Assembly: GCF_000315625.1 (NCBI RefSeq)
Contig: NW_005434559.1
Location: 80,276-144,275, forward strand
Length of the DNA stretch: 64,000 bases
Direction of reading: 5' to 3'
Source of the DNA: Guillardia theta CCMP2712
Lineage: Eukaryota > Protista > Cryptophyta
Part shown: piece after piece, positions 1 through 64,000 of the stretch
Position numbering within the stretch: position 1 is the stretch's first letter
Layout of the letters: every line of letters begins with the position of its first letter
The notes under the pieces: generated by a model
The model's input: the letters and a program-made list of their open reading frames with translations, nothing else
Told to the model about the DNA's origin: nothing
Database searches by the model: none
Position numbers and translations under genes: made by a program

Positions 1-147
1 TCAAGCTCGCCTCGTCCTCGTCCTGTCCTCTCCTCCCCTCTGCTCTGCTCGGCTCTGCTCTGCTCCGCTCCGCTCCGCTCTCCCTCCCCTCCCTTCCCCC
101 GCGCTTCCCTCCCCTCACCCTCGTCTCTGCACCTCCATCGCTCTCAC

Positions 148-565
148 GCTGCCCCCCCCTCATTGCGGCTCATGTGCATTTCGATGTGTACCACAATGTT
201 GGTGGAACCGAAACATATAAACAAAATCAGAACAAAATGCTGCCTGGAAGAAGAGGAGGAGAGTCAAGGAGAGCAAGAAAGGAGGGAGGGAAGGACGAGG
301 GTGAGAGGCAGGGTGAGTGAGAGGGAGAGGATGAGGGAGAGGATGAATGAGGGAGAGCGAGAGCGAGAGCGAGAGCGAGAGCGAGAGCGAGAGCGAGAGC
401 GAGAGCGAGAGCGAGAGTTGCTGGAGGAAGGGAAAGGAGAAAGTCGGCAGTAAGAGTTGGGGTGAGAGATATGAACGAGACATGAGATGTGAAGATGTTG
501 AAACATCTGCGTGCTCGACACACTTCACGTAGGGAGCAGATGAGACGCAGAGCTCCAACTGACAT
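148..565 (-). CDS. 5' part of a spliced gene of unknown function running off the left edge
   Basis: Minus-strand pyrimidine tract and cag acceptor near 246, an open hydrophobic exon (QHFVLILFICFGSTNIVVHIEMHMSRNEGG), a gtgaga donor near 148 and a candidate ATG at 565. No recognisable domain. Confidence 0.3.
355..416. repeat. (GAGCGA)n microsatellite, probably intronic
   Basis: About 10 direct hexamer copies. Confidence 0.95.
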
Positions 566-672
566 GTTCCCTGCTCACCCTTGATCTCAGAGACAAGACA
601 AGTGAGGAGCATCGCTGCCTTCGGAGCCTCTCCGACCTCCTTCACTGATCCTCCTCCCCAGCATCACCCAGC

Positions 673-2799
673 ATGCTCAGTGTCAGGAGCGTCGCCGTCG
701 TCCTCTTGCTTTCAACAACCACGACTGTCAGCTTCAACGTCAGGTGGAGTGCGGTCAGACCGCTGTCGCGCAGTGGGAGCCTTCCATGTCCCAGCAGGAG
801 GAATGAGCCCAGGACAAGGATGAGACGAGCCGGCAGGCAGCTGGTAGCATGCAGCAAGGATACCTCGGAGCAGAAAGATGCCACCCAGAGCCTGGCTGCA
901 ATTGCAGAGATGGAGAGGAGGAGGCAACAGGAGGAGGAGATGAGAAACTCTGGCAGCATCGGGTGGGAGTGTTTGCGGGATACCCCCCAATCCAAACAGG
1001 AGCTGCGGGAGCTGCAGCTGAAGTTCGGGGCGGAGGTGGTGCCTGCAACTTATCCAGCCCCAGAGCCTCTCATGAAGTTCATGAAGAAAGGGCGCGATCG
1101 AGTGGTGGACGTTGTGTCCAAGTTCTCTCTACTTCCGCAGGCCGAGGTCATCGCAGCTTCCTCCTCCGGCGTTCTTCTAGCTGATCTTTCGCACTGGGGG
1201 GCGCTTGTGGTGACAGGAGAGGACAGGTACAAGTTTCTCAGCGGGCTCTGCACCAACAGAGTAGTCGGGCTCAGGCCTGGCGACGTCAGACAGGCTTGCT
1301 TCCTGTCCAAGGTCGGAAGGACGGTTGACCTGTGTACCATTGCTGTCTTGTCGGACAGCCTCCTAGTCCTCTGCTCTCCCAACCGCGTTCTCCAGCTTTT
1401 TCAGGACCTCGATGCTCTCATCTTCCCCAAGGACAAGGTCAAGTGCCTGGACGTGTCGGAGGGCCTTGCACGCTTCCACCTCGTCGGCCCCAAGGCTGAG
1501 GAGTTCTTGTCCCAGATGCCGGGTATCACCCTCCCGGAGCCCTTCTGTTCCTCCCCGCTGGTGTTGGAGGGCAAGTCGATGAACGGCCTCGTCCTGCATG
1601 GCGCTGGTTGCTCCGTTCCTGGATACACGATCGTCGCTGCTTCAGGAGACGGGAGAGTCCTATGGGAGGAGTTCATGAAAGGTTCGCTGCTGCTTCGCCC
1701 CCTACCCCTCCTCCGCCACCCCTGGCTGACTGTCTCTCCGCCCAGTTGCGGAGCCCGGGCCCCTCCGTGTCGGGCAGGAGGGCTGGGAGGTACTGAGAAT
1801 GGTTGACGGGGTAACGAAGGAGTCAGTGCCGTTGACAGGGATTTGAGCCTGCCCGACAGGTACCCGCTGCCGGATCAGAGCTGACCTTGGAATACAATCC
1901 GCTGGAAGCTGGATTGTGGTCGACTGTATCGTTCGGTGCTTCAACGTCCTCTTCCGCTCCTTCTCACCCCTCCTCCTCTCCTCCTCTCCTCCTCTCTCCG
2001 TCTCTCCTCCTCTCACCTCCTTGTCTTCTCCCTGACTTTCGTGCTCTTTCTCAACTTTTGTTGGCAGACAAAGGATGTTACATCGGACAAGAGTCCATGG
2101 CACGACTCAAAGTGAGAAGGAGGGAAGAGAGGAGCGGGATGAAGTGGAAAGGAGATTGGATGTAACGTGGTTATCATCCATAGACTTACGACGGGGTCAA
2201 GCAAAACCTCTGGGCTATTCAGTTCCCAGCAGACAAGTCAGGGGCAAAGAGCTCGAGAGCGCTGGTGGGAGCCAAGTTGTTCGCGGTGAGCGCTTGCGAG
2301 TCAGGACAGAGCAGAAGGCTGAAGCTAGCATGTGAAGGAGAGGGAAGGGGAAGGAAGATCCATCGGGACGATCACGTCCGTCCTCCCGGAGCCCTTGCGC
2401 ACCCCAGGTAACACAGGCGGGAAGAGCAGAGGGAGGAAAGAAAGGATTATTTGCAGCTGCTCGCTCATTCAGCATGCAGATGGCGAGGTTGTCCATTGCC
2501 TCGGGTACGTCAAGGGAGGGCGAGACGTGGAAGACTCCAGCATCTTTGCTGAGCTCGCCGGGGTAGACCTCTGTCTTCCTCCTCCTTTTCCTGCTCCCTG
2601 CTCCCTGCTCCTACCCCGCTACATGTTCCCTTGCCAGCGATCTCATCCTGTAGCAGGAGACAGAGACAAGGGAACGGATACAGGGTGTCGTTCGAGACCT
2701 TCCCTTCGCGACGAGAACGGTGAGAGGATCAGCAAGGGCTCGTTACCCTCTGACAGCAGAATGCAGGTAGAGGAGTCGGCTGACAGCATCAGGACTTGA
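673..2799 (+). CDS. YgfZ/GcvT-family folate-binding protein (COG0354-type), likely plastid-targeted; multi-exon, 3' end approximate
   Basis: DLSHWGALVVTGEDRYKFLSGLCTN GcvT N-terminal motif. Spliced exons give EYNPLEAGLWSTVSF and the YgfZ signature KGCYIGQE (about 2070-2095). The N-terminus is a signal peptide ending VS-F followed by an R/S-rich transit-like segment. Confidence 0.9.
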
Positions 2800-3221
2800 A
2801 GTTGAAAGGGAACTGCAGGAGAAGGGTAGCGGAGGCCAGCATCTCAGATCCGATGTAGGTGTTGTCTTGATTTTCAAGGAGGAGAAAAGTTTTGATTCTA
2901 CCTTTACCAAGTCCCATCTTACACTGAGCGTCCGATACTAGATACAGCACATGAATCGTATTTTCCTGGGCAATCCACCTCAACGACTTTTCCTTGCCTC
3001 TTCAAACATCCTAATGTGAATTTTCTCACCATGATCATGATCTGAATTCGCAATATTGTGAATTTCATTGATGAGGATGATTATCACCATAATTTTTTGG
3101 TTGTTACGCGAGAGGGGTCCGCCCAACTATGCAACATCAATGGGGATACTATCTGCTCATCCTCTTCCATCAATGATAGCCATGTTATCTGCTCAGATTT
3201 TTCTCTTTCAATCTCAGTAGG

Positions 3222-3397
3222 CCCTCCATCTCCTCCCACCCCTGTATCCCCTCTCTTCCTACTAACCCCGCTCTTCTCTCCATCTCCTCCCACCCCTGTA
3301 TCCCCTCTCTTCCTACTAACCCCGCTCTTCCCTCCATCTCCTCCCACCCTTGTATCCCCTCTCTTCCTACTAACCCCGCTCTTCCCTCCATCTCCTC
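3222..3397. repeat. 54-bp pyrimidine-rich minisatellite, about 3.3 copies
   Basis: Unit ccctccatctcctcccacccctgtatcccctctcttcctactaaccccgctctt starts at 3222, 3276 and 3330, with a partial copy at 3384. Confidence 0.95.
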
Positions 3398-3557
3398 TCC
3401 TCCTTCTATCGTGCACATCACACCTCCATCACACCATCTCAGTGTCAGGGCATCAGTGTCGCTCCATTGAACTCGCGTGTAGGAGACTTCGATCGTCTCA
3501 TCTATCGCACATACCATTGGGTATTATGCACACAAACTTTTGACTGCAAAACTTACC

Positions 3558-5770
3558 GCAACAATACCAAGAGTTGCGAGTTCGTCTGATGCCTTTAAAA
3601 AATAGTATTATATATTTAAACATTATTATTATTAGTGTACGAAGTGATCACAACAGGTACAGTGTTTGTTTACAGATGGCTAGAATCACACATTATATAG
3701 TGTATAGAATTTCTATATATTTGACTGAACTCTGTATGCTTATGATCAAATTAACACAGCACATGGTACTCCATTTTTTTAAAAATAATTTAATTGAGAC
3801 ATGGGACTTTTGACTGCCAATTCTGGGGCAACAATCTGAAGCAATGCGAATTTTTTTGATTTGAGACCAATCTAAACCGTTGCAATAATTTTATAAGTGG
3901 GTTGTTGATTCGCCTGTCAACCGGAGGGCAACAATCTGAAACGATGTGAAACCATGTGCTGCCCTGAGTTTTGCCTGTCAGAGCTATGGGGCAACAATCC
4001 CAATCGATGGGTTTTGAAGAGACCTGGGCAGGATCTGCCACGAAAAGGTCTACTTCCAGGGGTATGTTTGAAACACGCAATGGTTCGTATTGTTGCGTCA
4101 GGGCTCACAGTCACAACTCTCAACCACCAGACATGAAGGTGGTATTGGTGAGGATAAACAGACCCGCCTCGCGATATTTGATAAATACAGCATAAGGCAG
4201 CGAACTTTCATAGCAGATATGAGTTGCTCCTGTCAAAAGATGAAACTCACAACCATTGGGATTGTTGCTCAAAAATTTGGAGTCAAATGTCGCATGACTG
4301 CCTTTTCAGAGATGCAACGCTTCAGATTGTTGCGGGAAAGTTGAGAGTCAAAACTCTTGCCGGTGCACCCCCAATTCCACAAATCAAAACAAATCGCATC
4401 GCTCTGTATTGTTGCTTCAGACCATGCAGTCAAAAGTCAGATTACCTGTCAGAAACATGCAATTTTTCGTATTGTTGCCAGGCAATTTGCGATGTGACCA
4501 CTCGTTACACCCCGTGACCATGCTTTTCACCCCTTCGATTGATGACTCGTCGTCCCTCGTGACAGCCAAATTTGGCTCGTCGCTTCCCCCGATTCCTAAG
4601 CCCCGCAACAATACGAATCGCTCTTAGATAAGGAATAAAAGATGGAACGGTTCGTATTGTTGCTAGACTGTATGTTCCCAGGGGAAGAATCAAGACAACC
4701 CCGATTTGAGACGATGAATCGCCGGGTACATGTACTGCCAAGACCCCATCGTTTCGTATTGTTGCTAGACTCTAGTTCGTTTGGGGAGGGGGAACCCCCT
4801 ACACCCCCTGGATTTCCTTTCAGTATACCCGTACCCTGTCGACTCAGACCCTGTCGTTTGCTATTTTAGTCTGTGTGGGGAAAGGGACCCCATGGACCCC
4901 TCTAACATTCGAGTGATACACCCGTACTCTTTGTTCTCGGACCCCGTCGTTTGGTATTGTTGCTAGACTCTAGTTCCTGATAACCCTTGGGGAGGGGGAA
5001 CCCCCTACTCCCCTCTACTCCCCTGATTATATTGACCCGTACCCGTGCTCTTTGTTCTCGGACCCCGTCGTTTGGTATTGTTGCTAGACTCTATTGCTAG
5101 ACTCTAGTTCCTGGATGCATCCTTGTACCCCTCAATTGGTATGCAAGGACCCCGTCGTTTGGTATTGTTGCTAGACTCTAGTTCCTGGATGCATCCTTGT
5201 ACCCCTCAATTGGTATGCAAGGACCCCGTCGTTTGGTATTGTTGCTAGACTCTAGTTCCTGGATGCATCCTTGTACCCCTCAATTGGTATGCAAGGACCC
5301 CGTCGTTTGGTATTGTTGCTAGACTCTAGTTCCTGGATGCATCCTTGTACCCCTCAATTGGTATGCAAGGACCCCATCGTTTGGTATTGTTGCTAGACTC
5401 TAGTTCCTGGGGTACATTTTGTGGGTGTAAACCCCGTCGTTTGGTATTGTTGCTAGACCCCAGTTCCTGGCAACAGCTGATCATACCCCTCGAATTATAG
5501 ACCCTCTCTTTTCCAGCAATAGAGCGGGGAAACCACCCGTACCTTTTTGCACAACAAAACTGAGTCGATTCGCTTTGTTGCTGGACAAAAGTGGATACAA
5601 ACCATCGTGCAACTGAGGCGGGCTATCAAAACATGCATCGTTTCTCATTGTTGCTAGGCAAAACTCGGTACAGATATAGCACTCTCAACCACAACGGTTT
5701 GAATTGTTGCCAGGTAAAAGTTTTGACTGGCCAGCGACACGGGTGAAAAGACAACGCTTCAGATTGTTGC
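3558..5770. repeat. Interspersed array of about 20 copies of a ~16-bp motif (cgNttNNNATTGTTGC) with mostly unique spacers and an orientation switch
   Basis: GCAACAAT at 3558, 3828, 3928, 3991 and 4605. ATTGTTGC at 4089, 4261, 4326, 4408, 4471, 4656, 4758, 4956, 5077, 5164, 5238, 5312, 5386, 5446, 5647, 5703 and 5763. Confidence 0.9.
5095..5410 (+). repeat. Homogenised 74-bp tandem repeat (about 4.3 copies) inside the motif array
   Basis: Unit gaccccgtcgtttggtattgttgctagactctagttcctgg + atgcatccttgtacccctcaattggtatgcaag; cores exactly 74 bp apart at 5164, 5238, 5312 and 5386. Confidence 0.95.
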
Positions 5771-5879
5771 TAGGCAAAACTGGATACAAATGGGGTTGCT
5801 CGTATTTGAAAATGTTTGATGCCTTGAGTTATTGATCATTGATTTGAAATCTGAAGGATCCAAAAAAAAATCCGACAGA

Positions 5880-6475
5880 AGTAGCCGGGCCGCCGGCCGG
5901 GTCGAACCGTGAACGCCGGTCCGTCCGATCACTGAGTCGCCGTGGTGACGGTGGCCGCACCGGGCACCATGGCCACCGGAACTTCGGAACAAACAAACTG
6001 TCGGAACTTGGAATGGAAACCGTGACCGTACTGTAACAGTGTCGAGAGTCTGAGTGAACGCGTCGTCGGAGGCCGATCGGACTCGGAGAGCCGGCAGACT
6101 CTGAGAGCGCCGGCCCGGGGGGCCGGGGGCGCGGCCGGGCGTTACCGTCTCGGACCGGGCCCGGGCCCGGACTCCCCGACTCAGTCGGACTCTCCGACTC
6201 TGAGATCATCGGATGACATGCCAGGCATGCCCCCCCGGCGCCGCCGCGCCGCGCGGCGCGGCCGGCAGGCTAGCAGGAGTCGCTGAGAGTCACGGTCCGC
6301 CGGACGGTCCCGGGAACGGCGTCAAGTTCCGACAGCCCCTGAGTATCATCCACTGGGCCACCGTACCATATGGTACGGTCTCCGGCTGGCCCGGAATACC
6401 ATAGTACCCGGCCGGGCGCTGCCTGCGGCCCCCCGCGGCCGGCCGCGCTCTCAGTCACATCATAGTACCGTACCG
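5880..6475. other. CpG- and palindrome-rich GC island (recurrent class)
   Basis: Very high GC, dense in CCGG, GGCC, GTAC, GAGTC/GACTC and CTGAG words; overlapping ORFs are low-complexity Arg/Pro/Gly/Ala. Confidence 0.7.
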
Positions 6476-6994
6476 TTCACAATGAAAGTTTCGGCAGTAT
6501 CGCTCTCGCATGGGTCAAGTTGCCGTACTCGGGCCTCGCAGGAGCCTTGCGCTACAGTGCGTCCCGCTGTGCTTGTCGTGCATGCCGGGCCGGCCGGCCG
6601 TCGCTCAGCGGCTTGCGTGGTTCAAACGCCGTTGGAGTAGCGGTTGGCAAGTTTTCGGCAGTGCCTCCTCCGTTTCCTGGGCAGTGGTGTTTTTTCTTGA
6701 GGCAGATTTGTAGGCCCCCGTTTCTCCCGGTTGAAGTTTTCCTCCCTAATTGCTCCGGGTTTGCCTTTCCTTTTTCAGTCAATAAAGGACATATAAAGGG
6801 ACTTCATTCATGAAAAAAACAAGTTTGTGGCTTTCCCTCCCCCTCCTGTATCCTCCATCTTCATCGAAATGCCGCCAAGACTGAGGTTTGCGGGTGTCCT
6901 AAATATGCTTCATCCCTTCCTGTCCCACTCTCTATCTTCTTCCCTCCTCTGTTTGTTGCTAGGGTTGCATGAATATTCAACATTACGCCGCATA

Positions 6995-8630
6995 ATGCCA
7001 CGAAAGAGAACAACAGGTTGCGAGTTCACCAGAGATCAGACAGTAAAATGTTGTCTCAAGAAACATGTCAAGGAGAAACCATTGATACCTGTCATTGACA
7101 AAGGGGTCGATCACATCGCCAAGATCTCGTATCGTGGTAGCCTCATATTCAACAAATTTCTGATATGTTGCTTTGAAAGGGACTCTGAACAGCCTGAAAG
7201 AGATCGATTATCAGAGTTCTTCTCTCAATTGAATGCAATCAAGTCAAACAAACACGATTTGTTTATTTGTTGCTGTTTTTTGTTAGGTATAAAGGTTGAT
7301 CATGGTAGAAAAACAACAAATTTCAACATTTTGAGTGAGTTCTGGGAATCAAAGAAGGACTTGTACACCTTGGAACTGAGCCGTATTAACGGTGCCGGAC
7401 AAGCATTGACGTACATCACCAACCAATACGCAACGAATTTCACGACGCATATGAATTTCATTGTCAATGCACGTCACATCAAGCACATTACGCTCTGGAG
7501 GGAAACAAACAATGTTTTCTCAGACAAAAAGAAAAACGAAATATTTGGCATCGGATCGAAGATCAATGGCTGGCATTTAAAGCGAAAACAGTAATGAAAG
7601 AAGAACAGTTTCTTAGTGTGTTCACAATAAAAAATACAACAAGTCAGGGAAGCGAGTTTCTTTGTGTGATCGTTTTATATGGATTGATCTAGGGCGAGCC
7701 GTTTTGATATGCGGGATTGAGGTTGTTGATTCACAAGATACGAGTCAGATCAAGAGATATCGATTCACTCGAGAAAAAATCTACTTTGAGTCGCATAAAT
7801 ACCCCCGCATATTTCATTGCGCCAGAGGAAGATTGAACAATGGCAGAAATCCGTCAGAGATATCGAAGAAATGAGGACGCACTTTTCGTTGAAGACATGT
7901 CTCCTCGATTCTTCTGAAGAGTCACTTACCGCGTTTTTGGGTATGTTTGATGGCTTATACATCCATGAAAGTTACAGCAAAACGAAATGGGGCATCATGA
8001 GAATGGATAACTACATTCATAAACGGAACGCTGTCGATCGTTTCTTTGAAACCATGGAGGGAAGAAAGAAAGGTCTATCGTAATCGTCATCTGTGTCGTC
8101 ATCGTCATCTGCGAAGGCTTCCATCGTGAAGGCAACCCTTCGCCTGTTTGCGCTCAAAGCATCCTCGCAATATCCGCAGTGGATATGAGGAAGGTTGCAG
8201 AGCTTGGCATGTTGATGCAGAGTGTCTTCCCGAAACATGTCCTTTTGTTCGTGGACGAGTCTGGAGACAAGATCCCCTGCCAGATGGGGTCGTTCTTGAG
8301 CATTTGCATCAATTCCGACTGTCAGCATTAACATTCCAAACATGCTCGTCGTACAAGTCGGGATTGACGCACATACTCAAGAATTACGGGGTTACAATGA
8401 GCATGGAGGCGGTGAAAACATTGAGCAGTGACTTCAGAGGATTGATGCGAACATTGAATCTTTTCGGGAATGTACCCAACACGAATAAATGACAACAGGC
8501 AAGGTTCCCTTGTCATGCCATTTGTACTCAGTATTCGCCAAGATTAAACTTGATGTCCAGATCGTCAAGTTTAATTTTGGCGAATACTGAACTCGGGACT
8601 GAAAATCTCTCACAGAGCATGAAGTGAGGA
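6995..8630 (+). pseudogene. Fanzor1 (eukaryotic TnpB-derived RNA-guided endonuclease), frameshifted and internally deleted
   Basis: N-terminal TVKCCLKKHV...IDKGVDHIAKISYRGSLIFNKFL matches the Fanzor1 N-terminal pattern. RuvC-I-like FIWIDLGRAVLI (about 7675-7710) is followed by YRFTREKIYFES. Bridge-helix-like KWGIMRMDNYIHKRNAVDRFF (about 7985-8047) and C-terminal DFRGLMR (about 8430-8450). Split across at least four ORF pieces by stops and frameshifts; intronless and AT-richer than host genes. Confidence 0.72.
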
Positions 8631-8800
8631 ACAAACGTGATTGTTTTGGTTTTTTCTTGAAGTCCTAAGGTAACCACACTGGGACTCCTCTTGAACCACA
8701 ATTCAAGAGCAAATGCTTCTTAGCTGGTCAAGCAGCAGGAACTTCAGCTTGCAGCATTGTAAGTGACGCATGGTGATGCATGAGTGATGCATCTTGCGCT
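8630..8800 (+). ncRNA. Candidate omegaRNA scaffold / element right end of the Fanzor locus
   Basis: Lies just 3' of the Fanzor remnant. Stem-loops ctcttgaa-ccacaa-ttcaagag (8688-8709) and gatgcat-gagtg-atgcatc (8775-8793, extendable by cgca/tgcg). Positional inference only. Confidence 0.3.
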
Positions 8801-8972
8801 ATGTAACTAATGCATGTTCATTGGCCTGCAAGTATACTTCACGGCAATCTTCTCAGGGAGTGCAAGCTATCACAGTCTTCTCAACTCCTGCTTGTACACT
8901 GCTGCAGCTCTGCCGCCCCGTGTCGGACCTTCGCCTCTCCTCCAAGCAACTGCTTCCTGTGATGAGAGGAGT

Positions 8973-11087
8973 TCACAAGATATCAATGCTCGCTACATCT
9001 GCCTGCTTCCCCTCCTGCCCCTTCTTCCATCCGTACTCCTTTAGCGCTCCGCAGTGTTTGATTGGGTCGATCCGAAAATCCTGAAGCCTTTCTGGCGGGA
9101 CGATGAACACTACTTTGACTTTCCATCCCTTGGTTGGAATGTTGAGCTTCTTGAGAGCTTTTGCCAAGGGAGAGAGCTTGAATGAGTGCGATGATGAAAC
9201 TGTCACCATCACAAACTCGACCAACTTCGCACGCACGTCCACAATGATAGCATCAAAGCCTGGTTGAAACACGCTAATTGGTTTCAAGCATGTTCTATCT
9301 TTAAGAAGATCATTTATGACTCCCATCGTGTCCAACAGAAACACTGGACATCCTTCCCATCGTGACTCGTGCTTGCGATAGGTCAGGGTCAGCCCTTGCT
9401 TCACCTTCTTGAAGAATAAAAGCTCGAAAAGGTAGCCCCGCAAGCTCGGATTGCACTCCCCATCCAACAGCCTCTTCAAAACGTCCACTTTCGCTTCGTC
9501 CGCAAGCCTCGTGGCGACGTACTTGCTGACAGGCATCCAGCACGCTTGTCCGTCATGCATGTACCTCGCAGTCAAGTGATTTACAGCATGCGGCGAAGAG
9601 TCGCCGACGTTACCCTGGAACAGAAGTTCTAGGTTTCGACATGATGAAATAGCCACTTCCAGCCTCTCAACCACCACCGCTGCTGTCTTCTCAAACATGT
9701 ACCGACACGAGCCACCAGCCAGGTAATACTTCGACATAATCTGCTCTTCTTTCGTACCATTCCGCTTCTGTATCCTCATACCATTGTGCACTGCACTGTC
9801 ATGCAACGATAGCATGGGCTTAACTCTCATGTAAAAATCGTCACACTTCACTGCATCCAGGTACTCACCAGCCGTCCATGATACAACGGTGTGCCGCCTC
9901 AGATTTACGACGTTTTCGTGCTTATCCCGTACCTTTCCCCCACATGACATCGACGTCACAACTACTACCCGCCGATTCTCTCTATCACCTAGGAGCCATC
10001 TCGTACACGCTCGATAGCAGTGGACATGATGTGATTCGTGCCTCAAGTAGCCGTCGATGATGACAAGACGCTTCTCGCTGTCCGGCCATTCTTGTAGTAT
10101 TTCATTGGTCCATTTCAGCGTGCATTCCACTGGTATCGTGCACGACCTTCTCTTACTGCCTACGATCTGAATGCACTCAATCAAGTCAACTGAATCGAGC
10201 TGGAAGAAAGTTATGCTCCACTTCTTCATGCAAAGCGATAAACAGAAGGCTAGCGTCGTCGTCGTCTTCCCAGTCCCCGGGGGACCTTGAATCCAGCCCA
10301 ATGCCCGATTGTCCACTACCTTGTCTTTCAAGAAACGCTGCTGCACGTGGAAGGATTCCCGGCAGTAAAGGAGTATCTCTCCGTCTCCTTGCAAGTATGA
10401 TGCATCGAGACGAAAGTACTTCTTGCCATGGCAAAAGCCTATCCGGTCCAGTCCTGCCTCTGACTCGATCCAAATAACCCTAGGCTTACTAGATACCCCG
10501 CTCTGTCTCTGGAGATGAAGCCTTTCTTTGTTAAGCTCCTTCAACCTATCTCCAAGCTGTATCTCTCGCTCTCCAAGGTGTTTCTCTCTGTCTCCAAGCT
10601 GCTTCACTCTGTCTCCAAGCTGCTTCACTCTGTCTCCAAGCCTTTCATATACCTTGACATGGACCGCCTTCATCATTGAGTCCTGTTCGTGATCGATATT
10701 TTTCAGCACCTCCTTCATCTCTCGTTGTACCTTCTTGATCTCTCGTTGTACGCCTGGAGCTACCTGTTTGATATCTCGTTGTACCTCCTTCATCTTTTGT
10801 TGTACTTCTTTGATCTCTTGTTGTACTTCCTCTAGCTGTTGCTCGACCTGATCGGTCCTAGTCTTTGATCCTCCATATCCTCCTCTCGTGCGCTTGACCA
10901 GACCATCAGTCCAGCCCAAGAGAGCACCAGCTGAATATTTTGCCGTGCTGGGACATGAAGAGACCCACTTCGAGCTGGAAGACACGGAGGAGCAAGGCGA
11001 TGGGCTAGGAGAAAGTAGCCTCCCGACGCTCATCGTCGTCCGCGCGAGCGCCAGCAACAGCACGGCAGCACGCGCCGCATTTGGCAT
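8973..11087 (-). CDS. Crinkler/RHS-type (CR) protein: signal peptide, coiled coil, P-loop NTPase and C-terminal restriction-endonuclease-fold domain; 704 aa, intronless
   Basis: Hydrophobic leader MPNAARAAVLLLALA; heptad repeats (LGDRVKQ)n; Walker A GPPGTGKT; Walker B LVIIDG; YYLAGGSCRYMF motif typical of CR-NTPases; C-terminal RGYLFELLFF...QPGFDAIIVD...VEFVMVTVSSSH PD-(D/E)xK-like pattern. Confidence 0.8.
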   Translation of the reverse strand: MPNAARAAVLLLALARTTMSVGRLLSPSPSPCSSVSSSSKWVSSCPSTAKYSAGALLGWTDGLVKRTRGGYGGSKTRTDQVEQQLEEVQQEIKEVQQKMKEVQRDIKQVAPGVQREIKKVQREMKEVLKNIDHEQDSMMKAVHVKVYERLGDRVKQLGDRVKQLGDREKHLGEREIQLGDRLKELNKERLHLQRQSGVSSKPRVIWIESEAGLDRIGFCHGKKYFRLDASYLQGDGEILLYCRESFHVQQRFLKDKVVDNRALGWIQGPPGTGKTTTTLAFCLSLCMKKWSITFFQLDSVDLIECIQIVGSKRRSCTIPVECTLKWTNEILQEWPDSEKRLVIIDGYLRHESHHVHCYRACTRWLLGDRENRRVVVVTSMSCGGKVRDKHENVVNLRRHTVVSWTAGEYLDAVKCDDFYMRVKPMLSLHDSAVHNGMRIQKRNGTKEEQIMSKYYLAGGSCRYMFEKTAAVVVERLEVAISSCRNLELLFQGNVGDSSPHAVNHLTARYMHDGQACWMPVSKYVATRLADEAKVDVLKRLLDGECNPSLRGYLFELLFFKKVKQGLTLTYRKHESRWEGCPVFLLDTMGVINDLLKDRTCLKPISVFQPGFDAIIVDVRAKLVEFVMVTVSSSHSFKLSPLAKALKKLNIPTKGWKVKVVFIVPPERLQDFRIDPIKHCGALKEYGWKKGQEGKQADVASIDIL

Positions 11088-11105
11088 CTGCGACTCTGGT
11101 TTTAC

Positions 11106-11792
11106 TCAAGAAAACGTAAACGGAATGAGAGATGAACATAGGAAGGGTGTGTGAAGTGTATGAAATTTTCATGGTGTTTCAAAGCCGGCGGAATGCTCCT
11201 AACTAGTAGTAACTGCTCCTATGCTGATCTGGCCGGGCGGCATTACTTGCTCCCCTTTCGCGGGACCTACGGAGGTTAGAGAGTCCTATATGATTGAGTA
11301 AATATTTACTCAAGTTTTCCTAATTGGGACTCAGCGAAAATGCTGCTCTGGCATCACCATGGCATGTAGATAACAAGATGCTCAGTCATTGCATCACGTC
11401 ATGTACTGGAACTTGGAAGGTGACATTTGTTTGGATGATATCTGTAATATACTTATGATACTTGTGTCTTCAATACAAGATCGCGAGCTCAGTGTAAAGC
11501 CTGAATTCCCTACTTTGCAAGTAACTTCAACACTCAGTGATGATACATTATGTACTTTCAATACGGTCACCGTAGCATACAACAGCCTGACATACATTCT
11601 TTATGGCCATGATTGATCTGATCAGTGAAAAGGTTCGAAAGGGGAGCAAGTAATGCCGCCCGGCCAGATCAGCATAGGAGCAGTTAGGAGCATTCCGCCG
11701 GCTCGAGATTTTGCTTTTTAACACCATGAAAATTTCATTCATTTCACACACCCTTCCTATGCTAATCTCTCATTCCGTTTACGTTTTCTTGA
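11106..11792. repeat. Inverted repeat with ~155-bp arms (11106-11260 and 11636-11792) around a ~375-bp spacer; foldback/MITE-like
   Basis: tcaagaaaacgtaaacggaatgaga...gcattacttgctcccctttcg is mirrored by cgaaaggggagcaagtaatgc...tctcattccgtttacgttttcttga, with a few substitutions and indels. Confidence 0.92.
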
Positions 11793-11939
11793 AGCTGACT
11801 GCGATATCCATGCGGCCTGCTTCGAAGGCCTCATGAGGTCAGATACAGTCATCCATGATAACTCAAGAATCGTCCCTCTATCGCATCCAGTCCTCTCAAT
11901 CTTGTGACTCGCTCGTATTCTTCCATCAAGACATTCAGT

Positions 11940-12470
11940 ATAGTACTTTGAGTACAGAGTACGGTCAGCCGCGACGGACCGTACTACAGTCCGACTCGGA
12001 CCGTCGGACCGTCACACTGAGCCGGCCCGGCTTTGTGTACCGTACCGTGTACCCGTACCGCCGGGGGCCGGGCTACGGTACCCGGCCGTCACCGCCGGAC
12101 GGTACGGTACCGTCGCCGGACGGTACCGTCCGGTAGCCGTAGCCGGCGCGGCCGCGGCCGCCGCGCCGCAGCGGCCTGGGCTTCGGAAGTTCCGAGCCGC
12201 CGGGGCCCAATGGGCGGTACTAACCTGAGTCACGAGTCTTTGAGTTCCGGGGGGCCCTCCGGGCACCGGGTGCCGCCCCTGACTCAGTCACGTCACAGGG
12301 GCCGGCCGCGCAGCGGCAGGGCGCCGCGGCGGCGGCGGCGGCGGCCCGGGCCTGCCGCGGTAGCAGTGCGGCACACCGTGGCACTGACTCGGAACCTGCC
12401 AGGCTGCAGTGCGGAGCCTCTGGCGGAGCCCAGGGCCGGGCGGAGCAGAGGGCGGAGCCTGTCTTGAGGG
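11940..12470. other. CpG- and palindrome-rich GC island between divergent genes
   Basis: Same CCGG/GTAC/GAGTC vocabulary as 5880-6475. Confidence 0.7.
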
Positions 12471-13057
12471 GGGAGGAAGCGGGGACGAGGGGCCTTTGGG
12501 AAGTTCCACGCCAATTCAAAAACTGAGGACTGGAAACGACGCCGGAGCAATGAGGAGAGAGGAGAGGAAAAGAGCAAGAGGAGGAGGAAACTACAAACAA
12601 GGAGGAAAAGATGGTTCAGAAGAGAACGATGATGATCAGGTGAAGGCATGTTGTTGAAGTCAAGGGTGCTAGCGATGCAGGTGACATGTCCGCAACGATT
12701 CCATGTTTGCGGTTGAGCCAGCGGATGGCAGGCAGCGAGGGAGAAAGTTCAAAGAGGAGCCATGCATGGCCGAGATGCAAGAGCATAGATCAAGTAGATG
12801 GAAGAGATAAGGGGAAAGAGAGAGAGAGAATGCGGAGACGGATATGAAAATCTGCTACGGTATCATGACATGGAGGATCTAGTTGCGTTTCCCTCTTGTC
12901 TCTCTCAATGACAAGAGAAAGAGTCTCGACAAGTCGGAGCATGTAGTGTCTTGCGCTTTTCTTGTTGAACTGACTCTTGCTCCCTCAGCAGGATCTCCTC
13001 ACCTTATCCCCTTGTATGCGAGCCCTTGTTTGTATCTCGACTTAGCGAATAGAAGCC

Positions 13058-14460
13058 ATGAATCGAGGATACGCTCCTACAGGGCTTCCCTTCCCGCCGT
13101 CCTCCTCTCCCTCCTCGTACTCCTACCGTCACCCTCCCTATCCTCACCCCCCCTCCTCTTCCTACGCTTACCCTCCCTTCCCTGTGCCTCCCGCAATGCA
13201 GCAACCGGCAGCTTGGCAGCATCCTCATCCCCTGGGATACGAAGAGAGGAGGAAGGAGGTGGAGGAAGGAATGGAGCCACAAAAGAGCGCTCCCTTCATC
13301 ATCCACTACCACCTGGGCACCGAGAGCGCTCCCGCTGCCCGTGAAGCAGCGCACAAGGACGACCTGAGTGCAGAGGAGGTTGCGGAGATCAGCAGGAGGA
13401 TGGACGAAGTTGAAGGAGAGCTGAGGTGAGGACGGAGGAGCTTGCGGTTGCCGTCAGGTGAGGATGGGATGGTGCAGATCGCTCTTGCGCGAGGAGCAGG
13501 AGGATGAAGAGAAGATTGCCAAGGTGAGTGATGGACCATTCTTTCCCTCCCTTTCTTCGCCTTCTGCCACTTCTCACTTCCTCTTCTCTCCCCTCCCCTC
13601 CCCACTTCTTTCGCTCTTTGGCTGCTCTTCTTGTTCCTTCCCGGCCTCACAAGTTGATATTCAGCAAGTCAGCGAGGCCCTCGCCATCGCTGAGCAGCTT
13701 CGAAACGGTAAAAACTCAGAGAACGGGAGGAGGATGAGAGGGCGGGGGGGAGATGTGTAAGGAAGAGGAGGGGGAGCGGGAGCGGGAGCCGGACTTCACT
13801 GACTGTCCGTAGGAGTGGAGGCGTTGACAGGTTCCCTGAAGCAACTCAGCAGCAAGAGACAGCAGGAGCATGATACTGGAGCGTCAAGCAAGACCCAGCC
13901 TTTACCAGGTGCCCCTTCCTCTCCTTTCTCCCGGCTCTGTCCTCCTGCGCATCCTCTCAGTATCTCCATCTCTCCTCTCCTCCCTCCCTCCCTCCCTCCC
14001 TCCCTCCCTCCCTCCCTCCCTCCCTCTTCAGTCTAGCTCCTTGCTCCTCTCTCTGTGCTGATCCAGGTTGCCAGCACCACCCAACGGCATCATCCTCGAC
14101 GGAGTGTTCTACCCTGACGTCCTTCCAAGTTTCGCTCCGCCCTCCCTGGCGCCTCCCATGCTGCCTCCTCGAGCTGTTTCGCTCCCCCCTGCTGCTGAGC
14201 CGCCCCTGAGGCAGCACCTTCCTCCTCTCAGCTACGGCCTGCGCCTCTGGCTGGACCGAGTCACCTCGGACAAGCCCTTCGGAGGTGAGGAAGGGACGGG
14301 AACGATGAGGGCTGGGTGTTGGCTGAGGAAGAGGAGGATCTGAAGGGTTTCAGGTGTGGAGATGCCAGCAGATCGACATCCTGCTGGGGTTGAGGAGAGA
14401 AGGTTTCACCAGGTGAGAGGAGGAGGAGGAGGAGGAGGAGGAGACTTCTTGACTGGCTAA
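13058..14460 (+). CDS. Hypothetical proline-rich multi-exon protein; 3' end uncertain
   Basis: ATG at 13058 (MNRGYAPTGLPF...), GT-AG flanked coding-like segments (EEVAEISRRMDEVEGELR; IQQVSEALAIAEQLR; PNGIILDGVFYPD). No known domain seen. Confidence 0.5.
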
Positions 14461-14671
14461 TCAGCCACCGGGCCCGATGCTGTATCGACGAGCGACGCCA
14501 TGATGGCAAGAGGAAGGAGAGGAGAGAGAGAGAGGGGTTTGATTATGATAATGAAGTAGACGAAGATGAGAGGAGATGAAGAGGAGGGGAGGGGCATGCT
14601 CTTTTCTCTTTGATCATAATCTCACAATCTTGCTGGTTACTGAGCCCTCCGCTCCTCAACGCTTTCTCCTC

Positions 14672-16819
14672 TCACTTGCGAAGATGAGCAGCAGTGGAGA
14701 GGACAGAGGACGAGGCTCCTCCAGACACCACCATGTGAGCCTGTCCTGTCTTGGCCTGCAGGTTGTGAACTTTCTTCATCTGCTCCACGCTCGCCTCCCC
14801 AGAGTTCATCTTCTTCATCTTCATCTCCTCCTCGAACTGCCTCTTCCTCTTCTCCGTCTTCTTGGCCCCCGGTTTCTTCCCGTGGAAGTGATGGTTCAGC
14901 TGCCTCCAGGCCTCCTTGATCGTCATGGGCCTTCCAAACTCGTCCAGGCGCGTGATCACGATCTCCTTCTTCTCCTTGTCCTTCACTCCCATCTGCTTCA
15001 GCTGCTCTCCGTGCACCTTGTCAGCCCAGTGCGGCGTGCTCTCATCCGGCCGCTCGTCTCGCGTCCTGCCAGCCAACTGCTCTTTCTTCATCCCCTTCTC
15101 CCTCATGATCTTGAGGGCTTCCGAGACCGACCGAGACGCCAGCGCCTCGTTGTCCAGCGCTCCTCCGGCCGTCATCCTCTCCTGCTTCACCTTCACCGCC
15201 GCCTCCTGCTCCTCCTTGTACGCAGCACCATCGTCCTCCATCTCCTCATCCTCTGCCTCCATCTTGATGTCGATATCAACCTCCTTGCTCTTCCATGTCC
15301 CTCCCTTGTCCTGCTTGGATGATGTCAAGTCAGTCTCCTCCGTCTCGTGCACGTAGTTCTTCGCGTTCTTCAGCGCGTTCCTGTTCGGCTTCACGTCCTG
15401 GCCCTGCAGGTTGCGGCAGAACTCTGTCGTGATGCTGAAAACCATGTCGTTGCCTTTCTCCTCCTCCTCCGCCTCCTCTTTGATCTGTACGTGACCTTGC
15501 AGCAGGTTCTTCGCATCCAACGCCTGCATCTTCTTCTTGTCGTGGATCGCCTTTCTTGCCCTCGCCAGCGACAGCGTCAGGTCCTTGTCGTCCTCCTCGA
15601 GGAAATTATCCTCGTCGATCTCCATGTCCCCAGCCTTGTACGCCTCATCCTGTGCTCGCATCGCCTCGGAGGCTTCTGTTGCTCTCCGCATCGCTCGCTC
15701 GAAGCCTTCGGCTCGCTTCCTCTTCTCCTCCTGCTCGTCTCTCTCTCGTTTCGTCTGGTTGCCTTCGCTTCGGGATCCCTTGTCCCCACCGTCCTCGATG
15801 GGCTTGAGATCGAGCTTCTCCTTCGGCTTCCTTCTCAGCTTTCTCACCTTTCCTGACGACTTCTTGAACTTCTCCTCCTCCACTGTCGCGAAGTCTGACG
15901 CGAACTTGTACTCCGAAGTCAGGCTCTCGAGCTTCTTGCCTGCTGCTGCTGCTTGCAGCTTCGCCCTGACTGTCGCCTGCTGCTCTGCCTTCACCCTGTC
16001 GAAGCTTCCATCCTCTCCCAACCGCATTCCTTTCTTCTCCTCGCCTCCTACCCTCGACCCATCGTACTCAAAGTCGTCATACTGGGAAAGGATCTTCTTC
16101 TCAGCTGGAGCCGAGCTGACAAACTCAGTCTCATCCGTCGCATCGTACTTCTTCTTCCGCAATGCTCGCTCTTTAGCCTTCTGAGTTTTCTGGAACTCGG
16201 ACAGGTTGACGTTCTCCAGCTCGTCCTCCTCTTCGTTGATCTCAGCCGACCGAAACCCCCTCCCCTCCCGCAGCACGCGAGAGTCTGCTAGGGTAAGGAT
16301 AGTCTCCTCTCCCGCCTGGAAGTCGTCAAACTCGTGCGCGAGCTTCATCCCGGCCAGCTGCTTCGAGTTGTACTTGGAGTCCTCCTTGCTCAGCTCTTCC
16401 GCCATGTCGTCTTGCTCCTCCAGCTGTCTGGCTAGACGCGCCTTAACGTCTACTTCCTTCTTCCTGCTCCTCTGCACCCACTTGGCAGCGTTGTCAAGGT
16501 CATCCTCATCGTCGCTCGCCTCCCCGAGGCCCTTCTTTGCCATGACCTTGGATGCAACTATCCTCGCGTTCTTCATCTCTGCTATCTTCTCCTGCAGCTC
16601 TTTGGACTTCTTCTTCTCTTCCTCCTCCTGCATCATCTCCATGTAGCTGATGGGCCGCTTGCTCGACCCGAGCTTCTCCTCGACTTCCTTCCCCTCTCCC
16701 TCAGTTTGCACGTCCAACGGCTTCAGTCCAAGCTGAGCACGAAGAGCATTCGTTTGCTCGATCGAGAGCGAGAGCTCCCCGTTGTTGTCCGTAGACATCA
16801 CCTTTGAATCCTCCGACAT
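14672..16819 (-). CDS. SART1: U4/U6.U5 tri-snRNP-associated protein 1 (SART-1/Snu66), about 715 aa, single coding exon
   Basis: HIND motif LSLSIEQTNALRAQLGLKPL, central ETILTLADSRVL...DELENV, C-terminal DEFGRPMTIKEAWRQLNHHFHGKKPG. Confidence 0.95.
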   Translation of the reverse strand: MSEDSKVMSTDNNGELSLSIEQTNALRAQLGLKPLDVQTEGEGKEVEEKLGSSKRPISYMEMMQEEEEKKKSKELQEKIAEMKNARIVASKVMAKKGLGEASDDEDDLDNAAKWVQRSRKKEVDVKARLARQLEEQDDMAEELSKEDSKYNSKQLAGMKLAHEFDDFQAGEETILTLADSRVLREGRGFRSAEINEEEDELENVNLSEFQKTQKAKERALRKKKYDATDETEFVSSAPAEKKILSQYDDFEYDGSRVGGEEKKGMRLGEDGSFDRVKAEQQATVRAKLQAAAAGKKLESLTSEYKFASDFATVEEEKFKKSSGKVRKLRRKPKEKLDLKPIEDGGDKGSRSEGNQTKRERDEQEEKRKRAEGFERAMRRATEASEAMRAQDEAYKAGDMEIDEDNFLEEDDKDLTLSLARARKAIHDKKKMQALDAKNLLQGHVQIKEEAEEEEKGNDMVFSITTEFCRNLQGQDVKPNRNALKNAKNYVHETEETDLTSSKQDKGGTWKSKEVDIDIKMEAEDEEMEDDGAAYKEEQEAAVKVKQERMTAGGALDNEALASRSVSEALKIMREKGMKKEQLAGRTRDERPDESTPHWADKVHGEQLKQMGVKDKEKKEIVITRLDEFGRPMTIKEAWRQLNHHFHGKKPGAKKTEKRKRQFEEEMKMKKMNSGEASVEQMKKVHNLQAKTGQAHMVVSGGASSSVLSTAAHLRK

Positions 16820-17589
16820 CTTGGTCAATCCCTGCAAAACAAAATTAGCACGGAGAGAGAACTCCTCGCGAATCGTTGGATTGTGGTGAATGGAAATTCT
16901 TTCCCTGCAGGCCGCTTGTCTTCTTGTCTATTCATACCGTAATCTCACTTCTCATTCGATCAACAATTGGCATTCATTCTCCAATGTCTAACCACTGCGA
17001 TCCTCCCGAATTCGAAAATCTATGCGCCATGTTCACAACGCTTTCCCCTTGCTACAAATTACGACAGATTACATTACATCATACCATTGTCATTTCAAAG
17101 TTCATCTCAAGAGTTTTTGCTATGTTACAGGTGTCATCTCTGAAAAGATAAGTTCGATCTCAAACCCTGCTTCATTCCCTTCTCCGTACTCCCATCTGCC
17201 TTGTTCTTCTCTCCTTCCTCTTACACCAACACGAAGTTACTCTCCCTTCTCGCTCTTCCTCCTGATCACCTCCTCCTCCTCCTCCTCCTCCTCCTCCTCC
17301 TCCTCCTTCCGTTCCCTTCCCCTTGTATGCTTTGATACCATCCCGCGCCTCTCCCGCAGCCACCTAACCCCCACATAATCCAGCACCATTGTACCCCCAC
17401 CCCTCAAGACTGCTTGCAGATTCGAAATGCTCTATGTAAGCCCGCATTATTCAATGCAAAAACTAACAAAATATGATAATCGACTTTCCAAGGCGGTAAA
17501 AAATATTGAGTACCGGTACTTATATCACCCCCACCACCCTCGATGCATCTCCCACGCGCCCATGAATATTAACTAATGTTTTATGGGAT

Positions 17590-18080
17590 CCCACATCCCC
17601 TCTCATAGTACTGATGATCAGTGATCCCGGCCTGGACTGATCCCGGCGGGCAGGATCCCGGCGGCTGGCCCACGGCTGGATCCGACACGGCATCCGACAG
17701 TGGTGGTCCCGGGGCCCGGCCGCACGCGGCCGCCGATCCCGCCGGACGTTGTCGGAGACGGCTAAGTTGAGTGCTGTTCAAGTGTCCCCTACCTTGGGTA
17801 CCGGGCTCGGAACTTCCGGGACTCTCATCGGGCCGGAGTTCCAATCTGAGGTGAGCTCTCACTTTTCCGACAGTTTCAACTCAACGACGATTCTCAGCCC
17901 GTCACTGAGAGTTTGAATCTGTTAGTCAGACTCCGATTGTGACCGCAGTGCAGCACGGAGGCTGCCAACATCGTGATGATACGCTCGGCTCACTGTCAGT
18001 CCACAGCCCCGCCGCTCGGCTCGGCGCTGCGGCTTCTGCCGCTACCGTGAGTAGGCTGCCAACCGTTGAACTTAGGACAT
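17590..18080. other. CpG- and palindrome-rich GC island upstream of SART1
   Basis: CCGG/GATCC/CTGAG-rich, preceded by ACCCC-rich DNA at about 17365-17600. Confidence 0.6.
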
Positions 18081-18289
18081 AGTGAGCCTAGAGCGACGAG
18101 TTGGCGTGAATGAAGTCACGGATGTTCCAGGGGGCACCCTCGCGGCACCTTCCTCCCTTATCTTACTCCTCTATCTCTCTTCATCGCTGGGCCGCTCGTC
18201 AGGCATCGGAAGTTTCGTCTTCGAGTCTACACTTGGATCAATCAGTGTAGACTCCAACTACAGTTCCCGCAGACTCCGGGGCAATTGAG

Positions 18290-20250
18290 GTGAAATGGAA
18301 TACATTTTTGTCATGAAGAAGTTAAGGAGAAAAATCAGAACACAGGCGCATCTGCACCAAGTCGCAGGATGATGTTTCCTTTGAACTTGAAATACAAGTA
18401 CTTGACAACTACAGTACGTCGCCGGTGCAACTGACTCGTGACGATTGAGAGTCTCGACTAGTATTTCGCCATATGAACGATTTTCGATATTTCGCCATGA
18501 TCATGGAAGTCAGTTCGTTGTTTCCTGATTAACTTTGTGAATTGCTTCGAACAAACATCCCAGCGGCCATACTCCAAGGTTCAGTAATAGCCTACGTCGC
18601 TGTTTGTTACTCTCAAATGGCATAATTAGAGAATACAAGGACAGATAATCGATGGAGAAATAATTTCCCTCTGTTATGCATTATTTGGTTTGTCAGGAGC
18701 AAACAGCATACTGAGAACAATCGCGATCTATCATCCGAGGCTTCCATCGCCATGGGGACGAATACTCTGGTCATGAACTTCAATAAGATCTCAAGGAAAT
18801 CTGACTATAGTCGGGATGAGAATCGAAGAGTGTATTGCTTTACACATCGTCCTCTTCCTCGATACGTTCTGCGTTCAAGAAACGAAGAGGAAATATTGAA
18901 AAGAATTTTCGGAGAATCACAGATTTCTGAGCTGCTTGACAACGTCAATCCATGGCTCTGTTCACTGTTTTGGACCAAGTGAAGGGAATTAGTGAGGTCG
19001 AACAATCCAAATGCATTCAAAGCGTGTCGAATATCCTTGTGAACAACATCAGAATGCACAGGCAAAAACCGAACTTGAGGGACGAGTCGGTCTATTGCAT
19101 GTTTCAGGTTGCTGCGCATCAGCCTATCTCTCACTTGCCCATCTCCAAGGGTTTTGCACATTTGAATGTGTGGAAAGGAACGAGACCATCCCGAGGCAGT
19201 AGAGATTCTATCGTTGGAATTACCGCAGACGAGCTGGGATTGAACATGCGTAGTTTGTGCGGGAGGAGGACGACCTCTTTCCGGACTGTCAGCGCTTCAG
19301 GTCTTACAGCAGATCCATGAAGAGGCAGCAATTGGGAGTGATCCTGTGAGCATGGATGCGTACCAGCGAGACGGCAATCTGCTGGAGTCGTTTGGGGCAT
19401 CGGTCATGATGATCAGTAGCTGGTCTCCTCCTCAGGATCTTCTTATCAACATCGCGTTTCATTATGGGAATAAGCATGAGCAGAGAACTGTCGACCAGAT
19501 TCTTGCTTCGGTGACAAGCAACGATAGCTTCCAGGAGATCCTGATGTCCTGTATGTCCAACCTGATTCCTGTGCGAGTTGAAGAGCAGAATCACAGACTT
19601 GCTGCAGTCTTGAGCTTCTACACTCGGGAGAAGGACAGAAACAGAAGAGATGGTACCTTCGCGGGACCTCTTCGTGCAAGTATAGCAAGCAGGACGCGAA
19701 CCAGAGGAGGAGCGGAGATGAAGAACAGGAAACATCCCGTTTATTCAAGTCAACTTTCAGACATCATCTCACGTCTCGTGCCTAAGAATCTGGGTGTTAG
19801 TCTATGCATGGTACCGAAGATCGCAGAAGGCGCTCTTGAAGGTTGCATCGAAGCAACCGGCTGCAAGACAGTGTAGAGTGGCTGTTGTTGCATCTCAAGG
19901 TTGTGACAGGCTGGACGGCCTCTTCGATTCAGACTGATGCAAGAGAACTCAAGGCGAAGAAGGAATGGAGGATCAAGACATTGCACTGGTCAAGAGAAGA
20001 GTGCTCATGGTTGTGGAGGTTGGAGCTGAAACCCAACGTTTTTGCCGCCTAAGAATGGGCTGCCAATAGAAAAGTACTTTGAATAAATGAGAGAATCACC
20101 CGGCAGATAACCATTTGCCACCATTCGCATCAATACAACATCATGCGTTCACCATGGAACTACATGGAATAAGACATGTTTAGATGATGTCAGCATTTCC
20201 AACACAAGCGGACTGAACAAGCTTGTTGAATATGATTTCCTCGTTCTCTG
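18290..20250 (+). CDS. Probable multi-exon hypothetical protein gene or decayed gene; boundaries uncertain
   Basis: Consecutive plus-strand ORF pieces 18752-18982, 18952-19320, 19346-19876 and 19843-20052 with protein-like composition; no domain recognised. Confidence 0.35.
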
Positions 20251-20581
20251 TGCATCCACGAGTCTTCATCTGGATTGTTGTGCATGTGGGATTGAATGAT
20301 CAGCTACTTTGAGCAATTTCTGACGAAACCAGCGACTAAGAAAGCCTCGGGGGTACTGCAGCGAAGTTCTTCGTGAATCTAGACCCTTGCATCTTGGACC
20401 ACGTTGGTCACCATCGGGAGAGGAACGACGAAGTCAGTCGAGTCGACACTGCTCTTGCAGATCTATGTGAGCCAAGACAACTGCCTCAGTGTGCAAATAG
20501 ACTCGTTTGTGTGTGACCGTGCGTGCACAATTAAGAACAAACTCATTGCCGATTTACAATACATCTTTCATACTGATCTAC

Positions 20582-22045
20582 ATCCTTCCTTCCCCTCCCC
20601 TGCTGCTTCTACATTCCCCGATACCTTCCCCGCTCGCTTCACGCTCTCCAGCAAGAAGCTTCCCCCTAGCGGCTGCGCTCCTCTCCCCTCGACCAATCCT
20701 TGGCAGGGCTTAGCCTGGGCGTCGGGGGAGGCGGGGAGGAGGGAGGTGCTGTCCTCGGTCTGCTCTAGGTAGTCCTGCTGGGATCGCGAAAGCCGGAAGG
20801 ACCTGGTGGCGGGGGAGAGAGTGGGCTTGAGGTCGTCGGAGAAGCGGATGGAGAGGGGAGGGGAGGGAATGAGAGGAGGACGGTGCATGGCTGACGGCGC
20901 TGCGAAGTGTAAGTGAGTAGGGGCGAGCAGTGAGGAACGGATTGTAGCCTGATGGTGTCAAGGCAGCTCGAAATTGAGTCGTTTCGACGTCAACACCGCG
21001 AAAGAGTCTCAAAGATTCGTTCCCCCCTCCCCCGCCCCACCACTGACCCTTTACGATTTACTCTAATGGCTCAATCGAAGAATCGCCCGGGCTGTCAACC
21101 CCCCAAGAAGGCAATTTGCTGTCACGGCAAAAGTCATGCTGCAAGATGTAAAGATGACAGTAAACATGGTGAGATGACAGGCATCGGCGGAGGACCGGAT
21201 CATCAACATGGAGTCCGTGGGCACTGGATGACTTGTAGTCGCATTGCCTGTCACGGGAAGGACAGAGTTTGTCCCGATACATTTCGGTCCCGGTGACGAA
21301 TCATTGTGATAACGCAATGGTTGATTCTCCATACTTATCTTGTCACGCTGAAGGTCACGGTCCGGATGACCAGTCATGGGGCATGTCCTTGAAGGAGGTA
21401 AAACGCACTCTCAAGTCCCAGCTACCCCACCCCACCTTGTCCCACACTTACCCCTATTTTCTACCATAATACCACCCCTGGTGGTACCGACTCCTTGCTC
21501 AGAAACTCTCCGAGTCGCGGTATGGATGCCATCCGTCGATATCTCGAGACTCTAACTCCTTCATCCCTCGTCCCTGTCCTGTACCCACGCGCTGTTACGT
21601 CCTCCCCCTTCACTGCCAGCTCTGTTCCTTCTCCTCCTCTGCTCTGATCCGATCTGTGATTGCAAGTTACATCCTCGAAGATCTACGCCTGGCACCTCGC
21701 AACCTGAACCCACTCCTTACAACCGCAGACTTCTGAACATGAACCCTCCTCTTCCCTTCCCCTCCCCTCCCCGCTCCATCCGCTTCTCCGACGACCTCAA
21801 GCCCACTCTCTCCCCCGCCACCAGGTCCTTCCGGCTATCGCGATCCCAGCAGGACTACCTAGAGCAGACCGAGGACAGCACCTCCCTCCTCCCCGCCTCC
21901 CCCGACGCCCAGGCTAAGCCTTGCCGAGGACTGGTGGAGGGGAGAGGAGCGCGGCCGCTAGGGGGAAGCTTCTTGCTGGAGAGCGTGAAGCGAGCGAGGA
22001 AGGTATCGGGGAATGTAGAAGCAGCAGGGGCGAGGAAGGAAGGAT
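20582..22045. repeat. Inverted duplication with ~300-bp arms (20582-20879 and about 21744-22045) around a ~865-bp spacer
   Basis: Arms are near-identical reverse complements; both encode SIRFSDDLKPTLSPATRSFRLSRSQQDYLEQTEDSTSLLPASPDAQAKPC..., reading outward. Confidence 0.93.
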
Positions 22046-22524
22046 TTGAATGTGCAGGTATGAAGTCAGATATTGTAATCATCAAGCACTAATGGTGAAA
22101 GCTAGAATAAATGTTCTAAAAAGCGAAAGAAGGGTGTGAATGTTGACTGATACCTTAGCCAAGTAGTGCTGGATTGCACTTGTCAAGGACGAGGGCGCTA
22201 TCAGATAGCAGAAGGAGACTTCTGAAGAACCTCTGAATTCGTGAAGAGTTTCCTGTCTTGATGCTTGTCCCAGCATTCCATGCATTGCAGCCGCTCAATC
22301 TCACCCTCCACAAGTCAATATTGGTTATCCCCTTTCCCCTTTCCCTGCCTTCATGTCTCAAATCGTCTCACCTGCAAAGATTCAGCCGTGATTGAGGTGG
22401 ACCTTACGAGCTGTAAAGGAGAAAAAGAGCTGTAAAGCAGACAATGAGAGGTCAAAGCCGCTATAGCTGAGCAATTCATATTCCCCAGGACATCAAGAGC
22501 GCGGAAAGATTTTTTTATGCGACT

Positions 22525-22600
22525 TGTCAATCAGTTCTAAGATCGGAAGCGGAGGAGCGTCCTGTCAACCAGTGCTAAGATCGGAAGCGGAGGAGCGTCC
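22525..22600. repeat. 38-bp direct duplication
   Basis: tgtcaa(t/c)cagt(t/g)ctaagatcggaagcggaggagcgtcc twice in tandem. Confidence 0.9.
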
Positions 22601-22649
22601 ATGTGTACGTAAACATGCAGCTTGCCTGAAACAATCACACTTCAGTCTT

Positions 22650-24700
22650 GAGACATGACATGGCAGTAAGACGCTTCACCAGCACCAGAAGGAGATTCAG
22701 CGGCACAATCGCCGCAGAGGAACAAGGGTTGCTGTTCCTGGAAGGTTCTCAGAGGGTCAAAGACGAGAGAGCAGGGCAGCAACTTACTTGCACTGCAAGG
22801 TCTCTTCACACAGCTTCTTCAACTTGGGCAGGTACTGCCTTGACTTCATCGAGATGAAGTACGTTTGCCCCGTTGCTTGCTCCGTCGTCTGAAAGCTGCA
22901 CTCCCACTCACCACCCTACCACCGGGCCTCTCCTTTCCGTGTACCTGCATCGCCGGTCGTAGATGTCGTAGCAGTACTGACAGCACATGGGAAAGGCAGT
23001 GAGCTGCGAACGATCAAAAAATGTTGTGAGTGCATGAGGTACTCCGAGCTTTGTCCTGCTCACCTGCTGGAGGTATTTGGTGGGACTGTTTTCATCCCTG
23101 CAGTCGCCAGTCGCGGTGCACTGAACTTGTGCCATGAGGGAAAGGGAGAGAGAGGAGGAGGAGGAGAGGCAGGAGAGGCAGGGGCAGGGGCAGGGGCAGG
23201 GGCAGGGGCAGGGGCAGGGGCAGAAGGAGGACTGGGGAACCTGGTTGAACAGCAAGGATTCACAGCACTCTTGCTGCACGATCAGGCGAAGCTGAGCCTG
23301 CCAGCTATATGAGGACAAAGGCAATAATACGGGCGAGGCCGTGCCTGAAGATCCTTGAAGTCTGACTTAGTCTTCTCTACCTTGGCGAGACGCTCCTCCG
23401 CGCTAGAAGAGATCCCAATGTTCTGAGCCAGCCAAGTCAGTCAGTGATGACGGTGGCACAAGGCCGGCCCGTACGTCGAGAACACTCTTGCAGCAGCAGA
23501 AGTCACTGCAGTACTGGGAAAGGAGAGTGCGGTCGCAGTTGCAAACCTCGGTGGAGCCCTGGGTGGGCTGTCAGAGACATCGAGCGACCCCACAAGTTGT
23601 GGGTGACCTGGAAGTAGGCGATACAGCAGTCTGGCAGGACTTGTCGTCTCTGTGTGACGAGGTCTTGAACGTTGAACTTCCCTCCGATCACCCTGCACTC
23701 TTGATCGATCGTGCTTCCCAGCAGTTTGTTCAGGCAGGAATCGAACGTGAAGGTCTCCCCAATGCTCTTGCAGAACTAGCCTTTAGAAAGAATGCTCGCG
23801 CTAGGAAGGGCAAGAATACCTGGAGATGCACCCGAAACTTTGTGATAACGTCGCCATTGGGAGCACAAATCTTCTTCTGCAGTGACACAGCAAGTCACGA
23901 ACAACTCAGGCACTGCTCGGCTTCCATCTCACCTGAAACTTGCCGCTCGCTGGGTTCGGGGTCAAATCTTCCGAGATGCCGCAGAATCCTGTGGATATCT
24001 TCCCGGCAATGGCGAAGCATCCGGCAACAGGTTTGTAGACCACGCTGGAGAGGAAACCAAACTTTGTTGTTGTATTGACTCCCAGGTCCCACTGATCTGC
24101 TGTTCCCGAGATTGCCGGAACGCCCGACAAGACCACCACAAATAGGCTAATAAGCTGAGATCTGTATCGGACTGGCTGCATGTTTCCTTGATCAGGTGCT
24201 CCTCCTTCCCTCTCTTTGTCTCTTCATGCTTCACCTCGCCTGTTGAACAAACATTCAACGTCAGAGGTACTTCTCTAGAACCTATCCTATCTGGAACAAG
24301 AAAGTTGTTTCAACACACAAGCACATTCAACACACAAGCACAAACAAGTCTAAAACACAGTCTCGTATGTTCCAACTCTGCAAGTTTCCCTTCACAACGT
24401 TCTACGTACTGGAAGGTTTTTGCAGGATTCCTCATCAACATCTGACCAACACAGTTCTTGATCTCTCCATCAACTTCGATGCCATCTGAATCTCCTCAAG
24501 AGTTTGTGGCTAACAGCAAGCATTTTGTGTACAAGATTGCATCCCCACCACTACAGACTCGCAACCATTCATCGATGTCATGCATCACTGTTTTTCCTCT
24601 GGCATGTTTGGTTCGTATGATTGTGATTGAGACCATGGGATCTCTTCTATTCAAAATCACTACCTCATCATGCTACTTTTCAGGCTTCTTGGTACTTGTT
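22650..24700 (-). CDS. Hypothetical Cys-rich multi-exon protein; boundaries uncertain
   Basis: Minus-strand exons bounded by donor/acceptor signals, e.g. VQCTATGDCRDENSPTKYLQQ, LTAFPMCCQYCYDIYDRRCRY, GFLSSVVYKPVAGCFAIAGKISTGFCG; (CCCCTG)n intron at about 23180-23220. Confidence 0.4.
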
Positions 24701-25257
24701 AGATTGCTACTCCTTGAATTGCGAAACTCGTCCCTGTCCCTGCCCTTGCCCATGCTTCTAACCCCTGCTGCTGCTGGTTCCTCCTCTTTCATTTCCTTTC
24801 TTCTTTCTCCCCTTCTCCTCGCCCGCTCCTTCCCTTGCTGCTCCTCCTGCTCCTCCTGCTCCTCCTGCTCCTCCTGCTCCTCCTGCTCCTCCCGCCCCCC
24901 ACTCTAGCTAGTTCAATGGCCATCAGCGTCAAAAGGCTGTTTGACGCGCAGGGTTGAGTAAAACTACTACTGGTACAGTACTACCTCAGTCGACCACTGC
25001 CAGTAACTGGCACCGGGCCGGGCCGGGCCGGGCCCGGGTAGAAAAACTTGTTGAATGGTGAAGTTGATTGGGTTTGTTTTTATTTCACTGATACTATCAT
25101 AGGATGATCATTACAATCATGTTCGGGTTGCGATTCTTCAACTTCCTCCTGCTCTTACTGAACATCCTCCTTCTCCACCTCCTCATAACTGAGTTTTTTC
25201 TTCCGAAGTTCTTCTTTTCTTCGTCGTCCGATCTTCAAGTCTTCTCGTCCTCCACCA

Positions 25258-37881
<12,624 letters not shown>

Positions 37882-38469
37882 CTGGCTGTCCGATCCTCCC
37901 GATTGAAGTGTCGTCGTTGCTAGCGCGGACTCAGAGCTGCAGCGATCGCGTGCCAAGACGTACCTGACGAGTGTAACGAGGCGTCCTCGGGGCTCGTTTT
38001 GAGCACCCACGGCCTTCCAGAGAAGCGATCCTCTTGAACAAGGACGTCTATTCGAGACTTCTTCGTTGATTCATCTGCTGACATCTGTTCGGAGTCATTA
38101 GAAGATCAAAACCACCGTGCACATCACTTTCCGCCCTTCCTGTCTGGTCATGCAGTAGCTCACATCGACCGCTAATCAACGACTCGAGCAAACAAGGACT
38201 AGGATCCCAGCGTCATGATGCATACTCTGCACAATATCTGACTGACTTTAGCCTGCATCTGAGCTCTCAACTCCCTCTTCCGCCGCCATTAGATGCCAGG
38301 CAGACTAGGTCAACAAAAATCTAGCCTTGCCAAACACAGCGCTCTCCTTGGTATTCCATAACATGATGTAACCATTGCAAGCACATCAGATGAGATGTTT
38401 CATCACATCATCATCATCTTCCCATCTCTCCCTCTCTCCTCCCGCCTCCCCCACCCCCGTACTGTCTGC

Positions 38470-40040
38470 CATTTCCCTTCGTATCCCTGCCATGGCGGTG
38501 CCTAGAGGTTCGACCCTCATTTAAAAAAAGGTGATTTCCGTGGATCGAAAAGACGTTTTTCTATTCATTAAAACATTTTAATAATCGAAAAACACTCATT
38601 TCGATTTTTGATATCCTTATTTTGACCCCACCCCTAGTTACCAAAAGGATGGACCACCGTGATTGTGATGACCCCAGCCTGACATGACCCCACCACCTCA
38701 TAAATCACATCAAATAACACTAAGTAACCGGTACATCAAAACACCCCCACCCAGAAGGACACTTAGACCTGTGTATCCGACTACCCCTACTACCCCCCTT
38801 TTAGTCTATCCCGTCAGTTTGCTCCTTCAGGTTCCAATGTGGGGAGGATTTACAAGGTGGGGAATAGGGGTGGGGGGGTGGGGTGCGGCAGGAGGCAGCA
38901 GGGCTCTAATTGAGGTGAGAATGATGGGTGGGGTGTATAAGTCAAAACCTGAAGATGGGGTAGGGTGATTCAAGACCAAAGCGTAGGGTAGGTGGTGTAT
39001 GGAGATAACACGAAAATGACCCTGCGAACAACATCAAAAGAGAGGGTACTCACAACGATACACGGGGGTGGCGGTAGTTATACCTGTCACTCAATGGGGT
39101 GGGGGGTGGACCAAAAGAGAAGGGACAGGTGAAGGTGGGGTGGTCACTTTTACTAGGATGGTGCCGCAAACTAGAGGCACGACCTTGCAACCCCTTGAGA
39201 GGACCCCCACCCCCCTCCCTCCGTTTCGGGTGATCCTGTAAAGAGTAGGGTCCCCCTCAGGAAAGAATACACGGCAGCAACTAAACCCCAATAGACTCTC
39301 ATTGGAAAATCTTCACTGCTTCCCAATTCAGCACTGCGGCGGGCCCACAGGGGTAATTGGCATCTGGGGTCGAGCAGATTCAGTACTACTTGTAAGGCCT
39401 CGGGGCCTGGTGGGCCTGACTCTCAGGAGGAGGCACCGATCGCTCTACGTACTTCGCTGTATCCGGCGGGGGTGTACTAAAACCAGTGAGGGGTGTATTG
39501 GGAGATAGGGGTACGTGGGGCGCAACTTTCAGTGGCCCCCGGTCTCAGAGGGGGGGCCTAGGGGGTGGTCAGTCTCTGCCTATCATCGTACCGGTCATGA
39601 TCCAGGGGCTCAGCGGGTACCGTACCGCACGGTGACGGTGGGTTTGACCCGCCGGTGACGGCGGCGGGCTCCGTTTGACGGCTCCGAGTCCGAATGAAGC
39701 ATACTCAGTGATCATAACGGTTTCCTTTCAAGTGGTCAGTACGGTCAACGGTTCAACGGTTAGTGTTGTGTTTCAGGGCCTGGATCACTGCCGCCGGATA
39801 CCGTTAGATCACTCATCTCGGCTGAGTGATTTCTTGAACCGACGATTTTAACTTTTGGACTGCGAATCGGACGGCCGCCGTTGCCGGCAGTGTGGCAAGA
39901 CCAAACTTGTGTCTGTCTCTTCAGTCTACTCCGGCTCTCAGTCCTGCCATTGTCCTCGTCCCGGCCCGCCGGGCTCACGGTACGCCGCCGGGCGGCGGCC
40001 GGGCGGCGCCGCGCGGCCCGGGTCATACTATAGACTGAGA
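38470..40040. promoter_or_regulatory. Intergenic ACCCC/GGGGT-skewed region followed by a CpG/palindrome island (39560-40040), upstream of the channel gene
   Basis: C-run-rich 38620-38810 switches to G-run-rich 38840-39150, then a CCGG/GTAC/GAGTC island. Regulatory role inferred from position only. Confidence 0.4.
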
Positions 40041-40689
40041 GTTGCTTCTCTTGAAGTTTTAGTCAAATACCCCCTTCTTGCCGGGGCAAAACATGGCAGT
40101 GAGGTACGGTATGTGGACCTTCCGTTGGATATGGATGGATGGTGGTGGCGGTGGTGGAGGAGGAGGGGGATGATGATGTTGATGATGATGATGAGGAGGA
40201 GGAGGAGGAGGAGGAGGAGGAGGAGGATGGCAATATTTGAACCAAGAGATGATGGCTAATGGTGATCAGGTATTTGCAGACTGACCCCGGATGTAATACT
40301 TTCGGTCTTCAGTCTATCGACTGCAGCAATGTCCTCGTCCTAACAGGCTTCCCGCGCATTCATCCTCTTCTACAAGTTTGAAGGCATCCCGCATCATGCC
40401 TCTGAGCGGCCATCCCCCCAAGTCGAGAATGCGGAAAACTTTCGTCCCACAGAACTCGCAGGCTCCCTACCTGCTTTTGCGGACAAGACGGAAGACAATC
40501 CACAGATGAGCGAAGAGGCAGGAAACATATGATTGACGCGAATCAATTGAATCACTTGTTGAGACTTCCATATGAATGAGTATCATCATGAAAGAAACTG
40601 AGAAAAATAAATTCCCGTCTTTTTCGACAATCCTCAAATTCATGGATTTGTTGAGTGTGTGGACGACAAAGTTTCCGGGTTGTTCGACT

Positions 40690-40799
40690 CAAGGGGCAGC
40701 AGGGTCAGGAGGAGGAGGAGGAGCAGCAGCAGCAGCAGCCGCAGGGGCAGGAAAGGAGCAGGGGAAAACGCAAGAGCAGCAGTGGCAGCGGCGGCGGCA

Positions 40800-40838
<39 letters not shown>

Positions 40839-41219
40839 GCAGCAGCAGCAGGGGCGGCAGCAGGAGGAGCAGCTGCTGTAGAGGCAGTAGCAGGGGCAGG
40901 GGCACGGGCACGGGCAGAAGCAGGGGCAGGGGCAGCAGGGGCAGAAGCAGCAAGGTCAGGAGCAGCTGCAGCTGCAGCAGGGGCAGGAGTAGGGGCAGGA
41001 GCAGCAGCAGCAGCAGCAGCAGCAGGGGCAGGAGGAGGAGGAGGGGCAGGGGCAGGGGCAGGAGAAGGAGGAGGAGGTGGAGGAGGAGGAGGAGCAGCAG
41101 CAGCAGCAGGGGCAGGAGGAGGAGGAGGGGCAGGGGCAGGGGCAGGAGCGGGAGCAGGAGCAGGGGTAGGAAAGGAGTAGGTGAAGACGCAAGAGCAAGA
41201 GCAAGAGCAAGAGCAAGAG

Positions 41220-41271
<52 letters not shown>

Positions 41272-41365
41272 GTCAGGAGCAGCAGGGTCAGGAGCACCAG
41301 CACCAGCACCAGCACCAGCACCAGCACCAGCACCAGCACCAGCACCAGCAACAGCAACAGGGGCA
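40690..41365. repeat. Compound microsatellite mosaic (GCA, GCG, GGA, GGGGCA, GCAAGA, GCACCA)
   Basis: Seen directly; creates homopolymeric ORFs in several frames. Confidence 0.9.
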
Positions 41366-42224
41366 GAGACAAGAACTGCAGGACGAGGAGCCGTGTCTGC
41401 GTCTGACTCGACATGAGGTACAAGAGGATGGCAGGGCGAGAAGCTCAAGCGAAAGCGAGAAAGGAAAGATGAGGGGGAAAGAAGGGAATCGAAGTCAGGA
41501 AGAAGCTGAGGTTGATACGGACGATGGGCGAGGACGATCAGGAGGAAGAGAGGAGGAGGAGAACAAAAGCATCGGCAAGTTAGACTGAGAAAGCCTCGAA
41601 CAAGATGAATGATAAACAAATGGTGGGGAGAATCTGCTTGCCCTCGTGGACGAGACCTGCCTAAGAGATCGGAGCTCCTCCTTTGTTCCTCTTGCTTCCT
41701 ACTTCTCCTCCCTTCCCCTTCTTGCTCCCTCCCTCTCTCCTCCTTCCTGCTTGTCCCTCGCCCTTCCTTGCTCCCCTCCTCCCCTCCTCCCCTGCTTCCT
41801 TCCCCTCGTCCCCTCCTCCTCTTCTTGCTTCTTCTCTTCCTCCTTTTTCTCGATCTTGCTTCTACTTCTTCCTCCCTTCTTCCTCCCTTCTTGCTTTGCT
41901 TTCTCTCCCTCTCTCCCTTCTCCCTCCCTTTCTCGTCAGCTCGTCTTGTGCTGGCCGCTGGATCACATTGAGTGGAGGAAGTAAGAGGGAGGAGAGCGAG
42001 AATCTGCAGAGGTGAGAAGAGGAGGGAGCAGAGAGGGAGGAGGGAGGGGAGCAGGAGGGGAGGAGGGAGGGGAGCAGGAAGGGAGGAGGGAGGAGGGGGA
42101 GGGAAGACCAGATTGTGAAACGAGCGCGCACGGTTGAAGATGGTTGAGGGTCATTGGAATTTTTAGGTCGGTGAGGAGCAGGAAAGAGAGGGAGGGCCAG
42201 GAATGACGGTGAATAGTGGTTACA

Positions 42225-42319
42225 GGAGAGGAGAGGAGAGAGGAGAGGAGAGGAGAGGAGAGGAGAGGAGAGGAGAGGAGAGGAGAGGAGAGGAGAGGAG
42301 AGGAGAGGAGAGGAGAGGA
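42225..42319. repeat. (GGAGA)n pentanucleotide microsatellite downstream of eEF3
   Basis: About 19 direct copies. Confidence 0.95.
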
Positions 42320-42472
42320 GTGACAGATGTTGAAGCGAGGAGGAGCGAGGAGTGCAGAGCTTTAGAGTAAGCAAGCAGCAAGAGTAGGAGCGTGCAGAGA
42401 ACAAGACAAGAAATGTGTGAACCAAGTCTTTACTTGAGCAACATCGCTACTCTAGCAAGACAGGCAAGCAAT

Positions 42473-45400
42473 TTAGTCCTCCTCGGAGTCGGAGGGGAGG
42501 CCGGCGGCCCTGCGCTGAGCCTTCTTCTTCTCGAGCTTCTTCTGATCGCGGGCAGACAGCTTCTTCTCCTTCTTGACCTTGATCACGTTGCCGAGCGAGT
42601 CCATCACCTCATCAGGAGCCTCGTTGGCGCTCGCGTCGATCTTCTCGTCCGCAGCGACCTCTCCCTCGCGCCGCAGCTCTCCGTTCTCAACCACCCAGCG
42701 CTCGGGGCAGAGAGCCTCGGTGAACTCGCGGTTGTGGGAGATGAGAACAACTCCTCCTCCGTACTTGCGGATGGCTCCAGCCAAGGCGCCGAGGGAGTCG
42801 CGGTCGAGGTAGTTGGTGGGCTCGTCCATGACCAGGATATGAGGATTGTTCCACATAGCACCAGCGATCACCACCTTGACCTTCTGTCCTCCGGACAAGC
42901 CGCGGATGCGAGAGTGAGTAGCAAACTCAGCCTCCAGGCCCATGTCGCCGAGCTGCTTCTCCACGAACTTGGTGGTCAGCGGGCGGCTGGCCAGACCAGC
43001 CCTGAGCGCCTCCTGCTGGTCGAGGCGCTGGACCATCTTGCCCCATCCCATCTCCTCGAGCTTCTCGCGCTCGATCCAGGTGTTGTTCTCCTCCGACTTG
43101 TTGAGCCACTTCACCTCGTACTCGTAGGAGCGCTTCGTCTTGCGGCGAGACCTCAGAGCCTCGATGATGCGCTTCTCGACGGTGCCGTCATCGTTGCGGA
43201 TGACGTGGACCTTCTCGAGGTTGTCCTCCTCCTCCTTGGTCATCTTCCTCGCCTCCTGCTCGTTAGCCTCCCTGTCCTCGCCCGAGCTGTACCTCCACTG
43301 GATGTACTCGTTGGGCGTCTGGTCAAGGTGGTTCTCCAAGTGATGGAAAGCGTGCTGGGCAACGTAGGCGACGCGCATGTTCTGGTGGCGCCACACGGTA
43401 CCCTCAGTCGGCTTCGTCTCTCCGCAGAACATCTTGATGATGGTCGACTTGCCAGCTCCGTTGGGTCCGACGACGGCAACCCTGGAAGACAACGACGCCT
43501 GCAGAGTGATGTTGCGGACCGTGGGCTTGTCGCGTCCAGGGTAGGTGTAGGTGCAGCGGTCCATCTTGATGATCGCCTTGCCCTTGGACTTGATGCCGTC
43601 GAGGAGGCCGGGCTCAGGGAAGGTGAAGCTGATGTTCTCATCGCTGAGCTCGTAGTAGGTCTTGGCCCTGGGCACGCGCTTGACGAAGGCGGACAAGTTG
43701 CCCTTGTAGTTCTTGAGCTTGCGGTTCTCCTCGTAGTGGATGATGTGAGTAACCACACGGTCAAGGAAGCCAGAGTCGTGAGTGATGATGAGGGAGGTAA
43801 CCTTGTCCTGGCTGGTCAAGAAGTTCTCGAGCCATGCAACGTTCTTGACGTCCAAGTGGTTGGTGGGCTCGTCGAGGAGGAGGATGTCGGCGTTCATCAG
43901 GATGGCGCGGCAGAGCGCGAGCTTCATCTTCCATCCTCCGGAAAGGCCGGAGATGCAGGCGTTAATGTTGGCAGGGGAGGAGTCGTCAGCCTTGAAGCCG
44001 AACTCGTCCAACTTGGCGATGATGTCATCCCTGGACCTGTCGGGGACGAGCTTGCACACGTAGTCGACGATGTTGAGGTCCGAGAGGTCGCCCTGGATGT
44101 CGTGCTCCACGTACACGGTCTTGAGCACGTCGGGAGGAGGGAAGTTCTCAACCTGCCCGTTGGCGATGGCCTTCATCAGAGTAGACTTGCCGCATCCGTT
44201 GTGGCCGCACACGCCATAGCGCTTGCCGCGCTTCAAGTGAAGGCGGGTGTTGTTGAGAAGGATCTTGGCTCCGTAACCCAGCGAGAACTCGCAGTTGCAG
44301 AGATCCTCTCCCTCGTCGTCCTCGTCCTCAGCGGCGTCCTTGGGCACGCAAGACTTGTAGCACTGGGCGTACGCGGCCTTGCACACGGCCTCGGCGTCAG
44401 CCTGGGGCATGAAGGGAGCGAGGTAGGGGCAGACTCCCTCGAACTTCCACTGCTCCTCCTCGAACAACATGCCGTCGATCATGCCGGAAAGGAGGCAGGC
44501 GACATACTCCAGCGAAACACGGAAGGTCTTGTCGTCGAGCTTGGTTCCCGGGACGTTGGCGGTGATGGCCTCCTCGAGGACCTTGAGCACATCCTCGGGC
44601 TCCATCTTCTTGGACGCCTCGAAGGCCTCGGCGCTCTCCTTGATGTTCTTGAGAGTCTTGAGGGCACGAGTAGCCACGGAGCGGGCCTCGGGGTCGGACA
44701 TCTCAGTGGAGAGACGCTCGATGGCGGGTAGGAGCTCGGGAAGGAAGGTGGTGGCCTCGTGCGCATAGTCGATGAGCTTACACATGTTGTCGGCGATGAC
44801 GCAGACACGGCGCTTCGACTCGATCTTCTTCTCGTTGCAGCCACGCATGAGGATGGGGACGGTGATGGAGAGCGCGGGGTTGTCGACAGACTGCACGAAG
44901 ACGGTGGAAGAGAGCTTGTGGAGGGTCTCGGGGATCTCCTCGGGGTTCTTGATGGACTGGATCACAGCAGGGATGAAGGGACGGATATCCCTGTTCTGGC
45001 AAGTCTCCATGGCCTTGAGGGTTGCGTACTCGGCAGCCTCCTTCACGTCCTTCTTGCTGTCCCACATGGCGGCGGAGACAACAGGCATGACCTGGTAGAG
45101 GGAGCGGGAGAAGGGAACCTGCGACTTCTCGGCGAGCTGTCCAAGGAGGCGGAGGGACCACATCTTGGTCTGCCAGTTGGTCTCGGCGATTCCCGCGAAG
45201 AGCATGCCCTGCACGTTCTTGATCGCCTGAGGGCAGACGATCTCGATGATGGCAGGGCCGGCAGCCTCAGCGGCAGCGCGGACCTCAGCCTTCTTCTTGT
45301 CCGCCACGCACGAGAGGACCGGGGCGAGGAAGGGCACGAGGAAGGGCTCGGCCTTGGCTCCGACAGCCTCGGCGCATCCCTTGATGGCATAGAGCGCGGG

Positions 45401-45706
45401 CTCGGCGGTGCTGCGGTCCTCAATGAGCTTGTGAAGGTGCTCGACCACTCCGCACTCCACAAACGCTTTGACACCCGCAGCCTTGACCAGCTCGCCGAGC
45501 TCAGCTCCAGCCTTGATGGCGTCGTTGCCAGCCTTGGCACCAAGGCCCGTGAGGGCCTCGGAGATCGAGGCAGCTGCCTTGGGATCGACGGAGGAGCCGG
45601 TCATGTTGGCGGACATGAACTCCACGTTGTCGAAACTGAGAGTCTTGGGGAGAGTCTTAGCGTCGACGGGAGCATCCGCGGCAGGAGCAGCAGCAAGCGA
45701 CGCCAT
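42473..45706 (-). CDS. eEF3: Translation elongation factor 3 (HEAT + ABC1 + ABC2 with chromodomain insert), 1077 aa, intronless
   Basis: HEAT region ([32 protein letters not shown]), [21 protein letters not shown], Walker A GHNGCGKS and GPNGAGKS, signatures LSGGW and LSGGQ, [16 protein letters not shown], chromodomain [14 protein letters not shown], basic C-tail. Likely ATG at 45706 (MASLAAAP); strong GC3 bias. Confidence 0.95.
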   Translation of the reverse strand: [1077 protein letters not shown]

Positions 45707-46619
45707 GGGAGCGAGCGAGTGACGGAAAGGCGGGAGGGTGGAGATTTTATGGAGGGCTCCCTTGAATGTGCGACTACCCAAGGTAAGCCATAGATTGTAA
45801 GGGGTGGGGTATGTGTAGAAGGGGTGATCAAGCAAGAAATTGAAGGTAAAAGAGGGGGTAGGGTGGTGGATCCTTTTCTGTAGTTTTGAGACTCGTGAGG
45901 GGCATGCTTGAATAGTAGGGGTACAAAAGAGGGGTAGGGGTACTGGTTCTAACAGATCTTGTGCCATAGAGGAGTTTTTTTTATACGCACGAGGGCAAAT
46001 TGTATCCGAGAGTTTTGAAATAAAATTTTAAACTTTTCCTGTTTATTTGAAATTAAAGAAATCAAATTCGTGGTGGATGAAGCGTGCCAATTGAATATAG
46101 TTGAACCACATCTGCGAAAACTTCAAATGTTTTAGAAAATGTTCATATTTTACCCTTTAATTTCGTGGGAGCACACGAAAGGCACGTGACGCCCCTTCCT
46201 GACTTCAGGGAGATTTAAATCTTCGAAAACAAGTGTTTTCAAAATTTACTTCACAGGCTTGCAAGTGCACTGACCCTACCCTCCCTGCCCCTCAAATCTC
46301 GTAACTGGCATGACCCCACCCCTGTCTTTATATCATATTTGGTACTGAAACATACCCCTATGAACAGCATCTACGAATGACCACCCCATGAAGGTGCAAC
46401 GCCTGATGTTTAGTCACACGGGGTGCAAGCAAGGGCCACGTGGGGTATTGCAAGGAGGAAGGAGGGGTTGATATACCCGCGGTGTTGCGCTAATAACCAC
46501 CGGTGCCTGGGCCTCTTTTTATGGATCCTGTGGATCACCTGAGGGTGGGTGGTCCTACCACAAGGTAAAACTCACTTTTTAAAATCTCGTGGGAAGACCC
46601 TCTGCTCTATTTCCGTCAA

Positions 46620-47110
46620 CTTTTTCCCGACTCGGCCGCTAGTCTGACCGTTCGACGGTCCGTCTGACCGGCGTCGGACCGGAGGCGGCAGCCCGGCCCC
46701 CGGCTCACTGGCCGGGCCTGAGTCAGCCGCCCGCCGGCGGCCGGCCCGGCCCGCGGCACTCGGCGGCCGGCCCTGTTGACTCGAAAGCAACGCGGGGGTC
46801 ACCGTGGCACGGCGGCACCCGCCGCCGGGCCCCCGGGCCCGGGTGCGACTCCGGAGTCCGCGACTTGAAGTTGAACTCAGCCACCGTCACGGGGGCCTCA
46901 GCGCAGGGGCGGAGTCCCACAGTGGCCAGCGGATTCGACGGACGGTCACGGGCCCGGGGCGCCGCGGGGCGGCCGGCCGCGCACTGGGGCAACTGAACTG
47001 CCACTATGCCGCGGCCGCGCCCCGCCGGTCCATATAGTATCACGGCGGGCGGGCCGGGCCGCTCGACGCCGAGGCGGGCCGGGAGCCGTTTGATCCCACA
47101 AAGCTGCCGG
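46620..47110. other. CpG- and palindrome-rich GC island between divergent eEF3 and glycosyltransferase-fusion genes
   Basis: Same vocabulary as the other islands; preceded by G-run/C-run skewed DNA at 45740-46570. Confidence 0.7.
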
Positions 47111-47252
47111 CATGGGAGGGGAGGGGAGAGGGAGAGGTGGTGGAGAGGAGAGGGAGAGCTGCTGAGGGGAAGGAGAGCTGCTGAAAGGGGAGCAAGGGAG
47201 CTATTAGCAGTCATCCAAGAGATCTAGAGGGGAGGGGAGGGAGCAAGAAGCC

Positions 47253-50200
47253 ATGGCGACCAGCCGTGTGAGGTTGCATGGGATTGTCGAGGTTTCAACA
47301 CTGACTTGCTAACAGTGATCCCCTCTGGACCTGACACCAAGACGACGAACTTCTGATGAAGGATCTAGCGCGCGCAAGCGCTTCTTCCTAACAGGGGATA
47401 CATCAGAAACAATACACGTTCTCCCCATCACCTCGATGCCTTGGAGGACGCATCGGAAGAGTGACACTCTGCAATGCTGCAACAGTGCCGTCCTGGTCTT
47501 TCTCGCTCTCTCTCCTCTCCTCATCAGTGCAGCTGGAGATCCGCGCAAAGGAGCTACCTCCAGTGCGACGTCCAAGAAGCGCTTCATGGCTGGAAGCCGG
47601 GCATGCCAAGGGCAACTCCCTGGTCTGTCTTCAGGGATCAAGTCACTGAGCCGAGTGGAGTGCGAGATCCTAGAAGCTCTGTGGAGGATGAACCACCCCG
47701 ACGACTGCTCCAGGTACTCGCAACTCAATCCCTGGGAGGGGCTCTGAACTACCTGCCACCAGCGCTAGGGTCCTCGTCCTGGACTTCGACGGTTTTCAAG
47801 GTGACGGGTTCGCCAGCATCGTTCACCGCACCGCGTCCTCCATCGCCGAAGCCTTCTACGAGAACCGGACGGTCGTGCTGGGCCCTACCGCCCTGGCGTA
47901 CAAACCTGGTCCATGGAACTGTGCTGGGCATGACCTGTTCTGGTTCAGATGACTTGCAGAGGAGGAGGAGAGTGACGAGTTTTGACAGCTACTTCCTCCC
48001 CTTCACTGCGTGTGGCCTCGAGGACACAACGGCGCAGGAGAGGGTAAGGCAACTTTCAGCTACACTGCCGCGTGATCCTCCTCCTTCTCGTCCTTGCAGG
48101 CGCTCCTGTACCAGGATGGCTTCGACGACGCCAGCCGACTGAAGCTTGCGGACGAGGTCCTTGGCCGACCTTCCTACCTTATGCTGCTGACGAAGAGCAG
48201 ATGCGGGGAAACGTAGCTGCCCTCGTCTGTCCAGTCGAGTTCAGAGACGAACTCAGGAGGGCCTTGGGCGATGACTCTCCTGATTCCCTCGTGCATCAAA
48301 CGTGGACTTCTCTTGTGTACAACTTCGTGTTCAGGCCGAGAAAGGAGGCAGGGAAGGCGGTGTGAAGTTTGTCCTCCTTAACCTGCCCCAGGTTCTCGAG
48401 TTTCTGTGGAAGGAAGCTGTGTGGATGGGATGGACGGGTAGCGTGAAAGACGATCTGAAGATGGTCGGAGTGCATGTCCGGAGAGGAGACACGCAGGCAA
48501 ACCTTGTCGTACATGAATCGTGTCTGCAAGTGTTGTTAATATTTCGTATCTTATCACATCGAACTTGCCATGCAACTGTCTCGTTCGACGATTGAACTTG
48601 TTGTGATGTCTTTTCACTCTGGTCTCAACACAAACTTCGATGTGTTCATCGTTCTTCTCTTCTACCACACGATGAGTTCCCTCTGACTTGCACGAGCAGC
48701 ATGCAACATGGAAGAAGCAGACTTACGAGCTCTCTGCTTACCTCGATGCTGGTCTCGAGCAGGCAGCGCTCGCGGGATCGCGCCACCTGTACATCGCGAC
48801 TGACTCTCCGAGGGTTGCGAGCGAGCTTCAAGACGTGCCCTCCGACAGCAGAGACGTGTTCAGCCTCGTTCGCCTCATCGTTCCCAAGAGACAAAGACTT
48901 CCGGAACGGTGGATACGAGACCAGGTATGGTCTGAAGTCTGAAGCTCCTCCTGCCATCTGCTCTTCGCCCATGACTCGTCTCGTGACTTGGAGCTGTAGG
49001 CCGACTCAGTCGCGAGCTTCGCACAAGCGCGAGGGGGGAAGGAAGCGCAAACTCTTGCGATTGTGAGACGGGAGGAGGGGAGACGAGGCTCTGACCTGCT
49101 CGCGTCCTCCAGGAGTCTTTGTCGGACATCTTCTTCCTCTCCGAGTGCGACGGCCTGGTTGGAACTGGCTCCTCCCACTTCGTTGCTGTTGCCAACGCTC
49201 TGAGGCCGATCAAGGGCAAGACCCTTCCGCCCTGTGACTCTGCTTGCTACGTCACCATCGCAAACTGACGTCATTCCCCCCGCAGTCTATCTGGACGCCA
49301 ACAACCTCCAACGAGGCCTCAACAGCGTCGGCCTCTTCCACATCGCCAACCTCCCGCAGCAGCAGGAGGAACTCAAGGCTCTTCGCTGGCAACTTGTACG
49401 CCAGCGATTCGTCGCCAACAGCCTCGCACCTCTAGAGTCAGGTCCAAGCCTCCGCTGCCCAACTGGATGGTCCCTTACAGCTGCTGCTGGGCAGGCGCTG
49501 AGTTCTACTTCGACGTCCAGCTGGGAATGCCTCGGGTCCCCGTCAGGCTGTTCGACAAGGAGGTGCTCAAGTGGAACGTGACCGCTCCTCTGCTGGACGT
49601 GTGCCCAACCCAGCACCTCCCCAGCAGGACCTGGGGTGCAGCTGAAGTTGTCAATCTTGGCGCAAAGCTGCACGGCCTGATGAAGTTCAGGGCTGCCTTG
49701 TCATGCTTCTTGACAGCCGCGCAGCTGGGAAACAACCCCGAACACAAGGAGGTGGGGAATCAATCAAACTCAACCTGCATGGAGTCGCCTATGATGATGA
49801 TGATGGTGATGATAGTGATGATGATGATGACGACGATGGAGATGGAGATGGAGATGGAGATGGAGATGGAGATGGGGATGGAGATTGAGGTGGAGATGGA
49901 GATGACGAGGACGATGATGATAATGATGAGAACGAGGGCGAGGACGAGGACGAGGACGAGGGCGAGGGGGGAGGACGAGGACGAGGAAGTGGGCGAGGAC
50001 GAGGAAGAGGACGAAGAGTGAGATGGAGACGATGATGATTTGCAAGCAGATTGCTCGACAGAATGCTGAAGTCTTGCGTCGGGACGTAGCTGGTTTTCTG
50101 TCTCGCACGACACTATCTCCAAGGGAGAACAGGAGCGGAGCTGGACGACCAGCCAGGGAAGAAGCCGAGAGGGAGGCTGTGAGATCAGAGAAGCGATCAT

Positions 50201-51988
50201 GGAGTGAAGATGCTCCCCTGACTACAGCAGGTAGCCTGTAGCCTCTCCTACGTGGCTGTGTTCATGCCTGACACTGACACGACTGTGTTGGACATTTCGA
50301 CATTTGCCCATGTCAGAACGATATCAGGCCATCATCGGAAAGCACTTTACTCCCGTGAACTGCTCGCTCGCCAGCCGGGACCCTGTCGAGCTCGCCAACT
50401 TTGCGGCAGACGTCTTGTATCCTTCGGGGAGGTTGTCCGAGGCTCTCTTCTGCTTGGACGCTGCTGCCCTCTTGCTCAAGAGTCTTCAGCCCGCCGCCGC
50501 TCCGTCCCTGGCAGCCATCAGCAAGAACCTGGACACCATGGTTCAAGTGAGACAGTCCAGCTGAAGACTAGCAAAGCTCCAGAACGCTGACGGCTTATCC
50601 AGGTGCTGCGGCCGGGCGAGCGGAACCGAGTCTATCACAACGTGGGGAAGAAGGGAGCAACCTTTCCGGACCACATGAGCAGAGAGCATGTAGCTGGGAC
50701 TGAGGTGGAGGCTGATGTCGCCTGTCCTGTGCTGATCGTACTGGTCAGGATCAAACGATTCAGGTGTGGGATGGAGCTTTGAGCAGCCATCAGGTTGTGC
50801 GTTGCCTCCGTCTTGTTGACAAGATGGATATGATGATGATGAGGAGGATGAGGATGAGGATGATGATGAGGAGGAGGAGAAGGATGATGATGATGATGAT
50901 GATGATGAGGATGAGGATGAGGATGATGATGATGGTGGTGGTGGAGGAGGAGGAGGAGGAGGAGGTGGTGGTGGTGGTGGTGGTGGTGGTGGAGGAGGAG
51001 GAGGAGGAGATGACGACGGCAGTGACGGTAATGATTCAGTGCGAGAAGATCATCGAGATGTTTGAGAGATCGGATCATTACGAGGTGTGTCACCCTCCCA
51101 CGTAACGCCATCGCATGCGCTAACGTCACGGCGCTCTAGGGGAACCTGATCAGCGAGGGAAAGATCATCGTAGACCACAAGGTCAAGAAAGCGAGCGAGT
51201 ACGAGGTCAGAGTCACTTGCCCTCTGTTGCTACCGCCTGAACTGCCAGTCAAGGTATCAGAAGGGGCCCGCAAGAGTTCGGAGTGGGCGGAGATAGAGCA
51301 GATGCTGCTGTCAGTCTTTGTCAACCACACCATCTTGTATCTCACAACCTCCCCCTGACCTCATCTGACATGACGGTCCAGGTACGAAGAGAAGAATCCT
51401 ATCCTCCGGCAACTCAAGAATCCCTTCGGCGATGAAGGGTTCCGCATGAAGAGGTAGCTGCATCCTTCCTCTCCTCCCTCCCGTTTTCCTCCTCCTCCTC
51501 CTCCCCGTCCTCCTCCCTCCGTCCTCCTCCCTCCGTCCTCCTCCCCGTCCTCCTCCCCGTCCTCTCCCCGTCCTCCTCCCCGTCCTCCTCCCCGTCCTCC
51601 TCCCCGTCCTCCTCCCCGTCCTCCTCCCCGTCCTCCTCTCTTCATCTCGTCACCTTGCCTTCTCCTCATCGCAGGTATTTGGATGACGGGACTGAGCACC
51701 ACGCGTACCATGCGGACTCAGGGCAGGAGGCTCCCTGTGCGCCTCGTCGGGTGGTGGCTTTTCTGGTCTACTTCAACGGGGTGGAAGGAGGAGAGACGGT
51801 CTTCCTGCAGCAGGGGAGGATCGTCAGCCCCAAGTGCGGGCGGGTCCTCATGTTCCCTACCTCTTTCTCTCACGTCTGTCCTTGGGCTGGATCAATCTCC
51901 ACGCTGAACGAAGGCTCAGGTACATGCTGGGAGACCGCCAACCAAGGGATGGAAGTACAACGCCATCAACTTTCTGACCATACAATGA
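47253..51988 (+). CDS. Multi-exon fusion protein: fucosyltransferase-like GT-B domain (GT23/NodZ/GT11 type) + TPR-like helices + 2OG-Fe(II) prolyl-4-hydroxylase-like domain
   Basis: Fucosyltransferase motifs I VGVHVRRGD (about 48463-48490), II LYIATDS (about 48787) and III DIFFLSECDGLVGTGSSHF (about 49125). TPR-like LGAKLHGLMKFRAALSCFLTAAQLG and LYPSGRLSEALFCLDAAALL. Oxygenase YHAD...RRVVAFLVYFNGVEGGETVF...PKCGRVLMFP...HAG...WKY; stop at 51986-51988. Confidence 0.75.
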
Positions 51989-52379
51989 ACCTGTGTGCTG
52001 ATATGAAAACTGTAGAGTATGCATGCCTTGTATAGCTTTTGTCTTATCTTATCTTATCTTGTCTTGTCTTGTCTTGTCTTGTCTTGTCTTGTTTCTTTGT
52101 CAATTTATTGCAAATAAGAATGAATTATAGAACAAGTGTAAGTTCAGTGACAGCATCGTTCACATTGACTTCAGTAATGCAATAGAAGTAGCAAGGGGAA
52201 ACATGGCAGAACTGAAAGCAGGAGGATGCAAGTGAATGCCCGAGACTTGGAGATTTTGTACAGTTGGTGTCGTGTAATCGTTTTCCACACAAGGAGAGCA
52301 ACTCTAGGAGATGTAGTCAGGGACAATTAGCTTGATATTAGGGATTTTGACGTCAAACGGAGGGCCCTGGAAACACAGT

Positions 52380-55124
52380 TCAGCATCGAGGCAACAAGAC
52401 AAATGACAGGATGGCATTGCTTTGAAACAGGAGAGCAGAAGAGACAGCAGAAGCGTGGCAGCACCAGCAGCACCAGCAGCACCAGCAACAACAGGAATGA
52501 AGAGATGACAAGATGATCAGGTAAGCAAGAAGTCGATCGACAAGTCTGATAAGGTAAGCAAGAAGTCGATCGACAGGTCGATGGCTGTTCAGACCTTGGG
52601 CGCCTTGATAGTTCCGGGGACGAATCTGGAGGGAAAAGTCACTGGGAAGATAGTGAACCTCTGATTCACCTGAAGGACCCTGACACTTCTCCGAGGTCGC
52701 TGTCAACGCCTGTACAGCTGGATAGCATCCAAGTTAGGAGGAGCAGGAGCATGAGGTGAAGAGCAGGAGCAGGAGCAGAAGCAGAAGCAGAAGCAGAAGA
52801 AGGAGCAAAAAGTGCAGCAGCAGGAGGAGCAGGAGGAGCTAAGCACGAGCACGAGCACGAGCAGGGGAATCAGGAGAAGCAGAAAACCTGGCGTACTCGT
52901 ACTCTCCTTCTTGCTCTGGTTGGCCAGTAGATCGCTGGTGCCGTCCAAACTGTAGGAAAAGGTCAGATCAATCAACTCAAGCTGCCGGAAAGGAGGGCAG
53001 TTGAGCGATGCTGCATGTCCACGAGGATCGGAGCAGGAAGGGCACAGGAATACTGAGAGGAAGAGGAGGAGAAACCTTGAGGATAGGAAAGTCGCCGATC
53101 ACGCCCTCGCCATCCACTATGTTGGGAGATTCGCTGATGCTATCACTGAACACAAGATGCCTGAAGTGAGGAAGAAGGAGTCAGGTCAAGGCAGTTCAGG
53201 ACAGTCTGCAGTTTGACCTCGTTACGAGTTGGCATGTTCCTCCCCACTCAGCCGGAAGAGCAGCAACGGCCGACATCCTGAAGCAGTAGGTGAACCAGTA
53301 GTTGATTCTAGTCTTCTCGGGCACAAAGATCTGTCCACGTGCCCATCAGAAAGGTCGTACAGTACAGTCTATTATCCGTACCGAAGAACCCCGGATCCTG
53401 ATGCTCTGCGTCGTTGCTTCTCCACCAGTAGGAGGGCAACGGGGATAGAGGCTGAGGCCCAGCAATGGAGCTGCGGGGACGATTGGCTTGAACTCAAAGT
53501 TCTGAGCAGCCACACGAGCAGCAAAGTCTTCGAACCACTTCAGCACGCCTGAGGATGAGGAGAAAAACACAATCAGCACACGGAACAACTCTGGGCTCAG
53601 CTGAACCATCAGAAACATCCGTGTTCTTGCAGGCTCTCATCAATCTTGAATCATGTCCACGGAGCCAAATCTTTGCTGTCTTGTTGTTCACAACCTTTGC
53701 GAAGATATGCGTCACGGTCCCGAGAGTAGATGGAACAAATGAGAAAGAACGCACCAGCATCTTGGGGATCCGACTTTGTCCTGAGGTATCCGGCATTCTC
53801 AGAGAACCTGGAGAGTCGTATTTACAAGATGGGACTTATTTGAAGACAAGCCAACAAGCTATCACGAAAGGTCTATCGGGAACAGTCTCCTCCCACCTAC
53901 ACCACTGGTCAAGGGTGATAATTGAAACACTTTTCAACTCACGAGAAGGACGCTGCTTGCTGTTCTGCAAGATTCAACCCCACTTCAAGCTGTAGAGAAG
54001 TGAGGAGATAGCACAGAGATGTTTCTCCAACAAGAACCTACCGACAACATGCGCAAGTTGATAACATGGTCATAAAAATTGTAGCCTCCAAACAAGCCAA
54101 AAAAGGTGGAATCGCTGCAACAAGAATCAGCACTCTCAGTGTATCACCCAACACCCAAAGGTCGTTTTCACTCACTCTCTTGCTATGTCTATGGCTGCTC
54201 TTCTCGGATCTTGCCCGTTGTGGATCCGGTATCTGCAGCACAAACGTAAGGTCGACCCCCACCTATCCATCGAAGAGAACATCGCTTTCAGTGCTGAAGG
54301 AAGTGTGCCTCCACCCTCAAATTTCTCCATCTCTTCCTGCGCACAAAACTCATCGGCACTGGTGCATCACCTCGAAAGCAGGAAGAAAATCACCCGTTTC
54401 ACCCCGGGCATCAGCGTTGCATGCATCGGAGGGGCGTTCTTTTTCAGCCAATCTGTCGAAGCAAAGCATGCTCTTTCAAGAGAACAGCTGGCAAGATCCA
54501 GGAGAATCACCAGAGATTGCAACCCAACTATGGGCCGCGCGCCTCAAATAGGAAAGGTCTTCCTTGCTCCTGCCAGCAAGATCACAAACATGTCGGCGGC
54601 TCCCACTATCAATCAGCAGACCCAAAGAAGTCAGAATACTCCTTGCTCCAAGCTAGCCATGCCTCTCTGGAACATCAATCAGCGCTCTGATGATGAAAGA
54701 AGGGAGGAACCGAGGCACCTGTGTGTAGCAGCATTCCCCATACTCTCCAAAGGCAGCCGCTTGTCGGTGAAAGCGTAATCGCACAAACACGCGTTCATCC
54801 ATTGATTCTCCGATTCATCACTCTGTCGATAAAGGCAAGATCATCACCAACACATGAACATTTCAAGTGATATCATGTAGACGCGGTCTGTCATGCGCCT
54901 ACATATCGCCATGGCGGTGAAATCAAAGTTGTAGCTGAGTGGCGCAGCGGGGTAGGTTTCGAGAACATCTTGACCAGAGGTGCAAGAATGAAGAGCAGGG
55001 CACATGCGCACAAGCAGCTCACCATGATCCAGGAGCGCATGGACCTGCATGTCTGCATGCACTTCATCAACGTGTTCCCGTCGACATGCGCCAGGCTCAT
55101 CTCCATCGCCTGCATCGCCTGCAT
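52380..55124 (-). CDS. Probable F-box-like multi-exon protein; 3' end uncertain
   Basis: N-terminal AMEMSLAHVDGNTLMKCMQTCRSMRSWI resembles the F-box consensus (IxSxLdxxxLxxCxxVCRxWR); downstream exons are not recognisable. Confidence 0.4.
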
Positions 55125-55189
55125 GGTTTGTGGCTGGCAGCGGTCTGCCGGGGGAAGAGGGGATCACAAGCTAAGAATTGTGGCTGAAC

Positions 55190-56660
55190 ACAACCCGGTG
55201 GTGCCGCCGCGGTAGCACCACCGGGCACCGGGCCCGGGCCCGGGCCCGGCAACCACCTGAGGCGAGCTTGTCGAAAGTGTCCTGGTTTACACCGCCAGAT
55301 CCTTTTGGAGGGTCAGGGTGGGTTCTCTCGCCCCGGGGGTAGGGGATGAGGGTACTTCTCACCCCCTATGTGCACTCTGTTGCTGTGGCATATGATGGGG
55401 TAGGTAGGTCATACCACCCTTAGCACTACGTGAAATCCTTTGGTTTCGGTGCTCCCTGCAGGTCAGGCGATCCCTGCACGGCTTCCGTTTTAAAATTGAG
55501 GTGTTTTAGAGCTTCAGTAAAAACATTAGTAAGATTCATTAACAATAGAGAATAAGTTCACTCTACTATGAATCAGCACCGTCACTGTTGGTACCCAAGC
55601 TCAATACAAACTTATAATAATATTGTGGTGTAGTAAACATCCAGGCCGGCCGTGCTGGTTGAGGTCCCTACGGGGACAAACGCCGGGGGGCCTCAGTGAG
55701 TATGCGGACGACCACAAGATTTATAACATTGTTGGTGTTACAAACTCAGATACAAATCATAAAAATCGTCATTGGTCACTTTTGTATGGGAAATCAACAC
55801 CAAACTTGTACCGCAATCTCGAGATGTATGAAGTTGGCCTACGTACAAATTCCTACCCGCCAAACAGCAGGGGATCTGTCAGGTTTTGGAGGAACTGGAG
55901 GGTCGATCATGGCCACTTGGGGGGTGGGGGTGGTGTAAAGAGTGTGGCAGGGTAGGGGTTAGGGTTGTTGTTCTGAAAACAAGGTGGGTGGGTGGACACA
56001 AGGAAAGGACAGGGGTGATGCATTAGTTAGGCAAAATGGATATTAAGGTGGGTGGTACCAGGGACTGATGCTGGTGTATGGGGGGTCGATAGGGTAGGGT
56101 ACACCATGAGGATTGCTGACAATGTTCGTATTTATGGTGCAAACGTAGGGTGGTGAAGGGACCTGGTAGGTCGCAGATTGAATTAGAAGGGGTGGGGTAT
56201 AAAATTGACGGGTGCGGGAAGCAGTGTGGGGGTAGGGCTGTTACAAAGTCCTTCTATACCCACCACATATCTTCTGGATACCCTGTCTGTATGCTCTATC
56301 TTGTGACATGTGGGGTACAGAGGGGGGTGATGAAACAAGCTAGGGGGTAGGGGGTGATCGGTCAAGGCCAGGAGTTGCAATTTTGTAGCTTGCAGGGGTG
56401 GACCTGGTCGGACCCGAGCTGTAGAAGATAGACGGTGGTGCGTAGAGGGAGTTGGTACCGTGGGGTACTCACCTTTGGCAGAATCCAGGGGTCATTGATA
56501 GTTGCAGATGAGGGGTAGGTACATATTGAGAATGTGCAAGGGTAGGGTAGACTTTTTGTGCTGAGGAGGGTAGGGTAGTATCAATTGGGACATGGTGGGG
56601 TGCCTGGTGTTTGGATGTGAGAGTAGAGAAGGGGTAGAGGTATAAGAAAGATGCAATGGC
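55190..56660. promoter_or_regulatory. Divergent intergenic region: short CCGG island (55190-55265) and long GGGGT/GGGTA-rich tract
   Basis: Numerous G3-G6 runs on the + strand from 55915 to 56640; function inferred from position only. Confidence 0.35.
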
Positions 56661-57370
56661 AAGGAAAATGTTCATGAGAGGCGATGAGGCGATGGAGAGA
56701 AGAAGGAGGGAGAGAAGCTGCGGATCGATGATTGTGATGTTACAATTGTTCCATAAGGAAGCATGTTATCGCTAGGTAGTGTGACATATCAGACTTGAGG
56801 TAGGAGATCCTTGGGAAGAGGCAAATCGTTGGAGGTGCAAGAGGGGATTCATAAGATCGTGTGAACAAAATTTCTGTGTGAAGACTCGTGACTATCTGCT
56901 AAATCCATAGAGTGTTTGTTTGTGAGAAAAGGTAGACAAACTCTGTTGTTGTGCCCTGGTATGATAGGAATGTTTGCTGACTGTTGTCGGTGTCGACGAG
57001 CTGTAAAAATACACCCTGACGCTAGTGTGATGTCCGATTTCATGCAAGACAGGGGAATTTGTCGTTCATTTCGACTTCGAAATCTTCGTGCTAGATGTCT
57101 CAACTGATCTGCTCCTCGTCCCATGCTCTAAAGTCTTCTGCTTTTTGTTTCCGAAGCTGTAAAATTCCGATGGCCTCCCTTAAATCTCGATGTTACCCTC
57201 ACCTTCCCTTTGCTTGCAGACGGAGTGTGTTGTGGCAGTGTATGATGTTTGACTTGTCACATCACATGGCATTCACAGTTGTTTTGATCTTTGAAAGCGA
57301 GTTCTGAGAGATTGTCCAAGGATCCAAAGGATAGCATGTGACTCACGAAACCCTGCAGTTGCAGGAAACC

Positions 57371-59671
57371 ATGAAGCTGCTCTGCTTGTGTGCCACTGTA
57401 TGCTTGTTCAATCAAGCGGTTGCTTTCCAATCCATCAACGGGGTGAAGCTGCAGTCAGCCACTCCACCATACAACAAGGTGAGGACAGTGCAGGCAAGCT
57501 TGTTGCAAGCAAACCGCTAATTCCTTTCGTACAATAGCCTTCCCCTACTTGTAGGACTCGTCCCTCAAGGCTAGGATGGAAGATGGTGTACACCCCTGAA
57601 CGAGAAGCTGTCAAGCAAGGTACAAGGACCGTATGCCTCTTCTGTACTCCTCATTGCCTCATCTATTGTATCCACGCAAGTTCCTTGTTGCTTACTTGCA
57701 TTTTGCAGCCAAGCTCACGAAGAGCATTAAAACTCCTGATCCCATCCCGTAAACTTCATTACTAAGCGTCGGATCTGCGTTGCTGATCGTCCTATGACAG
57801 TGAGGAAGGAATTCGCCTCGCAACGGAGTTGATGAAGGTACAACAATCCTGACAGGGTTAGAATAATACTGAGATTTGAAATCAGACTGGGCGCCTTTAC
57901 CGTTACAACTCTGATTCGGCTGACACATGCATGGTAAGAACAAATTTACAGCATTTGCTCACTCTACTCCCTCTCTCTTCCACATCGTCATCATGCAATA
58001 GGTGTCTCGATGTGAGAAAGCGCTGGCGGAATACACTGGGCACAAGTAAGCATGCGAAAGTCTGCATCAATCGTTTGAGTAACACATGTACTGGCAGGTA
58101 TTGTGTCGCACTCAACTCGTGTGGAAGCGCCATCTTCATGTCCTTGAAGTGCGTGGGAGCGCAGGTGATATTCGTGAGCATGAAAAGATAGATTCTAGAT
58201 TTTCCTTCTATCATCTCTGATATGGAAGCTTCTGACGACAAGGCAGCCTGGCGACAAAGTCCTCAGCAATGCATTTACCTTCACTGCTGTTCCATCTGCT
58301 ATTGTGCATGCTGGATGCGAACCTGTATATGTCGAGGTTCGCACAGATTGTTGATCTTGTGTGCGAGAAAAGAATCTGACGGTGAACTCAGTGCACTGAG
58401 AATTATTTGATGGACCCTGAACATCTGGTGAGTTGTGAATTCTCTCTTAGTCTTGGAGTAAACGTGCTTGTGGCGGATTTCTGACATGGGTGCCATTTAG
58501 GCCAAGATGGCGGATGAGACTGGTGCCAAGTATTGCATGATTTCGCACATGCGTGGGAAAGTAGCGGACATGGACAAGATTGAGCAAGTCTGCAAAGATC
58601 GTGGCATTGTGCTTCTAGGTGAGGTTCTTTCCTCGACAAAGACGCCCCGTGAACGTCTGTACGCAGAGGACTGTGCTCACAGTTTGGGGGTGTATTGGAG
58701 GGGAGAGCACACCGGGCACAAGGGCGTGATGTCATGTTTCTCGAGCCAGTCTTACAAGATGCTCAACTCTGGTCAGTTTGAACTTGCATGACAGCCGGTA
58801 GGTGACTTTGAGGCAGGGGAAGGAGGTTTCCTCCTTACGGACGACGACGAGCTTGCGGCAAAGGTGAGGGCGCTCGAGGGAGGATGCGGAAGTGCTGATC
58901 TCGACCTCAGATGATCCTCTATGCTGGAGCTTACGAGAAGTTGTATCACAAGCATTCGCTGAGACCCGCGGACGAGGTCAAGTACGCTTGCTTCACCATT
59001 TCCCACTGATTCTCTTCCCAGATCTTTGAGGAGATCAAACACGAGATCCCTAACTACTCCATGAGGATGCACGGAGTGACCGCTGCGATGATCTACCCTC
59101 AGGTATTTCTGTGTGTGGAGGAGGAGGAGAAAGTTTGTAACGCCGGACCAGATCTCAACTCTTGACGAGAGGATTGAGAAGTACAACCGTCGCTACCTCG
59201 ACATCGTAGAGCCCAGGCTGAACGCCGTTCGGAACATCAAAGTCCCGAAGCAGCTCAAGGAGGTGACAGCAGTCACAAGTTCCATGTTTCCTAATCTCAC
59301 CCCCCTCACTCCAGGTGTCTCCTGTCTACGACTCTGTGCAGTTCAACGTGCACGGAATGTCGGAGGAGCAGCTCCAGAAGTTCATACAGGCAGCAGGAGC
59401 CAACGGGGTTCCTATCGAAGTCTTCGGGGCCAAGAGCAACGCGCGCTACTTCCGCAACTGGAGGTAGGGAGCTCAAACCCCCTCAGCTCGTGGCTGATTC
59501 TTCACCACCAGGTACACTGCGGATTCCATCCCTCAGTTCGATCACCTCCCTAAGACGGAGGAAGTGATCAAGTGGGCGTGCGATGTACGCCTTCCCCTCA
59601 TGTTCCAGGATGAAGACTTTCATACTATCTGTGACGTGATCGAGGACGCCATGGACAAGGCCATGGCCTGA
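57371..59671 (+). CDS. DegT/DnrJ/EryC1/StrS-family PLP aminotransferase, likely plastid-targeted; many short introns
   Basis: Leader MKLLCLCATVCLFNQAVA-F; YCVALNSCGSAIFMSLK; SHMRGKVADMDKI; EDCAHSLG; CFSSQSYKMLNSGEGG (PLP lysine); YSMRMHGVTAAM; stop at 59669-59671. Confidence 0.9.
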
Positions 59672-60052
59672 GAAAAAGATTCGCCCAACCTCGCCGGGGC
59701 GGCTGGAAAGAGCAGCGTTGAATGTATATTCGTACACAATGTGGATGTGAATATGTGTGACTGGGGAGGAGGAAGGGAAGGGGGGATCAGGACCCTCCCT
59801 CCGAGCTGAGGTGGTGACGGCAGTGAGACCTTGAAAGCATCGTGAGATAAACCAAATCGATATCCAATGTGTCCTGCTTCTTGTCTATTGGTTATCACTC
59901 GATTTATTGCAACACAAACTGCTCTGCATTCTCTCTTCATCCGTGTCTTTTCTCTCGATTGGTAGCACGCTTCTTCAACAACGACAATGCCACCATGCTC
60001 TTTCCTCTCTCCTCATCTATCTTCTCCCTCCTCATCTCTGCTCTCCCTCTGC

Positions 60053-60510
60053 TCATTCTCTCATTCTCTCTCGCTCTCATTCTCTCATTCTCTCATTCTC
60101 TCATTCTCTCTCGCTCTCATTCTCTCTCGCTCTCATTCTCTCTCGCTCTCATTCTCTCTCGCTCTCATTTTCTCTCGCTCTCATTCTCTCTCGCTCTCAT
60201 TCTCTCATTCTCTCATTCTCTCATTTTCTCTCGCTCTCATTCTCTCTCGCTCTCATTCTCTCTCGCTCTCATTCTCTCATTCTCTCATTCTCTCATTCTC
60301 TCTCGCTCTCATTCTCTCATTCTCTCATTCTCTCTCGCTCTCATTCTCTCTCGCTCTCATTCTCTCATTCTCTCATTCTCTCATTCTCTCTCGCTCTCAT
60401 TCTCTCACTCTCTCTCGCTCTCATTCTCTCACTCTCTCTCGCTCTCATTCTCTCATTCTCTCACGCTCTCATTCTCTCATTCTCTCTCGCTCTCATTCTC
60501 TCATTCTCTC
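60053..60510. repeat. Compound CT-rich satellite of (TCTCTCAT) and (TCTCTCTCGCTCTCAT) units
   Basis: About 460 bp of alternating 8- and 16-bp variants. Confidence 0.95.
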
Positions 60511-60879
60511 TCGGGAGCTCTCCTTCAGACTTTGCGGTGAGGCGGGCTGGAATATTGCTATGATCCCTGTACGAACTCTGGTCATATACAGGTCATAGGA
60601 GATGATCATATATGCCTAGTATGACTTTAACTAAGACACAGAGGTCATAAGACAGTTGCCTATGACATATCATATCCTCAGGTCATATCATGGTGCTACA
60701 ATCCTAAGAAACTGTTTGGGTCTTATTGTGGTTATACACATACTAGGACCCCCTAAGACAAAACTGAGGGTTGACATGGCGCCACTCGGAATCGGAGGAG
60801 CAACAATGCGAAGCGTTGCGATTGAACGACTAATGGATATGGTAACCGAGCAACCGTCATGGAAACGACTTGTAACCGT

Positions 60880-61200
60880 CATATCCCAACTTCCGACCGG
60901 AACCCGGCGTTGAACCCCGGGCGCGGCCGTCACTGGTGACCGTCGGGCGGGCCCCGCAAGTTCGGGCCCCACCGTCGGGCGGGCCCCGCAAGTTCGGGCC
61001 CCGGCAAGAGGCCGGGGCCGGGCCCGGCCGCAACAGCGTCCTGCGCCGCCGGGCCGGCTACCGCACTTCGCGGCAGTCATGGCGCGGCCGGATCCGATCA
61101 CGGCGCCGGGACCTTACGTGATACAAAAGTTTCGACGCCGCTAAGCCTCGGCCCGGAGTCACGAACTGAGAGCCTCAGCAGAGTCACAGGCTGTAGGTCA
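60880..61200. other. CpG- and palindrome-rich GC island containing a tandem 32-bp hairpin duplication
   Basis: accgtcgggcgggccccgcaagttcgggcccc twice at about 60939-61002. Confidence 0.7.
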
Positions 61201-61214
61201 GAGATGTTCAAGTA

Positions 61215-64000
61215 CTAAGTGTATTCGTGATACAACTTCTCGTCTACAATGCTAGAACTGTTCGAAACGAGTCCGTCAGGAACACTGGAATTGAAGGAGA
61301 AGGAAAACTCCAAGGGGAACGAGGACGAGGACGGGAACGAGGACGAGGACGGGAATGGTTCCAAGAGAAAGGGGAAGGAGGATGTCAAGGAGTTGGGGCA
61401 CCTGGTCTGCATGTTAATCTCCTTCTTGATCCGAGCTCTTTCATCGTTGAGGCGATATACTGCAGGAAGTATGAGAAGAATAGGAGGAGGCGGAGGAGGA
61501 GAAGGAGGACGAGGAGGACGAGGAGGAGGCGGAGGAGGAGGAGAAGGAGGAGGGAGGAGGAGGAGGAGGAGAAGGAGGGAGGAGGAGGAGGAAGAGGACT
61601 CAGCCCCTACCGCTCCTGGCGCTGTGAATGAAATCTTCCCCGAAATTCTGAGGATTCGAAGGGATCAGCAAACGAAGGCGGGAAGAAGTGGAGCGAAGGA
61701 GACGGAGAGGGGGAGGATAGAGAGAAAGAGGAGAAGAAGGAAGAAAGGACATGACAAGAAAACCGCAGGAGCGATCAACTGAGGGGAACGATAAGGACAA
61801 GGACAAGGACAAGGACAAGGACAAGAATGAGGATAAGGATAAGGATAAGGATAAGGATAAGGATAAGGATAAGGATGGACCAGAGTGGACGAATACCTTG
61901 TTTGCTTCATGTGTTCGGACAGCGTCCTCAATCTTCAACCATCGTCATAATGATCGATATCAAACCCGAAAGTCTCGATCGTCGTCGTCGTCAACATCAT
62001 CTCCATCAACATCATCTCCATCATCATCATCTCCATCAACATCATCTCCATCATCTCCATCATCAGCATCACATCATGAGTGAAAAGGTGAAACAGGACG
62101 TCCTACCTCCCACAACTTTGAGTTAACCGCGAGGAGGCTGCGGTATAGCTCGCTTCCCCTCATTCCTTTGAGTTCCTCTTCCACCTTCGTCAGGAGGAGC
62201 TCGAACTCCTGCTGGATCATGAGAAATCGGAGGACGAGGACGAAGAGGGACGAGGGACGAGGACGAGGACGATAAGTACATCGAACACGAGGGGGGAAGA
62301 AAACGATAGGCATCAGGGAGAAGGAAAGAGGAATGAGAGGGGAGACGAGGAGGAGGTTGATGACAAGATGTCGACGTTGCAAGGGAAGGGAGGGAGGAGG
62401 GAGGAGGGGAGGAGGAAGGAGGAGGAGGAGGAGGAGGGCGCCGACGGACCTGACGGACATGGTAGATCTTAGGAGTCTTCTCCATCTTCTTCATCTTGAT
62501 CTCAAGGATAGAAAGCTTGTCCAGCGCTTCCCCGTTTGACATCGGGACCTCGAGAACTCCCGCGCTGAAGTTCGCAGGGCAAATCGTAGGGGAAGCAAGC
62601 CCAACCTGCTCCTGCTCCTGCCCCTGCCCCTGCCCCTGCCCCTGCTCCTGCCCCTGCCCCTGATCTCTCCCTTCCTCCATCCCGTGTGTCTGAGCCGCTC
62701 GCATCTGCTGCTTCGACTCCTCCTCCTGTTCATTGTGTCATCGGATAAATTCTTCAGGAGCTGCCACCTCCTCGTTCGCTTCTCCGACCACCCGAAATTT
62801 CACCCGAGCTGAACGATCGACTGACGAGCTGCACGCGGAGATTGATACCAGAAGGTAGATGGAGAAGAGAAGGGGGAAAGAGAATTCACAGACAATGAAA
62901 GAAGACGCGGATAAGAACGACAGGAGCAACTTGAAGGAGAAAAAGAGGAAAGAGGAGGAGGGCGAGGAGGAGGAAGACAACGAGGATGAGGACGATGAGG
63001 AACAGTGGAAGGAGGAGGTCTACCGGACTGGAGTATTCAGGAGAGCTTCGACAACGTGTACTCCTTCTCTGAACTTCATCAAGACGTAAGTCATGACGAA
63101 AGTGAAGACGCTCAGGGAGTTCATCAACACTTCCTTCATCATATCAACTCCATCACTATCATCATCATCATCATCTCCATCATCATATCACCTCCATCAC
63201 TATCTCCATCATCATCATCTCCATCATCATATCACCTCCATTTCTATCTCCACCACCACCACCACCACCACCACCATCATCATCATGATCTTCTCCATCA
63301 TCATCATCATCTCCATCATCATCTCCATCATCATCATAATCATCATCATCTCCATCAGCATCATCATCTCCATCATCATATCACCTCCATCATCATTATC
63401 ATCATCATCATCTCCATCGTCTCCATCATCGTCGTCTCTTCTCACCTTATTATAGAATATGTCCAACTCGCAGTGATTGTGCAGGGAGAACAGCTGGTGA
63501 ACGACCCCGTCAACTGCCTCACTGTCACTCCCTCCCAAGCAGCCGCAAACTTGTTTGTGCCTCTCATCTCGCATCTCCCCTTCCTGTACGTCTCGCTGCT
63601 CGGCTCTAGCTGGATCCTCGAGACCTTCGAAGCAAGCTTGTCAGCTCGCTCCAGAGTCCCGACGGCTGCGACCTGAACACCATCGACGAAGAGAAGGATG
63701 GTAGAGAGCGGCGGCATCTAGGGTTGTGTGAGAGGAGGTCGAGGAGGTGAGGGTGGAGGAGAGGAGGAGGAGAGGAGGAGGAGAGGAGGAGGAGAGGAGG
63801 AGGAGAGGAGGAGAAGAGGTGGAGGAGAGGTGGAGGAGAGGTGGAGGAGGGGGCAAAGGGAGGAGTAGGAGCAGGGGAGCAAGAATTCATGGTAAGAGAG
63901 AGTGGGAAGAGAGGGGAGAGGAGGGAGGAAGAAGGGTGGAAAAGAGGAGCGGACGGAACAGGAGGGGGGGAGGAGGAGGGGGAAAAGAAGGGGGGGGGAG
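61215..64000 (-). CDS. 3' part of a multi-exon gene ending in a DUF6165-like domain; starts beyond the right edge
   Basis: Spliced exons read VLEVPMSNGEALDKLSILEIKMKK / QEFELL...LLAVNSKLWE / IEDAVRTHEANK / NFGEDFIHSARS / YRLNDERARIKKEIN / SIVDEKLYHEYT-stop, matching the DUF6165 pattern as recalled. Confidence 0.75.

Follow-up and report, generated by a model that had tools for sequence, protein, structure and literature searches.

The window, a 64-kb stretch of the Guillardia theta CCMP2712 genome, contains near its left end an array of a short oriented motif, a GC-rich island and a decayed Fanzor/TnpB-type transposon copy, and a lone copy of the motif lies near its right end (Table 1). The array sits in a low-GC island of about 9 kb with an intron-free gene; the island's 704-aa gene belongs to a eukaryotic Crinkler/RHS-type family and is not viral, and the rest of the window consists of host housekeeping genes. 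A sequence-only reading of this DNA had treated positions 3558-8800 as a repeat-spacer array directly upstream of a Fanzor1 gene. The array was recovered as far as 5770, and the part up to 8800 covers the Fanzor remnant, not the array.

Table 1. Features of the array locus, in window coordinates
Feature	Position	Strand	Basis and remarks
Whole array, 23 copies of CAWCGNTTSRNATTGTTGC, spacers mostly unrelated	3558..5770	.	motif and PWM counts
Left arm, 4 motif copies (3558, 3828, 3928, 3991)	3558..4009	-	motif matches, inverted pairs
Block nearly empty in ChIP-seq	3591..5757	.	two 2026 runs, about 0.2-0.3x compared to about 6-14x in both flanks
Right arm, 18 copies on the plus strand and one (4605) on the minus strand	4078..5770	+	motif and PWM matches
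74-bp tandem repeat, 4.3 copies, 99% identical	5094..5410	+	young duplication within the array
GC-rich (68%) island, normal ChIP depth	5880..6500	.	directly right of the array; context, outside the array
Decayed Fanzor/TnpB-type transposon copy	7028..8590	+	translated similarity, multi-copy 3′ segment, hairpin; neighbor of the array, not part of it
Lone full-length motif copy	60800..60818	-	about 90 bp from another GC-rich island

The sequence-only reading had counted about 20 copies of a motif of about 16 bp. The array itself stands, with 22 exact copies of ATTGTTGC in 3558-5770 and 23 in the whole window (shuffles: mean 1.03, maximum 4), and the unit length had to be revised: ATTGTTGC makes up the 3′ end of a longer, oriented unit, CAWCGNTTSRNATTGTTGC, which measures about 19 bp and is flanked on its 5′ side by A-rich sequence. 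The site has a bipartite layout in which CGNTT, 3 nt and ATTGTTGC follow one another, with CAW and the A-rich flank upstream. A PWM built from the motif and applied with a threshold score of at least 14 gave 23 matches in 3558-5770 plus the lone copy at 60800, compared to 0.2 in shuffled windows. Positions outside the search pattern were conserved as well (C-11 0.79, A-10 0.73, C-8 0.90, G-7 0.87, T-5 0.94 and T-4 0.92), and at the G. theta clusters the conserved stretch covers 19-27 bp. A literature search with the motif string returned primer matches only. Several familiar sites were considered and set aside: Myb (YAACGG), RFX X-box and SOX-type half-site readings led to no claim because the AAC core is unconserved; the likeness to the Pol III B-box (GGTTCGA) was dropped because A is the rarest base of the motif at the position of the invariant A58; and the snRNA PSE/USE (SNAPc site) reading was dropped because the regions about 55-65 bp upstream of the G. 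theta U6 and U2 genes bear CCCGCCATCGGAG instead of the array motif.

Five of the 23 copies lie on the minus strand, namely the four of the left arm and the one at 4605; the others are plus-strand copies. Only about 90 bp separates the two abutting arms, and the units 3805-3863 and 4380-4438 are 78% reverse-complementary, which indicates that the mirror arrangement of the arms is real. Every left-arm copy is followed by a GTCAAAAGT-like box, and the left arm also contains an AT-rich, motif-free gap of 270 bp (3580-3825); the final units of the right arm carry TAGGCAAAA..GATACAAA after the motif, as does the array on scaffold C51. Spacing is irregular, at about 50-270 bp, and four of the spacers are tandem copies without a difference between them. 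Both the identical central spacers and the 41-bp repeat with a 33-bp spacer described earlier were traced to the 74-bp tandem repeat. Apart from one 54-bp unit, which matches C51:399985-400039, the 2.35-kb array region and its flanks are single-copy in the genome.

A search of the 87-Mb genome with CGNTTNNNATTGTTGC (13 specified bases) gave 125 matches, compared to 5 for the reversed control. Arrays were found at at least 10 other loci, on scaffolds C1, C3 (three, at 298, 366 and 376 kb), C16, C18, C42 (two, at 513 and 527 kb), C51, C67 (at 230-234, 290 and 375 kb), C82, C100 and C115; those on C1 and C82 and at 376 kb on C3 are known from match lists only. This amounts to about 10-14 array regions in 87 Mb, each array-bearing scaffold representing one region. 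The arrays are internal to scaffolds, the largest comprise up to 26 sites over 2 kb, and lone copies also occur. Over all G. theta arrays, same-strand copies stand 46-128 bp apart, most often 57-65 bp. Neither the spacers nor the flanks are related from locus to locus, and the second box that follows the motif differs likewise, being TATAAATAGG on C42, CTTCTTAGCTCCT on C18 and C67, and GATACAAA on C51, C115 and C3. A tblastx comparison of the flanks for a neighboring gene family common to the G. theta arrays found no coding homology, transposase or other, and the larger neighboring ORFs encode unrelated host domains in Pfam (channel, PAS, JmjN, WD40 and phosphatase). The arrays have no consistent position relative to gene starts, and those on C16 and C18 lie between convergent open frames. 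Many independent loci, with copies in either orientation, thus keep the motif but not what lies between and beside its copies, which is the pattern of a homotypic cluster of binding sites.

In the two ChIP-seq runs, whose likely source is a study of histone marks in strain CCMP2712, read depth dropped 20-50-fold exactly over the window array, the one array checked. Residual reads remain there, indicating that the array DNA is present, and an independent DNA run contained 94% of the sampled words of 3000-8900. Since the reads were mapped to this stretch alone, multi-mapping cannot make the gap; should one of the two runs be an input control, lost or unsequenceable DNA, and not missing histones, would explain it. 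The gap includes the motif-free AT-rich stretch of the left arm, which points to a property of the domain as a whole more than to site-by-site exclusion.

We favor, with moderate confidence, the interpretation that the array is a homotypic cluster of putative binding sites for one DNA-binding protein that keeps the block histone-free. A multi-zinc-finger or dimeric factor would fit the length and asymmetry of the site. Growth of the array was probably through local duplications, tandem as well as inverted, of units of 55-110 bp, after which the spacers drifted and the site was retained. With a site every 90 bp or so, less than a nucleosome footprint, the bound factor would keep all 2.2 kb free of histone H3, and the outcome would be an intergenic block, permanently open or of boundary type, with a putative regulatory or boundary role.

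The last of the three options raised by the sequence-only reading, an unrelated chromosomal element such as an origin or centromere, is the one that comes closest to this evidence. In a rival reading, the arrays would be a non-nucleosomal or variant-histone domain, for example a small centromere with CENH3 in place of H3, and the motif a CENP-B-box-type recruitment site. The gap in H3-type ChIP, which is complete, sharply bounded, 2.2 kb long and inclusive of the motif-free stretch, is consistent with such a domain, as are the lack of visible transcription and the number of array regions, one per array-bearing scaffold. However, C3, C42 and C67 each have more than one separate array in their region, contrary to a simple point centromere, lone motif copies exist, and metagenomic contigs each bear many short promoter-side arrays of the motif, which does not fit a centromere. 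We consider this reading unlikely.

These contigs, which come from many waters, are gene-dense and ORFan-rich and carry the same motif, unrequired positions included, in arrays of 2-13 copies. Their arrays lie mostly upstream of gene starts, facing about 21 starts compared to about 8 gene ends, and at orthologous DUF2828 loci 1-4 copies are kept in four out of five cases, 50-350 bp upstream of the ATG and in gene orientation. The contig genes include those for ankyrin, MORN, LRR, BTB and TPR proteins, and their start codons have a eukaryote-type context with C at -1 of the ATG; a bacterial origin was rejected on this ground and for want of a Shine-Dalgarno signal. A search for contigs encoding the window ORFs or the L074 ORFs found none. 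The shorter arrays just upstream of genes on these compact genomes of eukaryote or large-virus type suggest that the general role of the motif is probably transcriptional or architectural.

The arrays might also be relics or domesticated regulatory repeats of once-integrated large DNA viruses, the contigs being such viruses, which we likewise regard as improbable. The density and mostly ORFan nature of the contig genes, with their repeat-protein families, would agree with this origin, and so would the nearest clusters of the DUF2828/DUF7788 protein, which are largely Nucleocytoviricota, and the low-GC island with its intron-free gene around the window array. However, no protein homology was found between the G. 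theta array flanks and the motif-bearing contigs, and the eukaryotic family of the 704-aa gene and the host housekeeping genes of the remaining window do not point to a virus. Furthermore, no motif arrays were found in IMG/VR viral contigs, giant-virus bins included, the IMG/VR relatives of the DUF2828 protein are distant only (26-36% identity), and over a dead relic one would expect histones with repressive marks and not an absence of histones. Polinton-like viruses, of which only 3 complete and 2 partial ones are reported from G. theta (PMC12220804), are too few to be the origin of the arrays.

It is very unlikely that the units are themselves tiny RNA genes, of Pol III type for instance, with the motif as their promoter or as a conserved RNA end. 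Heavy transcription would then account for the missing histones, as clusters of Pol III genes lack nucleosomes, and RNAs of this kind would escape RNA-seq of the poly(A) type; on C42, moreover, TATAAATAGG stands 7 nt after every motif with a 58-bp period, and the spacers are enriched in A-runs, which read as T-runs on the opposite strand (43% vs 23%). Nonetheless, there is no enrichment of T-runs in the orientation of the motif, less than half of the units contain an A-run, the units fold no better than shuffles (mean z -0.9 and -0.1), Rfam and tRNA searches of the units gave no match, and the upstream half of the motif varies without compensating changes. The upstream element of the G. theta snRNA genes is a different sequence, as described above, and almost no RNA-seq reads fell over the array (6% of one poly(A)-type run read).

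The subterminal regions of DNA transposons also typically contain a short motif in direct and inverted copies, and the second option of the sequence-only reading, that the copies are subterminal transposase-binding sites (CACTA or hAT style), was considered for this reason. It is highly improbable, since there is no multi-copy element, the array region having its one 54-bp match elsewhere in the genome, the abutting arms enclose no element, and the flanks share no coding homology and adjoin ORFs with unrelated host domains.

The remaining option was a guide or ncRNA array linked to the Fanzor. The nuclease copy is dead, as had been noted from the sequence, its translated similarity (7082-8117) running through frames 1, 2 and 1 with an internal deletion, followed by a multi-copy 3′ segment (8323-8546) and a hairpin (8528-8590). 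The array ends at 5770 and the remnant begins at about 7028-7082, a distance of about 1.26 kb that agrees with the earlier estimate of about 1.2 kb. A Fanzor element uses one omegaRNA, encoded inside the transposon at the 3′ end of the nuclease gene or overlapping that end, and CRISPR repeats are uniform in orientation and spacing. The array shares with both a conserved repeat alternating with variable sequence beside a TnpB-family gene; unlike a Fanzor/OMEGA guide, it lies 5′ of the remnant, outside the homology to the other copies of the element, and the multi-copy transposon family of the remnant has no sequence in common with the array. Unlike CRISPR, its copies are of mixed orientation and irregularly spaced. 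In addition, none of the at least 10 other array loci lies near a Fanzor/TnpB gene, all being away from PF07282 matches, and the PWM had no match at 15 PF07282-bearing loci and 5 remnant-homologous loci. The earlier reading, which itself ranked this option as least supported, had named arrays independent of Fanzor loci and Fanzor copies lacking arrays as evidence against it, and both were found. The idea that the array supplies the neighboring Fanzor nuclease with guide RNAs, suggested by proximity and a superficial repeat-spacer look and at odds with these data, with the broken nuclease and with the lack of visible RNA structure or transcription (in 6% of one poly(A)-type run), can thus be given practically no credence, and the Fanzor copy beside the array is an unrelated transposon insertion.

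These findings remove the tempting but wrong idea of a CRISPR-like guide array for a eukaryotic Fanzor and replace it with a testable element, a long conserved motif in kilobase arrays at about 12 places of a cryptophyte genome. To our knowledge, almost nothing is known of cis-regulatory or chromosome-architecture elements in cryptophytes. Candidate functions of the arrays are those of boundary, tethering or centromere-type elements; the arrays could also serve the engineering of G. theta, and a 27-mer probe would permit direct purification of the binding factor. More speculatively, and as a tentative proposal of rather low probability, histone-free domains may be held by a lineage-specific factor in a centromere-like, tethering or boundary role, with uncultured aquatic large DNA viruses or compact protists carrying the same docking site in front of their genes; if true, this would be a cis-code common to host and virus, undescribed so far.

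Among known systems, the SPE2 arrays of Plasmodium, which are bound by PfSIP2 and are subtelomeric and heterochromatic, resemble the G. theta arrays in their bipartite motif of about 16-19 bp, mainly tandem arrangement, restriction to few chromosomal regions of a protist and special chromatin, whereas the G. theta arrays lie inside scaffolds and, at the one array checked, histone ChIP signal is missing. EBV oriP combines a family of repeats with a dyad-symmetry element, and the likeness lies in about 20 direct copies of a near-palindromic site of about 20 bp with a few copies in the opposite orientation; the coccolithovirus EhV-86 has a promoter-side repeat family, comparable to the related short arrays upstream of many genes on the virus-like contigs. 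In contrast to both, the G. theta arrays lie in a host chromosome among host genes. The Drosophila gypsy insulator, with 12 Su(Hw) sites, and the IR boundary elements of S. pombe, which contain B-box/TFIIIC clusters, are likewise non-coding, with a long oriented protein-binding motif repeated many times at close intervals between spacers that are not conserved; they are poor in nucleosomes, and their effect depends on occupancy and not on a transcript. The G. theta motif resembles neither of theirs, and its arrays are larger, with up to 26 sites in 2 kb, and partly mirror-symmetric.

The octamer ATTGTTGC occurs 23 times in the 64-kb window, and 22 of these occurrences lie within 3558-5770 compared to approximately one in shuffled sequences, which confirms the sequence-only reading of a repeated motif in this region. 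When the sequence was read and all copies were aligned, a longer oriented motif emerged, CAWCGNTTSRNATTGTTGC, of which the octamer forms the 3′ end and which is preceded by an A-rich stretch. Motif positions that had not been used for finding the copies carry 0.9-1.6 bits each, whereas spacer positions carry 0-0.4 bits, and a position-weight matrix built from the motif recovered 23 copies in the array and a single additional copy at 60800, compared to 0.2 in shuffled windows. Five copies, namely the four at the left end and one internal, lie on the minus strand. The mirror arrangement of the units is real, since units of the two sides show 71-78% reverse complementarity over stretches of 40-59 nt. 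The part that had been described as best preserved is a 74-bp tandem repeat (4.3 copies, 99% identity), a recent local duplication.

Coordinates of features in the window and elsewhere in G. theta (C, contigs of the assembly; L, snRNA gene loci)
Feature	Location	Details
CT-rich tandem repeat	3222-3397	54 bp, 3.3 copies, just left of array
Motif array	3558-5770	
Fanzor-type remnant	~7028-8590	
Protein-level alignment of remnant	7082-8117	
3′ segment of remnant	8323-8546	most repeated part, at least 10 copies at 79-88% identity; ChIP depth doubles
Hairpin	8528-8590	26 bp, near-perfect, ends 3′ segment
Open frame	8973-11087 (-)	704 aa, intact
Palindrome	11106-11792	centre ~375 bp; three adjoining arm blocks (80 nt 93%, 22 nt 100%, 51 nt 100% complementary); adjoins start of 704-aa gene
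Alternating array	C3:376287-377406	divergent motif pairs 47-57 bp apart, every ~140-150 bp (match list); differs from one-orientation arrays on C51, C42 and C18
Satellite repeats	C101:163428-163795, C252:63146-63441	72 bp; ATTGTTGC by chance, without rest of motif
U6 gene	upstream element at L034:1430-1500	

In the G. theta assembly (87 Mb, 669 contigs), the paired-motif pattern gave 44 matches compared to four in the control, with arrays besides that in the window on contigs C3, C16, C18, C42 (two places), C51 and C67. A search with CGNTTNNNATTGTTGC, which has 13 specified bases, gave 125 matches compared to five for the reversed control, and added arrays on C1, C3 (at 366k and at 376-377k), C67 (at 290k), C82 and C100, as well as approximately 30 lone copies. 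Array positions include C1:466-467.4k, C3:298.6-299.6k and 376.2-377.4k, C16:198k, C18:304k, C42:513k, C51:398-400k, C67:230-232k and C82:377.4-378.1k. The C51 array contains 26 copies over 1.9 kb in a single orientation, and the C67 array switches orientation midway, like the window array. The motif is followed by TATAAATAGG in the C42 arrays, which have a 58-bp period, by CTTCTTAGCTCCT on C18 and C67, and by GATACAAA or its complement on C51, C3 and the window contig (C115). The sole other genome match of the 2.35-kb array region was one 54-bp unit common to C51. No coding similarity was found between the flanks of different arrays, and their neighbouring genes are unrelated to each other. 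A literature search by motif string found no published description of the motif.

Of the options raised earlier for the array, the one regarded as least supported was a guide or ncRNA source linked to the neighbouring Fanzor gene. Positions 6800-8800 have partial DNA copies on many contigs, at 71-91% identity, and the remnant aligns colinearly at the protein level with intact open frames of 594-644 aa bearing PF07282, the TnpB zinc-ribbon domain (summed E 1e-22 to 1e-28). This alignment changes frame (1>2>1) and contains an internal deletion, and the segment is thus a decayed copy of a Fanzor-type transposon, in agreement with the earlier view that this nuclease copy is dead. The region 8323-8590 is probably the right end or guide-RNA region of the Fanzor-type element, or a derived miniature element. 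We found no matrix hits at 15 PF07282 loci and five remnant-homologous loci (3 kb each), and none of the listed genome motif matches was near such loci; the Fanzor element therefore does not include the array, and the guide option was rejected, these being outcomes that had been named beforehand as refuting it. Motif clusters did not co-locate with Fanzor copies, the other arrays being situated away from Fanzor-type loci.

We scanned public metagenome contigs for ATTGTTGC and CGNTTNNNATTGTTGC separated by 35-65 nt, which yielded at least 120 loci. Clusters of at least two matrix hits numbered at least approximately 50 and, among the matches listed, reached 13 copies, with periods of 53-85 bp; the GC content of their contigs is 28-62%. 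At positions that the search did not require, the metagenomic arrays agree with G. theta (A-16 0.64, C-13 0.72, C-11 0.67, A-10 0.64, C-3 0.62, G-2 0.65), whereas these positions are near-uniform in single-hit loci. The IMG/VR viral contigs, a negative control set, gave 27 pattern matches, none with two matrix hits. Genes are densely packed on the array-bearing contigs (for example, Ga0222717_10000100, Ga0233432_10000003 and Ga0334989_0000032), and their open frames are long. Of 40 frames scanned, 25 had no Pfam match, the remaining matches being to ankyrin, LRR, TPR, MORN, NHL-BTB, ephrin-receptor-like, a fucosyltransferase and DUF2828. These contigs lack Shine-Dalgarno signals, 60% of their start codons have C at -1, and one gene is apparently split by an approximately 110-nt gap or frame change. 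From these properties together, the contigs are of eukaryote type, from either large DNA viruses or compact protists.

With related contigs collapsed, the metagenomic arrays face approximately 21 gene starts vs. approximately 8 gene ends. In four of five orthologous contigs the DUF2828 gene has one to four motif copies 50-350 bp upstream of its ATG, in the orientation of the gene and at a 64-66-bp period where multiple, with the ATTGTGGC core variant in two of the copy-bearing contigs. The behaviour of the motif in these metagenomic genomes is that of an upstream cis-element. The nearest clusters of the DUF2828/DUF7788 protein are mostly from giant viruses and plants, and its closest named relative is from G. 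theta (47-48% identity). Four ORFan-rich metagenomic contigs (L122, L210, L212 and L213) share a conserved divergent pair, encoding a TPR protein and the DUF2828/DUF7788 (TROVE/vWA-like) protein, with the array in the shared upstream region; a related contig has a neighbouring called gene of 8,840 residues. Another contig, L118 (Ga0222716_10009483, 7.4 kb), carries a single 2,204-aa ephrin-receptor-like/PAN gene with same-orientation motif arrays on both sides that extend to both contig ends, and could represent a single unit within a tandem array of genes, or else an element that is circular or terminally repetitive.

Raw reads of two G. theta ChIP-seq runs from 2026 were placed on positions 3000-8900 of the window alone. 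Depth was approximately 6-14x (summed per bin) at 3000-3393 and 5955-8900 and approximately 22x over the multi-copy segment 8319-8515, while its mean across 3591-5757 was approximately 0.2x and 0.3x in the two runs, and the edges of this gap match the first and last motif copies. Multi-mapping cannot create the gap given this placement, nor does GC content explain it, since depth is normal over the Fanzor remnant, which is AT-richer. The array DNA does exist in the organism, because a few ChIP reads remain within the gap and 94% of sampled words of 3000-8900 are present in a 2021 DNA run. The ChIP runs are most likely from a multi-species histone-mark study that used sonicated, cross-linked CCMP2712 chromatin and antibodies to H3 marks and H3 (bioRxiv 10.1101/2025.03.17.643675). 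On the targets that we infer for these runs, we read the gap to mean that (marked) histone H3 is absent throughout the array.

The simplest account is that the motif is a candidate site of one DNA-binding protein, and that local multiplication of this site would have given rise to the arrays. An oriented site of 19-27 bp is conserved while the spacers have diverged, both across many unrelated loci and in other genomes, which points to selection acting on the site. Furthermore, the candidate sites are spaced more closely than the size of a nucleosome, which, along with the ChIP gap, suggests that they may be occupied and exclude histones. The window array is thus a putative homotypic cluster of protein-binding sites, unusual in its size, symmetry and chromatin signature. 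In G. theta, the arrays may serve as enhancers, as boundaries beside GC-rich islands, or in some more unusual role; that they constitute a centromere-like domain is improbable.

We also regard a viral relic as an unlikely origin of the arrays. Otherwise, the window consists of ordinary host sequence, with genes for SART-1, EF3, cyclic-nucleotide-gated channels and an aminomethyltransferase-domain protein. The 704-aa open frame, which is in the same low-GC island as the array, encodes a P-loop as well as a coiled coil at the N terminus. The protein-atlas clusters nearest to it (score 0.97, TM 0.58/0.73) consist of Crinkler/RHS-type proteins from fungi, oomycetes and kinetoplastids, and it belongs to this eukaryotic P-loop family. 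Given the host genes and the eukaryotic affiliation of the 704-aa gene, a large viral insertion in the window is unlikely.

The units are very unlikely to be small Pol III-type genes, since they folded no better than shuffles, the array had no Rfam or tRNA matches, T-runs were not enriched in the motif orientation, and RNA reads were few (six on the whole 5.9 kb in the 6% of one raw RNA-seq run that was read). The contigs of a probable RNA run end at 3519 and restart at 6522. The upstream motif half varies (CAACG, CATCG, CGTCG, CAGCG), and the invariant half shows no compensating change. An snRNA-type promoter element was likewise rejected as the identity of the motif, because the G. theta U6 gene and three U2 genes (L035, L036 and L037) carry CCCGCCATCGGAG at approximately -60 instead. 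This shared upstream element, CCCGCCATCGGAG/CCCGCCATCGAGG, is approximately 60-70 bp upstream of position 1501 in the U2 loci, and the U6 gene has a TATA-like GATATACAA at approximately -30 as well. The U6/U2 element of G. theta resembles the upstream sequence element of plant snRNA genes.
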